Program-made: the position numbers and the translations under genes | Virus genome (UHGV): UHGV-0176840 | Strand: one strand, 5' to 3' | From: a virus | Length of the DNA stretch: 47,486 nt | Shown here: positions 1 through 47,486 of the stretch, piece after piece | Layout of the letters: every line of letters begins with the position of its first letter | Numbering within the stretch: position 1 is the first letter of the stretch | The notes under the pieces: model-generated | Seen by the model: the letters and a program-made list of their open reading frames with translations, nothing else | Told to the model about the DNA's origin: nothing | Database searches by the model: none

Positions 1-50
1 CCTTTCTCTTTAACAAAGATTCCGCGAGCGATCACTTCGTATTTAGCCAT
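1..50 (-). CDS. hypothetical protein, N-terminal fragment (ORF runs off window start)
   Basis: ATG at 50-48 on minus strand preceded by GAGGTG SD; encodes MAKYEVIARGIFVKEKG...; reads in frame into the partial ORF at the window end if the sequence is circular. Confidence 0.4.
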   Translation of the reverse strand, partial: MAKYEVIARGIFVKEK

Positions 51-68
51 TATTCACCTCAAATTCAC

Positions 69-96
69 AAAGGGGGCGAAGCCCCCCTTTTTATTA
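69..96 (-). terminator. rho-independent terminator after the capsid gene (bidirectional)
   Basis: GGGGGCgaaGCCCCC stem with T-runs on both strands. Confidence 0.6.
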
Positions 97-1164
97 CAGC
101 GGAGTTTGCGTTCCGTAGCCGTTGAAAACCTTTGATTTTCCTGAATAATCGCGCCGAATTTGCAAACCGAAAGCAGACCACACGAGGAAGTTGAAGTTAG
201 CGTGCGGAGTGGTACGCGGCTCTGCATAGGTGGAAACTGGCTGAGCAACGCGCGGACGGATGTACATATCGTTGCGAACGTAGCCAACGAAATGGTTACC
301 AGTCAGCAGGAAGTTGGTGCCAATCTTACCGATGCGACCATTGCCAAACTGCGTGATGTACTGCTCAACAGTGCCGCCTTTGAAGCCTGCCGCATCAGAA
401 TACGGACGCATGAAGCTGCGACGGACTGCCGGGGAAACCCATAGAGTTACCTGTTCAAATACGTTCTGCGCATCCAGAATAGCCTGGAAATCCTGATTGA
501 AGAAGGTCACGATTTGGTCTGGCGTTGCGGTTTGCAGGTCGATATTCAGGCCGCCGGAAGCATTCAGGTTAACCTGAATGGTGTTCGGGTGGTTGGTGAT
601 ACCGTAGCCAGTGTAAACGCCGTTCACGTTCAGAGTCTGGTCGCCAGTCAGCAGGTACTGTGCCATATCGGAACGCAGGTTGAAGGTAACGTTAGCCTGA
701 TCGTCCAACAATGGGTCGAAACCTTCAGACTGCATACCCAGCAGTTCGCGCCATTCGCGGCTGTAGCCAGTCTTGAAGATTGGAATCACATCGCCAGTGT
801 AATCGTAGCGAGTTTTATCCAAATCTTCCGGTTCCTGACCAGACAGGGTGCGGACGACCTTGCCAGCATCGGAAGCAATGCGGCTGATTGCCACAGTCTT
901 ACCGATGTTGATGTTTGCCGCGATACCCATCAGGTCAGCCATCATATCCTGACCAGCTTCGTTACGGAAAACACGGGTGGTGACGTTGTCCACGTCGCGC
1001 CAGTAATCTTTCGTTACCAGTGCGGTGGCGTTTAGTGAGTATTTTTTCGCAAGAGCATTTTCCGCATTAACAAAAACCTTGCGGTCAATCTTCAGGTGAT
1101 TCCACTGGTCAGCCACCACTGCGGAGTTGGCTACCAGGTCTTTGGTAAAAATAATCTTTTCCAT
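94..1164 (-). CDS. major capsid protein (putative)
   Basis: 356-aa ORF at the end of the head-gene block after decoration and scaffold genes; size and position typical of siphovirus MCP; strong terminator directly downstream. Confidence 0.6.
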   Translation of the reverse strand: MEKIIFTKDLVANSAVVADQWNHLKIDRKVFVNAENALAKKYSLNATALVTKDYWRDVDNVTTRVFRNEAGQDMMADLMGIAANINIGKTVAISRIASDAGKVVRTLSGQEPEDLDKTRYDYTGDVIPIFKTGYSREWRELLGMQSEGFDPLLDDQANVTFNLRSDMAQYLLTGDQTLNVNGVYTGYGITNHPNTIQVNLNASGGLNIDLQTATPDQIVTFFNQDFQAILDAQNVFEQVTLWVSPAVRRSFMRPYSDAAGFKGGTVEQYITQFGNGRIGKIGTNFLLTGNHFVGYVRNDMYIRPRVAQPVSTYAEPRTTPHANFNFLVWSAFGLQIRRDYSGKSKVFNGYGTQTPL

Positions 1165-1166
1165 TA

Positions 1167-3046
<1,880 letters not shown>

Positions 3047-3059
3047 GGTTAACTCTCCA

Positions 3060-3185
3060 CGGTTAGTTTGTGGTCGAATTATAACACAGGGAGATGTAGC
3101 ACCATGAAGCGGTAGCCAGTGCAAACAATGGCGAATTGGTGAGCGCGTAGAGCGTGAGAAAGTAAGTGATAGGGATTATATTCAT
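3060..3185 (-). CDS. small hydrophobic protein (41 aa)
   Basis: Not in ORF track (<60 aa); perfect AGGAGGTG SD 7 nt upstream of ATG 3185; hydrophobic product MNIIPITYFLTLYALTNSPLFALATASWCY... Confidence 0.35.
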
Positions 3186-3240
3186 GGGCCACCTCCTGAT
3201 TAAATGATAGCAGCCCATGTTGAACAAAATATATACGGAG

Positions 3241-3387
3241 TTAGTCTGAAATCACATCATCCATGAATGCGAGCGCAGCACCTGACAGGCAGAACAGAGC
3301 GCCATAGCAGGCAACTTGATACATATCATCAGCATTAAGCACACGGCAGAATGCGTAAGCAGAAAGCGCCCATAGAAGTGGAATCAT
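3241..3387 (-). CDS. small membrane protein (48 aa, putative)
   Basis: Internal Met of ORF 3241..3474; ATGA start/stop overlap with upstream ORF 3384..3635; one predicted TM segment. Confidence 0.3.
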   Translation of the reverse strand: MIPLLWALSAYAFCRVLNADDMYQVACYGALFCLSGAALAFMDDVISD

Positions 3388-3635
3388 TTTCGCTCCGGGA
3401 TAATAATTGTAGTATCGAATGGTGGAATGCACCCAAGGTGGATGTATTCTCCAAATGTATCGAATAGCGCCCACAGCGGGAATGACGAATATCCATCACC
3501 ATCTTTTACTGGCTCGACAAAATCACCAATACTAGGAACCCTCAAACGAAGTTCATCGTGTCGCTTGCGCAGAATGTCGACGCCGTTATCGTTGAGCTTA
3601 ATTTTCACGGACTCATTTATATTAAATTTCATCAC
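3384..3635 (-). CDS. hypothetical protein
   Basis: 83-aa ORF in a chain of overlapping leftward small genes. Confidence 0.4.
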   Translation of the reverse strand: MMKFNINESVKIKLNDNGVDILRKRHDELRLRVPSIGDFVEPVKDGDGYSSFPLWALFDTFGEYIHLGCIPPFDTTIIIPERK

Positions 3636-3961
3636 ACCAACCCCGCATTACGTTTAGCTCTATGTACCAGCTCCATGAAGCGACCAACTGACATTGTTTT
3701 GCGCACCTCAGCAAGAATCGCGCCATGCAACATGCGTTCCTCTCCGTAATACAGCTTATCCAGACGCGTTTTAATGAGTGCGCGCGTGCGTTTCATGTGG
3801 TCGCGCGCCTTAAGTGCTTTCTCATGCCAGACGCGATCATTCTTCTTGTCAGCATATTGCAGTTGACGCTCAACGGTTTCGATTTCAAATGCCAGTTGCA
3901 TGTCATAATCTTCAAGTTGAATGATGTCTGCTTTCATGATGTCGTTTAGCTGGATAATCAT
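3632..3961 (-). CDS. hypothetical protein
   Basis: 109-aa ORF, 4-nt overlaps with both neighbours (translational coupling). Confidence 0.45.
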   Translation of the reverse strand: MIIQLNDIMKADIIQLEDYDMQLAFEIETVERQLQYADKKNDRVWHEKALKARDHMKRTRALIKTRLDKLYYGEERMLHGAILAEVRKTMSVGRFMELVHRAKRNAGLV

Positions 3962-4338
3962 TTTTTCACCTTTAAGCCTGCTTGCTCAAGTTCTTCAATA
4001 AGTTCGTCTGCGTAAATTACATCTCTGTCGAGGTAATACTCACCGGGGAATTGATTAGGAAGCTCAATCTCAATTACTGCGCGCGATGCCTGCCATGCCA
4101 ACCATGCAAGGTTTGTTTGATGGCATTTGTACTGCTGGTTATCCCATTCTGTCATTGGGTATTCCGTGCGCCATAAATCAAAGCCCGTTTCTTCCTTAAC
4201 CCATTTTTCAAACTGCTCTCTGCTCGTCATCTTCACTTCCTCCACTATCCACCCCATCTTTCTACGGTTATTGGCAATAAACTCGTCTGATGTCATAAAC
4301 AGAGTTCTGCCTGATTTATGCTTAATAGCCCATCTCAT
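3958..4338 (-). CDS. hypothetical protein
   Basis: 126-aa ORF, operon-style overlap. Confidence 0.45.
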   Translation of the reverse strand: MRWAIKHKSGRTLFMTSDEFIANNRRKMGWIVEEVKMTSREQFEKWVKEETGFDLWRTEYPMTEWDNQQYKCHQTNLAWLAWQASRAVIEIELPNQFPGEYYLDRDVIYADELIEELEQAGLKVKK

Positions 4339-4463
4339 TTAGTACGTCCTCAGCAAGTTTGCGGAACATTATTTGCACTCTCGCCACCTTGCGCCACTCA
4401 GCTTCGGTGAGAATCACATCCTCCTGCTGCGGTATCCCTGATATTTCGCATGGTGGTAATGGC

Positions 4464-4958
4464 TTATACTCCTGCTTCTTGCGTTTGGATTTCCCCATAA
4501 TGACCTCTTGCGTTGCGAAGAAGTGAGTTGAACAAATTGCTGACGCTTACTTCCTGCTCCAGCCATGAGTAACGCCACAGCTTCTTGTGGTGGTCATAGC
4601 TTCGCGTTACATCTCCGTTGTGAAACATAATGCGGATGCGGCTTTTCACGATGCGATAATCAATGCCAGTGGCAGCGCTGATTTCTTTCACTTCTGAGCC
4701 AGCGTTATCAATTAAATGGCACTTAATCTCATCATCAATACCAGCTGAATCATCAGAGATGAAATACTTATACTGCCACTTACCACCACGAATCACTGAC
4801 TTCTCGCGGCGAATAAAGCCAAGAGCAAGCATCTCATGCAGGCGATGCGTTGTGGTGCTTGAATGCTTTCCTCCGCAATGCCTTTCAATATATGCACGTG
4901 TTGCGCCGGGATGATTGACAATCACGCGCATGATTTGTGATTTATAGTCCATAATCAC
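4464..4958 (-). CDS. putative DNA-binding protein
   Basis: 164-aa ORF; central region resembles a winged-helix fold (inference from sequence pattern only). Confidence 0.4.
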   Translation of the reverse strand: MIMDYKSQIMRVIVNHPGATRAYIERHCGGKHSSTTTHRLHEMLALGFIRREKSVIRGGKWQYKYFISDDSAGIDDEIKCHLIDNAGSEVKEISAATGIDYRIVKSRIRIMFHNGDVTRSYDHHKKLWRYSWLEQEVSVSNLFNSLLRNARGHYGEIQTQEAGV

Positions 4959-5199
4959 GCTCCTTGGCTGCCTGATTGAATTCGTCAGATGTGTAGAGGT
5001 GTCCGTTGCGGGTGTTCCATGACTTCACCGCTGATGCTTGATGAGGCCACTCATCAGTACCACACCCACACTGCGAGCAAGCGACATAATGGCCATGGGT
5101 ATTCTTATCACTGTATGCATCATTACTGTTGCAGAATGGGCACTCCAGTAATCCTTCGTCATTCATCATCGGCATATATGGCACCGTCATTTTAACCAT
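4942..5199 (-). CDS. Lar-like zinc-ribbon protein (possible restriction alleviation)
   Basis: CPFCNS...C..CGCG four-Cys pattern with ...WNTR tail resembles the Lar restriction-alleviation family (Pfam Lar_restr_allev). Confidence 0.5.
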   Translation of the reverse strand: MVKMTVPYMPMMNDEGLLECPFCNSNDAYSDKNTHGHYVACSQCGCGTDEWPHQASAVKSWNTRNGHLYTSDEFNQAAKERDYGL

Positions 5200-5381
5200 T
5201 CTCCCAAGTTGTTAAATTTTGGCGTATCACCTGACCAGTCGATAACGTCTCTCTGCTGATTGCGCTTGCGTTGCAGACGGTTTCGCACCTCTCTCAGTTC
5301 ACATTCAAGCCATTCGCGAGTGCGCTCAACTTCATTCAGTCGCTGGATTAACGATTCTTCGTACAGTTCGTCATGCGCCAT
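5187..5381 (-). CDS. hypothetical coiled-coil protein
   Basis: 64-aa ORF rich in E/R/L heptads. Confidence 0.4.
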   Translation of the reverse strand: MAHDELYEESLIQRLNEVERTREWLECELREVRNRLQRKRNQQRDVIDWSGDTPKFNNLGEWLK

Positions 5382-5441
5382 TTATAATTTCTCCCGTAGA
5401 ATTTGATAACAACGTGCTCAACGCACAGATAACCTTCATCC

Positions 5442-5645
5442 TCAACCGTTACTGGTTGAACTATAAACCACCGCAGATATAAGTTCGTCAGCTTTTTCAC
5501 GACCAGCAACCTCCGCTTCAAGTGCCAGTGAACACATGGCAGTTTCCACATACTTAATGGTATCCTCGCGAACGTTAAGGATTTCCATAACCTCGCGAAC
5601 CTCTTTCTGGTATCTCGCTGCTATTTCTTTGTATCGCATTTCCAC
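5442..5645 (-). CDS. hypothetical protein
   Basis: First gene of the leftward operon leaving the divergent promoter region 5646-5741. Confidence 0.4.
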   Translation of the reverse strand: MEMRYKEIAARYQKEVREVMEILNVREDTIKYVETAMCSLALEAEVAGREKADELISAVVYSSTSNG

Positions 5646-5688
5646 ATCACCTTTTCCGTTGTGGTAGAATCATTCTACACCAATAGTA

Positions 5689-5720
5689 TTGACTAAGTGA
5701 TGTAGATTCGTCAATAATAA
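5689..5720 (+). promoter_or_regulatory. sigma70-like promoter of phage consensus family (TTGACT...TGATGTAGATT)
   Basis: -35 TTGACT 5689-5694, conserved TGATGTAGATT 5698-5708; upstream perfect palindrome GTAGAATcATTCTAC 5664-5678 in the divergent region. Confidence 0.45.
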
Positions 5721-5741
5721 ATTTCGAAAGGAGTAGTAAAT

Positions 5742-5966
5742 ATGCCAAGACCACGACGCGAGCCGATGGACATTATCACCAGCATTGTGGAGAAGCGGCA
5801 GCCGCTGACACTCCGTGATGTTCGCTACTTTGCCCGTTGCTATGTGGCGCTGGCTGATATGTCTAAGGATGATATGTATGATTTTATTCGGGCGAATTTT
5901 AATGTTGATGAATACAACCGCGTCACAATGCCGCGACGCGAGATGATTAAGTGGAGAGAGAAATGA
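5742..5966 (+). CDS. hypothetical protein
   Basis: GGAG SD; first gene after promoter 5689-5720. Confidence 0.45.
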   Translation: MPRPRREPMDIITSIVEKRQPLTLRDVRYFARCYVALADMSKDDMYDFIRANFNVDEYNRVTMPRREMIKWREK

Positions 5967-6454
5967 AGAAGTGGAAATATCGGAAGGGTTGTGAGAAGGA
6001 TTTTGACGGTCACAACTCAGCTGTTCTTGTGGTTAAGTCAGGGCACACTGGTGAAACTTACTGTCTAAGTAGCTATTATGCTGGTCGGATTGGTGAGATC
6101 GAAGCATTAGGGGATATTGTTATTGCATACCGCGAGCCAATTACCGATGAGCAAGACCTCAACGAGTGCATTTGCGCGCCGGAAGCTGACACAACAGAGC
6201 AGCTCATCACCGAGCGAGGTAGCCGATACGGTAAATTCAAAGATGGCGCTGAAATCATGCAGGAGCTAAAAGATGTGATGCGCGAGGTGGATGGCTGGCA
6301 CAATCTGACACCAAGCCAACGCGAGGCGCTAGACATGATTCAGCACAAGATTGGACGCATCCTGAATGGCGATCCGACCTATGATGACAGCTGGAAAGAT
6401 ATTGCTGGCTATGCAACGTTAATTGTTAATGAACTGAACGGAGAGATTAAATAA
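5951..6454 (+). CDS. hypothetical protein
   Basis: 167-aa ORF; C-terminal ...SQREALDMIQHKIGRIL...DDSWKDIAGYATL resembles small MazG-like/nucleotide-binding phage proteins (weak). Confidence 0.45.
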   Translation: MEREMKKWKYRKGCEKDFDGHNSAVLVVKSGHTGETYCLSSYYAGRIGEIEALGDIVIAYREPITDEQDLNECICAPEADTTEQLITERGSRYGKFKDGAEIMQELKDVMREVDGWHNLTPSQREALDMIQHKIGRILNGDPTYDDSWKDIAGYATLIVNELNGEIK

Positions 6455-6654
6455 TGAAAGCAACGCATAACTCCTGTTATATCGACATTGAGTTTGATGA
6501 TAATGAGCAGCAATGCTTTATCGTTGATAAAGATGGTCACAAAGAGTTTCTTACACCATCATTGCGAATCAAGGCTAATGGCGTTCTGGTAGAGATTCCT
6601 GTTGACGCATTTATTATAGACAAAATCAAAATTACCGAAATGGAGATTAAATAA
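6454..6654 (+). CDS. hypothetical protein
   Basis: 66-aa ORF, ATGA-type overlap with flanking genes. Confidence 0.4.
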   Translation: MKATHNSCYIDIEFDDNEQQCFIVDKDGHKEFLTPSLRIKANGVLVEIPVDAFIIDKIKITEMEIK

Positions 6655-6962
6655 TGGCATTCTGCGACATCACCATTGCGCAACGAAACGCGAACTTTAC
6701 CAATATTGCTGATACGTCCGCACAACTGGTATCACTGAATAGCGACGGAAGCGCAGTACTGAAAATCGGTATGGAAACGGCGCAATTCATCGTGCAGAAT
6801 CTGTCACAGGCAAACGCAAAGCAGGTGCTAATCAGCACGGGTAGTGTTCTGTTTCTGGCTGGTAATTACAATGCACCGAATCTTGAGTGTTCACTGGTGC
6901 GCATCGTCGAAACGACTGCGGAGGAAGTTGTTAATGAGCCAACAACACTGCCAGCAGAGTGA
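6654..6962 (+). CDS. hypothetical protein
   Basis: 102-aa ORF; followed by a possible 31-codon ORF (6994..7089) and terminator 7096-7117. Confidence 0.4.
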   Translation: MAFCDITIAQRNANFTNIADTSAQLVSLNSDGSAVLKIGMETAQFIVQNLSQANAKQVLISTGSVLFLAGNYNAPNLECSLVRIVETTAEEVVNEPTTLPAE

Positions 6963-7095
6963 GCCACAAAAACCATCTGCATGGTGTGAGCAAATGGAGC
7001 GCAGTGCGAAAGATGGTGATGAGGCGTATGCTTATTTCCAGCTGAAGCAGATGTGGAAGCAGAGAGAAAACTCAGATCAAGCCAATTAAACACAA

Positions 7096-7117
7096 GCCCC
7101 ATTACGGGGCTTTTTTA
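7096..7117 (+). terminator. rho-independent terminator (Rz stop codon lies in its loop)
   Basis: GCCCCattacGGGGC + TTTTTT. Confidence 0.6.
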
Positions 7118-7593
7118 TTGCGTAACGAATTGTACTGCGCCTCACACGCTAATCCTGCTTCTCTTGCCCTGTCAGCGTAATCTGCCAGTTGTCGATTTCT
7201 TTCGACAGATGCTGCGAGCACGTCGGCAAGCAAAATTCCGGTGCTGGCGGCTGGATTGCCAATGGACTCAGCGGTGGAATATCCGACAAGCTGCTTGCGG
7301 ATATTTGCGAGCTGTTGCTGCAACCTGCCAGACTTAGCAGCAGCATTAACAGCATCATTGCGCGCAGCATCAATCCGTTGCTGTGCGTCGGCCTGAATCT
7401 TTTGTAGTTCTGCATTGCGTCGTTGCTCCTCTTGTTCGTCTGCGGCCTTTTGCTCTGCGATTGCTTGAGCCTTGCCTTCTGCGTATCGCTGATCGCCGTA
7501 CTCTATAACCTCCCCGCGAATCCACAGCGCGCCAGCTGCAACAATTATAATAATTGCCAGCGGTCGCCAGTATCTACTGAGTACTGTTTCCAT
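7102..7593 (-). CDS. Rz: i-spanin Rz
   Basis: N-terminal TM segment followed by long coiled-coil, Q/A/R-rich; contains the Rz1 ORF in the +1 frame. Confidence 0.8.
   Translation of the reverse strand: METVLSRYWRPLAIIIIVAAGALWIRGEVIEYGDQRYAEGKAQAIAEQKAADEQEEQRRNAELQKIQADAQQRIDAARNDAVNAAAKSGRLQQQLANIRKQLVGYSTAESIGNPAASTGILLADVLAASVERNRQLADYADRAREAGLACEAQYNSLRNKKAP
7149..7370 (-). CDS. Rz1: o-spanin Rz1 (embedded in Rz)
   Basis: Embedded ORF with lipobox LLLSLAGCSN and proline-rich mature part (PPLSPLAIQPPAPEF); classic nested Rz/Rz1 architecture. Confidence 0.75.
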   Translation of the reverse strand: MLRAMMLLMLLLSLAGCSNSSQISASSLSDIPPLSPLAIQPPAPEFCLPTCSQHLSKEIDNWQITLTGQEKQD

Positions 7594-7715
7594 TTCCCGA
7601 AACTCCAGCCAGCCATAAGTGAGGATGGGCTATGCAGTTGGTTATAAAGTGCAATCCCTTGGTGGTCTGGTATGCAAAGTAAAATCCACTCCGCATCTTC
7701 ATCAGTTTATGTATT

Positions 7716-7955
7716 TCACGCATTCTTGCTTTCATCTTTTAACCTCTTATTCGCCTTATTCATCGCATGCATCTTGCCGAGGATGCCAATCAGCATGATT
7801 GAGTAGCTAACACCCTTAACCACGATTGGCGGTAGCGCCGCTTTCAGGTCATCAGGCATCATTACCCACACATGCATCATTGCGTCAGGCCATAGCTGCA
7901 ACAGTGAGCAGAATGAAATCCACGCGCCGAGCAGCCAGTTACTTAGCTTTTTCAT
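7716..7955 (-). CDS. holin-like small membrane protein
   Basis: 79 aa, two hydrophobic segments, charged C-terminus; ATGA overlap with endolysin stop; unusually it sits after the endolysin. Confidence 0.45.
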   Translation of the reverse strand: MKKLSNWLLGAWISFCSLLQLWPDAMMHVWVMMPDDLKAALPPIVVKGVSYSIMLIGILGKMHAMNKANKRLKDESKNA

Positions 7956-8416
7956 GCCACAACTCCGCCAGCATCCTTGTATACCTGAATCAGCTTATCC
8001 AGTTTCTGCTCATGCTGACCATAGCCAGCGCCCGGCAATGAAGCCCAGCGTGAACGGCATTTATGAATGGCATCAGCAATGCGACCGGACTCAATATCAG
8101 CGGTGGCCCTGCATTCACGGATTAGCTGCATTGCAATGGCGTCCTGCGATGCGGGGGAGAAGTCATGCAGGCGCAGCTGCTTTTTGTAAGCGTCATAAAA
8201 CTTAGCCAGTACCTGATAGCGCCCAGCGGCAGTGGATTTGATGCCCAGCTTTGGCAGGCTAATCAGCTTGCGCGGGTGGTCGGAGTAGTCAGTAAATAGC
8301 GAGCCACCGACAATTACATCATAACCATGATTATTGGTTTTCTGTCGCCCGTTATCCGTGCCTTCGCTGTACGCCAGCATATCCAGAAACGCCTTCATGT
8401 TTTTGCTAATAGCCAT
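7952..8416 (-). CDS. R: endolysin, lambda R-like lytic transglycosylase
   Basis: KAFLDMLAYSEGTDNGRQKTNNHGYDVIVGGSLFTDYSDHPRKL is near-identical in pattern to lambda R; start refined to the Met with AGAGG SD. Confidence 0.9.
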   Translation of the reverse strand: MAISKNMKAFLDMLAYSEGTDNGRQKTNNHGYDVIVGGSLFTDYSDHPRKLISLPKLGIKSTAAGRYQVLAKFYDAYKKQLRLHDFSPASQDAIAMQLIRECRATADIESGRIADAIHKCRSRWASLPGAGYGQHEQKLDKLIQVYKDAGGVVA

Positions 8417-8684
8417 ACCAGTAAACCTCTTTTTCAGCCTTGCGTTTTGCTTTATCTCCAGTCTTCTCGCCCCACACGATGAAATGCGCAACAGCACACG
8501 AGAAGCAGCGAAGATTATGTTTCTTCAGAAGCGTTGATTTGCGGAAAGTGTCAATGCCGATGTCGGTGGCGATACTTGTCAGTGCATCAAACTGATTCTG
8601 AGTTGTCTCGGTGGTGATGTAAGGCGATATATCCACGGCATCGGTAATTCCAAACATCTCCATGCCGCGTTGCGATAGTTTCAT
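8406..8684 (-). CDS. hypothetical protein, first gene of lysis operon
   Basis: Strong AGGAGG SD; no TM segments; function unknown. Confidence 0.45.
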   Translation of the reverse strand: MKLSQRGMEMFGITDAVDISPYITTETTQNQFDALTSIATDIGIDTFRKSTLLKKHNLRCFSCAVAHFIVWGEKTGDKAKRKAEKEVYWYGY

Positions 8685-8728
8685 TCTGCCTCCTGTTTAA
8701 ATAATGATTAATTCTATCACAATGACTA

Positions 8729-8769
8729 TTGACGTAGATTGAGTGGTGGTGCATAGTATCTACATCAAA
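8729..8769. promoter_or_regulatory. divergent promoter pair (TTGACGTAGATT plus-strand; TGATGTAGATA minus-strand)
   Basis: TTGACG 8729 - 17 nt - CATAGT for the rightward operon; inverted copy 8757-8767 faces the leftward lysis operon. Confidence 0.5.
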
Positions 8770-8941
8770 CGATGAGTGAGGAAGAAATCATGGTAATGGT
8801 CAAATTCAAAGAAAACGGACGTTGCGGAGCGTTCAATCTTCAGCAAATCAAAATCCGTCCGTGCGGAAAAGTGGTTGCGCCATTTGGTCTGGTGCAGATG
8901 CGCGAAGTTGAGATTGTTGAATATATTAAGTGAGGTTGGTG

Positions 8942-9244
8942 ATGGAAGAGTTTAAAGGAACGCAAGGAAAATGGGAGGTTGTTATTGGTGATGATAACGC
9001 CCCGGATGTTATCTCGGGTATTGGAGTTGAGATTGCCTTCACTCCAACATATAACGGCGACAAAACCGAGCAATGGCATAACGCAAAGTTAATCGCAGCA
9101 TCACCTGAACTGCTCTCAGCACTCCAGCAACTACTGGAAATCTACGACGACCACTCCGGCAAAGTCTGGACAACATCAAGCAAGCGTCGCGCTCTGGATG
9201 ATGCGCGTGCGGCGGTTAATAAGGCATTGGGAGAAACAAAATGA
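8942..9244 (+). CDS. hypothetical protein, paralog of 26897..27229
   Basis: MEEFKGTQGKWE...NAKLIAASPELLSAL...AAVNKALGE shares N- and C-terminal motifs with the product of 26897..27229. Confidence 0.5.
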   Translation: MEEFKGTQGKWEVVIGDDNAPDVISGIGVEIAFTPTYNGDKTEQWHNAKLIAASPELLSALQQLLEIYDDHSGKVWTTSSKRRALDDARAAVNKALGETK

Positions 9245-9420
9245 CATGGATTCTGTTTATTATTGTTGCATCATATCAAGGTCCAGCAGTAGCAACGGCT
9301 GAGTTTTCTAATTATGATGCATGTGAAAAGGCAGCCAAAAACATAAGTGCAATTTTCAATAAAAACTATATCGGTTTCGATGCTATTTGTGTTCAAAAAG
9401 GTACTGGAGAAACAAAATGA
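9241..9420 (+). CDS. small secreted/membrane protein (58 aa)
   Basis: Not in ORF track; ATGA overlaps at both ends; signal-peptide-like N-terminus MTWILFIIVASYQGPAVATAEF. Confidence 0.35.
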   Translation: MTWILFIIVASYQGPAVATAEFSNYDACEKAAKNISAIFNKNYIGFDAICVQKGTGETK

Positions 9421-9992
9421 AACTTATCGACCTGTTAGTTCAAGAATTGCCTAAGCGTGGTGGGTGGCCTGAGGGTGTAGACAGCATTCATCAAGACCAC
9501 GACGGAGAGATTTATGCATGGAGCGGATCATCAGCTAAGTTCCTGTTTAGGACTGGCATTATTGCGGATAATTGCAGACCATACGGATTAGATGAGTCCA
9601 TTGAGAATATGGTAACTCGCAATCAATACAAATCCGTGCTCGCCTTGTCACAAAAGCAATCATGGAACGGCGAAGGCCTGCCGCCAGTTGGGTGTGAAGT
9701 TGAGTATATCAGCAACGGATCGTCATGGGGAAAAGTTAAGGTTATTGGTCTCGATGGTGAAAAAGTAGTTATCAGGCCATCTGGTGAAATTTACTATGCG
9801 ATAACCCCATCCAATAAAGATGTTTTCATCCCACTCCGCACAGAAGCAGACAAGAAGCGCGATGCAGCGCTGGATGCGATTTATGGTGCTATCGCTAGTG
9901 CAAAAAGAGAGCACAATCGCTCTGATGAGGCTGACGAGGTTTATAAAGCCATCGCAGCAGGCAAGATTCCCGGCGTTAAACTGGATGATTAA
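9417..9992 (+). CDS. hypothetical protein
   Basis: 191-aa ORF from ATG 9417 (ATGA overlap), terminator 10071-10096 downstream. Confidence 0.45.
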   Translation: MKLIDLLVQELPKRGGWPEGVDSIHQDHDGEIYAWSGSSAKFLFRTGIIADNCRPYGLDESIENMVTRNQYKSVLALSQKQSWNGEGLPPVGCEVEYISNGSSWGKVKVIGLDGEKVVIRPSGEIYYAITPSNKDVFIPLRTEADKKRDAALDAIYGAIASAKREHNRSDEADEVYKAIAAGKIPGVKLDD

Positions 9993-10070
9993 AACAATAT
10001 TCAGCGTCGTAGAGATATTGTGCTATGCGATAATAATATTTGTTCTGTGTGTGCTGATAAGATAAACCAA

Positions 10071-10096
10071 GCCCTCACTTAGAGGGCTTTTTGTTT
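10071..10096 (+). terminator. rho-independent terminator
   Basis: GCCCTCacttaGAGGGC + TTTTTGTTT. Confidence 0.6.
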
Positions 10097-10097
10097 G

Positions 10098-11201
10098 CTA
10101 GAACCTATCGCCTTTTGATAAATTATCTTTCGCCCATAACGGCTGTAGGTTTGACAGAGCATTAATTATCTTTGGCTCTGTTATCCCTTGAGCCAGGAAT
10201 CTTGATATTGGCTTTTTGTGATCAATGTGCCACTCGCCGTAGTTCTCCCAGCTCATTCCATCCTTGAACTGAAACTCTATTCGAGACACCAGGGAGAATC
10301 TTGAATATCCAAGCAGCTTTTCCGTTCTACTTCCATTTTTTGATGTCATTAATCTTTTTAGGCAGCCACGCATGAAGACACGCATCCTGTAATCTGGTCT
10401 GTTAAACAATACCTCTGATTGATATTTCCTTCTCTTTGCTCTTGCCTCTCTCTTTCTTCTTCTTGCGTTTATTCTGTTTCTTGCATCAATTGATGGTTTT
10501 GTCTTGTGGCTCTCTCTTAGTCTTAGGCACTCAATGCACTGTCGCGTTGACACCAGTCTTGGCGATACGTGGCCATGCTTGCAAGGCTCTCCAGTTGAAT
10601 AATGAGGAAGACCAAGATTTTTGGCAACCATTCTCTTCACTAATGCTGCTTTCCTTTTCAATGCTGATTCTTCCATTCTTTGACTTCTCTTTCTTTCCTG
10701 AAGGCATTTGCAGCATTGATTTGTTGATACAAGCCTTTTCCCTATGTGGCCGTTTTTGCATGGCACATTTGAATAATAATGCTTTTTACCCGCAAATTTT
10801 GCCTTTGCTATTTCCTCTCTAATCTCCCTTTTGTCAATTATCGTCTTATTTGAAGACACTTTAGACTCGTATCTCAACTTAGCGTCAATTAAAGTGCAAT
10901 CTTTGCATCTCCTTGCTCCTTTATGAAAATCATTAACTGACTTAAGCTCACCGCATTTACTGCACTCCTTCATCCCGCCAATTATTGGGTATCTTTTTAA
11001 CTTAACCTCGCATTTATTGCACCCAACCTTCCCCTGTAGGTGATTTGTAGGAGATTGATAAAACTCTACACCATGCTTTTTACAAACTATCGCCACCTTT
11101 TCTTTGGCGCTAGTATATATTGATTTCGAGTAGTCATACTTATCACCATGAACAATCATGGCGCGAGAAATAAAGTCTTCTGTGGTGATTTTCTTTGGCA
11201 T
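10098..11201 (-). CDS. HNH homing endonuclease with repeated zinc-ribbon modules
   Basis: C-terminal HNH motif (HIDHKKPIS...NLQPLWAKDNLSKGD); N-terminal module TEDFISRAMIVHGDKYDYSKSIY..VCKKHGVEF is also found at the N-terminus of the 35803..36679 endonuclease; inserted between head genes. Confidence 0.75.
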   Translation of the reverse strand: MPKKITTEDFISRAMIVHGDKYDYSKSIYTSAKEKVAIVCKKHGVEFYQSPTNHLQGKVGCNKCEVKLKRYPIIGGMKECSKCGELKSVNDFHKGARRCKDCTLIDAKLRYESKVSSNKTIIDKREIREEIAKAKFAGKKHYYSNVPCKNGHIGKRLVSTNQCCKCLQERKRSQRMEESALKRKAALVKRMVAKNLGLPHYSTGEPCKHGHVSPRLVSTRQCIECLRLRESHKTKPSIDARNRINARRRKREARAKRRKYQSEVLFNRPDYRMRVFMRGCLKRLMTSKNGSRTEKLLGYSRFSLVSRIEFQFKDGMSWENYGEWHIDHKKPISRFLAQGITEPKIINALSNLQPLWAKDNLSKGDRF

Positions 11202-11295
11202 ACATAACCCCGTAGCAGGCTCGTAGATTGAGGATGCAGCAGGGTGTCTACGTTCACCTTTTCGTCTGGCCGGACTAGCTGCAATGATGATTATA

Positions 11296-12252
11296 TCACT
11301 TTGCTTTGTGAGCTGAAAGCCACTTATCTCTTGCTGATATCATCCTTTCAAGAGAAGATTCAAGCATGATCACATTACCATTTTCATCTAACAGGCATGG
11401 CGTTTGACCACAGTGGCATCGAAATCTATTCCCGTCCTTACTGTAAAACTCCTCCACCTGTTCTGGCGAGTACGCCTTAGAGTGTCTGATGGCGTGAGTT
11501 TGTCTGGTTGTTGGTAATAGCGCCGACACCCAAAATAGAGCACTATTCAGCCCCAAAATAATCTTTGATTCCTGAACTTCGTCAGACTGCGACTTACGTA
11601 AAATGCCTGTAAGCTCGGTTTGGGCAATATTTTTTGCTCGTGATTCACTTACACCAACGCGCTTAATGATGTCTGATTCAATATCTCTCGGATTAGAACC
11701 AACAGCGATAGCATTCATGATCACTTGAGATAAATCATTGCGCGCCGCGTCACCAATACCAACCCAATCACTGTAAGTGGTGGCATTGGCAATAGATAGA
11801 CGCTGCAAATATGGCTCCGAGTAAATAATGTCTGCAATTGAACGGCGCTCAGCATAGAGTGGAGACATGGCTGACAGCTGCTGTTGCGCCTCAACCGTAC
11901 CAGCCGAATAGGCGTCAGAGACATAAATTGACATCCAGAACTGACCAGCATCCATTGGCTGAGTATCATCAAGCAGTATTTCATCAATTAGCTGTTGCAG
12001 TGCCTCATTAAATTGAGCTGCCCTAGCTGCTGAAAAATCATACCTGTAACCATAGGCATCAATGGAGTTAATTGCGGCAACTGGAATTGACCTGAATAAG
12101 TCTATGACTGACGATTTAAGGCGCTTGTATCGCGCCTCAATCTGTTTGTTTGCCTTGCTTAGTCTCCTGTTAGCGCCAACAGGGTCTGTTTTGCTGGTTG
12201 GTATCTTCGGGCCAACCAGTCGGGCGCTAACCTTAAAGATTTTGATTTTCAT
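11296..12252 (-). CDS. minor head protein (Mu F/SPP1 gp7-like, putative)
   Basis: Immediately downstream of and overlapping the portal gene; size typical of head morphogenesis protein. Confidence 0.5.
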
Positions 12253-13636
12253 CGTCAGGATCACCCTCAGTGACGATTTGAATTTCTTCAATCGGCTCCA
12301 TACCAACCATGCCGCGCGCCTCATCCACTGTCAGCAAAGCAGATTGACCAGCATCAAAGAAGGATTTGTTCGCAGTGGCGAGCTTAGACAGCAATTCAGC
12401 TTTATCCAGCTCTGAAGGCGCTAGCAGGTCATCCCACTTAACCTTGTAGCCATTTGCCGGGGCTTTATCGACAATGCCGAACTGAATCATGCGCTCAACA
12501 AACATTGAGATGACATAATCAACCCATGTCTCGCGGCGCTGCTTGGCTGTCATCGCCTCCTGCATCTTGTCTTCGTCGCTCGCAAGGCGTCCGGTTTGCT
12601 GACCAAAAATTACTGTGAACGGAAGCGCCATTGATGCAGCGAACTGATTGGCAGCCACTTCCCATGTAGGTTTCGGGTCGGCTGGCGTCACAGCGAGAAC
12701 CTTTGCATCCGCTCCCATTGTGAACATAGCGGCGTCGATTCCTGAGTTCAGCGCCTCAATGTTCTCATTCATGATGTCGGTAAGCTCTTCAATATCGACA
12801 CCCATTGACTGCGCCAGACTTGCTGGCGTTACGTTATCTTTCGTGTAGTTAACTGCCAGTTGGCGGCTGGCATTCTTCAGGAACCCTTCTGCTGAGCTAC
12901 CGGAAACCTTAGCCATGTCGATAAGGCTATTGTAACCAGCACGCAGCATTGGGATGCCGCTGAACATACTGCCATCGAAGCTACCCTCAGCCAGAATGAT
13001 GATGCGGTCAGGATGAATCTGCACGGAACGTTCAGGCTTGCCATTGCTGTCGAAATCTTCCACGGCGCTTTCCTGATACTCGTACATCTCAGGCATGCCG
13101 TAGTCTTCGCTGGTTTCGTCGTTATTCCACGCACTGACGCGAAGCTGCTCTTCCCACACAGGAATAAAGCGAACGATGGATTTATCTTTAATGCGGCGGG
13201 TTTTGGTGACATCTACCGGCTCACTCCATTGCTTGCCGTCACGGATTTGCAGGATAACAGCAGAGTAGCGGTTGATGGCGTTGCGCTTGTCAGCCTCCTT
13301 GATGAACGGATAAGCGCGCTTCATCATGTCGTTGATGGACAGCTCCCACGGCGTTGAGTTCTTATCATCCTCGCCATCCTCAACCACTTCTGGGTATTTC
13401 TGCCAGCATTTATTAATAATGCGGTTAATTCCAGCGGCGGCTGCTGGATGTCGCTCGTAAGCGTAGCGGAACATCTCGGCAGTGATTTCCTGCGGGTATC
13501 CCAGCTCCTTCCACATGAACTCACGTTTCTGGTCCAGATTCTTCCCGCCAGCACAAAGCCGTTGCTGCTGAATCGCCCGGTTATTATTCGCCACGCGGTC
13601 GCGTATATAGGCGTTTAGTGCATCAATTTTTGACAT
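12233..13636 (-). CDS. portal protein (putative)
   Basis: 467-aa ORF between terminase and minor head genes; acidic C-terminus. Confidence 0.65.
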
Positions 13637-13644
13637 ATGTCACC

Positions 13645-13672
13645 AATAAAAAATCCCTCACGATGGAGGGAT
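13645..13672 (-). terminator. hairpin + T-run immediately upstream of the portal start
   Basis: TCCCTCcatcgtGAGGGA followed on the minus strand by TTTTTTATTGGTGAcatATG (portal SD/ATG). Confidence 0.4.
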
Positions 13673-13682
13673 TATAGCATGG

Positions 13683-13973
13683 TCACTTGTTGCGATTTCT
13701 GTATGCCGGGTAGAATTTCGATAAAGGCCACACCCAGAATTTCCAGAGCATCTCGTCATAGCTTGGCAGCGCCTCATGAAATCGCTTGCCAGAGGCATAT
13801 CCATCAGAGTCTTCTTCATAGAAGAACTTTATAAACCCAATTCTTGCATCAGCGACCGCGCTATTTCTAATAAACATATAAGCAAAGAACGTCATAACAA
13901 CAAAGCCGATAATAATAGCCACCATCATCACACCTCTATTTAAAACACTGACACAACAGAAACGGCACAACAC
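13683..13973 (-). CDS. small membrane protein
   Basis: Hydrophobic N-terminus (MMVAIIIGFVVMTFFAYMF); a second overlapping 55-codon hydrophobic ORF (13933..14100) is also possible. Confidence 0.35.
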   Translation of the reverse strand: MLCRFCCVSVLNRGVMMVAIIIGFVVMTFFAYMFIRNSAVADARIGFIKFFYEEDSDGYASGKRFHEALPSYDEMLWKFWVWPLSKFYPAYRNRNK

Positions 13974-14096
13974 CAGTCACCACAGCGAAAAATGAACCAA
14001 CTATAAAGTGAATCCATCTTGGTTCATTCACTCCGGAAGCCATAGCCCACCAGAACATAAAGTTAAATGGAATCCAGAACGACCAGAATAGTGCCA

Positions 14097-14306
14097 TCAT
14101 TCCACCTTTTCGAATTTATCAAAAATAACAGAAAGATTAAAAGCGCCGCTTTCAGTGATTGCCTGAATTTCTTTCACTTGCGCTCTCATGGCGTCTTCAT
14201 ATGCGCTAACTGCATCAGGTCCAATAGATAAACCGCAGAAGCTACCAACGCTCGCCACGCTTCCTTGTCGCTCAATGTGGCCGCAATAAAAATAAACGCT
14301 CATCAC
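14097..14306 (-). CDS. hypothetical protein
   Basis: 69-aa ORF. Confidence 0.35.
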   Translation of the reverse strand: MMSVYFYCGHIERQGSVASVGSFCGLSIGPDAVSAYEDAMRAQVKEIQAITESGAFNLSVIFDKFEKVE

Positions 14307-14330
14307 TCAATCTCCTCACCATTAATGTCA

Positions 14331-14618
14331 TCACCGACAAATCCTGACAACATAGTCAATCTTGTTTGCATTAAAGTGGATGTCTTTAAATGAAGCCTCT
14401 ACACTTTGATAGGTGCCGTTATTTCTGCGAACACCCAACTTCTTAGCTATAACCATTGATTTGCCAGTCTCTGGCACAGCAATCCAATTGGTGCCATCAA
14501 TTCGCACATCACAGCCAAATACCAAGCGGTGGCGGGCTTTACGATGAACACGCAGTCCACCAATGCGCTTAGGTATAATCTGGCCTTTTTTAAATAGTTC
14601 ACCACTAATCATGATCAC
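14331..14618 (-). CDS. hypothetical protein
   Basis: 95-aa basic ORF, 4-nt overlap with upstream gene. Confidence 0.4.
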   Translation of the reverse strand: MIMISGELFKKGQIIPKRIGGLRVHRKARHRLVFGCDVRIDGTNWIAVPETGKSMVIAKKLGVRRNNGTYQSVEASFKDIHFNANKIDYVVRICR

Positions 14619-14821
14619 CCCCTCAAAAAATCATTCTTGCAGCAGATACCCTTATATCCCCGTTTCTCTTGCAGGTTAACGAAAACGTCATCCAGAACGC
14701 GCAGCAGGAAATCCTCGTCGATGTCATACCGACGGCAAATCACCTCATCAGGCACACCAGCGCGCGCCAGTGAATAAACCTGCTCTTTTTCCTCCTGTGT
14801 AAATCCCGCATAGCTGCGCAT
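14615..14821 (-). CDS. hypothetical protein (possible small regulator)
   Basis: 68-aa ORF adjacent to the promoter cluster. Confidence 0.4.
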   Translation of the reverse strand: MRSYAGFTQEEKEQVYSLARAGVPDEVICRRYDIDEDFLLRVLDDVFVNLQEKRGYKGICCKNDFLRG

Positions 14822-14842
14822 AGTAATATCTCCGGTAAGCCT

Positions 14843-14947
14843 GATGTAGATATACTATGCGCTCGGTGTAGATTGGTCAAGTGTGATGATGCGGATTTAT
14901 CAACATTAATAATAAATGTTGACGTGGGTATGTTGGTGATGTAGATT
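14843..14947 (+). promoter_or_regulatory. cluster of three promoter-motif copies with palindromic operator
   Basis: TGATGTAGATA 14843, GGTGTAGATT 14865, TTGACG 14919 - 17 nt - TAGATT 14942; palindrome TCAACATTaataataAATGTTGA 14900-14922 overlaps the -35. Confidence 0.5.
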
Positions 14948-14982
14948 TAACTCAGCCGGAAATGCTTATGTGAGGTGATAAG

Positions 14983-15159
14983 GTGTTTGAAGCATATAAG
15001 TCAAAAATAACTGGCAGCACATATCTTTTTGCCCCAGAAAATGGATTAGTTTTTGTTCATCGTGACAAAGATAACATTGAAGCCACGAGAATGACAAAAG
15101 ATGACATAGATATGTGCGTCAGAAACGGAGTTATGGAAGAAACGGAGTGTCCAGCATGA
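14983..15159 (+). CDS. moron small protein (58 aa, GTG start)
   Basis: Not in ORF track; GAGGTG SD; between triple promoter-motif cluster and terminator; antisense to flanking late genes. Confidence 0.35.
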   Translation: MFEAYKSKITGSTYLFAPENGLVFVHRDKDNIEATRMTKDDIDMCVRNGVMEETECPA

Positions 15160-15338
15160 GCCATACAAGACCAAGAGTTGATAAAAAAGTAAGAGAAGAG
15201 GCAATAGAGCACTTTAAAAGCCACCACGGGAATCACTCCAACGAGGTGATTGTTGATATAGATGTGGAGAAGATGAAGGAAACCGCAAAGCATTACAAAG
15301 GAAGAGTTAACCTTGCAGATTATGGAATAACTGAATAA
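15156..15338 (+). CDS. moron small protein (60 aa)
   Basis: ATGA overlap with preceding ORF; Lys/His-rich; terminator 15345-15370 directly downstream. Confidence 0.4.
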   Translation: MSHTRPRVDKKVREEAIEHFKSHHGNHSNEVIVDIDVEKMKETAKHYKGRVNLADYGITE

Positions 15339-15344
15339 GCAGAA

Positions 15345-15370
15345 GCCCTCGAGTGAGGGCTTTATTTTAT
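15345..15370 (+). terminator. rho-independent terminator closing the 14983-15338 moron
   Basis: GCCCTCgagtGAGGGC + TTTATTTTAT. Confidence 0.6.
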
Positions 15371-16824
15371 CTCCTGCGACGGATTAGCATCCCGCTACCG
15401 CGCTGAACGATGTGGTCATTGAGTGCATATCGAACCGCATCCCAGTAATGGTTATAAGCATCAACAATATCAGTCAGCACATTCCCTGTCAGCTTATCGA
15501 CCTTGTAGCTGTACATTGCTGCCTCATTCTGCATTTCCTTGCATCGCTCGTGGATGATGATGCTGTCACATCCGCGCAGCCACGTTACACCATCCTCAAC
15601 GCTTCCCGGCCATTTTGTGCATGGGTGAATATCAAAGCCAGAGCGCTTGATGTGACTGATGGTTTCAGGGCGAGCGCAGTCAGCATACCATCGTGCGCGC
15701 TTAGCCATCGGAAATGATTGCTCCATCGCGGCTGGCGTATCAGTAATCTCAAGCCCAACCTTACCGTACTCGCGATTAATATAAATGTTGCGACGCCCGC
15801 CTGGTAATTCTTCGATATAAACCTCAACCATTGCGGTGGGGTCCGTACTAAACCCGAAGTCCATCCCGAAGTATGGTCCATGCCATTCAGGTTTGACCTC
15901 GAAGTTATCAATGCGCCATTTACCACCGAAGACCTGCTCATCGCTGCGTTTGTTAAATTTACCTTCCCATATCCACATGTAGCGGTCGAAGTCAACGCGC
16001 TTCATTTGCTCCATGGCGGATGGCAAAGGCGTATCCCAGAACCACGGGTTGTCGGAATAGTTACATTCGATAATCAGTATTTCATCATTTTCGAATATGC
16101 CATCAACCATCTGCGAATGATAGGGAGCAATCCAGTTTTTCCATGTGGGGTCTGTATCTTTGTTGGGGTTGAATGAGCACCACAGCTCGGAATTGGCAGC
16201 ACGGATGGTAGGCACAAGAATATCCCAGCTTGTCTGGCTGACGTTCTCTGCTTCCTCTACCCAGCCAACGGTAATGCCAGCAAAACCCTTAACTGTAGTC
16301 TGGTTGCGATACAGCCCCTTAAAGCGAAATTTAGCCTTAGTCTTTTTGTGCGTTATCTCGTTGTTGATAACGCGAAACTCTGCCGATTCACCCTTGCGGG
16401 CTATCTCATCAACAAGTTCCTGGTAGCTTGAGTCTTCAATGGATTGCTGAATCTCACGAAAACAGGCAAAGCGGTCAGAGCGAAACCTTGCTCTCTCAGT
16501 AAGGATGGTGATAATCGTTCTTGTCTTCCCTGACCCACGACCACCGTAGACAAACTTAAAACGCTTCGGGTAAAGCAGGCGCTCAAGTTTTGCCGGAATC
16601 AGGTGGTCGGCATGGGTGGTTGCATTGGTCACGTCATCAACGCCGGTGGCGGTCATCCTTAACCGCTTAATGACTTTCTTCTGCATGTCGCAGATGCCGA
16701 AGATGGCAGACTCAGCAACATCTGTCATCGCATCATCAATCTGCGCTTCCAGCTTTTCGATTGCCAGTGCTGATAGGCGTTTACGAGCCATAGCGAGAGT
16801 GGCCCCATGCAATGACCCAACCAA
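15367..16824 (-). CDS. terminase large subunit
   Basis: Walker A VYGGRGSGKTRT; C-terminal nuclease-like acidic residues; follows the small subunit gene. Confidence 0.85.
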   Translation of the reverse strand: MVGSLHGATLAMARKRLSALAIEKLEAQIDDAMTDVAESAIFGICDMQKKVIKRLRMTATGVDDVTNATTHADHLIPAKLERLLYPKRFKFVYGGRGSGKTRTIITILTERARFRSDRFACFREIQQSIEDSSYQELVDEIARKGESAEFRVINNEITHKKTKAKFRFKGLYRNQTTVKGFAGITVGWVEEAENVSQTSWDILVPTIRAANSELWCSFNPNKDTDPTWKNWIAPYHSQMVDGIFENDEILIIECNYSDNPWFWDTPLPSAMEQMKRVDFDRYMWIWEGKFNKRSDEQVFGGKWRIDNFEVKPEWHGPYFGMDFGFSTDPTAMVEVYIEELPGGRRNIYINREYGKVGLEITDTPAAMEQSFPMAKRARWYADCARPETISHIKRSGFDIHPCTKWPGSVEDGVTWLRGCDSIIIHERCKEMQNEAAMYSYKVDKLTGNVLTDIVDAYNHYWDAVRYALNDHIVQRGSGMLIRRRR

Positions 16825-16931
16825 TGCACCAGAACATCAAGCCAAAGATGCATCCAGTAAAGTCATTATTTGGTTGGGTTACGCTTGTTAAGCTCATAAT
16901 AATTGACGCTAAAAAGCAAGCCGTAATGCTC

Positions 16932-17378
16932 TTATCCATTCTGCTGCTCCAGTAATTCCTCTAGTCGCTCAAGGCGCGCGGCGAGTTCGGTTAACTCTTT
17001 CACGTCGAGACCAACCTTAATCATAGAAACAACCTGAGACGCCACGTCAATTGGTAGTTCTCCACTGGAAACAGATTGAATGACATCCTCTATCTGCTCA
17101 ACCGGAGTGGCATCTTTTCGGTATTTAAAATTAACCGGTGGCGCCATACTTTTTTGTACGGGGCTGATGCGCAGGAATATTTCCTTCAGCATCTGCACAC
17201 CCTGAGTCGGGTTTTCCTCAGTCATCCTGATTGATGTCCTGATGAATGCGTCAAGGAATTCCTCCTCGCCAAGCCCGCATCGCTTTAATGCTTCGATAAG
17301 CCTGTTTCTGTAGCTTAATCCTCTGCCAGCAGGCTGGTATTCAGAGGAAAATTTCATGACAGGGTTTGGATTAGCCAT
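16932..17378 (-). CDS. terminase small subunit (putative)
   Basis: 148-aa ORF immediately upstream of TerL; coiled-coil C-terminus. Confidence 0.55.
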   Translation of the reverse strand: MANPNPVMKFSSEYQPAGRGLSYRNRLIEALKRCGLGEEEFLDAFIRTSIRMTEENPTQGVQMLKEIFLRISPVQKSMAPPVNFKYRKDATPVEQIEDVIQSVSSGELPIDVASQVVSMIKVGLDVKELTELAARLERLEELLEQQNG

Positions 17379-17420
17379 TCTGTTTTCGTCTTTTCGTATT
17401 TCGATACCGCTAGTTTAACA

Positions 17421-17451
17421 CAGATAAAAAAGAACCCGCACAAGGCGGGTT
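17421..17451 (-). terminator. rho-independent terminator between the small-gene operon and the terminase small subunit gene
   Basis: AACCCGCcttgtGCGGGTT + CTTTTTTAT on the minus strand. Confidence 0.55.
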
Positions 17452-17495
17452 AAAGGTTTGGTGATGATATGAGTGAAGCAATGGTGGTTATGTGC

Positions 17496-17735
17496 TTATT
17501 GTACACCATCATTATCGCGCTTGCCAGCATAGCACCATGCGTTTTCATTACGCGTCTGTACATGAACGACTTCAAGCGCATCAGGGAATGTCTTTGCCAC
17601 CTTCGCGATAAAATCATCCAGTTCGTGCTGCTTTGCGATGTGCCAGACCTTCTGTTTAGTGGTTTGCATTAGCATAATCCCTCGTTGAGCACATGCACTT
17701 AATGTCGTGAACACCAGTATCTGGAACAACCTCAA
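17496..17735 (-). CDS. hypothetical protein
   Basis: ORF in the leftward small-gene operon; true start uncertain. Confidence 0.35.
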   Translation of the reverse strand: MRLFQILVFTTLSACAQRGIMLMQTTKQKVWHIAKQHELDDFIAKVAKTFPDALEVVHVQTRNENAWCYAGKRDNDGVQ

Positions 17736-17853
17736 TTCGATTTCCTAGCTGCACCATCATGTAATGACATGTCATCATACAGTCCCAGTATCGTTTCCAC
17801 ATGTTTTGCATTGCTGAGTTGATATCATCAAACATAATGCACAACTCCTGCAA
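17656..17853 (-). CDS. hypothetical Cys/Met-rich protein
   Basis: 65-aa ORF; a 34-codon TM ORF (17833..17935) overlaps its 5' end. Confidence 0.35.
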   Translation of the reverse strand: MQELCIMFDDINSAMQNMWKRYWDCMMTCHYMMVQLGNRIEVVPDTGVHDIKCMCSTRDYANANH

Positions 17854-17998
17854 TAGCTATCACCAGTGCCAGCACGTAAACAGCAAGAAAGATTTTAGCG
17901 CCAGTGGTGTATCGGCGTCGTTGGTGGTTGTTCATTGGTACACCTCCACTAAAGCGTGCGCCACATAGAGCGCACTGATAATTAATATGAACGGATAG

Positions 17999-18214
17999 CT
18001 ATTCACTTTTAGCCAGGCTTTCGAATTGCTGACTGGTGGTGTCATGCTCCACCTCAATAAGCATGCAATCAATAATCTTCCTTGACTCATCAACGAGTCT
18101 GTTAAATCCAGCGTCATTAATGACAGGAACTGGCACAAACCTGATGCCTGCTGATGCAAGCGCATTAGCCATCTCAAGAGATTGCCTCAATTCAACTGGC
18201 GATGCTCTTTTCAT
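17999..18214 (-). CDS. hypothetical protein
   Basis: 71-aa ORF preferred over overlapping 17932..18177 on codon/composition grounds. Confidence 0.35.
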   Translation of the reverse strand: MKRASPVELRQSLEMANALASAGIRFVPVPVINDAGFNRLVDESRKIIDCMLIEVEHDTTSQQFESLAKSE

Positions 18215-18663
18215 CGCTTGGCTCCTTGTTCTTCCAGAAAAATACGCATAGCCTCAAGCATCTCTTCGGTGTCATACGGTGACAACTTGTCACGCAGGAT
18301 GTGTTCAATGCTGTTAATGAACTTACGGATCGCTTTGCGTTCAATTTCAGCAAGGAGAGCGTCGGTGGCTGGCGTTTCTTCAATCGCTCGCTTAACCTTT
18401 TCTTCAGCTTCGAAAATTGACTGAACCAAGAAGTCAGCGTGAGGTGGCCTGCCTGCCTTCTTTATCTCCGCACGAAGATCAATTTGCTGAGTTACCGCAG
18501 ATTTCAGCCTCGTGCTCTCTGCTGCCAGCGCCGCGCATTTAGCTTTGAGTGCTGCGTAGTCTTCGTAATCGACATATCCTCCATCTTTATCTTCTTCCAT
18601 TGAATCCCATGACTCATGACCACGGTAAGTAGTTTTCATCTCATACCGCTTAACTTCACTCAT
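18211..18663 (-). CDS. hypothetical protein
   Basis: 150-aa acidic/coiled-coil ORF; 4-nt overlaps. Confidence 0.45.
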   Translation of the reverse strand: MSEVKRYEMKTTYRGHESWDSMEEDKDGGYVDYEDYAALKAKCAALAAESTRLKSAVTQQIDLRAEIKKAGRPPHADFLVQSIFEAEEKVKRAIEETPATDALLAEIERKAIRKFINSIEHILRDKLSPYDTEEMLEAMRIFLEEQGAKR

Positions 18664-18893
18664 ACCCTAACCACCATAATTTCTTCGTAATAGCCATCTT
18701 CTTCAAACTCAATCTTTGCGATTTTGAACGCATCTTCATCAGTGATGTCAATCGCTTTGAATTTGCACTTTGCAAGCACAATGCAGCCCTGCATGATTAG
18801 CCACTTATTCCACCAGCGCGCTCGCTTGACTGTCTTGCACGCATACAGTGCGTTCCTCACAAACCAGAACTCGTATGTTTTTACTTTTGCCAT
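18660..18893 (-). CDS. hypothetical protein
   Basis: 77-aa ORF. Confidence 0.4.
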   Translation of the reverse strand: MAKVKTYEFWFVRNALYACKTVKRARWWNKWLIMQGCIVLAKCKFKAIDITDEDAFKIAKIEFEEDGYYEEIMVVRV

Positions 18894-18928
18894 ATCATCA
18901 CCATTAAAATAAGAGCGCTGAATCGAGG

Positions 18929-19111
18929 TTAGAACACGATAATCAGTTCATCCATTACTCTTCGCTTTCCTTCACCATTAAACACACGCACAACGCGATT
19001 AACGCGGATAGATTCCATTGCATGTCGTGCCTGCTTACTCATAAAGTTTTGCGCGCCAACGTGACCGAGTTCTTGTTCCAGCTTCTCACGACGATAGATA
19101 GTTTTTGCCAT
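18929..19111 (-). CDS. hypothetical protein
   Basis: 60-aa basic ORF. Confidence 0.4.
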   Translation of the reverse strand: MAKTIYRREKLEQELGHVGAQNFMSKQARHAMESIRVNRVVRVFNGEGKRRVMDELIIVF

Positions 19112-19206
19112 TTGTTACTCCGTATATCCTGATTTAGAAACCGCCACTGCGATAATGATGAATGCCACGAAAACCAGACTGGCGATAAGTTCGAATGTTG
19201 CGCCTG

Positions 19207-19353
19207 TCATTTGCTGAGTCCATACGCAGAGATTAAAGCCTGCATTGCTGCGTTCCAGAATGCTTCGGCAGGAATGCTGTTGTTTGTGCGCTCAACTGCA
19301 ATGCGCGCCATAGCCTGTGCATCTTCAAATTCTTCACGGTCTTTGATTTTCAT
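19207..19353 (-). CDS. hypothetical protein (48 aa), first gene of leftward operon
   Basis: Not in ORF track; GAGGG SD; TGA/ATG overlap with a following 31-codon TM ORF (19112..19210). Confidence 0.35.
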   Translation of the reverse strand: MKIKDREEFEDAQAMARIAVERTNNSIPAEAFWNAAMQALISAYGLSK

Positions 19354-19383
19354 CTCTTCACCCTCGTTTGTTCCGATGAGTTC

Positions 19384-19412
19384 AATCTACATCAGTTGTG
19401 AATCTACGTCAA
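19384..19412 (-). promoter_or_regulatory. leftward promoter (two inverted motif copies)
   Basis: Reverse complements of TGATGTAGATT (19384-19394) and TTGACGTAGATT (19401-19412); minus strand reads TTGACG - 17 nt - TAGATT. Confidence 0.5.
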
Positions 19413-19439
19413 CATAGGTTTACCAAAATCACTAAAAAT

Positions 19440-19803
19440 CCGGTAACTCGGAACTTAAAAACCGGTAACTGTTATAAATCAATTGCTTATGTTGTTTTTA
19501 TGCCATTTTTGCCATCAAAAAGTTACCGGAGTTACCGGACGACCGGTAACTTGAAACCAGCATGTATCAAGGCTCTCAGGCGAGTTACCGGATTTACCGG
19601 GTAACTCCTTACATATATAAAAAGGGTTGAATTTCTTATTATATATATGATTTATAAGCATTTTATTCAATTTTGAAGCGAATTCTCATTTTTGAATTTT
19701 TTATGGACTCATAAGCAAAAAATCCGGTAACTCCGGTAACTCTATATTTATCAGCAACTTGCAACGGTAACTGACCGGTAAAAACCCGGTAACTCCGGTA
19801 ACT
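19440..19803. repeat. iteron array: 14 copies of CCGGTAACT (both orientations) flanking a 120-bp AT-rich spacer; candidate origin of replication
   Basis: Copies at 19440, 19462, 19521(-), 19530(-), 19543, 19583(-), 19592(-,variant), 19598(variant), 19724, 19733, 19764(half), 19775(variant), 19786, 19795; AT-rich 19607-19723. Confidence 0.6.
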
Positions 19804-19843
19804 GCTGTAATGATATTTAAGTTGATTCGTCATCTTGCCGTCG

Positions 19844-19872
19844 TTGACGTGTACATAATATTCATGTATATT
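19844..19872 (+). promoter_or_regulatory. early rightward promoter
   Basis: TTGACG 19844-19849, 17-nt spacer, TATATT 19867-19872; spacer contains imperfect inverted repeat TGTACAT/ATGTATA. Confidence 0.55.
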
Positions 19873-19897
19873 TTTTACATCACAAAAGGAGGACTGA

Positions 19898-20176
19898 ATG
19901 TACCCAGATGGCACTAAATTAATGTTTGCATACGAGCTGTTATCTTCAATGAAATCTGGCGAACTTGTTGGTATTCACTTCGAGAATGAATACTCAAGCG
20001 AAATCATCAAAGGAGAAAAGGAGAATTGCCGCTCCGTGGTTATTGATGAAAAGTACCGAATGACGCACAACATGTTCAGATCTTACTGCACCAGAATAGC
20101 CAATGAACAAGGCATGGTCATCAAAACAAAAACCAGTGAAAGCAAAAAATTCATGTATATCTGGAGAGTCCTGTGA
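19898..20176 (+). CDS. hypothetical early protein
   Basis: AAGGAGG SD; first gene after the strongest sigma70-like promoter (19844-19872). Confidence 0.5.
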   Translation: MYPDGTKLMFAYELLSSMKSGELVGIHFENEYSSEIIKGEKENCRSVVIDEKYRMTHNMFRSYCTRIANEQGMVIKTKTSESKKFMYIWRVL

Positions 20177-21804
20177 TGACTGATTCAAAGCAAATCATTG
20201 AACTAAAGGAATCTCTGAAGCCAGTAGGCAAGCCTGATTCTGGAAATCCACTTGATGAAATTGACGTGCCAGAATTCCGTGAAGGATACAAAATCCCTCC
20301 AGGCTCTCTTGGTGAATTCATGTGCGAGATAGAGAATCATTTTGAAAATCGTGAGGAAGGTGAGGTATACAGATTGCCGGGTGCTATCGCTCTTGCTCAG
20401 GTGATGGCTGGCAGATACATCATTGGTCCAAGCGCAAGAAACAAGTGTGCGACTGGGACATTTATTGTTGGTCGATCTGGCGCAGGTAAGGGTGCTCCAT
20501 CTGATTTCGTTAAGGCTTACTCAGATAATCTTGGAATCAGCCATCGCGTTTCAAAAAGCACCGTAACGTCATTGCGACAAATAAAAGAGCGTCTCATTGA
20601 GGCTGATGGTTTCTTGCTTTATATCGCAGATGACTGCCCTGAACATCTTCAGGCTTGGTCAGATACGCGCTCTACGCTAGGTGAAACGGCATCATGGTTC
20701 AGGACGTCGATTAGTGGTGACTGGTTCCCTGAGTCAACTGTTGTTACACTGTTTCAGGAGAAGCTGTCTAGCGCTCAAAACCCGAAGCTAATACTCTCTG
20801 CTGCGCAGGCTCAGGGGTGGATGATACCTCGCATCGGCGAATCTGATGGCCAAATAGATTATCGTCGGCTTGCAAAAATGAACCATGACATTGGAAGAAG
20901 ATTAAATCACGCCATGCAATGTTATGACCTGTGCGTTAACGAGAAGGGAATACAGAACGTAAGGTTCATTCCGTTCATAACAGTGACCCCAGAACAGGGC
21001 ATTGCAACAGTACGGAGATGGGAAAAGGATGGCGGCATGGGCAGATCTCTTTTCATTAAAGGTCATGAACACATGCCAGAACTTAAGAATACTCCTGACA
21101 TGGAAATCAATAAAACGATAATAAACGAATGGAAACCAAGAATTCCAGGCGGGTTCTTTAATGTGGAATATGCAAATGATGGCGTTTCGAAATACTATGA
21201 GATGTTGCGCAGGCGCATAGACAAGTCAAGCAACATTCCCGGCGTAATTGGTAGTGTCGGTCCTCGCTCTGCTCAGATGGTTATTGAGCTTGCGACTCTT
21301 TGTGCATTTGCTGATTTATCATCGCGCAATGGCATGACGCCGAAGATAAATGAATGCCACATTGAATGGGCTTATGCAACAGTAATGAACAGTATGTACG
21401 ACCTGCGTGATTATCTGGAGGGAGAAGCAGAGTTTGATGGCCTCGAAAACACTGAGTGGGACAACATTGTTATGAAGGTCAAAAAATGCATTGAATCAAA
21501 GGCTTTCTCTGAAAAACCTTATATTTCAGTTGTCAAAAACAAACTTTGTCGCGACAGAATCAGCAAGATAATTTCAGCAGCCGATTCAAACTCAATTCAG
21601 GTTACGCCTGATAAATTCACTTACGAGGTCATCATTGCGATATCTGAAAATAGGCATTCACCAATAGAACTCGACCCTGAGAACCCATCAAATATCCGGC
21701 TTTCTGGTGGCGGTTCATGGTCTGGTTTGCGAATGAATGCATCAGTCAGGAATATCCTGTCATCAGCAATGAAGCGAATGAGATTTATGAGGAACTTGAA
21801 ATGA
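20173..21804 (+). CDS. large hypothetical protein with degenerate P-loop (possible replication initiator)
   Basis: 543 aa; GRSGAGKGA (non-canonical Walker A-like) followed by hydrophobic-DD; located directly downstream of the iteron array. Confidence 0.55.
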   Translation: MMTDSKQIIELKESLKPVGKPDSGNPLDEIDVPEFREGYKIPPGSLGEFMCEIENHFENREEGEVYRLPGAIALAQVMAGRYIIGPSARNKCATGTFIVGRSGAGKGAPSDFVKAYSDNLGISHRVSKSTVTSLRQIKERLIEADGFLLYIADDCPEHLQAWSDTRSTLGETASWFRTSISGDWFPESTVVTLFQEKLSSAQNPKLILSAAQAQGWMIPRIGESDGQIDYRRLAKMNHDIGRRLNHAMQCYDLCVNEKGIQNVRFIPFITVTPEQGIATVRRWEKDGGMGRSLFIKGHEHMPELKNTPDMEINKTIINEWKPRIPGGFFNVEYANDGVSKYYEMLRRRIDKSSNIPGVIGSVGPRSAQMVIELATLCAFADLSSRNGMTPKINECHIEWAYATVMNSMYDLRDYLEGEAEFDGLENTEWDNIVMKVKKCIESKAFSEKPYISVVKNKLCRDRISKIISAADSNSIQVTPDKFTYEVIIAISENRHSPIELDPENPSNIRLSGGGSWSGLRMNASVRNILSSAMKRMRFMRNLK

Positions 21805-21992
21805 GAACAATATCAGGCGAACTTTGCCGCTCAGAAGGTTCATGGCATTTCAGGCCGTATGGTTATTCGACGTGGTTTTTCTGGAGTGGCATTAACAAAG
21901 TATGGATTCGCTCTAATTACCACGTTATTGATGATTACTGGCATAGATTTTGTGTTGGTTATGTTGATATTTCAAAATTGATGATTAAGTGA
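21801..21992 (+). CDS. hypothetical protein
   Basis: ATGA overlap with upstream gene stop. Confidence 0.35.
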   Translation: MRTISGELCRSEGSWHFRPYGYSTWFFWSGINKVWIRSNYHVIDDYWHRFCVGYVDISKLMIK

Positions 21993-22002
21993 GGGCAAGA
22001 AA

Positions 22003-22254
22003 ATGGATGTGAAAGATAAAGTTTTATACGTGATGAGAAAGAGAAAATCCATCGAGGAGGAGCTTGGGATTTGTCGCAAGTTCCACGTGGCTACTTGGAG
22101 TTTACGCCTATCGATGGTGAATGAATTTCCTGATGATGAATGGACAGCAGCAAAGTTACGGAAGGTTCTGGTTTCTCTTTGTAAGGATGGACTTGTATCA
22201 AAGGATTTAAATAACGGTCGCATTGGTAATTCAGTTTGGATATTAGAGGTTTGA
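22003..22254 (+). CDS. hypothetical protein
   Basis: 83-aa ORF. Confidence 0.4.
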   Translation: MDVKDKVLYVMRKRKSIEEELGICRKFHVATWSLRLSMVNEFPDDEWTAAKLRKVLVSLCKDGLVSKDLNNGRIGNSVWILEV

Positions 22255-22255
22255 A

Positions 22256-22672
22256 ATGAGAAAAACACACGAACTTAAAATTTTACCTGAGCACTTCTGG
22301 CCTGTAGTCACTGGACACAAGAAGGCGGAGCTAAGAAAGAATGACCGTGATTTTAAGGTTGGAGACACGATTATTCTTTATGAGTGGAATGGAGACTACA
22401 CAGGGGAGAGAACAGAGAGAGCCATAGTTCACATCGCTGATGTCGGAGCTTATCTTCCCGGTTATGTTCTTCTGTCTCTTAATGAGATTGCTAACTGGAA
22501 AGATGCGCGTCTTTTCGACCCTAAAGATGGACAGGAGGTTGTTATTATTGATGCTGATCGCGTCAAGGTTACTGCCAAGTATGATGACTCAGGCATATAC
22601 TGGTGCAATCACACTGGTAAGTCGCTGCGAAATGTAGCCTTCTGGACTGAAGCGCCAGAGTTCAATGAATAA
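22256..22672 (+). CDS. DUF3850/ASCH-like (PUA-fold) protein
   Basis: HELKILPEHFWPVVTGHKKAELRKNDRDFKVGDTIIL matches the DUF3850 N-terminal signature. Confidence 0.55.
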   Translation: MRKTHELKILPEHFWPVVTGHKKAELRKNDRDFKVGDTIILYEWNGDYTGERTERAIVHIADVGAYLPGYVLLSLNEIANWKDARLFDPKDGQEVVIIDADRVKVTAKYDDSGIYWCNHTGKSLRNVAFWTEAPEFNE

Positions 22673-22678
22673 CAAAAA

Positions 22679-22704
22679 CCCTCCAGTCGGAGGGTTTCTT
22701 TTAT
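22679..22704 (+). terminator. bidirectional rho-independent terminator
   Basis: CCCTCCagtcGGAGGG flanked by A-run and T-run. Confidence 0.6.
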
Positions 22705-23687
22705 CTGCTGACTGACATTTTTTCTATCAACTCTCCAGCGGCATAAATCTTTCTCCTTATTCTCTTTGCCATCCTTATCGTGTCTGAATCATCAGGCAGC
22801 ATCACCGGAAGCCCTGCATTTTCCGCAGCGCAAAGCTCGTCAAATTTATAATTAACTATGCAACGCAATCTCGCTTTCGTTTCATCGCTAACAGAACGCA
22901 CCACTTCCCACATGTTTTCCGGCGACCAGCAGCACCAGATATGAGCGCCAGTGAAGTAATGGCACTTCCACGCATCGGCATAATCAGATACCAGATAAAT
23001 GAACTTCCCGTTGTCTTCACCGATTGTACTTATCGCGCCGCGCGTGAGCTTTCCGTTGATGGCTGAGTCTTTGTTGTATCCTGCGCGGAAAAACGTTCTG
23101 AATGAATCATCATTCATGCCAATGAATGCCACATTGCACGGCTTCATTATGTCAGCGCGCATCATCTCAACCGCAATAAGCTCTCCAGATTTACCTCTGG
23201 CGACGTTAACGTCGCAACCAATACCATTTATCAAAGTCCACTCATTCATCGCGACACGCGTCGTTTTAGACATGATTGCTGCGACTTCCTGCTCTGTGAT
23301 GAAGTCATCGTTGTAATTTATCTTCGGCAACTCCTTCCTGATTGCCTCCAGTTTTTCGCGCTGGTGCATGTTCAGGAATCCTCCCAGCGCCTCCAGCGCT
23401 TCGGGGAAGTTCATGCCTGAAAGTTTCATCAGCCAGTTCATGCCGCTGCCGGAACCGCACTGATTGCAGATTGCACCGCCATCGCCTTTTGTTTCGAAGT
23501 TATCATCAAAACGATATCTGTCTTTTCCTGAGCATGACGGGCATGGCTGGTGCTTGCCATTGAAAACTCTGCTATCAACATTGACGATAGACATGATGGC
23601 AGCCTGCCAATTTCCGAGCATTTTTGGTTCAATGTCCTTCCAGTCGTATCTCATAAAATCTTCCTGTTGACGATGATGTAGATTCAT
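22701..23687 (-). CDS. DNA primase (zinc-binding + Toprim type)
   Basis: CPSCSGKDRYRFDD...GGAICNQCG primase zinc-binding motif; sole minus-strand gene inside the early block. Confidence 0.7.
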   Translation of the reverse strand: MNLHHRQQEDFMRYDWKDIEPKMLGNWQAAIMSIVNVDSRVFNGKHQPCPSCSGKDRYRFDDNFETKGDGGAICNQCGSGSGMNWLMKLSGMNFPEALEALGGFLNMHQREKLEAIRKELPKINYNDDFITEQEVAAIMSKTTRVAMNEWTLINGIGCDVNVARGKSGELIAVEMMRADIMKPCNVAFIGMNDDSFRTFFRAGYNKDSAINGKLTRGAISTIGEDNGKFIYLVSDYADAWKCHYFTGAHIWCCWSPENMWEVVRSVSDETKARLRCIVNYKFDELCAAENAGLPVMLPDDSDTIRMAKRIRRKIYAAGELIEKMSVSR

Positions 23688-23696
23688 TGTAATTTA
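23667..23696 (+). promoter_or_regulatory. promoter of phage consensus family
   Basis: TTGACG 23667-23672, TGATGTAGATT 23674-23684, then TAATTT. Confidence 0.45.
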
Positions 23697-23761
23697 CTCG
23701 TATGAAACAATCAATCGTTACTTGCAATGAAACAATTAATCGTTACAATAGAGGATAAGAA

Positions 23762-24500
23762 ATGGCTATCACCGTCAAGAAGTGCGAGGTTTGCGGAAAT
23801 GAGTTTATCGGAACTGCAAAAGCAAAATGTTGCTCAGGAAAGTGCAGGTTGCGCAAGCACAGGGACAAAAAAGAAATGCTCAAGATGCAATTTAATGCTT
23901 CCTGCAACAAGTGATTACTTCTACTCAGATAAGAAGATGAGGCTTGGTTTAAAATCTCATTGTAAATCATGCGATGGAAACAAAGGTAAAAGGCTTAGAT
24001 ATCTTGTTGATGGAAGGAAAGTATGCTCTAAATGCAACTCAGTTCTTGATGCAAATGAAGAAAACTTCAATAAAAACAAATCATCACTTGATGGTCTTAG
24101 GCCTGAATGTAAGAAGTGCCAATCAGAGTTCAAGAAAGGTAATTACGCAGCAAATAAGAACAAGATAAACGCAAAATCAAAGAAGTATTACAATGAAAAC
24201 AAGGAAAAGCACAACGAGAAGTCAAAACAGTGGAGACAGAAAAACAAGGGTGTTGTTAGATATCATCAGCGTAAATATAAGTATCTTAAAAGACGGGCGA
24301 TACCATCATGGTTTGAACATGAAAGGGTTTTAATTGAAAAGGTTTATGAGATGGCTGGCGTTCTTGGTATGCAAGTTGATCACATAGTGCCAATAAATAG
24401 TAAATTGGTTTGCGGCCTTCACTGCTGGCATAACTTGCAATTACTTGCACCAAGTGAAAACAGATCTAAAAGCAACTCTTATTGGACTGACATGCCATAG
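23762..24500 (+). CDS. HNH homing endonuclease, interrupted: N-terminal 35 codons in a different frame from the body
   Basis: GAGGAT SD + ATG 23762 opens a 50-codon Zn-ribbon ORF (CEVCG...CSGKC); the HNH body (VDHIVP...HNLQLL) is in the +1 frame; frames join seamlessly if the A6 run 23867-23872 were A5. Confidence 0.5.
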
Positions 24501-24508
24501 GTGATGAA

Positions 24509-26422
24509 ATGCACAAAATAGACAAGATGATTTCAGAAATTGATATAGGTAACTTAAAGAAATCAATAAAACTAGGTTCCATAGAGCCATATGATTACCA
24601 ATGGCTTGTTTACGCAAAGTGCGCTGAGGTTATTCGTAATTTTGGAAAGAAACCTGAGCCAAGCTATGTTACAGCGTCGGTTTCATCAGGAAAGACAGTG
24701 ATGATTTCAATGCTTTGCAGTAGATTTCAGGATATTGGATGGGATGGGCTTGTAATTTCAAGACAGGGGGAGATAGCTGAGCAGAATGCTGAGATGATGT
24801 GGGAGTGCGGTGTAAAAAATTCTCTTTATAGCGCATCTCTTGGCAGGAAAAGTACAGCATACCCTATTATATGCGGTACTGAAGGAACAATCGCGAACGC
24901 ACTTTTTGATAAAAAAGATGAATCAAACGGTGACGTTAAGAAAGGTGGATTGAGTGATTTTACCCCAAGATTTTGCCTGATCGATGAGTCCCATCAAGCT
25001 CCATGGCAGGATATTATTAGTGATAATCCAACAACACAATATGGCGCAATACTTACTGAACTTAATAGGCGCTGCAAGGCAAGATATGGGCATGAAATGA
25101 TAACAATTGGATTCACCGGCAGCCCATTCCGTGGTACTGAATCAATGAAAGGTGCGTACTGGAAAAATGAAATAATAAACATTGATACAAAGTACATGGT
25201 AGATCGCGGTTTTGTTGTGCCAACAATCTTTGGTCTTCATGATGTTGATGATTTGAAATATGACCTGCATAACTTCCATGGTTCAGATGTTGACGGTACA
25301 CAAGACTTTACTTCCGAGCAGCTCAAGCAGATGCAGAAAGAAATACTTGAGCAAGGAACCCTCACGCAGAAAATCATGCTCAAGGTTATGGAGTTGACTA
25401 AAAACAGGAACGGAGTGCTGATCACATGCGCTGGTAAAAAACACTGTCAGGAAGCGGCTAAATATTTACCCGAAGGAAGTTATGCTATCGTCACCGAGGA
25501 TATGGGGCAGAAAGCCAGACGCAAGGCGTTAAAAGACGCATACACTGGCAAGATTAAATATGTTTTCCAAATTGGTTGCTTGACGACCGGCGTCAACATC
25601 CCGCTTTGGGATACGTCTGTAATATTGCGAAAAATAATGTCACTCACTCTTCTTGTGCAGTTGCTTGGTCGAGGAATGCGCCTGCTGAAGAAAGAGCAAA
25701 TTGATGCCGGGTATCATAAAGAAGACCATCTGGTTCTTGATTTCTCTGGCACGATGTTTGAGCTTGGTCAGCTGTATGAAGACCCGATTCTGGAAGAGGC
25801 CGAAGCGCAACGTTCAAAACGAAGTGGCGAACAGATTCCGTGTCCGAAATGTGGAACAATGAACAGCCCATATGCGCGCCGCTGCATTGGCAAAGATGCA
25901 TTATCGCCAGATGGTCGTTGCGAAGAGTTTTTCAGTTATATCCGCTGCGGATTCGACAAGCACGGCATCAGGATTTTTGATGATGGATGCGGCACTAAAA
26001 ACGACCCCACCGCTCGCTATTGCCGACATTGCGATCATGTTTTGCGAGACCCGAATGCGGCATTGAATGAACGCGCGTATACCGATAATGAATGGACTGA
26101 AGTTAAAGACTTCAAGATTGAATTAACGAAAGATGAAAAAGGTGTTGTTTATCGTTATTTAATTACGAAGGAAAACGGGAAGGAAGGATGGGCTAATGAG
26201 GTATTTTATCCTTTTGGGAGACAAGAGAAGTATCTGAAAAATCAGTTCAAGATTAAAGGTTTGTTAAATCATGTGTCAGACAGGCATCTAATTGATAACC
26301 TTATGAATTGCCACAGTGCAAAAGCGTTCATGGCATTTACCGGACTTATTCGTGCACCAAAGCGAATAACGCATCGCTTTAATGATAAAGGCCGAGACAT
26401 AATCCACCGCAAAGAATTTTAA
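24509..26422 (+). CDS. SF2 DNA helicase
   Basis: Walker A ASVSSGKT, DESH box, helicase C motifs, C-terminal CPKCG zinc ribbon. Confidence 0.85.
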   Translation: MHKIDKMISEIDIGNLKKSIKLGSIEPYDYQWLVYAKCAEVIRNFGKKPEPSYVTASVSSGKTVMISMLCSRFQDIGWDGLVISRQGEIAEQNAEMMWECGVKNSLYSASLGRKSTAYPIICGTEGTIANALFDKKDESNGDVKKGGLSDFTPRFCLIDESHQAPWQDIISDNPTTQYGAILTELNRRCKARYGHEMITIGFTGSPFRGTESMKGAYWKNEIINIDTKYMVDRGFVVPTIFGLHDVDDLKYDLHNFHGSDVDGTQDFTSEQLKQMQKEILEQGTLTQKIMLKVMELTKNRNGVLITCAGKKHCQEAAKYLPEGSYAIVTEDMGQKARRKALKDAYTGKIKYVFQIGCLTTGVNIPLWDTSVILRKIMSLTLLVQLLGRGMRLLKKEQIDAGYHKEDHLVLDFSGTMFELGQLYEDPILEEAEAQRSKRSGEQIPCPKCGTMNSPYARRCIGKDALSPDGRCEEFFSYIRCGFDKHGIRIFDDGCGTKNDPTARYCRHCDHVLRDPNAALNERAYTDNEWTEVKDFKIELTKDEKGVVYRYLITKENGKEGWANEVFYPFGRQEKYLKNQFKIKGLLNHVSDRHLIDNLMNCHSAKAFMAFTGLIRAPKRITHRFNDKGRDIIHRKEF

Positions 26423-26432
26423 GGAGAACAAC

Positions 26433-26858
26433 GTGAAACAGCTTGATAGCGGTATATGGGTGTTTGATAGCGGTTATCGTGGAGAATGTCCGAAAGAGGA
26501 GACTGAACAGATGGGTTACGGAACATGGATGCAACACCGCTTTCCTGATGTTCTGTGGTTTCATGTCCCAAACGAAACTGGAACATCAAGCATGGTGCAG
26601 TTTGTGTTGAAGCGCCAGAAGATGGGGGTTAAGACTGGAATAGGCGACAATGTGATAATGACGCCGGGGGTAAATCACAGTTGCGGGATGATTGAGTCAA
26701 AGCGACGTGACAAAAGCAAAAGCAGGGTGAGCAAGGAGCAATCGACCGTATTAACTGAGATGTGCAGACTTGGTCATTATGCCGCCATCGCTTACGGTCT
26801 TGATGAACTAAAAAAAGCCACGCTTTTCTATTTTGGCTTGCCTTTTGATGTAGATTGA
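26433..26858 (+). CDS. VRR-NUC domain nuclease
   Basis: PD-(D/E)xK signature GIGDNVIM...IESK. Confidence 0.6.
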   Translation: MKQLDSGIWVFDSGYRGECPKEETEQMGYGTWMQHRFPDVLWFHVPNETGTSSMVQFVLKRQKMGVKTGIGDNVIMTPGVNHSCGMIESKRRDKSKSRVSKEQSTVLTEMCRLGHYAAIAYGLDELKKATLFYFGLPFDVD

Positions 26859-26880
26859 TGTAGATTCAAATAACAATAAC
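26845..26880 (+). promoter_or_regulatory. promoter with tandem TTGATGTAGATT copies
   Basis: Two overlapping copies at 26845-26856 and 26855-26866 (10-bp register). Confidence 0.45.
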
Positions 26881-26896
26881 AAGCGAGGTGATGAAG

Positions 26897-27229
26897 ATGG
26901 AAAACGAATTTAAAGGTACAAAAGGTGAGTGGTCGTGGGAAGAGAATAGCGCAAGCGAACGACATGGATCGACGTGCATTGAAGTATCAACAACAGGTCC
27001 GCAGATTGCATACTTGCAAAGTTTTAGTGGCTGGGAGGAGGATTATGGTCGCGAAGTGACTATTGCCAATGCAAACTTAATTTCTGCGGCACCTGAGTTG
27101 CTTGCTGAACTAATCAAGGTGAGAAAAATTATAGAAGAATCAGATGAGTGGTGGATAGATTCGCCAGATAGAGGTGGGTTTGATACTGAGTCAATTGATG
27201 CTGCAATTAATAAGGCATTAGGTAAATAA
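26897..27229 (+). CDS. hypothetical protein, paralog of 8942..9244
   Basis: MENEFKGTKGEWSW...NANLISAAPELLAEL...AAINKALGK; GAGGTG SD. Confidence 0.5.
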   Translation: MENEFKGTKGEWSWEENSASERHGSTCIEVSTTGPQIAYLQSFSGWEEDYGREVTIANANLISAAPELLAELIKVRKIIEESDEWWIDSPDRGGFDTESIDAAINKALGK

Positions 27230-27230
27230 A

Positions 27231-28187
27231 ATGAAAGTTTATTTCAATAATGAATTAACTAACGAGCAATACCACGCCGACACTGAGCATATTAATGGCT
27301 CTGGCCTGTGGAACATATATGACAGATGCCCAGCAGCATGGCGATACAAAGACGAAGAAGATGAGCAGTCAAAAGCGCTTATCTTCGGTACAGGTAGCCA
27401 TACTGCACTGCTTGAACCTGAACGTTTCGAAGCGCAGTATGCACGAATGCCGGTTGTAGATGATTTTCCAAAAGACAAAGATGGGAAGCCCACGGTGCTG
27501 GTAACTACCGCCGACATGAACTCATGGGCGAAAGAGCGAGGTATCAAAGGACTTTCAGGGAAATCGAAAGCTGAGGTGATCAAAATCATTCGTGCAACTG
27601 GCGAACCAGTGAAGATTTACGATGTTATCCGTGAAGAAGCTGAAAAAGCCGCAGCGGGAAAGCAAATGCTGGAAGGTGGTGATTATGATGCCATTCAGCA
27701 AATGCGTGCTGTAATCCACGCAAACAGCTATTACAGCAGCCTTCTTGCTGGTGCTTATGCTGAAGTGTCAATTCTCGGTGAACTTAACGGAGAAAAAGCA
27801 AAAGTTCGTTTTGACTGCCTGACAAAGGGTGGTGATATCATTGACTACAAAACGGCAGTGAGCGCCAAGCCTGATGAGTTTTTCCGTCATGCTGCGCGAC
27901 TTGGGTACTTTATGAAAATGGTGATGCAACACGATATGTTTGTTGCAGCATATGGTCACGCGCCGCGTTCGGTAAACCTTTTAGTTCAGGAAAAGAAAGC
28001 GCCGTTTATTCCTGCGTTAATTCGATTAACGGAAGAGCAGTTGCATATTGGTCGAATTCAGTTGCATGGTGCAATGGAAATTTACAAGGCGTGCAAAAAA
28101 GCTAATTCGTGGCCGGGTTATTCAATGGGTAATCCTGTCATAGAAATGGAAACACCAGAATGGTTCAAGAAACAGTTTAATTTATAA
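27231..28187 (+). CDS. PD-(D/E)xK recombination exonuclease (RecE/YqaJ-like)
   Basis: FGTGSHTALLEP ... DCLTKGGDIIDYKT motifs. Confidence 0.6.
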   Translation: MKVYFNNELTNEQYHADTEHINGSGLWNIYDRCPAAWRYKDEEDEQSKALIFGTGSHTALLEPERFEAQYARMPVVDDFPKDKDGKPTVLVTTADMNSWAKERGIKGLSGKSKAEVIKIIRATGEPVKIYDVIREEAEKAAAGKQMLEGGDYDAIQQMRAVIHANSYYSSLLAGAYAEVSILGELNGEKAKVRFDCLTKGGDIIDYKTAVSAKPDEFFRHAARLGYFMKMVMQHDMFVAAYGHAPRSVNLLVQEKKAPFIPALIRLTEEQLHIGRIQLHGAMEIYKACKKANSWPGYSMGNPVIEMETPEWFKKQFNL

Positions 28188-28195
28188 TTAGTGAG

Positions 28196-29242
28196 GTGAT
28201 GCAAATGAGTATTCTCAATATTAAACCAGCAGAGCGTTCAGGTTCTCGCGTGGTCATCGGTATTTCCGGTCAGTCTGGTAGCGGAAAAACATATAGCGCA
28301 CTTAAGCTGGCGCGAGGTATGGTTGATTCACCAGAAGAAATCGGATTCCTTGATACTGAAAACGGTCGCGGTCGCCTGTACTCAAACATCCTTGATGGCA
28401 AATTCCTGCATGCTGATATGTATGCACCATTCAGCCCTGCTCGTTACCGTCAGGCCATTGAAGAGTTTCAGGCTGCTGGCGTTAAGGTTCTTGTTATTGA
28501 TTCAGGTTCGCACGAATGGGAAGGTGAAGGAAGTTGCACTGAGATTGCTGAAAAGCCTCTGCTTAACGGGAAAAAGATGGCTGACTGGAAGCGCGCCAAA
28601 GCTGAACACAAGAAGTTCATGAACGCCATGCTGCAAAGCAATATGCATATCATTGTATGCCTTCGCGCCCGTCAGAAAACTGATTTCGCAAACCCGAAGG
28701 AACCTGTATCACTTGGGCTTCAGCCAGTGTGCGAGAAAGATTTCATGTTCGAGATGACCGTGAGCATGATGATGCACGATGGGGGAAAAATTCAGGAGTT
28801 TACCAAACTACCAGAAGAGCTACGCCCAATCTTCTTTGAGTCTGGTCGCGAAAGCGTTCGTCATGGCTATATTGGAGAAGCTCACGGTCGCGGACTCATC
28901 AAATGGGTTGACTCTGGTGTTAAAGTTGACGAAGAATTTGAGTCATGGCGCTCGCGACTTCAGCTTTCCGCTGCAAAAGGCATGGAAGGCCTGAAGGAAG
29001 AGGCGAAATCAATACCTGATAACCTGAAAGATAAGATTCGTGCAATCTGGCCTTCTCTGGCTGCTTCTGCTGCAGAATACGATCGCATTGAGTCTTTCAT
29101 CAATGATGAGCAGTTACCTCCTGTGGTAATCACTCCTCAGGATAATTTCAACCCTGCAAAACTGGCCAAACCGCAACCTCAACAGCCAGAACCGCAGGAA
29201 GAAAAAACCGAACATAAACCAACTCCAATTGAAGGATTTTAA
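28196..29242 (+). CDS. Sak4-like RecA-family ATPase (AAA_24)
   Basis: Walker A GISGQSGSGKTYSA, Walker B VLVIDSGS; Pro/Gln-rich tail. Confidence 0.65.
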   Translation: MMQMSILNIKPAERSGSRVVIGISGQSGSGKTYSALKLARGMVDSPEEIGFLDTENGRGRLYSNILDGKFLHADMYAPFSPARYRQAIEEFQAAGVKVLVIDSGSHEWEGEGSCTEIAEKPLLNGKKMADWKRAKAEHKKFMNAMLQSNMHIIVCLRARQKTDFANPKEPVSLGLQPVCEKDFMFEMTVSMMMHDGGKIQEFTKLPEELRPIFFESGRESVRHGYIGEAHGRGLIKWVDSGVKVDEEFESWRSRLQLSAAKGMEGLKEEAKSIPDNLKDKIRAIWPSLAASAAEYDRIESFINDEQLPPVVITPQDNFNPAKLAKPQPQQPEPQEEKTEHKPTPIEGF

Positions 29243-29245
29243 TAA

Positions 29246-29749
29246 ATGGCACGCGGCGTAAATAAAGTAATTATTGTCGGCACTCTTGGTAACGACCCGG
29301 AAGTTAAATATTCTGCATCAGGCTCTGCAATTGCCAACCTTTCTGTTGCAACATCTGAGCAGTGGAAAGATAAGCAGACAGGAGAAAAGAAAGAACAGAC
29401 AGAGTGGCATCGCGTGGTCATCTTCGGGAAACTTGCGGAGGTAGCAGCAGAATACCTTCGCAAAGGTTCTCAGGTTTATATCGAAGGCCAGCTTCGTACT
29501 CGTAAGTGGACTGACAGCAACGGCGTAGACCGATATACCACTGAGATTGTTATTCCACAGATGGGCGGCGTTATGCAAATGCTTGGCGGAAAGCGCGATG
29601 ATGCTGGTCAGCAACCACGCCAGCCATCAGGCCAGCAACCTCAAGGTGGATGGGGAACAAATCCGCAACAACAGCAACCACCAAAACAACAAGGCCAACA
29701 AGGAGGAAATGAGCCTCCGATGGACTTCGACGACGACATTCCGTTCTGA
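29246..29749 (+). CDS. ssb: single-stranded DNA-binding protein
   Basis: OB-fold N-terminus [19 protein letters not shown], Gly/Gln-rich linker, C-terminal DFDDDIPF tip. Confidence 0.9.
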
Positions 29750-29760
29750 TGATAAAAATA

Positions 29761-29786
29761 ACCCCGCCGAAGCGGGGTTATTTTTA
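29761..29786 (+). terminator. bidirectional terminator between the ssb gene and the tail fiber gene
   Basis: ACCCCGCcgaaGCGGGGT flanked by AAAAATA / TATTTTT. Confidence 0.65.
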
Positions 29787-31838
29787 CATAACAAGCAAAT
29801 TAAAACCTAAATCAACCTGACCACCGGTATTATTAAAAGTTGAAACCGTAACTGAGTAATCAGACGATTTAACTACAGATGCATATCTACCAGAACCACC
29901 ATCAAACGTTACCGATACCACCGAAGAAGCTATGCTCCCGGTGAAATTTATAACATACACGCCTGTCCCGGTTTTTGATATTGATGCGACGTTTTGCATT
30001 GCTGTCCCGACCCCGGCGGCGTTAACTATGGCTTTAGCAACAGGCTGAGAAGGACCAATTCTTTGAACCTTTTCCATGCCAGAAAATGGAGACGAAAGAG
30101 AGTACTTATTACCTGAGTCATTCAATACAAGGTGGGAAACTCCAAATGTTGATGGAACGGCGAATTGAACGTTACGGTAAGCATTAGAGGCTGTTCCTGA
30201 GTTATAGAATCCATTGCCGTCCATATTGAGTATTGCTTGTAGACCTGCTGACATGTCAGAAAGATTTGACTGTACCAGTATTCTTGAGGATAACTCTGTA
30301 TCGGAGTTATGGTTAAAGACGCACGAAGATACGTTCATTATCTGATTGAAGTTTCTATTAACGTAGAAACTAATATCTTTCCCAGTGTTATTGTTTTCAA
30401 AGTAACAATTATCAAAATGGGCGGCAGTAGCTCCAGCGCCACCAATAAGCGCGAACTGTACGCAAGAGTTAAATGTAATTGGAGTGGAATTTGCATAAGA
30501 TTTACCGCCGTTTGCTTCGAACGTGCATGAGTCGATTTTCCATGCATGTGCATGTTGGTTCTCTATGCAAAATTCCGCGTTGTTCTGGAAATCGCATCGG
30601 TACAGTCCTACCGCATTAGGAGCTGTTAACTCTCCAAGTCGGCCTTGTATGGCTGTTTTGTTATAAGTAAATCGACAGTTATCAAACTTAAGGTACAAAG
30701 AATCTGTCAGCTTACATCCTATCTCAAAACCATCTATAAGCACGTTTCGCGCTGCCAGACGTATGCATTTGTTAAATAGAACCCCAAATCCAGACCAATC
30801 AGCCCTGTTCCCGCTTGAGTCCACTGATTTTATTGTCAGATTTTCCACCGGGAATGCTGAGAATGTAGATAAAGACCCATCAAAGTAAATTCCGTAATTT
30901 GACGATGACGTTGCGGTAGACAGGATGTTCACAACAGAAGACTTCTCATCTACCCCACGAATATACGCCACCTTTCCACCTACGCGTTGGTGCATAGGGA
31001 TGGAGACTGGGAATTTAAAATTGACGATATTCCCTGGAAATTTAAACCCAAGCGCGTTTTTCCCTGCGTATGCGATGGCCTTATTGAAATGTGGCGATAG
31101 ATCTATTGTGGTGGCAGGGGTGCCAGCCATGCCGTACATATCACCAGTAACTTCTGTAACATTGTAACGAACCCAACACCCAATCCCTGATGGGTCTGTT
31201 TCACCGACTCCGTTGACGTAATCAGCACTAGTCGCGTCTGATGTGTACGGAACAGTTGGTGATATTACGCACCCACCGTCATGATTGCTTTTTGGAATGC
31301 TGCTGTCGTAATAGAATACACCACCTCCATATTGTGAATCTTCGTACCACGAGGCAAGAAGCACTTTGTTTCCGTTTGACGCTATTAGATTTTGAAATTC
31401 AGAGACTGATTTAAGCTGACCAATTAACGAGAATCCTAAGTTTGATTTTAGTTCACCACGAAGAACCGCATCACCAACACTAACCCAAGCACCCAGACCG
31501 ACGCCACCAGATGTTTCAGGAGTTGAAGCGGCAGAAACAGTTTTAGGGAATGCACCATCCCAACGGTAATACTCACCAGTAGCTTCATAACGCAGCACCT
31601 GATTAGGTAGCGTCAATGTCGCTCCATCTTCAAAACTGTCCATTGTGATGTAGCCATAATTACGGATAGCTTCTTCTGCCGTATACTGAAATCCAGCAAT
31701 CGTCCATCTGCGCACCCCGAAGCGATCGGTGTAGTAGTGCGCATCAGAGTTGACAACTTCGTCAATTTTCCCGGCATTAAATTTCAGGTCGCGCGGTTCT
31801 TCTGACGGAATTGGTTTATTAGTTGGTACGGTAGCCAT
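29784..31838 (-). CDS. tail fiber/tailspike (probable beta-helix)
   Basis: 684 aa, last gene of tail block, repetitive N/G/S/T-rich beta-strand pattern. Confidence 0.6.
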   Translation of the reverse strand: MATVPTNKPIPSEEPRDLKFNAGKIDEVVNSDAHYYTDRFGVRRWTIAGFQYTAEEAIRNYGYITMDSFEDGATLTLPNQVLRYEATGEYYRWDGAFPKTVSAASTPETSGGVGLGAWVSVGDAVLRGELKSNLGFSLIGQLKSVSEFQNLIASNGNKVLLASWYEDSQYGGGVFYYDSSIPKSNHDGGCVISPTVPYTSDATSADYVNGVGETDPSGIGCWVRYNVTEVTGDMYGMAGTPATTIDLSPHFNKAIAYAGKNALGFKFPGNIVNFKFPVSIPMHQRVGGKVAYIRGVDEKSSVVNILSTATSSSNYGIYFDGSLSTFSAFPVENLTIKSVDSSGNRADWSGFGVLFNKCIRLAARNVLIDGFEIGCKLTDSLYLKFDNCRFTYNKTAIQGRLGELTAPNAVGLYRCDFQNNAEFCIENQHAHAWKIDSCTFEANGGKSYANSTPITFNSCVQFALIGGAGATAAHFDNCYFENNNTGKDISFYVNRNFNQIMNVSSCVFNHNSDTELSSRILVQSNLSDMSAGLQAILNMDGNGFYNSGTASNAYRNVQFAVPSTFGVSHLVLNDSGNKYSLSSPFSGMEKVQRIGPSQPVAKAIVNAAGVGTAMQNVASISKTGTGVYVINFTGSIASSVVSVTFDGGSGRYASVVKSSDYSVTVSTFNNTGGQVDLGFNLLVM

Positions 31839-34281
31839 TATAATAAATGCTCCTTTGTGGATTTGATGTATATTGTATCACGATGACGAGATGACATATT
31901 CGTACATGTCATCACTGTATTCACTCATTGTTAGCGTTGTTGTTCCATCACTGCCAGGATTCTTCTGACTGACAACCCATAGCGTGGTGTCCAGTTCCTT
32001 CTCCGTGCTCAGCACGTAACGAGATTCACTTTGAACATTAGTTCCGTCCCATATGTTTAGCTGAAAATCAGAAGGCATGTTGCAGGTGAATGTATGCAAT
32101 CCGGTTACCGTCGCTGGCAATCTGTCTGATACGCTGCCGTCAGAGCTGGTGATCACAACATAAAGATTATCATCAGCCGTTAGCTGCTCACTGGTTGTGA
32201 ATACGTTTCCGTTGCGCGATTCAATAACGCCAGTCTGCTGCACGTCATCGTACATGTCTACAACCTGAATCATGTCACCTACGTTAACCCACTCGCCATC
32301 TGCCAGCGCTTTAATTTCCATGCTGCGACGGGAGTAAATTAGCCTGCGACACTCAAGAATTGCACGATCAACAGCCTGATAGCGATTTCGAACATAAAGC
32401 ATATCGAATTTCTTGGCTTTCGTTGGTTCGCCTTCGACTATTCCGCTATCGGTAATTCGATAGTAAACGTTGGCCTGCTTATTCGTTGTTGGGTCGCGAT
32501 ATTCGACGTTAACGCCATCATAAGTACCGGGAAGGCTGATGTCGTAACTTAGCTTGTAACCGTCGCTCTGCGTATTTCTGGTGTTGAATACAGTTGCTGG
32601 ATATTCTCTCTTTTCATCACGCGAGAAGCTCATCACCCCGTCATCCCAGAATGCCGTGACACGAGCTGCATCGCAGATGGTCTGCAGGCGCTCACCGATG
32701 CTCTTATCCTCATCATCAAACGTGTAATCGAAATAACCAAGTCGCTCATCAGGCAGGCTATCGGCAATCTCATATAGCTTCACTATGTCGATGGTATTTT
32801 CTGGATTGCCAGCGGTAATAAGCCAGTTATGCAGAACAGCATCAGCAAAGCTACGGGAAGGTGCAAGCGTGTAGCGCACCGTGCCAGTATCACGGTTGTA
32901 TCCGATGGTATGGCGTGTTATTAATGCATTGTATTTCCTGTCACGGCTGCCTGTGGCGTTCTCGGTGGCGCGGACAATGACTTTAACTACCGTGTCATCT
33001 GGATACGAAACATTGTTACGAGTTACGATTGAATGCACTTCATCAAGCTGAATGATTGATTGCTGGGTGCTGTTATTGGTCCTTGTAAACTGGACTGCGT
33101 ATCTTGCATTCCCATATGATGGCGTTATTTTCCTTGTGTAATAGTAGGTATCTGCTCCGCCAGCCACAAAGGTATATGTGGTTGATTGGTATGAACCTGC
33201 AATCTGCACGTTATCATCATCCACCGCCCACCACTCAGCTTTGACAATAGCACCCTGATCTTCACCAAATTGAGCAACAAAGTGGAACCACAGCTGATCA
33301 CCTTCTATTGGTGAGAAATACGGACCTGAAACAAGAGGTTGGTTGTCAGTAAGGTTGAAGTAAGTGTTATTGATGGTTACGCCATTCAAAGATGATATTG
33401 GCGCGCCTGAGTAGTTAATGTTATTAATTATAAATGTGTACCAGTAATCAACGGGTGGAATATTTCCATCATCTGTTTCTGATGCTGACACAAGACTACC
33501 TGACAAGGTGACGTTTTCAGTGACCGACGCGCCGCCTCCAAGCGCGTAAGTGATGTTTAGTTTGAAAACCACATCATGAGGCATGACCAGATCAACAAAG
33601 TAATCGAAAGCAGAATTTTTTGGTATTTTTACAGCTATTTGTCCGCCAGCAAAGTCAGTGCTGGTCACCGATGTTGTTGTGGCTGACTCAATGACAACAG
33701 AGTTAGTGTCGTTTGGCCCATACAGTTCCTGACCGTCAACGTCATCAAATGCGTAAGGTTCAAGAACTACCGGAATAACTTCTCCAGGCTGATAAATGGT
33801 GTAACTCGCACCAGCCAGAGAGCCGAGGTTTGACTCAGAATAGCGCACGGAAGATACATCATATTTTCCTAGTCCGAAGTTCATGAACTCGGTGACATAT
33901 TTAATATTGTTGATGTATTCGAACAATGATTCCTGAAGCAAATCAGGAAACGCACGAATCTGTCCGAAGTTATCAGGACGCGCCTCACCATTGCGCGCAA
34001 TATTCGTTTGCGCTTTAAGGCTAGTGTTTGGTGATGTTTTTGAGCTGGTATCCGTTTTTGGCGTGGATACTTTCGGCGTAAGAAATGAGAAAATCTTCGT
34101 TACTGGCTTTAATATCGAACCGATAAGGTCGCCAATTGCGCCGGATGGCTGACAATAAACGTTGACAACGTCGCCATCTCGCAGGCAGAAAGAGAGTTCA
34201 TCATCTTCACCGAGCATTCTGCCATTTACCGCAATTGAAATGCTGGCAGGAAGATTTGATTTATTCAGCCACTTCCACAGG

Positions 34282-35715
<1,434 letters not shown>

Positions 35716-35739
35716 TCATAAGTGCAGCTAGTCCGGCCA

Positions 35740-35770
35740 GATGAAAAGCGATTGGTTATCGCCTGCTGCA
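35740..35770 (+). promoter_or_regulatory. extended -10 promoter for the T5orf172 endonuclease gene
   Basis: TGGTACAAT upstream of the SD/ATG at 35803. Confidence 0.35.
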
Positions 35771-35802
35771 TCACTTCAAACCACCTTTAACCGAGGATTC
35801 AA

Positions 35803-36679
35803 TATGAGTAAGCGATTAACTACTGAAGAATTCATCCGTCGTGCAAGACTTATGCACGGTGACAAATATGATTACTCAAAATCTGTTTATTTTGACGCTA
35901 AAACAAAATTAACAATAATTTGCAGGGAGCATGGGGAGTTTAGACAAAGGCCTGATGCACATTTAGTTGGAGGGTGCAGGTTGTGTGGGCGTGAATCAAG
36001 AAAAATCAAACTGCACTCTCTGATTGAGAGGTTTAATGAAATTCATGAATGTAAATATGATTATTCCCTGGTTGAAGGTGAGGTATCTTCAGAAAATATC
36101 AAGATAATATGCAGAGAACATGGCGTATTCACTCAAAGAAGAAGTCATCATATGGCAGGGGCAGGATGTCCATCATGCAGCAAGAACAGGAAGTTAACGT
36201 TTGATATTTTTGTGAGAAAATCAAATATAGTTCACTCGTTCGCTTATCAATATGATGCTGATTCATTCGTTAATTCTAGGGTTAAGGTTAAAATAATATG
36301 CCGTAAGCATGGGGAATTTTTGCAATTCACTTCCGATCATATGTCTGGAAAGGGATGCCCTGAATGCGCTGATTATGGGTTTAAGAGGACAAACAAAACG
36401 GCATATGTTTACTTTCTTGTTTCCGTATCAGCTGGGGCGGTAAAGATTGGTGTAACTCATAATAAAGCAGAGAGGATAAGGAAATTAACCAGAGATACGC
36501 CATTTCAATTCGATATCATCAAGATAATAAAAACAAATGGCATGACTGCCGCAAGCATAGAATCAAGATTTCACAATGAATTCCAGAGAGCTGGATTTTC
36601 TGGGTTTGATGGGTGTACGGAATGGGTAATAAAAACACCAAGGTTGATGCTGGAGATAGAAAAGCTAACCCCGCAATAG
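35803..36679 (+). CDS. free-standing homing endonuclease, T5orf172/GIY-YIG-like
   Basis: C-terminal AYVYFLVSVSAGAVKIGVTHNKAERIRKL (T5orf172 signature); three N-terminal repeats of the EEFI..A...HGDKYDYS...CREHGxF module; GAGGA SD at ATG 35803; own extended -10 promoter and terminator. Confidence 0.6.
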
Positions 36680-36695
36680 CGGGGCTTCTTTTTAC
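36669..36695 (+). terminator. terminator after the homing endonuclease gene / tape measure gene (bidirectional)
   Basis: CCCCGCaataGCGGGG + CTTCTTTTT. Confidence 0.55.
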
Positions 36696-39064
36696 TCTGT
36701 TGCTCTCCTGTTGGTATTAAAGTTTCTTGAGATAGATTGACTCATTGGTCCGCCTTCATTCATATCGGATATAAATGTCTCAATAGTTATCGAACCATCA
36801 CCGTTATCAGTGGCTCTGCTTGTTGCGCTAGCATTGCTTGAATTATTGTAAACATTATTATAGACCACAACTCCGCCACCTCCACCGGAAATGTCCTTAT
36901 TGCTGATAACCTTTCCTGAGTTGCCAGGTATCATGTATTGCCTGCCTGTGCTCGCCTGGAATATTTCTGGTGCGTTTCCCTCGCCCACTTCGTACATACT
37001 TCCGGCGCTAACAGGGCCACCATTTTTTCGCTTGCCAGCGATACCCATTGCCAGTGCCCCGAGAACAGCCCCTACACCAATTGCAGCCGCACCGCCGAAT
37101 GAACCGATTGATGCCACGATTGCCGCTGGTGTCCATGCTGCGGTAGTGGTGGCTGCCGCCGCCGTCGATGCTGCTGTTGTGGTTGCCAATCCTGCCGTTT
37201 GCGCCGCCGTTGTGGTTGCCGTAGCAGCAACCTGCGCAGTTTGCCCCATAACAGCAGATTTAACCCACTGAACGCCCATTTCAACAAAGCTGTTTACCAG
37301 AGAGTTAAGTACCGTAGAGCCGAGGCTGCGCATAGCATCCTGAACGCTCATTGTGCCTGTCAGTAATCCAGTGATGCTGTTTGATGCTGTGCTCATCGCT
37401 GAATCAAGCGCCGTGCCGAACAGTTGCGCGCCGAGGCTTTGTTGCTGCCACTCAGCCCACATGGCGTCCATTCGCTGCTGGCGATATTGTGCTTCTATTG
37501 CCGCGCGAGTCTGCTCAATCTCTGTGATTTTTTGCGGATATGCTGCGGCGTAGGCGTCAAGGTCAGCCATACGTTGCTGGTATTCACTATCAATGCCAGA
37601 TGTTGGCGACGCAATGGCGCGCAACCCCTGATATGATTTTTCTATGCGCTGTTTTTCCTTCTCCGCTGCTGCCTGCTCCTTCAGCGCATTCTTCTGGTCC
37701 CAAATCTTCGCAGCGTACTCACCAGCCAGTTTTATTTGCTCCTGAGTGGCAGCTTTGCCAAGCGATTGCTGCGCATTGAGGATGGCTTGTTCGCGGGATA
37801 GTTCGCTGGTAGATGTGGCATTGAGCATGGTTTGCTGGCGTAGTTTCTCCAGCTTTTCAGCTACTGACTCAGCTTGCCGCTCTTCGGCGCTTTTGCCTTT
37901 TTTCTTTTTGTCTTTCTCAGCCGTTTTCGGCACTGTTAAATGCGCCTGAGCTTTTGCTGCTTCTCCTGTTGACTTCGTTACAGCATCCATGTCTGATACC
38001 AAAGTTGCAGCCTGATTTGCTACCGCCGCTATCGCCTGATTTTGTGCCGCCCATCCGTCAATGCCAACCCATGACCAAGTTCTCGCCCTGCGACTGAACA
38101 TTTCGGCAGTTGACGTCAAATCAGAAATAACCTCTGCCGCACTTACAGTTTGACCAGTTAGTCTGTTGATTGCTGAGGTAATAGAGTCAATAACTGAAAC
38201 AAATGCAGAACTAGCTCCTGTTGCGTCGTTTATGCTTGCTATCATTTTTGCAAATGATGTTTCAAGACTACCAGTCGCCTGAGATATAGAGCGCGGTAGC
38301 TTTGCGAACTCGGCATTGATGACGCTTGTCCTGTCCTGAATTGCATTCAGCGCATCCTCTGCCGTCAGCTTGCCGTCAAGCATTCTGGCGCGAAGTTCAC
38401 CCATTGAAATACCAAGACCAGCGGCTATCTGGCGTGCAAGTTCAGGCATCTGCTCAAGGATAGAGTTGAACTCTTCTGCGCGGATTGTGCCAGATGCGAT
38501 TGACTGACCGAACTGGCGCAGTGCGTTAGCCATTTCCTCAGTTGATGACCCGCCAATTCGACCTATTTTTTGCAGGGTATCGGTAAGGTTAAGAACCTGC
38601 GCATTTGTCGCACCAGCCTCTTTCAGTGATGACGTCAATGTTTCCCACAGCTTCGTGGTGTCGCTGAGACTTGCGCCAGTGGTTGAGGCGATATTTGCCA
38701 GTGAACTGAATGTTTCGTTAGCGGTTTTTGCGTCAGTTGATAAGCGAGCAATCCTTGCCTGAAGTTGAGTCATGTTATCGGCAACCTCAAGGAATCGCTT
38801 GCCCCATTCGATAATCAGTGACACGGATATTGCGCCAGCCAGCATCGACATGCTGGTTTTTAGCCCCGAAGCTGCGCCGCCAGCATTCTTCATCCCACTA
38901 CCAGCATTTCTGGCGTTTTTATCCAGCTTTCCAAGAGCGCTTGTGGTTTTGTTGGTTGATGATTCAAGGTCACCTAAAGTCTTATTGGCTGTTGTCGCGC
39001 CAGCTTTCAGGCCTTTAACATCCATCCCGACTTCATAGACAATTCCGCCGACTTCTTCAGCCAT
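36692..39064 (-). CDS. tape measure protein
   Basis: 790 aa, Ala/Gln-rich coiled coils, C-terminal Gly/Ala-rich hydrophobic stretch; sits between chaperone and distal tail genes. Confidence 0.8.
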   Translation of the reverse strand: MAEEVGGIVYEVGMDVKGLKAGATTANKTLGDLESSTNKTTSALGKLDKNARNAGSGMKNAGGAASGLKTSMSMLAGAISVSLIIEWGKRFLEVADNMTQLQARIARLSTDAKTANETFSSLANIASTTGASLSDTTKLWETLTSSLKEAGATNAQVLNLTDTLQKIGRIGGSSTEEMANALRQFGQSIASGTIRAEEFNSILEQMPELARQIAAGLGISMGELRARMLDGKLTAEDALNAIQDRTSVINAEFAKLPRSISQATGSLETSFAKMIASINDATGASSAFVSVIDSITSAINRLTGQTVSAAEVISDLTSTAEMFSRRARTWSWVGIDGWAAQNQAIAAVANQAATLVSDMDAVTKSTGEAAKAQAHLTVPKTAEKDKKKKGKSAEERQAESVAEKLEKLRQQTMLNATSTSELSREQAILNAQQSLGKAATQEQIKLAGEYAAKIWDQKNALKEQAAAEKEKQRIEKSYQGLRAIASPTSGIDSEYQQRMADLDAYAAAYPQKITEIEQTRAAIEAQYRQQRMDAMWAEWQQQSLGAQLFGTALDSAMSTASNSITGLLTGTMSVQDAMRSLGSTVLNSLVNSFVEMGVQWVKSAVMGQTAQVAATATTTAAQTAGLATTTAASTAAAATTTAAWTPAAIVASIGSFGGAAAIGVGAVLGALAMGIAGKRKNGGPVSAGSMYEVGEGNAPEIFQASTGRQYMIPGNSGKVISNKDISGGGGGVVVYNNVYNNSSNASATSRATDNGDGSITIETFISDMNEGGPMSQSISRNFNTNRRATE

Positions 39065-39780
39065 TATGTATTCCTCGCTTTTTTCGCTTTGCGTTCAGCC
39101 AGTGCCTTCATGCGCTCGCGGTCTGCTTTGGCCTGATCGTACTCTGCCGCGCGCTCTTCTTTCGTTAACCCTTTCGGCTCTGGATATTTATTCTTAATCA
39201 TCATCTGAAACTCTGTCATGGACAGGTTTTCGGCCTCATCACGCGTCATGTCGAAATGCGTGCGCGCTGAAATGATGTATTGCGACGCATGAAACTCGTT
39301 TGTGGTTTTCTTACCTTGTTCTTCCAGACGCTCAGGCACTTTGAGGGGCGACTTGCCGATGATGCCATGCTGCATCAGGTTGCGCGCAATAATAATAATG
39401 TCGTTCACTGGCATGATGCCAGGGATATATCGCACGCCGCGCGGAGTTGGCTTCCAACCGCCAATCAATACAGAAATATCATCTTCACAGCATGACTGCA
39501 TGACAATATAGGCCGCACTCAGTACGTGCCGACCATACACAGGTTTGCTGATGGTTTTCATAACCTGCATCTGCGCGCCAAATGGTAAGTACTCAACGTG
39601 CTGCAATGGCGCAACATAATCAATGCCATTCAGCTTAGCGTACACCTCGACGATTTCTTTTGGTGTGCCGATTTCATTCATGGCGCGGAATGATGGCTTA
39701 AAGAAAAAACTCCTGTCGGAAAGCGAGATGCGCATCTCTCCGATTTCTGTTAGTGGCGTGCGATTGCTCATGTTTTGCAT
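39064..39780 (-). CDS. tail assembly chaperone (G/GT-like, putative)
   Basis: Position between the major tail and tape measure genes; 4-nt overlap with the tape measure gene. Confidence 0.5.
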   Translation of the reverse strand: MQNMSNRTPLTEIGEMRISLSDRSFFFKPSFRAMNEIGTPKEIVEVYAKLNGIDYVAPLQHVEYLPFGAQMQVMKTISKPVYGRHVLSAAYIVMQSCCEDDISVLIGGWKPTPRGVRYIPGIMPVNDIIIIARNLMQHGIIGKSPLKVPERLEEQGKKTTNEFHASQYIISARTHFDMTRDEAENLSMTEFQMMIKNKYPEPKGLTKEERAAEYDQAKADRERMKALAERKAKKARNT

Positions 39781-39820
39781 CCTGAATTTGACTGATGTTG
39801 ATTATATCATCTCAGTAGTG

Positions 39821-39849
39821 TTGACACCTGCTAGGTGGTGATGTAGATT
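39821..39849 (+). promoter_or_regulatory. promoter (perfect -35) for the Imm moron
   Basis: TTGACA 39821-39826, 17-nt spacer ending GGTGATG, TAGATT 39844-39849. Confidence 0.55.
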
Positions 39850-39884
39850 CAAGTCATCGAAACGAGATGCGAACGAGGTGAGTT

Positions 39885-40079
39885 ATGGACGTTGTTATTT
39901 TGTTGCTTTTTGCTGGATTGGTTATATTTGTTTATCTTCTCCCAACATTTGTGGCATTGCAAAGAAAGCACACAAATACGACCGCAATCTGTGTATTGAA
40001 TATTCTTGTCGGATGGAGCTTTATTGGATGGGTTGCAGCACTTGTCTGGGCATTGGTTAACAGTGGCGACAAAAAATGA
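39885..40079 (+). CDS. Imm-family superinfection immunity membrane protein
   Basis: YLLPTFVALQRKHTNTTAICVLNILVGWSFIGWVAALVWAL matches the Imm_superinfect signature (Y.LP..IA..R.H.N..AI..LN..LGW..IGW..AL.WAL). Confidence 0.6.
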   Translation: MDVVILLLFAGLVIFVYLLPTFVALQRKHTNTTAICVLNILVGWSFIGWVAALVWALVNSGDKK

Positions 40080-40219
40080 ACGAGCAAACAAAAGCTGACC
40101 TGATTTTCTACACTGATTTGTATGTTGATGCGGGTTATGATTATGAAGAAGCAGAGCGCATGGCGAAAGACTTGCTTCGTGTGATTGGTGTGATTTTTGA
40201 TGAGGATAAGGTGATATGA
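40076..40219 (+). CDS. small acidic protein (47 aa)
   Basis: Not in ORF track; ATGA overlaps at both ends. Confidence 0.3.
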   Translation: MNEQTKADLIFYTDLYVDAGYDYEEAERMAKDLLRVIGVIFDEDKVI

Positions 40220-40410
40220 GCCAGTGGATTAAGTGTAGTGAGCGAATGCCTAATGATGGACAGGAAGTCATCGTAATGGATGTAAACCGTAACCGTGTTC
40301 AATCAGGAATTGTTTACGCTTATGGGCGCTTTGTTGATTTCAATGAAGAATATTACGAGGTTCATAACCCTTCTCACTGGATGCCACTACCACAACCACC
40401 ACAAGAATAA
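40216..40410 (+). CDS. DUF551 protein
   Basis: MSQWIKCSERMPNDGQEV...HWMPLPQPPQ typical DUF551 termini. Confidence 0.55.
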   Translation: MSQWIKCSERMPNDGQEVIVMDVNRNRVQSGIVYAYGRFVDFNEEYYEVHNPSHWMPLPQPPQE

Positions 40411-40415
40411 AACAA

Positions 40416-40436
40416 AGCCCCTTTCGGGGCTTTTTC
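40416..40436 (+). terminator. bidirectional terminator after the Imm moron / major tail gene
   Basis: GCCCCtttcGGGGC + TTTTTCTTT. Confidence 0.6.
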
Positions 40437-40440
40437 TTTA

Positions 40441-41157
40441 TCAGGATACAGTGCAAGCTGTGCTGATAATAATTTCCGGGTCAGTAGATGAGTCAGTCAC
40501 CGTTACGGTATACACACCAGCGGTTGGACTTGCCAGAGACGCGCCAGATTCACCACTAACTACCGCGCCATCTTTGCGCCACACGTAGGTGTAAGGAGCA
40601 ACACCACCTTCAACGGCAACAGTTAACGGGCTGCCAGCAGTGCCAGTTGATTGCAGGTCTGTAGTGAATGCCAGAGGTTCAAGGCTTTCTACGGTAACAC
40701 TGTCAGAATCGTAAACCTTAAACTCAAGGCTGCCGGTTACGATGTCGTTCGTGCCACCTTCGTAGCTGATGCTGGTGATGTTGCAATAGGCGGTAACGAT
40801 AGTCGCACCAGTCACCTGACGCACCCACAAGGAAGGCTGACGACGAGCTTTCAGTTCAGTGGCGTAAATCTCAACCAGACGATGGAAGCCAAACTCATCG
40901 CTTGGGTCATTCTTGCGGATTTCAACCTCAGCACTGATGGTCATATCAGAGCTGGTAACGAGAGTGGAAACAAAACCGCCAGCGGTATCCGCTTCCGACG
41001 TAGTGGTCTGCGGCGAGTAGTCAACGCCTTTACTGGTGGTTGAGCCTAAATACTTCCAGTCTCCCGCCTCTGGAACTGCGTCGCCGCACCCTTCAGCAAG
41101 GAACAGGCGGGTCATGCGACCGACCAGAACGCCTTTATCATTTGCACAAATAGCCAT
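40441..41157 (-). CDS. major tail protein with C-terminal Ig-like domain
   Basis: Position upstream of the chaperone and tape measure genes; C-terminal ~90 aa Big_2-like (PYTYVWRKDG...GVYTVTVTD). Confidence 0.6.
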   Translation of the reverse strand: MAICANDKGVLVGRMTRLFLAEGCGDAVPEAGDWKYLGSTTSKGVDYSPQTTTSEADTAGGFVSTLVTSSDMTISAEVEIRKNDPSDEFGFHRLVEIYATELKARRQPSLWVRQVTGATIVTAYCNITSISYEGGTNDIVTGSLEFKVYDSDSVTVESLEPLAFTTDLQSTGTAGSPLTVAVEGGVAPYTYVWRKDGAVVSGESGASLASPTAGVYTVTVTDSSTDPEIIISTACTVS

Positions 41158-41208
41158 TTCGATCTCCGAATTGTGTTAGCTGCTAACGTGGTGATTATAT
41201 CACAGGTG

Positions 41209-41237
41209 TTGACAGTGATTATTTTGTGGTGTAGATT
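41209..41237 (+). promoter_or_regulatory. promoter (perfect -35) for the ncRNA locus
   Basis: TTGACA 41209-41214, 17-nt spacer ending GTGGTG, TAGATT 41232-41237; small palindromes GTTAGCtgCTAAC (41174-41186) and GTGATtatATCAC (41190-41202) upstream. Confidence 0.5.
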
Positions 41238-41243
41238 AAAGTC

Positions 41244-41879
41244 TACTTAAGATATGAATTGATTTATGCGTGAGTTTTCAACTTTCTGAAAGGAAGGTGG
41301 CCAAAATGAATGAAATCTCAATTTGAAGAAGTAAAAATAATTAGCGGTCGAGAGACGCCGGACGCGTAACCGGCACACAACAGGTAAGAGCATCTCGCCC
41401 ATAAGTTGATGCGAAAGCAATCTAAGAGGTGCTCTTTCCGTTGTGGCCAGCAAGACCCTACAACACGCGCGATAATCTTAACCGTAGCGCATGTTGTGGG
41501 GCTGGGAATGGGTTAACATTCAAGAGTGAGATGGTGCGTCACTCCACAATGCACAACAGGTAAGAGCATTGAGCCGATAATCGTGAAGAGTCGGCGAGCT
41601 TGGTTAGCCAGTGCTCTTATCGTTGTGGTGAAGCTCAATGGCGAGCTAGCAGATAGGCGACAGTGAAAATACTAGTCATGTAGCTGACCGCCGCGCGTAC
41701 TGCAATAGGCAGCGCACCTATGGAAGCAGGTTCGATTCCTGTCGCCACAACACTTAATATCCAGCATTATCGCAATCATATGTAGGGGTATGTATGGGTT
41801 ACGGGGCTGGATATTAAGAAAGCACGCTGGCAATGCTTAAACCAGTAATAAGGCCGCTTAATGCGGCTTTATTTATTTC
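41244..41879 (+). ncRNA. candidate structured non-coding RNA locus (three related hairpins plus tRNA-like 3' module)
   Basis: No RBS-bearing ORF; promoter 41209-41237 and terminator 41852-41879 on the plus strand; hairpins 41376-41446, 41460-41499, 41563-41638 share CACAAC.../...GTTGTGG arms; exact tRNA T-loop GGTTCGATTCC at 41729-41739. Confidence 0.4.
41852..41879 (+). terminator. terminator closing the ncRNA locus
   Basis: GCCGCttaatGCGGC + TTTATTTATTT. Confidence 0.55.
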
Positions 41880-42247
41880 ACAACACGCAACAGCAACTCA
41901 TGCACAGGTCTTTTTTCTTCCGTCAGCATTGGCCTTCCGGGTGGCGCTTGCAACTGGATGTAGTTAACGCATGAATCAATCGGATGTGTCTTGATATATT
42001 CGATAATCTCATTGGCCTTCGCATCAACATCAGCCACGTTATACTGCCCATGTTTGCCAACAACATACAGGGAGAAATAGAAGTCACCGCCGAGTCCATC
42101 CATAACCTGCGTGCCACCATTTGATTGCAGGACAATAAATTGCTCATTACCATCTCCGGTGTCATTCCAGAACTGCAACTGCGAAGTCCAGCCTTCATAC
42201 AACCCGGCATCCTGAAGATATGCGTCAACCAGTTCAAGCATATTCAT
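41873..42247 (-). CDS. tail terminator/head-tail joining protein (putative)
   Basis: Last of four small connector-type genes before the major tail gene. Confidence 0.4.
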   Translation of the reverse strand: MNMLELVDAYLQDAGLYEGWTSQLQFWNDTGDGNEQFIVLQSNGGTQVMDGLGGDFYFSLYVVGKHGQYNVADVDAKANEIIEYIKTHPIDSCVNYIQLQAPPGRPMLTEEKRPVHELLLRVVK

Positions 42248-42645
42248 TAGAGTGTCATCTCCTTCTTAATCACGCTATCAACAAGGTCTTTTGTGCGCTG
42301 CGCTGCTTTGGTAAGAAATTGCGGTTCACCACCCGGCGACCAGTACGTACCATTGCCGTTGCTGCGCGGTTTCCCTGCAAGTTTGCCGCTGGCATTGTGG
42401 ACGTAAAGGGCATATTTCGCAGAGTAGCCAACCCTGCCGGTGATCCGCGTTCCACTGACTTCCACAGTATCAAACTGACTGTTAATCAGCGTTGATGTAT
42501 CAATTGGCGTCAACGTGGCTGATTCGGTGCGGATGATGTATGTCGCCGACTTCAGAGCACGCACAGCTTTCGTGGCGATTATCTCATCAACAATTTGCGA
42601 AGCTCTTTCTACGGCTTGGCGGATGCCTCTTAATTTCGCTGGCAT
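42247..42645 (-). CDS. HK97 gp10-like tail component (putative)
   Basis: Size and position; 1-nt overlap coupling. Confidence 0.45.
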   Translation of the reverse strand: MPAKLRGIRQAVERASQIVDEIIATKAVRALKSATYIIRTESATLTPIDTSTLINSQFDTVEVSGTRITGRVGYSAKYALYVHNASGKLAGKPRSNGNGTYWSPGGEPQFLTKAAQRTKDLVDSVIKKEMTL

Positions 42646-42992
42646 TATGTCACCAGTGCAAAATCAGGCGGTTCAGCGCGATTGAACGTGTTCCCATAGT
42701 TAATCACATTCAGAATCTGATTTGCACCAGCCGCCAGCGGGTCAACTTCTGTCACTGTGCCAATCATGATGTAATCACCAACCTTAGCGCCAACATACTC
42801 AGTCCAGAACGTATTCTTCTGCACGATTTCATTGCCTTTCGCATCGGTCGATACATCATCGTTAAATCCATAGTCGCACATGATGCTTACTGGCGCGCCA
42901 AAGGTCGGCTTTCCGTACTTGTCAGTGCCGCTTTTGTGCCAGATGGTGCATGGTTGTGTATAGGAGAACCTAGCCAGCGAAGTCATTTGCAC
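42645..42992 (-). CDS. head closure/head-tail adaptor protein (putative)
   Basis: Size and position in connector cluster. Confidence 0.45.
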   Translation of the reverse strand: MQMTSLARFSYTQPCTIWHKSGTDKYGKPTFGAPVSIMCDYGFNDDVSTDAKGNEIVQKNTFWTEYVGAKVGDYIMIGTVTEVDPLAAGANQILNVINYGNTFNRAEPPDFALVT

Positions 42993-43375
42993 TTACTCCC
43001 ACGCACAACCGCAAGCCACGGTTTACCGCTTCCGTCAGGGTCTTCCACTAAATCGCCAGTGCATCCAGCTGTATCCAGTAGCTTCATCTGATTGTACAGC
43101 GCCACCCACGGCTTGCTGCCATACGCGAATGATTGTGATGCTCCAGACGGCGCGCTCTGGCTGGTAACGTAGCGCCCTGCGGTGTTTGCACTAATCAGGA
43201 TTGAAGCCCACAGCATGATCGCATTTTGTCGGCATTCATCGTTTGGATAGTTCAGTTCAAGGCATTCACTGATTGACGCCACAAGGCACAGAATACCAGA
43301 CGCATCCGTCGTGGTGATAGTAATTCCACGGGATGCCATCTGGCTTACTAATTCTTCAGGTGTTGGTGCTGCCAT
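42983..43375 (-). CDS. gp6-like head-tail connector (putative)
   Basis: Internal Met MAAPTPEELVSQM chosen to avoid a long overlap. Confidence 0.4.
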   Translation of the reverse strand: MAAPTPEELVSQMASRGITITTTDASGILCLVASISECLELNYPNDECRQNAIMLWASILISANTAGRYVTSQSAPSGASQSFAYGSKPWVALYNQMKLLDTAGCTGDLVEDPDGSGKPWLAVVRGSKCK

Positions 43376-43640
43376 TTTTCTTCGACTCCCGTACCTTCCA
43401 CCACATTTCAAAGAGGTTTTTTATTACCAGAGACAGAGCGCCAAGGATTGACGCTACTGCTGCCCACTCTGTCAGGCTGTGTGGAATCATAGCCTCAAAA
43501 TAAGATTGAGTGACAGGTGTTTGCTCTGCAACTTTTAGACCGATACCAGTACCAATAGAGGCATATCCAGCCTTATCAATCACCTGCCCTGCCGTTCCGC
43601 TTATAATCTGTTCTGCGACTTGCCTTAGTGCTCCGTTCAT
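43356..43640 (-). CDS. hypothetical protein with C-terminal TM segment
   Basis: 94-aa ORF. Confidence 0.35.
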   Translation of the reverse strand: MNGALRQVAEQIISGTAGQVIDKAGYASIGTGIGLKVAEQTPVTQSYFEAMIPHSLTEWAAVASILGALSLVIKNLFEMWWKVRESKKNGSTNT

Positions 43641-43672
43641 TGCGTGTCTCGCTGATGATATGTTTCCAGCAC

Positions 43673-44113
43673 TTATAGATTTGAATCAGCGAAAAAACAA
43701 TGGCGACCACGCCAAGAATAATGTCCAATTTCGCCGCCCCATTTAAAAGTGATGGAAAGGATGAACAGATGGATGCCGATAATAATAAATGCGTACTGCG
43801 CATGAAGCGGCGTTTCTACAGGCGTGATAAATTCCCATACGAATGACTCTATCGCAACCAGCCATTCGTAAAGGCTCATCGTCAGCACGCAGAGCGCCAT
43901 CTTTGTACTTTTGCGCAGCGCAATAGCCGGAAACAACCAGACCATAGACTGCGCAAGGTAATACAGATATTCGGCGGGAAATGAATCAACAAGCACCCAT
44001 CCAAGATACACAGACATCACCATTGCCGGAATGAACACCAGAAACGCGACCATGCCAGTGCAAGCGAAACCCAGCACATACATGATCATGATGGCAATAT
44101 CTGCGCCGAACAT
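43673..44113 (-). CDS. polytopic membrane protein (4 TM)
   Basis: 146-aa hydrophobic ORF near the start of the leftward late block. Confidence 0.4.
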   Translation of the reverse strand: MFGADIAIMIMYVLGFACTGMVAFLVFIPAMVMSVYLGWVLVDSFPAEYLYYLAQSMVWLFPAIALRKSTKMALCVLTMSLYEWLVAIESFVWEFITPVETPLHAQYAFIIIGIHLFILSITFKWGGEIGHYSWRGRHCFFADSNL

Positions 44114-44233
44114 TATTTTTTACCGCGCGATGGTGAGCGGGTGGAGCCGTTTGGCTTCACTGCGCCAGTTTTGCCGCCAGTTTTGGTATTGCCAGTAGCG
44201 CGTGAACGAGACGGACCGTTTGTCGAACCCATG
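44113..44233 (-). CDS. small basic Gly/Ser/Thr/Lys-rich protein (40 aa)
   Basis: Not in ORF track; AGGAG SD; TAATG overlap with next gene. Confidence 0.3.
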
Positions 44234-44278
44234 TTTAAATCTCCTGTTGTTTGATTAGCATGATTTTAGCATATTCCT

Positions 44279-44307
44279 GTTGACGTAGATTGATGAGGTG
44301 TTTATAG
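44279..44307 (+). promoter_or_regulatory. promoter for the 44.3-47.3 kb rightward block
   Basis: TTGACGTAGATTG 44279-44291, 17-nt spacer, TATAGT 44302-44307; second TGACGTAGAA copy at 44311. Confidence 0.5.
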
Positions 44308-44331
44308 TTAGTGACGTAGAAACAACAATAA

Positions 44332-44610
44332 ATGTTAGAGGTGATGGAAATGTTTGATATTGATAACCCAAGCGATGACAAAGCTAAGTTGATTGATGCG
44401 GTCGCTTGCAGTTTCGCATTCTGCCAGACAGAAGGTGAGTATCAGGTTGTAAAGATGTGCATTGTTGGGTTCTTCTCGGCAATCAACATTCCTGATGATG
44501 AGGCGGTTGATATTTTGCTGTGCGCCGCTGGTAATTGCGCTGAGGCGGACGAATGTATTGATGAACTGGTAGAGGAGTTTGGCGGCATTTTTCAGGGTGA
44601 TGAGGAGTAA
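44332..44610 (+). CDS. small acidic protein
   Basis: Asp/Glu-rich, Cys-containing; first gene after promoter 44279-44307. Confidence 0.4.
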   Translation: MLEVMEMFDIDNPSDDKAKLIDAVACSFAFCQTEGEYQVVKMCIVGFFSAINIPDDEAVDILLCAAGNCAEADECIDELVEEFGGIFQGDEE

Positions 44611-44613
44611 ATT

Positions 44614-44805
44614 ATGGCAAACATGTCCTACTGTAGATTCAGTAATACAGAGCAAGACTTCAATGATTGTGTTGATGCAATTGGCAACATTGAGTCTATT
44701 GGTGACTTAAGCAATGCAGAACGGAAGTCTGCTGAGCGACTGTACCATCTGGCTAATGAGTACGTCGCATATTACGATCAATTGTTAGAAGAAAGTGGTG
44801 AATGA
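44614..44805 (+). CDS. small acidic protein
   Basis: 63 aa, acidic. Confidence 0.4.
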   Translation: MANMSYCRFSNTEQDFNDCVDAIGNIESIGDLSNAERKSAERLYHLANEYVAYYDQLLEESGE

Positions 44806-44995
44806 TATGAAAGATGAATTTATTGATTATGACGTTAAGCGCCAAGAAATGGCTTCTGATGCAACGCTGCGTGACTATTTTGCCGCAAAAGCAATGCAGT
44901 CTCTGTTAATTACATCACCAAATATGGGTTATGGCGAGAAGGCTGAACATGCTTACCTTATCGCAGAAAGAATGATGGAGGCGAGAGTTAAATGA
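44795..44995 (+). CDS. hypothetical protein
   Basis: 66-aa ORF. Confidence 0.35.
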   Translation: MVNDMKDEFIDYDVKRQEMASDATLRDYFAAKAMQSLLITSPNMGYGEKAEHAYLIAERMMEARVK

Positions 44996-45801
44996 AAACA
45001 CTAAGCAAAATCTATTCAGACAAAGAAACGCGGAACGGCATCGCTGTTAACAAAACCTATCTCGTGCCAGTTGAGCAAATCTATCTGGAGCCGGGATACA
45101 ACATCCGTGAGGCAGATGAGCAGCATGTTGAATATTTCGCACAGTGCTGGGAATCAGGTCAGCCATTGCCAGCATTAACAGTTATCCCAGATGAGAAGGG
45201 AATCCGCATTCTTGATGGCCAGCATCGCTATCTAGGCGCGCTGCGAGCCATTGAGCGTGGTGCGCCAATCGTTCGCATCGAGTGTAAGGATTTTACTGGC
45301 GATGAGGCTGATAAAATCGCCTTCATGGTGTCATCCAGTCAGGGCAAGCAGCTCGACCCATTTGAACGCGCGAAGGCTTATACGCGACTGAAAGGCTTTG
45401 GCTGGACGAATGAAGAAATCGCCAAGAAGGTAGGTCGTTCAGTATCTGACGTGCAGATGCACCTGTCACTTGGTGATGTTCCTGCGGAAGTAAAAGCGCG
45501 AATCAGTGCGGGGCAAATCAGTTATGCAAATGCCGTAGCAGTAACGCGTGAGCATGGAGAGGATGCGGTGAAAGTTATCGACGAGGCTGTGGAAGAAGCA
45601 AAGGCGCAAGGTAAAGAAAAGGTCACAGCGAAGGTGCTGAAGTCGAAAAAGATTAAGCCAGTGGACCGCCTGATTGAGTTATTGAAGCCAGCAGACCACG
45701 TGATTCTCCCTGCTGGTCATGTGGTGGCAGAGGATGAGGAGTTTATTCAGATTCCTGTTGCTGACATTCACGAGGTTATGGCAATTCTGGAGAAGATGTG
45801 A
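44992..45801 (+). CDS. ParB-like nuclease domain protein
   Basis: ParB/Srx motif ILDGQHRY; overlaps the methyltransferase start (GTGA). Confidence 0.7.
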   Translation: MKTLSKIYSDKETRNGIAVNKTYLVPVEQIYLEPGYNIREADEQHVEYFAQCWESGQPLPALTVIPDEKGIRILDGQHRYLGALRAIERGAPIVRIECKDFTGDEADKIAFMVSSSQGKQLDPFERAKAYTRLKGFGWTNEEIAKKVGRSVSDVQMHLSLGDVPAEVKARISAGQISYANAVAVTREHGEDAVKVIDEAVEEAKAQGKEKVTAKVLKSKKIKPVDRLIELLKPADHVILPAGHVVAEDEEFIQIPVADIHEVMAILEKM

Positions 45802-46598
45802 TGATAGTCCACTATTACAATGAGTGGGACAAGGGCGCAGCGGCATGGCTGCGTGAATTAATTAACAATAAACTAATTCCTTACGGATATGTCGATGAAC
45901 GATCAATCACCGAAGTCACCCCTTCAGACCTGGAAGGATTTACACAGTGTCACTTCTTTGCCGGAATCGGAGGGTGGCCCCTTGCACTCCAGCTGGCAGG
46001 AATACCAGAAAGCACTCGACTCTGGACAGGATCACCACCTTGCCAGCCGTTTAGCGTTGCCGGTAATTCTCTCGGATTTGACGACGATCGACACCTTGCC
46101 CCAGCATTTCTCAGGCTCATCAGAGAGTGCAAGCCTGAATTGCTGTTTGGAGAGCAGGTTGCAGCAGCAATTGGGAAGCACTGGCTCGATTTTGTATTCC
46201 TTAACCTGGAAGACAAAGGCTACGCCTGCGGGGCGTCAGTATTGCCAGCTTGCAGCGTCGGCTCTCCACAGGAAAGGAAAAGAATCATCTTTGGCGCGAG
46301 GATGGGCGACACCAACGGCGCGAGGATGGAAGGATTACGGGAATCTCAGCAAGTCATTTTACAGAAAGGACGGAAAATTCAGGAGCGATACTCTTTATCG
46401 CCAGATGTGGCTTCATGTTTATGGGATTCATGGAAACCCAACCATGGAGCAGATAAGGAAACTAGAGTCATACCAGGCGGATTTTGCGAGGCAACTCATG
46501 GGGTATCCGCAAGAGTGGGACGATTGCGCGGTTATGGCAATGCCATAGTTCCACAAGTCGCAGCAGAATTCATTAAAGCATTCATGAGGTCCGTTTAA
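45798..46598 (+). CDS. Dcm-like DNA cytosine-5 methyltransferase, with target-recognition domain and motif IX out of frame
   Basis: Motifs I FAGIGG, IV PCQPFS, VI FGEQV, VIII QERKRIIF and X GYGNAIV are in this frame; TLSARYYKDG-like target-recognition motif (TPTARGWKDYG) and motif IX (ARQLMGYPQEW) are in the +1 frame (ORF 45889..46548). Confidence 0.6.
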   Translation: MMIVHYYNEWDKGAAAWLRELINNKLIPYGYVDERSITEVTPSDLEGFTQCHFFAGIGGWPLALQLAGIPESTRLWTGSPPCQPFSVAGNSLGFDDDRHLAPAFLRLIRECKPELLFGEQVAAAIGKHWLDFVFLNLEDKGYACGASVLPACSVGSPQERKRIIFGARMGDTNGARMEGLRESQQVILQKGRKIQERYSLSPDVASCLWDSWKPNHGADKETRVIPGGFCEATHGVSARVGRLRGYGNAIVPQVAAEFIKAFMRSV

Positions 46599-46771
46599 TG
46601 ACACCAGAACAATTCATCGGAAAACAGCTTCGCGCAAAGCTGCCTGACATAGACCAGATGGCAATTGATGCGGCAATCCAGTATTACAAGCGCAATCAGA
46701 GCGCAAAGAAGGGTGGCATTTTTGAAGAATGCCTGAAGGTTGCAAAACAACATATGATTAAGGTGAAGTGA
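46598..46771 (+). CDS. small hypothetical protein (57 aa)
   Basis: TAATG overlap with the methyltransferase stop; ATGA-type overlap with next gene. Confidence 0.3.
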   Translation: MTPEQFIGKQLRAKLPDIDQMAIDAAIQYYKRNQSAKKGGIFEECLKVAKQHMIKVK

Positions 46772-47307
46772 TGAAACTAAAAATCAGCAAACTATTACTT
46801 GAGTCAGCATTAATATTTCAGGCTCGCAATGATGTGCGTTACTACCTGAATGGTATTTGCTTCATGCCTGATGGTCGTATTGCCTCAACTGATGGTCATC
46901 GCGCATTCATTGGTGGTAGTCATGACAATAAGCTGACAGAAAATGTGATCATCAAGATTGGCAAATCTCCAACAAAACAGTATGAGTACGCCATCATTGA
47001 TACCAAGACGAAAATTGCAACGTATCATGATGAGTCTGGCGCGATGGTTGGCTCTGGTATCTGCGAAGAGATTGATGGTCGATTCCCTGATATTGATCTC
47101 GTGATACCAAAGGAGACGAAAGCAGCAGAGGAAATTGGATTCAACGCTGGCTATCTTGTTGATATTGAGAAAGTAGCGAAGCTGTTTAATCCTAAATTCT
47201 GTAGCGTTAAGTTTGAATTGAATGGGAATACAAATGCCGCAGCTTGCTGCCTTAGTGCGCCATCTGGCGAGACTGCGAAGATTGTTGTTATGCCGATGCG
47301 TCTGTAG
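46768..47307 (+). CDS. truncated DNA polymerase III beta sliding-clamp homolog
   Basis: ARNDVRYYLNGICF, TDGHR, DGRFPD, EIGFNAGYL and C-terminal VVMPMRL align with E. coli DnaN domains II-III (QDVRYYLNGMLF, TDGHR, DGRFPD, EIGFNVSYV, VVMPMRL) but the protein is only 179 aa. Confidence 0.6.
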   Translation: MMKLKISKLLLESALIFQARNDVRYYLNGICFMPDGRIASTDGHRAFIGGSHDNKLTENVIIKIGKSPTKQYEYAIIDTKTKIATYHDESGAMVGSGICEEIDGRFPDIDLVIPKETKAAEEIGFNAGYLVDIEKVAKLFNPKFCSVKFELNGNTNAAACCLSAPSGETAKIVVMPMRL

Positions 47308-47315
47308 CAATAAAA

Positions 47316-47340
47316 AACCCGCATTATGCGGGTTTTGTTT
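47316..47340 (+). terminator. bidirectional terminator between convergent genes
   Basis: AACCCGCAttaTGCGGGTT + TTGTTT, A-run upstream. Confidence 0.6.
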
Positions 47341-47486
47341 ACTCTGCTTTCTTTTTCTTTGTCGTCTTTTGTTGTGGTGTTGCGACTTCGAAAGACTTTT
47401 CCAGTTCTGGCATGATGCGCAGTTTTGGCAGCAGATGCTCGCCTGGTTCGGTAATCACCTCGCCAAGCTGCAACTCACGAATCTTG
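47339..47486 (-). CDS. hypothetical protein, C-terminal fragment (ORF enters from beyond window end)
   Basis: Open minus-strand frame ...KIRELQLGEVITEPGEHLLPKLRIMPELEKSFEVATPQQKTTKKKKAE* ending at TAA 47341-47339. Confidence 0.4.
   Translation of the reverse strand, partial: KIRELQLGEVITEPGEHLLPKLRIMPELEKSFEVATPQQKTTKKKKAE

Follow-up and report, generated by a model that had tools for sequence, protein, structure and literature searches.

The window analysed here, a stretch of 47,486 nucleotides of viral DNA, carries a real non-coding transcription unit (41209-41878, plus strand), a chain of structured RNA modules that lies between the gene for the major tail protein and that for a structural-module protein of PHROG-782. 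Their order is leader, A1, B1, A2, B2, C and terminator. The original prediction had described three related hairpins, H1, H2 and H3, followed by a tRNA-like part; A1 is its H1, B1 contains its H2, A2 is its H3 and B2 is the tRNA-like module. The features, all in the numbering of the window, are these:

41209-41237, plus strand: sigma-70-type promoter, TTGACA, 17-nt spacer and TAGATT (10 of 12 consensus positions)
41238-41375, plus strand: leader, type 1 of at least three alternative leaders (the others seen in relatives)
41376-41446, plus strand: module A1 (MFE -29.5 kcal/mol, z = -5.6)
41440-41550, plus strand: module B1, a cloverleaf-like four-way junction (the MFE fold matches exactly, z = -3.8)
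41552-41628, plus strand: module A2 (MFE -36.8 kcal/mol, z = -6.7)
41622-41751, plus strand: module B2, a tRNA-like RNA (family covariance model and covariation)
41671-41676, plus strand: apical-loop hexamer of B2, ACUAGU, which is self-complementary and a candidate site of kissing-loop dimerisation (family alignment)
41753-41838, plus strand: module C (z = -3.1)
41852-41878, plus strand: intrinsic terminator, GGCCGC-UUAAU-GCGGCU and then UUUAUUUAUUU (MFE -15.8 kcal/mol, z = -4.8)

The promoter, the strong terminator at 41852 and the complete non-coding unit between them had all been claimed from the sequence, and all are found on the plus strand and conserved in relatives: the promoter sequence is the same or nearly so across 35 extracted related loci, and the terminator stem is invariant, with a variable loop. 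(A pattern scan assigned the terminator hairpin to the minus strand only.) The fold of the leader is not significant (z = -1.1), and its 3' end is a conserved hairpin, CCGG-ACGCGTAA-CCGG (41358-41373). Structure in the unit as a whole exceeds chance; the full-length fold has z = -8.7 on the plus strand and z = -4.5 on the minus strand. Since the minus-strand fold is the weaker and G.U pairs are frequent on the plus strand in the B2 family, the plus strand is the RNA strand, and the minus strand is ruled out in that role.

The statement that the locus holds no open reading frame of more than 36 codons is right for ATG starts only, as frames of 68, 53, 46 and 44 aa open with GTG or TTG; that no start codon has a ribosome-binding site does not stand, the 6-codon ORF MNEISI in the leader (41306-41326) being preceded by the SD-like AAGGAAGG. 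No ORF of the locus matched any PHROG family and the ORFs are not conserved across the mosaic relatives, and a coding function was accordingly rejected. The annotation of phage Skate lists three hypothetical proteins on the minus strand at the corresponding locus; its B2 carries a 1-nt indel, which we take as a sign of non-coding nature. The seszw genome-reduction mutants were considered as evidence on essentiality and set aside: that study targeted annotated genes only, so that retention of the locus there is uninformative.

Module A is a scaffold stem of ~20 bp with paired termini that carries unrelated payloads. In A1 the stem is CACAAC-A-GG-U-AAGAGCAU on the 5' side and GUGCUCUU-U-CC-GUUGUG on the 3' side, and the 35-nt payload (CTCGCCCATAAGTTGATGCGAAAGCAATCTAAGAG) belongs to a family that recurs in three of the related loci (L051, L056 and L058); A2 combines a scaffold of the A1 type with a payload of 41 nt (TGAGCCGATAATCGTGAAGAGTCGGCGAGCTTGGTTAGCCA), of which five variants occur in other loci. 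The arms common to A1 and A2, CACAACAGGTAAGAGCA and TGCTCTTnnCGTTGTGG, and the unrelatedness of what they enclose had been read correctly, as had the extents of H1 (41376-41446) and H2 (41460-41499); H3 had been placed at 41563-41638 and really occupies 41552-41628. Among 43 distinct scaffolds, 90.4% of alignment cells are paired and 10 pairs are changed on both sides. The sampled loci hold 143 instances of module A with 26 unrelated payload families, each of them conserved across phages. In the 3' arm, directly upstream of the G/U-rich GUUGUGG, lies a boxA-like UGCUCUUU or UGCUCUUA; identity of this arm with boxA is retained as a mere lead.

The fold of module B, tRNA-shaped or cloverleaf-like, is closed by GUUGUGG/CCACAAC and has a variable interior. 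What had been read in H2 as a free, shorter hairpin is instead one arm of B1, the first of three on a closing stem GUUGUG/CACAAU. That arm is CCAGC..GCUGG with the conserved loop AUAAUCUUAACCGUAG; the second is GAAUG-GGUUAA-CAUUC and the third GAGUGA-GAUGGUGCG-UCACUC. RNAalifold finds compensatory changes in 18 of the 33 pairs of B1 in an alignment of 11 homologues from Skatevirus, Gamaleyavirus, Kuttervirus and Jedunavirus. At least eight unrelated B interiors are found in relatives, all within the GTTGTGG/CCACAAC closing helix, and the other B types give weak but full-length scores against the B2 family model. In type 4, complementary loops, one D-like and one T-like, take the place of the elbow contact; their covariation is seen in one related locus (L022).

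The three related hairpins are therefore better described as an alternation of scaffold (A) and cloverleaf-like (B) modules that share one strand. One and the same stretch of nucleotides serves as 3' arm of A and as 5' strand of the B closing helix, so that the two helices cannot form simultaneously; the thermodynamic ensemble favours the A helix. The model preferred below requires an ordered, and hypothetical, processing pathway.

The acceptor stem of B2 has 9 bp (41622-41630 with 41743-41751) and covaries along its entire length. It is followed by a D arm, AGCUC-AAUGGC-GAGCU (41632-41647), with an invariant GG; by a long arm where a tRNA has its anticodon arm (41649-41703), with the invariant internal-loop bases AUA and GCGCGUA; by a variable-arm hairpin, AUAGG-CAGCGCA-CCUAU (41705-41721), whose loop is YAGCGCA in the family; and by a T arm, GCAGG-UUCGAUU-CCUGU (41726-41742). 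The exact tRNA T-loop, GGTTCGATTCC at 41729-41739, had been pointed out in the original prediction and is present; in the family GUUCGAnUC is invariant in the T loop. The D arm and its GG had been said to be lacking. The acceptor stem first proposed, GGCGACA/TGTCGCC, does exist in the sequence and in the single-sequence MFE fold; it is not conserved in a related locus (L003) and gives way to the 9-bp pairing. All 34 of the sequences compared retain the D and T helices, and there is covariation in the T stem. Over the family, 97.3% of alignment cells are paired and 21 pairs have changes on both sides, a level of covariation that none of 500 shuffles reaches by any of five measures. A model built from family members with all Skatevirus excluded finds B2 at 41618-41755 (plus strand) over model positions 1-139, with 148.6 bits and E = 4e-38. 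B2 belongs to a conserved RNA family of ~130 nt; like that of B1, the family is shared with unrelated phages.

B2 is not a tRNA gene. It has the D arm with G18 G19 and the T arm of the form GTTCRANYC that define the tRNA cloverleaf; it lacks the 7-bp acceptor, U8 (position 8 is A) and discriminator-CCA of tRNA, as well as a 5-bp anticodon stem and 7-nt loop with U33 and an anticodon, in place of which a basal stem of 3-4 bp closes a conserved and structured segment of 45-47 nt. ARAGORN reports 0 tRNA genes and 0 tmRNA in the window, and a search of the window at the Rfam gathering thresholds returned 0 matches, and with these a plain tRNA or tmRNA gene was rejected. A local search by E-value does match B2 to the Rfam tRNA model RF00005 at 29.0 bits, which equals the threshold and needs a 74-nt insertion; the other Rfam matches in the window (sroD, STnc430, mir-194 and BASRCI337) are at chance level. 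Applied to seven related loci, Rfam finds only genuine tRNAs, and in three further ones (L108, L111 and L112) likewise nothing besides tRNAs; the sole tmRNA signal is a partial T arm and acceptor match in L108, with 20 bits against a gathering score of 47. An intron in the insert of B2 was also considered and dropped, there being no group I core, no bulge-helix-bulge and no Rfam match. No CCA is encoded in B2, whose stem is directly followed by ACTT. Other members have CCA or ACCA after the stem, and the ACCA of the members in lambdoid N-leaders also belongs to a helix extension, so that a free tRNA-like 3' end is only putative. Wherever it has been found, the family is unannotated or misannotated; GenBank labels on its members are "tRNA-Ser", "polyubiquitin-A" or hypothetical protein.

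The apical loop of the long arm has a property of its own. Its hexamer is self-complementary at the aligned position in 34 of 34 distinct family members, and it varies (ACTAGT, TCTAGA, GCTAGC, TCGCGA, ACCGGT and, with a G.U pair, TCTGGA), the outer pair being UA in 16, AU in 15 and GC in 3. Because the hexamer stays palindromic through double changes, the covariation suggests that B2 forms a dimer by kissing of these loops.

Module C is a 13-bp hairpin (CUUAAUAUCCAGC/GCUGGAUAUUAAG) around an inner hairpin CAUAUGUA-GGGG-UAUGUAUG, with a small hairpin, AAGCA..UGCUU, in its 3' part. No other module is as well conserved among the Skatevirus relatives, which have hardly altered it; GCACGCTGGCAATGCTTAAACCAG occurs in 32 IMG/VR stretches, and one related locus (L025) has the compensatory change CCATC/GATGG. 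Its core motif is shared with N4-like phages, the only contigs among the matches to the module C 15-mer in which similarity extends further; the other IMG/VR matches to the 15-mer, in ~20 unrelated contig families, were set aside as apparently due to chance.

The related loci are mosaic. Flanking genes are 92-99% identical, the unit ranges from 406 to >880 nt and modules are swapped. The assortment of A payloads is independent of that of B interiors; in L030, for instance, a payload of the HK75 type stands beside a different B. The exchanged cassettes are flanked by conserved 7-9-nt junctions (CACAAC/GTTGTGG); HNH or GIY-YIG endonuclease genes are often near. The B2 family was found in 92 phage records, in >120 IMG/VR contigs and in 172 of 5426 E. 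coli genomes (about 3% of the complete genomes of this species, with many prophages besides), its settings being lambdoid N-leaders, lambdoid late leaders and Skatevirus. The exact T-arm string is found in IMG/VR mostly in contigs outside this phage group. The locus is not peculiar to this phage, since its modules also occur in lambdoid, N4-like and Kuttervirus phages. In other phages the modules adjoin Q, holin, N or tRNAs. The transcripts of most relatives also include genuine tRNAs, downstream of the modules; the unit in the window has neither a tRNA nor an ORF after its modules. The BASEL collection includes Skatevirus isolates (Bas77-81) that infect E. coli K-12, which is also the host of HK75. 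Searches of the literature by topic and by exact string returned no description of the locus; 10,006 candidate viral RNAs without names have been catalogued (PMC10690425), and these families may be among them.

The original prediction thus largely holds, its observation partly confirmed and its interpretation partly supported. The compensatory changes that it asked for are found among the relatives of B2, of B1 and of the A scaffold, the locus is accounted for neither by an Rfam family nor by a plain tRNA gene, and its conserved arms, variable interiors and tRNA-like 3' module are real, selected RNA families. The signals of the unit, its modular grammar, the covarying folds, the family membership of B1 and B2 and the RNA strand are established computationally. 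A decoy or anti-defence function of the locus is putative.

The reading that we prefer, and to which we would give slightly less than an even chance, is that an early, protein-free operon supplies small RNAs that are processed by host RNases, stabilised by their scaffolds and active in trans. Host RNA polymerase would transcribe the operon into a series of linked structured RNAs. The long stems of A and the long-range stems of B would be substrates of RNase III, as is the stem of the lambda N-leader, and the tRNA-like module would be matured by RNase P and by enzymes that trim 3' ends; the scaffolds would then stabilise the released pieces, which would work in trans. B2 would be a tRNA mimic, L-shaped and lacking an anticodon, whose palindromic loop lets two copies pair; the partner that it binds or titrates might be a host factor with affinity for the elbow and acceptor end of tRNAs, or else a defence factor directed at tRNA. 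The A payloads and the other B interiors would be further binding or decoy RNAs, and payload cassettes would be exchanged among phages at the conserved junction sequences. (The hypervariable interiors could also mean relaxed constraint, to which the conservation of payload families across phages is a counterweight.) In a broader and rather doubtful form of this proposal, enterobacterial phages of unrelated families would possess a natural RNA display system, in which two processing-competent scaffolds, the paired-termini stem and the tRNA-shaped fold, present hypervariable payloads, swapped as cassettes at the conserved junction helices, as an arsenal for counter-defence or host takeover, with an anticodon-less tRNA mimic, homodimeric through a kissing loop, as its flagship.

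The most serious rival locates the function in the structure itself and in cis, the modules being cassettes for folding, processing or antitermination like the rrn leader or the lambda leader from nutL to N. Nus factors would tether the boxC-like GUUGUGG strand to RNA polymerase until CCACAAC emerges, cleavage by RNase III or RNase P would follow, and the interiors would be cargo of small importance; a long untranslated transcript would be shielded from Rho, and its punctuation would free downstream tRNAs, N or late mRNA. This is possible, though on the whole unlikely. The settings speak for it: lambdoid B2 stands either just after nutL boxA and boxB or, in late leaders, after a boxA-like module A, the N-leader of lambda itself shares the base stem but not the interior, most relatives do carry real downstream tRNAs, and both contexts preserve, in different sequences, an alternative upstream hairpin (an X-X'-X layout). 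(The lambdoid members in mRNA leaders fit a role in cis at least as well as one in trans.) Yet the boxA-like strand of module A is base-paired and has compensatory variants (TGCCCTT, TACTCTT and TACTCTC), which a NusB/NusE site should not tolerate, and TGCTCTTW, with 4.25 copies expected, occurs 10 times in the window. Punctuation leaves unexplained the invariant bases of the internal loop and variable-arm loop, the covarying palindrome of B2 and the conservation of payload families across unrelated phages, and the unit in the window has no downstream tRNA or ORF to release. The repeated CACAACA invites a different comparison, since it is the stated R1 seed target consensus of the host small RNA GcvB, for which AgvB is a phage-borne sponge (PMC4104026). 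Four copies lie on the plus strand within 41376-41885, against ~9 expected in the entire 47-kb window on both strands; CACAAC outnumbers its GUUGUG partners, so that some copies would be left single-stranded and could titrate GcvB, and the ensemble probability of being unpaired is 0.76 for the copy at 41545 and 0.62 for that at 41746. A sponge or mimic of the AgvB kind is nevertheless improbable: the motif is the structural partner of GUUGUG, with which it covaries to CACACC, CACATC or CACTCA elsewhere, N-leader members repeat CCAAAG instead, no Hfq-type terminator module is adjacent, and the energy of the R1 duplex (-30.8) is only marginally better than that of shuffled sequences (-24.9 +/- 2.6), 5 of 200 of which do as well.

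Decay has also to be considered, B2 being then a degenerate tRNA gene, or one interrupted by an intron or insertion, and the hairpins debris of rearranged tRNA clusters. The family does score 29.0 to 37.4 bits with the Rfam tRNA model, part of B2 is annotated as a 58-nt tRNA-Ser in one relative (PQ186186) and real tRNAs lie at the locus in relatives. However, pseudogenes do not keep compensatory changes, and here the 45-47-nt segment is conserved, with covarying helices and invariant loops, in >60 distinct sequences from unrelated phages; removal of the insert leaves no 7-nt anticodon loop and uncovers neither bulge-helix-bulge nor group I core, and the 9-bp acceptor stem and A at position 8 are not those of a tRNA. 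We regard decay as very improbable. Equally slight is the likelihood of a DNA-level site (for recombination or attachment, an origin or packaging) or of small minus-strand proteins such as those annotated in Skate. Exchanged cassettes are indeed bounded by short junctions, with endonuclease genes frequently nearby, but the covariation, with its G.U pairs, is strand-specific and at the RNA level, a promoter and a terminator bracket the unit, and the ORFs are without family and without conservation; the junction repeats may guide recombination, which would explain the spread of the modules and not their action. The Pas sRNAs of EPEC prophages, considered as possible equivalents, were discarded as a different kind of RNA, Hfq-type sRNAs with terminators. 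The suggestion of a retron-like element fares no better: the neighbours are tail and connector genes, no reverse transcriptase was found among the adjacent genes (the neighbours only were screened) and there is no msr/msd-like layout.

If the released RNAs do act in trans, phages carry a large, unannotated layer of RNA effectors, to be compared with the islands of protein anti-defence genes, and natural RNAs use the principles of the tRNA scaffold and of paired termini that were later engineered. If the action is in cis, the lambda N-leader hairpin and the rrn boxA/boxC stem become linked to a family of interchangeable modules, many lambdoid phages have a tRNA-like RNA in place of lambda's RNase III hairpin, and the matter bears on the tuning of N and late-gene expression.

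The nearest known structure is that of the lambda N-leader. The B2 members in N-leaders sit exactly at the position of its hairpin, between nutL and the start of N, and have the base stem GCTTTGGGGTGTGGTG...CACCACACCACCAAAGC in common with lambda's GGCTTTGGGGTGTGTG...CACACACCACCAAAGC, as well as a small, competing upstream hairpin. The base of the lambda hairpin is the stem that RNase III is reported to process (Steege 1987, Kameyama 1991, Wilson 2002). Its interior is an unrelated hairpin that, unlike B2, is not tRNA-like, and the B2 family replaces lambda's hairpin in N-leaders on the same base stem. The module in the window differs in that its operon is devoted to non-coding RNA and has neither a nut site nor a gene downstream. 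With rrn-type leaders the locus shares an untranslated operon and a boxA-like sequence next to the G/U-rich arm of a long-range stem that encloses structured RNA, and the transcripts of relatives also carry tRNAs; in contrast, its boxA-like sequence is paired and not strictly conserved, the enclosed RNAs, of 100-130 nt, are interchangeable and a role of Nus factors is only putative.

Among RNAs of viral origin, species 1 and 2 of the T4 tRNA operon (rnaC and rnaD) are stable non-tRNA RNAs that are matured by the tRNA-processing machinery; their function is, to our knowledge, still unknown. They resemble the present modules, to judge by description only, as small, stable non-tRNA RNAs within a phage tRNA transcription unit, and we know of no modular scaffold-and-payload system and no palindromic loop in T4. 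In the TMERs of murine gammaherpesvirus 68 a viral tRNA-like element is joined to pre-miRNA hairpins and directs their processing. A tRNA-like fold that is not aminoacylated is there, too, joined to hairpins of variable RNA; this is an analogy only, TMERs depending on eukaryotic pol III and tRNase Z and having the hairpin downstream of the tRNA-like part. The bacterial Y RNA YrlA also has a tRNA-like domain, which ends in a Ro/Rsr-binding stem at the anticodon side. B2 has the opposite topology, ending in the acceptor stem and with a loop closing the anticodon-side arm, and no Rfam match to YrlA was found even at E <= 10. AgvB is a phage-borne RNA with CACAACA, and lambdoid prophages have genes of its type at their moron site, downstream of PR', but it is an Hfq-binding sRNA of 51-60 nt with its own terminator, whereas the CACAACA of the locus is mainly a helix strand.

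For the palindromic loop there are two parallels. The DIS of HIV-1 is a 6-nt loop through which the RNA self-associates by a kissing-loop interaction. Kissing-loop self-association is likewise reported for the pRNA of the phi29 family (PMC4201828). As in the B2 hexamer, complementarity of six loop nucleotides is kept there by covariation; the B2 dimer is predicted, its loop has ~18-20 nt and the remainder of the molecule is tRNA-shaped. The architecture of the modules finally has counterparts that were made in the laboratory. In the tRNA scaffolds of Ponchon and Dardel, dating from 2007, the anticodon arm is replaced by an arbitrary RNA, and the products are reportedly processed and stable in E. 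coli. In paired-termini RNAs it is the tip of a long terminal stem that is replaced by an arbitrary RNA (PMC1635301). These artificial designs have the architecture of B types 1, 4 and 6 and of module A; unlike them, the phage modules are natural, diverse and horizontally exchanged.

A promoter and an intrinsic terminator bracket a unit at 41209-41878 on the + strand, as the original prediction had it, with minus-strand genes on both flanks.

Features of the unit and its flanks
40441-41157, minus: major tail gene (PHROG 853), one flank
41209-41237, +: promoter TTGACA-17-TAGATT, a pattern match
41430-41446 and 41612-41628, +: boxA-like UGCUCUU(U/A), 3' arm of module A
41852-41878, +: terminator hairpin with U tract (-15.8 kcal/mol, z = -4.8)
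41873-42247, minus: structural-module gene (PHROG 782), other flank

Folded against shuffled sequence, the RNA of the unit scores z = -8.7 on the + strand and, more weakly, z = -4.5 on the minus strand. The suggested database checks bring up no known RNA: ARAGORN finds no tRNA or tmRNA in the window, and Rfam at curated thresholds has no match there. The claim that no ORF exceeds 36 codons holds for ATG starts; ORFs of up to 68 aa appear when GTG and TTG starts are permitted, and none of the ORFs matches a PHROG family. A pseudogene or intron-containing tRNA, a coding sequence and a DNA-level element are readings that we reject, given the covariation and the lack of protein-family support. The leader (type 1) holds a 6-codon ORF, MNEISI plus stop (41306-41326, +), with an SD-like AAGGAAGG upstream; it is kept in the few relatives with that leader (L011, L017 and L031 among our extracted sequence stretches) and may encode a leader peptide or have arisen by chance. 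Just 3' of the major tail gene is a perfect bidirectional terminator-like hairpin, AAAGCCCC-TTTC-GGGGCTTT (40414-40433), upstream of which lie small + strand genes, including a homologue of the Skate superinfection-immunity (Imm) gene.

The phage is Skatevirus-like, a siphophage, and the promoter-to-terminator units of 35 related loci (tail protein 92-99% identical) are 406 to more than 880 nt long, mosaic in composition and constant in order: promoter, one of at least three leaders, A, B, sometimes more A-B units, C, 0-3 genuine tRNAs (CAU, UCU, GCU), sometimes an HNH endonuclease gene, and terminator. The window has leader-A1-B1-A2-B2-C-terminator, without a tRNA. Module A is a scaffold stem, CACAAC-A-GG-N-AAGAGCAUUG / CAGUGCUCUU-NN-C-GUUGUG, that encloses a payload of 33-91 nt, and its 143 instances hold 26 unrelated payload families. 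The stem is 90.4% paired over 43 distinct scaffolds, with both-side changes in 10 pairs; its outermost helix shows transitions only, with wobble pairing preserved. GUUGUGG is both the 3' end of module A and the start of module B, which ends in CCACAAC and has interiors of at least eight unrelated kinds. These comparisons establish the folds, the RNA families and the modular exchange. In near-identical phages the anticodon loop of the tRNA 3' of module C is polymorphic, CTAATAA (AAT) in Skate (L002 2006-2082), L003, L007 and L021, and CTCATAA (CAT, Ile2/Met type) at the same position in L016, L019, L005 and others. HNH/GIY-YIG homing-endonuclease genes recur beside or within these RNA loci in unrelated phages and could explain the spread and mosaicism of the modules.

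Homing-endonuclease genes (HNH/GIY-YIG) in relatives
L026 and L031: inside the unit
L111: 2953 onwards
L112: 2090-2590
L126: 7614-8099
L238: 4510-4995

Module B2 (41622-41751, +) belongs to a widespread tRNA-like family. The Rfam tRNA model aligns to 41624-41750 at 29.0 bits, with 74 nt replacing the anticodon arm. The element occurs in 92 phage records (including lambdoid HK75, PhiR5_2, Pantoea phage PdC23 and a P22-like phage), in 172 of 5426 complete E. coli genomes, unannotated by PGAP every time, in more than 120 IMG/VR contigs and in four GTDB species representatives. The consensus of 34 distinct sequences is a cloverleaf with a 9-bp acceptor stem, a D arm with invariant GG, a variable-arm hairpin with loop YAGCGCA and a T arm with GUUCGAnUC; at the anticodon position a short stem leads through an invariant internal loop (AUA and GCGCGUA) to an 8-10-bp helix with an apical loop of ~18 nt. 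By RNAalifold, 19 of the 35 pairs carry compensatory changes. Paired cells amount to 97.3%, against 84.7% in shuffles and 30-48% with partners slid; 21 pairs have changed on both sides, and none of 500 shuffles matches the observed value on any of five measures. G.U pairs are frequent, which fixes the RNA to the + strand. The window's B2 scores 148.6 bits (E = 4e-38) against a covariance model from which all Skatevirus members were left out. The apical-loop hexamer, ACTAGT in the window (41671-41676), is self-complementary at the aligned position in 34/34 sequences, as ACTAGT, TCTAGA, GCTAGC, TCGCGA, ACCGGT or TCTGGA (with a G.U pair); since a palindrome of only 6 nt cannot form a hairpin of its own, its simplest reading, from the alignment, is as a candidate site of a loop-loop kissing homodimer. 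Public annotations over these RNAs conflict: a 58-nt 'tRNA-Ser' (L001 1828-1885, PQ186186), a 'polyubiquitin-A' label (ON470594 21090-21223) and three minus-strand hypothetical proteins (Skate, L002 1472-1986).

B1 is a four-way junction (41440-41550). Its fold is backed by 11 homologues, found in Skatevirus, N4-like Gamaleyavirus, a Kuttervirus and a Jedunavirus, and 18 of 33 pairs show compensation. The compensatory covariation that the original prediction sought in homologous phages is thus found for B2, B1 and the A scaffold. Its first two hairpins, their common arms and the T-loop are as described, except that the second is the inner portion of one arm of the B1 junction and not a hairpin on its own; the third lies at 41552-41628, the acceptor pairing that the prediction proposed is not conserved, and the D arm with GG that it judged absent is there in the alignment. 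In N4-like and Kuttervirus phages the B1-type RNA, an H2-type cloverleaf, lies within ~1.9-kb non-coding stretches, which adjoin tRNA genes where tRNAs are annotated (fGh-Ecl02, PhAPEC5). These also contain a common leader (type 2), module A and additional tRNA-like RNAs of non-canonical form with a CCA end (L109 has TTCCGGTG...CGCCGGAACCA, for example), and look like bigger versions of the window locus. Module C has an inner hairpin, CAUAUGUA-GGGG-UAUGUAUG, with CGCAAU upstream (~41776-41797, +), that is common to Gamaleyavirus non-coding regions, with a different outer stem there.

Stretches of ~1.9 kb without annotated genes, and the module C inner hairpin elsewhere
L109 1230-3127 (PGN829.1), L110 1166-3074 (fGh-Ecl02), L239, L240: stretches
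L109 ~2765-2790, L239, L240, L251, L252, other N4-like contigs: hairpin

In B type 4 the D-like and T-like hairpin loops are complementary (GCUGA/UCAGC, covarying to GUCGA/UCGAC in one variant) around a hypervariable centre. Against the B2 model, B types 2, 4 and 6 give weak scores that nevertheless span their full length, and the B modules therefore look like variations on a single tRNA-shaped scaffold.

We tentatively favor, at somewhat less than an even chance, RNAs that act in trans: the transcript would be processed into RNAs stabilized by their scaffolds and released, B2 may be a tRNA mimic that forms dimers, and the payloads, open to exchange, would act as binding RNAs or decoys. The main rival, a cassette that acts purely in cis as in rrn operons and nutL, we consider rather unlikely. 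UGCUCUU(U/A), the first 8 nt of boxA (rrn or lambda), stands directly before the G/U-rich, boxC-like upstream arm GUUGUGG, a layout as in the rrn model, in which Nus factors tether boxA to the polymerase until transcription reaches the downstream arm (PMC4807359); the boxA-like strand is, however, base-paired and changes by compensation. The A scaffold being an inverted repeat, an antisense late-operon transcript would carry similar boxA-like sequence, from the complement of the A 5' arms (41385-41392 and 41561-41568, minus). The GcvB R1 seed has CACAACA as its consensus target (PMC4104026), and this motif occurs four times within 510 nt (41376, 41552, 41746 and 41879, +), with ~9 expected on both strands of the whole window. 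The case for a GcvB sponge is weak all the same: the motif forms one strand of a helix, and the energy of pairing is marginal.

Lambdoid phages place the B2 family in late leaders, between Q/tR' and the holin gene and preceded by module A or an HNH gene, and in N-leaders, between nutL (boxA and boxB recognizable) and the N start codon, where the acceptor stem is lengthened by CUUUGG/CCAAAG. In both contexts the upstream arm is contested, by a small upstream hairpin or by module A, in an X-X'-X layout that is kept while its sequences differ. Ensemble folding of the window transcript favors the A helices and leaves the downstream CCACAAY copies largely unpaired. Some lambdoid prophages (L237 and L190, late leader of the E. 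coli 55989 type) have two A modules with a leader type 2 of ~190 nt between them; many Skatevirus, N4-like and Kuttervirus units start with this leader, which is therefore a mobile module in its own right.

We found no Rfam family, PGAP annotation or published description of these modules, which one large catalogue may include. Phage tRNA-like and stable RNAs and leader processing stems are known in kind; apparently new are the scaffold-and-payload grammar, its spread over unrelated phage families, the covarying palindromic loop, and a tRNA-like RNA in place of lambda's N-leader hairpin. The lambda N-leader has the same base stem at the same place, GGCTTTGGGGTGTGTG...CACACACCACCAAAGC, with an unrelated interior; this stem is the RNase III site of lambda's N-leader, and its upstream arm is the element called boxC. 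One conserved stem can therefore enclose either the tRNA-like RNA or the lambda hairpin, the relationship that the Skatevirus B modules have to each other.

What the first reader, a model, noticed from the sequence alone, without database searches (positions are those of the whole stretch)
46269..46548. Dcm-like C5-methyltransferase with target-recognition domain and motif IX in the +1 frame, bounded by a 24-nt tandem duplication
Motifs I (FAGIGG), IV (PCQPFS), VI (FGEQV), VIII (QERKRIIF) and X (GYGNAIV) are in the annotated frame. The segment between VIII and X, read in that frame, has no methyltransferase features. The +1 frame (ORF 45889..46548) encodes a convincing Dcm-type target-recognition motif, TPTARGWKDYG (compare E. 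coli Dcm TLSARYYKDG), and motif IX, RKLESYQADFARQLMGYPQEW (compare Dcm RRLTPRECARLMGF). An intact enzyme would therefore need a +1 shift near 46298-46330 and a return shift between 46521 and 46530. The first junction coincides with a 13-nt direct repeat, GGCGCGAGGATGG, at 46293-46305 and again at 46317-46329, which together make a 24-nt tandem duplication. Either the phage carries a methyltransferase inactivated by two compensating indels that leave the ORF open, or there are two assembly errors. The alternative is a slippage-based switch. The gene overlaps an upstream ParB-like nuclease-domain gene, a pairing seen in phage anti-restriction modules.
Basis: partly seen in the sequence, partly recalled or inferred. 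Interest (0 to 1): 0.6.

Follow-up and report, generated by a model that had tools for sequence, protein, structure and literature searches.

The report
Two-subunit methylase from overlapping frames
The phage cytosine methyltransferase gene that looks frameshifted is really two intact overlapping genes, a catalytic alpha chain and, inside it in the +1 frame, a beta chain carrying the DNA-recognition modules and motif IX; this layout is conserved in every relative examined and matches the E. coli enzyme M.EcoHK31I.

Summary
The observed facts hold. Frame A (45801-46598) carries motifs I, IV, VI, VIII and X. The +1 ORF (45889-46548) carries a WxTP module and a motif-IX-like LMGYPQEW. The 13-nt repeat is real.

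The interpretation does not hold. This is not a private double indel, an assembly error or a slippage switch.
- Both frames are open in 79 related loci from phages of enterobacteria, Xanthomonas, Ochrobactrum, Rhodobacter, mycobacteria and Lactobacillus.
- Wobble-position divergence switches phase A to B to A along the gene, and some stretches are constrained in both frames.
- The frame-B ATG sits at a conserved position, often behind an AAGGAG made from alpha codons.
- The frame-B profile is homologous (hhalign 94%, E 2e-7) to the variable region plus motif IX of a single-frame enzyme, mycobacteriophage ShiLan gp70.

The best reading is a two-polypeptide C5-methyltransferase. Alpha supplies the catalytic core and motif X. 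Beta supplies the recognition modules and motif IX. This matches M.EcoHK31I, whose beta is encoded inside alpha in another frame and is required for activity. The gene is a new member of a known but under-annotated kind. Expression and activity of beta are inferred, not shown.

The parts
45801..46598 (+). Alpha gene (frame A, 265 aa; alternative GTG start at 45798). C5-methyltransferase catalytic chain with motifs I, IV, VI, VIII and X.
   Evidence: ORF list. Pfam PF00145 at 76 bits over aa 70-172. phrog_363 at E 4e-74. The profile aligns with M.HhaI residues 75-171. More than 8000 homologues exist, all PF00145, including an identical protein P0121.
45957..45974 (+). Alpha motif I, FAGIGG (AdoMet binding).
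   Evidence: Aligns with M.HhaI FAGLGG.
46038..46055 (+). Alpha motif IV, PCQPFS (catalytic Cys). The +1 reading gives the beta family's conserved 'ASxLA/ASLSA'.
46146..46160 (+). Alpha motif VI, FGEQV (ENV type).
46269..46292 (+). Alpha motif VIII, QERKRIIF (QxRxR).
46293..46529 (+). Alpha middle segment (aa 165-243). Weakly constrained read-through of the beta-coding region that joins the catalytic core to motif X.
   Evidence: Frame A amino-acid identity here is 0.34-0.51 against 0.59-0.78 for frame B. Divergence is highest at frame A position 1, which is frame B position 3. The alpha frame stays open even across 9 beta modules (633 codons) in L096.
46530..46550 (+). Alpha motif X, GYGNAIV.
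   Evidence: Wobble-type divergence returns to frame A phase here. Aligns with ShiLan gp70 IIGNGVVP.
45889..46548 (+). Beta gene (frame +1, 219 aa), lying entirely inside the alpha gene. Candidate starts are ATG 45889, ATG 45895 and TTG 45982.
   Evidence: ORF list. 194 homologues at E<=1e-3. phrog_1008 at E 3e-19. 29,183 cluster representatives match the beta profile. Intact in close relatives. Start analysis.
45889..46134 (+). Beta leader (aa 1-82). Kept free of stop codons but shows no frame-B selection. Predicted disordered.
   Evidence: Divergence by frame A codon position is 0.24/0.21/0.57 here, the same as in the non-overlapped first 25 codons. AlphaFold2 pLDDT is below 50 for aa 1-77.
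46135..46275 (+). Beta-specific helix plus hairpin domain (LESRLQQQL...YSLTWKTKATPAGR...AASALHRK), overprinted on alpha motifs VI to VIII. Inferred to be the contact with alpha.
   Evidence: Conserved in every relative. Mixed-phase divergence of 0.41/0.27/0.385. AlphaFold2 gives helix 78-96 and strands 103-125 at pLDDT 64-87. No counterpart in single-frame ShiLan gp70. The role is inferred from M.EcoHK31I beta deletions.
46303..46461 (+). Beta WxTP module (WATPTARGWKDYG...). It corresponds to the variable or target-recognition region of one-chain enzymes.
   Evidence: hhalign matches beta columns 141-278 to gp70 residues 200-351, Prob 93.8%, E 1.8e-7. Frame-B-phase selection. Relatives carry 1 to about 10 such modules.
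46462..46518 (+). Beta motif IX-like segment, LESYQADFARQLMGYPQEW.
   Evidence: Aligns with gp70 APAFSEWMMGWPAGW and with M.HhaI motif IX KLHPRECARVMGYPDSY, the latter only weakly at E 0.09.
46293..46329 (+). Two copies of the 13-mer GGCGCGAGGATGG (46293-46305 and 46317-46329). They encode ARGW twice in beta. This is a lineage-specific local repeat, not an insertion.
   Evidence: Shared with Bas80 and Bas75, absent in L020 and SBP at identical segment length.
44992..45801 (+). Upstream ParB-like gene. Its stop codon overlaps the alpha start.
   Evidence: Pfam HTH_ParB at E 1e-11 and KorB at E 7e-6. Annotated as 'ParB-like partition protein' in relatives.

Best explanation
The locus encodes a two-polypeptide C5-cytosine DNA methyltransferase from two overlapping genes in different frames on the same strand.

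Alpha (45801-46598) supplies the AdoMet-binding and catalytic core (motifs I-VIII). After a poorly constrained read-through spacer, it also supplies motif X.

Beta (45889-46548, +1 frame, wholly inside alpha) is translated from its own start. It consists of:
- a dispensable disordered leader;
- a small beta-specific domain overprinted on alpha motifs VI-VIII, inferred to be the docking surface for alpha;
- one WxTP module equivalent to the variable or target-recognition region;
- motif IX.

Alpha and beta are inferred to assemble into the active enzyme, as shown experimentally for M.EcoHK31I. The enzyme is inferred to methylate phage DNA as an orphan, anti-restriction methylase of unknown specificity.

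Shown here: both ORFs are conserved, each is under purifying selection in its own segments, and beta is homologous to the middle of a one-chain enzyme. Inferred: beta is translated, the two chains form a heterodimer, and the complex has activity and a defined target.
For: 1. Family-wide layout. In 79 related loci with motif X, the frame A open stretch has a median of 340 codons and the +1 frame 280 (84%). The +2 frame has 64 and antisense 122. The same holds for K1G, a T4-like Krischvirus, Klebsiella SBP, Xanthomonas XAP3, epsilon15, BcepC6B, RcCWillis, mycobacteriophage Hades and Lactobacillus phage Lc-Nu.
2. Openness beyond chance: P = 4e-4 to <5e-5 by synonymous randomisation. Given beta's sequence, alpha's openness has P <5e-5.
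3. Alternating selection. Pairwise divergence per site at frame A codon positions 1/2/3 is 0.24/0.21/0.57 for codons 26-95, 0.41/0.27/0.385 for 96-170, 0.42/0.25/0.195 for 171-240 (frame B phase) and 0.31/0.25/0.53 from 241 to the end.
4. Double constraint on the same nucleotides. In 34 distinct K1G-type sequences, the 37 codons before motif X diverge by 0.23/0.13/0.19, with 78% identity in frame A and 75% in frame B. A single chimeric chain cannot explain this.
5. Alpha stays open across 9 beta modules, 633 codons in L096.
6. The beta ATG sits 15 or 21 codons before motif I in most loci. It often follows AAGGAG built from the codons GAA AGG AGT of the conserved DERSIEDV. Median anti-SD dG is -5.9 against a background of -2.8 kcal/mol.
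7. Beta is homologous to the in-frame variable region plus motif IX of ShiLan gp70: hhalign Prob 93.8%, E 1.8e-7. A frame A-B-A composite joins motifs IX and X colinearly with gp70.
8. Precedent. M.EcoHK31I beta is encoded entirely in another frame inside alpha. Alpha has motifs I-VIII and X, beta has motif IX, both are needed for activity, and the first ~42 beta residues are dispensable in vitro (PMC2836561; PMC3404938).
9. AlphaFold2 on beta gives a disordered leader (aa 1-77) and structured segments at 78-129 and 150-216.
Against: - No direct evidence here that beta is translated or that alpha and beta associate.
- In this particular lineage the Shine-Dalgarno sequence before the beta ATGs is weak (-1.1 and -3.3 kcal/mol), so the real start is uncertain. 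TTG 45982 has a strong one at -10.
- Pfam and PDB profile searches do not recognise beta. The match of its motif IX to M.HhaI is not significant (E 0.09).
- Foldseek on the beta model found nothing. The alpha model was too poor to use (pLDDT 36).
- The published description places the TRD of M.EcoHK31I in alpha. Here the region under selection lies in beta.
Confidence: 0.8

Rival explanations
1. One chimeric polypeptide is made by two programmed ribosomal frameshifts, +1 near 46293-46303 and -1 near 46519-46530. This would reconstitute a one-chain enzyme in the order A-B-A.
For: The pattern of purifying selection is A, then B, then A. The composite is colinear with the one-chain ShiLan gp70.
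Against: - Frameshifting would not require frame A to stay open through the middle, yet it does for up to 633 codons.
- It would not require frame B to stay open for about 80 codons upstream of its conserved part.
- Some stretches are constrained in both frames at once.
- Beta has a positionally conserved ATG, often with AAGGAG upstream.
- There is no slippery heptamer, in-frame stop or homopolymer at either junction, and junction sequences differ among relatives.
- M.EcoHK31I is active when alpha and beta are expressed from separate plasmids.
Confidence: 0.05
2. The methyltransferase is a pseudogene inactivated by two compensating indels that happen to leave the ORF open, or the two shifts are assembly errors.
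For: Motifs lie in different frames. Isolated metagenomic contigs do show real A-to-B fusions at assorted positions (P0037, P0368, L090).
Against: - The sequence is 95-99% identical, with both ORFs intact, in about 13 independently sequenced phages. An identical alpha protein cluster has 93 members.
- There are no indels relative to relatives at the junctions.
- The layout is shared by phages infecting other phyla.
- Both frames show purifying selection.
Confidence: 0.01
3. This is a slippage-based (phase-variable) switch centred on the 13-nt repeat. It would toggle the gene between frames.
For: The exact 13-nt direct repeat 24 nt apart is unlikely by chance.
Against: - The period of 24 is divisible by three, so gain or loss of a unit cannot change the frame.
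- Tandem Repeats Finder finds no array, and there is no homopolymer of 5 or more.
- The repeat is identical in Bas80 and Bas75, with no copy-number variation. It is absent in L020 and SBP, which have the same length and the same two-frame layout.
Confidence: 0.01
4. Only alpha is functional. The +1 ORF is an untranslated by-product of alpha's composition, or a relic.
For: Most genome records annotate only alpha. Pfam does not know beta. The SD before beta is weak in this lineage.
Against: - Wobble-type divergence in frame B phase across alpha codons 171-240, where beta is more conserved than alpha.
- The modular WxTP architecture is readable only in frame B.
- Beta is homologous to the functional middle of a one-chain enzyme.
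- Synonymous randomisation shows the openness is not a by-product of alpha's protein sequence.
- Without beta the enzyme would lack a conserved variable region and a canonical motif IX.
Confidence: 0.04

Closest known systems
M.EcoHK31I (E. coli, YGGCCR), a heterodimeric C5-methyltransferase (Lee, Kam and Shaw 1995, as described in PMC2836561 and PMC3404938)
   Same: Beta is encoded entirely inside the alpha gene in a different reading frame. [quoted passage not shown] The beta N-terminal residues are dispensable and internal starts are usable. Both chains are needed for activity.
   Different: M.EcoHK31I is part of a restriction-modification system, whereas this gene is a phage orphan. The literature assigns the TRD to alpha, whereas here the selected, modular variable region lies in beta. 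Direct sequence homology to M.EcoHK31I was not tested.
M.AquI (CYCGRG), a split alpha/beta C5-methyltransferase
   Same: A natural two-polypeptide C5-methyltransferase.
   Different: In M.AquI the enzyme is simply cut within the variable region. Alpha has motifs I-VIII and beta has IX-X. Motif X is not on the catalytic chain, and one gene is not nested inside the other.
One-chain phage C5-methyltransferases with LPTP modules, such as mycobacteriophage ShiLan gp70
   Same: The same motif order (I, IV, VI, VIII, repeated [L/W]PTP modules, motif IX 'EWMMGWPAGW', motif X), and homologous to both alpha and beta.
   Different: Everything is in a single frame, and the +1 frame is full of stops. It lacks the beta-specific LTWK helix-hairpin domain.
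Multispecific C5-methyltransferases of Bacillus phages (SPR, phi3T, rho11s), from my own knowledge
   Same: Several short recognition modules in tandem within the variable region of a phage-encoded orphan C5-methyltransferase. This resembles the 1 to about 10 WxTP modules of the beta family.
   Different: Those are single polypeptides. No sequence relationship was tested. The window's beta has only one module.
   Same: Same superfamily (PF00145). TIGR00675 'dcm' superfamily hit at 62.5 bits.
   Different: The hit is below the NCBIfam cutoff of 100.65 bits. Dcm is a single chain. Nothing found here indicates CCWGG specificity.

Membership tests
C5-cytosine DNA methyltransferase (PF00145) | Profile match above the Pfam gathering score. 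| tested here: met
   Alpha scores 76.4 bits against a cutoff of 22, but only over aa 70-172.
C5-cytosine DNA methyltransferase (PF00145) | Motif I (FxGxG), motif IV (PCQ catalytic Cys), motif VI (ENV), motif VIII (QxRxR) and motif X (GN..P). | tested here: met
   All are in frame A at the coordinates. Alignment to M.HhaI residues 3-32 and 75-171. Motif X aligned to gp70.
C5-cytosine DNA methyltransferase (PF00145) | Variable region (TRD) and motif IX between motifs VIII and X in the same chain. | tested here: not met
   Frame A has no recognisable or conserved TRD or motif IX there. These elements are in the +1 frame. The enzyme is complete only as alpha plus beta.
M.EcoHK31I-type heterodimeric C5-methyltransferase | A second ORF lying entirely inside the alpha gene in another reading frame of the same strand. 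| tested here: met
   45889-46548 lies inside 45801-46598 in the +1 frame. Conserved in 79 loci.
M.EcoHK31I-type heterodimeric C5-methyltransferase | [quoted passage not shown] | tested here: met
   Alpha motifs. Beta LMGYPQEW aligns with gp70 motif IX (hhalign E 1.8e-7). It aligns only weakly with M.HhaI motif IX (E 0.09).
M.EcoHK31I-type heterodimeric C5-methyltransferase | Beta is translated independently of alpha. | tested here: inconclusive
   A conserved ATG position and frequent AAGGAG across the family, but a weak SD in this window. No expression data.
M.EcoHK31I-type heterodimeric C5-methyltransferase | Both polypeptides are required for methylation. | not testable with these tools
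   Needs expression and methylation assays. Shown only for M.EcoHK31I.
M.EcoHK31I-type heterodimeric C5-methyltransferase | Sequence homology to M.EcoHK31I alpha and beta. | not tested
   The original paper (PMC306636) is not held. The later paper has no supplementary files held as text, so no sequence was available.
Dcm (CCWGG-specific) | Equivalog-level profile match, or CCWGG specificity. | tested here: not met
   TIGR00675 scores 62.5 bits, below the cutoff of 100.65. Specificity is not testable here.
Programmed ribosomal frameshift gene | A conserved slippery site, or a stop or rare codon with a stimulator, at the frame junction. The zero frame is not required to stay open beyond that point. 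| tested here: not met
   No heptamer at either junction. The only one in the gene is AAACCCA at 46434, and it is not at a junction. Both frames remain open.
Phase-variable (slipped-strand) gene | A homopolymer or short tandem repeat whose unit is not a multiple of three, with copy-number variation among isolates. | tested here: not met
   No repeats by Tandem Repeats Finder and no homopolymer of 5 or more. The 13-mer pair has a period of 24 and is invariant in Bas75 and Bas80.

The most novel reading that the evidence does not exclude
The whole phage clade may be a modular two-chain methyltransferase system in which specificity is supplied in trans by beta. The clade has more than 8000 alpha homologues (a capped count), and 29,183 cluster representatives match the beta profile.

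Under this reading, each WxTP module (1 to about 10 per beta) is an interchangeable target-recognition unit, so multi-module betas would make multispecific anti-restriction methylases. The beta docking domain (LTWK helix-hairpin) would have arisen de novo by overprinting alpha motifs VI-VIII. The alpha 'middle' would be a pure spacer that must merely stay stop-free.

This would also explain why insertions in this gene family stay 'seamlessly' open in the methylase frame. It would mean that the TRD assignment for M.EcoHK31I (alpha) needs revisiting.
Probability: 0.3. Interest if true: 0.7.

Novelty: new member of a known kind. Interest (0 to 1): 0.5.

Why it matters
- Annotation. Most phage records annotate only alpha. 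A gene of 200-570 codons is therefore missed, or mislabelled as 'hypothetical', 'Mte8-like' or 'restriction enzyme', in a family whose beta profile matches 29,183 cluster representatives. Anyone expressing alpha alone would probably get an inactive enzyme.
- Biology. This is among the longest and most widely conserved same-strand gene overlaps in bacteriophages. The alternation of selection between frames is exceptionally clear, which makes it a good natural model for overprinting and dual coding.
- Phage-host conflict. If the beta modules set specificity, module number and identity would predict which restriction systems a phage evades. That is relevant to choosing phages for therapy, since the close relatives are BASEL-collection and therapeutic-candidate phages.
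- Scan design. 'Motifs in two frames' should not be read as a pseudogene before relatives are checked.

Tried and rejected
- Pfam on a hand-made A-B-A composite gave only 79.5 against 76.4 bits and no extension of the domain. Neither C-terminal fragment was recognised.
- NCBIfam found nothing for beta.
- hmmsearch of the beta profile against all PDB sequences gave no hit at E <= 10.
- The AlphaFold2 model of beta had a mean pLDDT of 57, and Foldseek against PDB gave only noise.
- The AlphaFold2 model of alpha, from 62 close homologues, failed with pLDDT 36 and was not used.
- For a pseudo-complex model I built an alpha-linker-beta fusion alignment. MAFFT misplaced the beta homologues (A1), so I did not submit it.
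- The original M.EcoHK31I paper is not held, and the later paper has no supplementary files held as text. Homology to the prototype is therefore untested.
- 'Mte8' led to no source for the name.
- Four literature searches found no paper describing the overlap as a property of the phage family.
- The programmed frameshift, pseudogene, assembly-error, phase-variation and 'beta is a by-product' readings were each considered and rejected, for the reasons given under rival explanations.
Full report
**What is in the window.** The annotated-frame ORF (frame A, 45798/45801-46598) and a 219-codon ORF in the +1 frame (frame B, 45889-46548) are both present. Frame A holds FAGIGG, PCQPFS, FGEQV, QERKRIIF and GYGNAIV. 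Frame B holds WATPTARGWKDYG and LESYQADFARQLMGYPQEW. Pfam recognises frame A only over residues 70-172 and does not recognise frame B. The 13-mer GGCGCGAGGATGG occurs at 46293-46305 and 46317-46329 and nowhere else, against 0.01 expected. The upstream gene has ParB HTH and KorB matches, and its stop codon overlaps the methylase start.

**The +1 ORF is not a chance feature.**
- It is open for 223 codons.
- Redrawing synonymous codons for the same alpha protein gives a mean longest +1 run of about 75 codons. The observed value is reached in 0.04% of draws, and in none of 20,000 within-gene synonymous shuffles.
- Conversely, given the beta protein, frame A never stays open.
- The other 30 long genes in the window have +1 runs of 34-138 codons.

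**It is not private to this phage.** The region is 95-99% identical in about 13 independently sequenced coliphages and Salmonella phages (Bas71, Bas75-80, ZCEC08, HC6 and others), with both ORFs intact. The same layout then appears in relatives that share only 40-60% protein identity:
- K1G, whose GenBank record already annotates the inner ORF as a 'putative Mte8-like protein';
- a T4-like Krischvirus, Klebsiella phage SBP and Xanthomonas phage XAP3;
- a Mu-like metagenomic phage, an Ochrobactrum prophage and a three-module phage contig;
- epsilon15, BcepC6B, Rhodobacter RcCWillis, mycobacteriophage Hades and Lactobacillus phage Lc-Nu.

In a survey of 79 loci that contain motif X, the median open stretch is 340 codons in frame A, 280 in +1, 64 in +2 and 122 on the antisense strand. 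In one contig the inner ORF has nine WxTP modules (572 aa), and frame A is nevertheless open for 633 codons across all of them.

**Frame B is a real protein family.**
- It has 194 database homologues at E <= 1e-3.
- It matches phrog_1008 at E 3e-19.
- Its profile matches 29,183 cluster representatives, 8,370 of them at E <= 1e-30.
- Members share four parts: an N-terminus that is simply the +1 reading of alpha motifs I-IV ('ASLSA' is the +1 reading of 'PCQPFS'); a conserved LGSRL...Y.LTWK..TP.GR...AS..RT block; between one and about ten WxTP modules; and GQLNPAHSRWLMGFPPEW.

**Selection alternates between the frames.** In a codon alignment of the window with four relatives of the same subtype, I measured pairwise divergence at frame A codon positions 1/2/3.

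| Alpha codons | Divergence 1/2/3 | Reading |
|---|---|---|
| 1-25 | 0.29/0.21/0.59 | Ordinary frame A coding |
| 26-95 | 0.24/0.21/0.57 | Ordinary frame A coding |
| 96-170 | 0.41/0.27/0.385 | Mixed phase |
| 171-240 | 0.42/0.25/0.195 | Wobble of frame B, since frame B position 3 is frame A position 1 |
| 241-end | 0.31/0.25/0.53 | Frame A again |

Amino-acid identity follows the same pattern. Frame A is more conserved than frame B at the ends. In the middle, frame B (0.59-0.78) is more conserved than frame A (0.34-0.51). In the K1G-type subfamily, the 37 codons before motif X have no wobble position at all (0.23/0.13/0.19), with 78% identity in frame A and 75% in frame B over 34 distinct sequences. 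This double constraint also explains why blastn finds 46495-46594 at 75-90% nucleotide identity in phages of Vibrio, Xanthomonas, Rhodobacter and Komagataeibacter.

**Frame B encodes the variable region and motif IX.** Mycobacteriophage ShiLan gp70 is a one-chain enzyme. One frame carries motifs I, IV, VI and VIII, then three LLPTP.A.DG modules, then NPRLAPAFSEWMMGWPAGW, then IIGNGVVPQQA. Its +1 frame is full of stops. hhalign of the beta profile against gp70 aligns beta columns 141-278 with gp70 residues 200-351 at probability 93.8% and E 1.8e-7. The beta LTWK block has no counterpart in gp70. It overlaps alpha motifs VI-VIII and is best seen as overprinted.

**Why two polypeptides rather than frameshifting or decay.**
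- A chimeric A-B-A chain would not need frame A to be open through the middle, or frame B to be open through about 80 unselected leader codons. Both are kept open everywhere.
- Stretches constrained in both frames need two products.
- The first frame-B ATG lies 15 or 21 codons before motif I in most loci. It is often preceded by AAGGAG made from GAA-AGG-AGT in the conserved DERSIEDV. Median anti-SD energy is -5.9 against -2.8 kcal/mol for background.
- There is no slippery heptamer, homopolymer of 5 or more, or tandem array at the junctions.
- The 13-mer pair adds no length relative to L020 and SBP, and it is invariant in Bas75 and Bas80.
- There is an experimental precedent. [quoted passage not shown] Both chains are required, they work when expressed from separate plasmids, and the first ~42 residues of beta are dispensable in vitro (PMC2836561; PMC3404938).
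- AlphaFold2 on the window's beta agrees with a dispensable leader. Residues 1-77 are disordered, and residues 78-129 (helix plus hairpin) and 150-216 are structured at moderate confidence.

**Weak points.**
- Translation of beta and the alpha-beta association are inferred.
- In this lineage the SD before ATG 45889 and 45895 is weak, and a TTG at 45982 sits behind a strong GGAGGG made by the motif I codons. The true start is therefore open.
- General profile libraries and PDB searches do not see beta. The alpha model failed.
- Homology to M.EcoHK31I itself is untested.
- Target specificity is unknown, and nothing supports CCWGG.

**Novelty.** The architecture is known from one enzyme described in 1995. 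I found no paper that states it as a property of the phage family. A 2025 paper on out-of-frame HNH insertions in mycobacteriophage methylases (PMC11855218) is not among the seven held papers that mention EcoHK31I. Databases contain beta ORFs under assorted names. I therefore rate the window's gene as a new member of a known kind with moderate interest. Its value lies in correcting annotation and in being a striking natural dual-coding example. The more novel possibility, that beta modules act as exchangeable specificity units supplied in trans, is stated separately.

Noticed in passing
L017 680-2041 (Klebsiella phage KpV2811); also L018, L019, L021: The beta ORF does not stop near motif X. 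It runs 171 codons further, in frame, through a domain annotated separately as endonuclease VII (CAICG...HVDHCH...CRGCN). It then ends with the usual beta tail (RKSQRNSLKHS). This may be a beta-nuclease fusion, or a nuclease gene inserted into the beta tail.
   Followed up: partly
P0361 (547 aa): This beta homologue has an insertion of about 170 aa rich in Cys pairs and basic residues (zinc-finger or HNH-like) between the leader and the LTWK block. It recalls the out-of-frame HNH insertions reported in mycobacteriophage methylases (PMC11855218). The need to keep alpha open may explain why such insertions are 'seamless' in the methylase frame.
   Followed up: no
L040 544-2208: The alpha ORF continues without a stop into a Dam-like N6-adenine methyltransferase domain (KWAGGK...DPPY), giving an open frame-A stretch of 554 codons (C5 plus N6). 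Beta is still nested in the C5 part.
   Followed up: no
P0037, P0368 and L090 568-1749: These are ORFs in which the alpha N-terminus switches into the beta frame, at three different places: after motif I, after 'RHLAPAF', and at motif VI. They are probably single-base indels or sequencing errors in metagenomic contigs. They swap the partners of the two ORFs rather than truncating them.
   Followed up: partly
window 46495-46594: This 100-nt stretch matches phages of very different hosts (Vibrio, Xanthomonas, Rhodobacter, Komagataeibacter, Tunturiibacter) at 75-90% nucleotide identity. That is unusual DNA-level conservation, explained by simultaneous constraint in two frames.
   Followed up: yes
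window 45962-45984: The motif I codons GGA GGG TGG form a strong Shine-Dalgarno-like GGAGGG (-10 kcal/mol) 7 nt before a frame-B TTG at 45982. This is a possible alternative beta start that would remove 31 leader residues.
   Followed up: partly
L054 665-1276: In this relative the beta frame is open for only 203 codons and stops 134 codons before motif X, while alpha is intact (399-codon open stretch). It is either a natural beta-defective allele or a different split.
   Followed up: no
L097/L098 3001-3636: A beta of the window's subtype (P0013, 211 aa), with its alpha, sits in a P2-like prophage between DUF5405 genes and the GPA replication gene. The gene pair therefore moves between lytic siphophages and temperate P2-like elements.
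   Followed up: no
P0036: A beta homologue from Tatumella ptyseos is named 'restriction enzyme' by its source. The K1 phage records call the same ORF 'Mte8-like protein'. I could not trace the origin of either name.
   Followed up: partly
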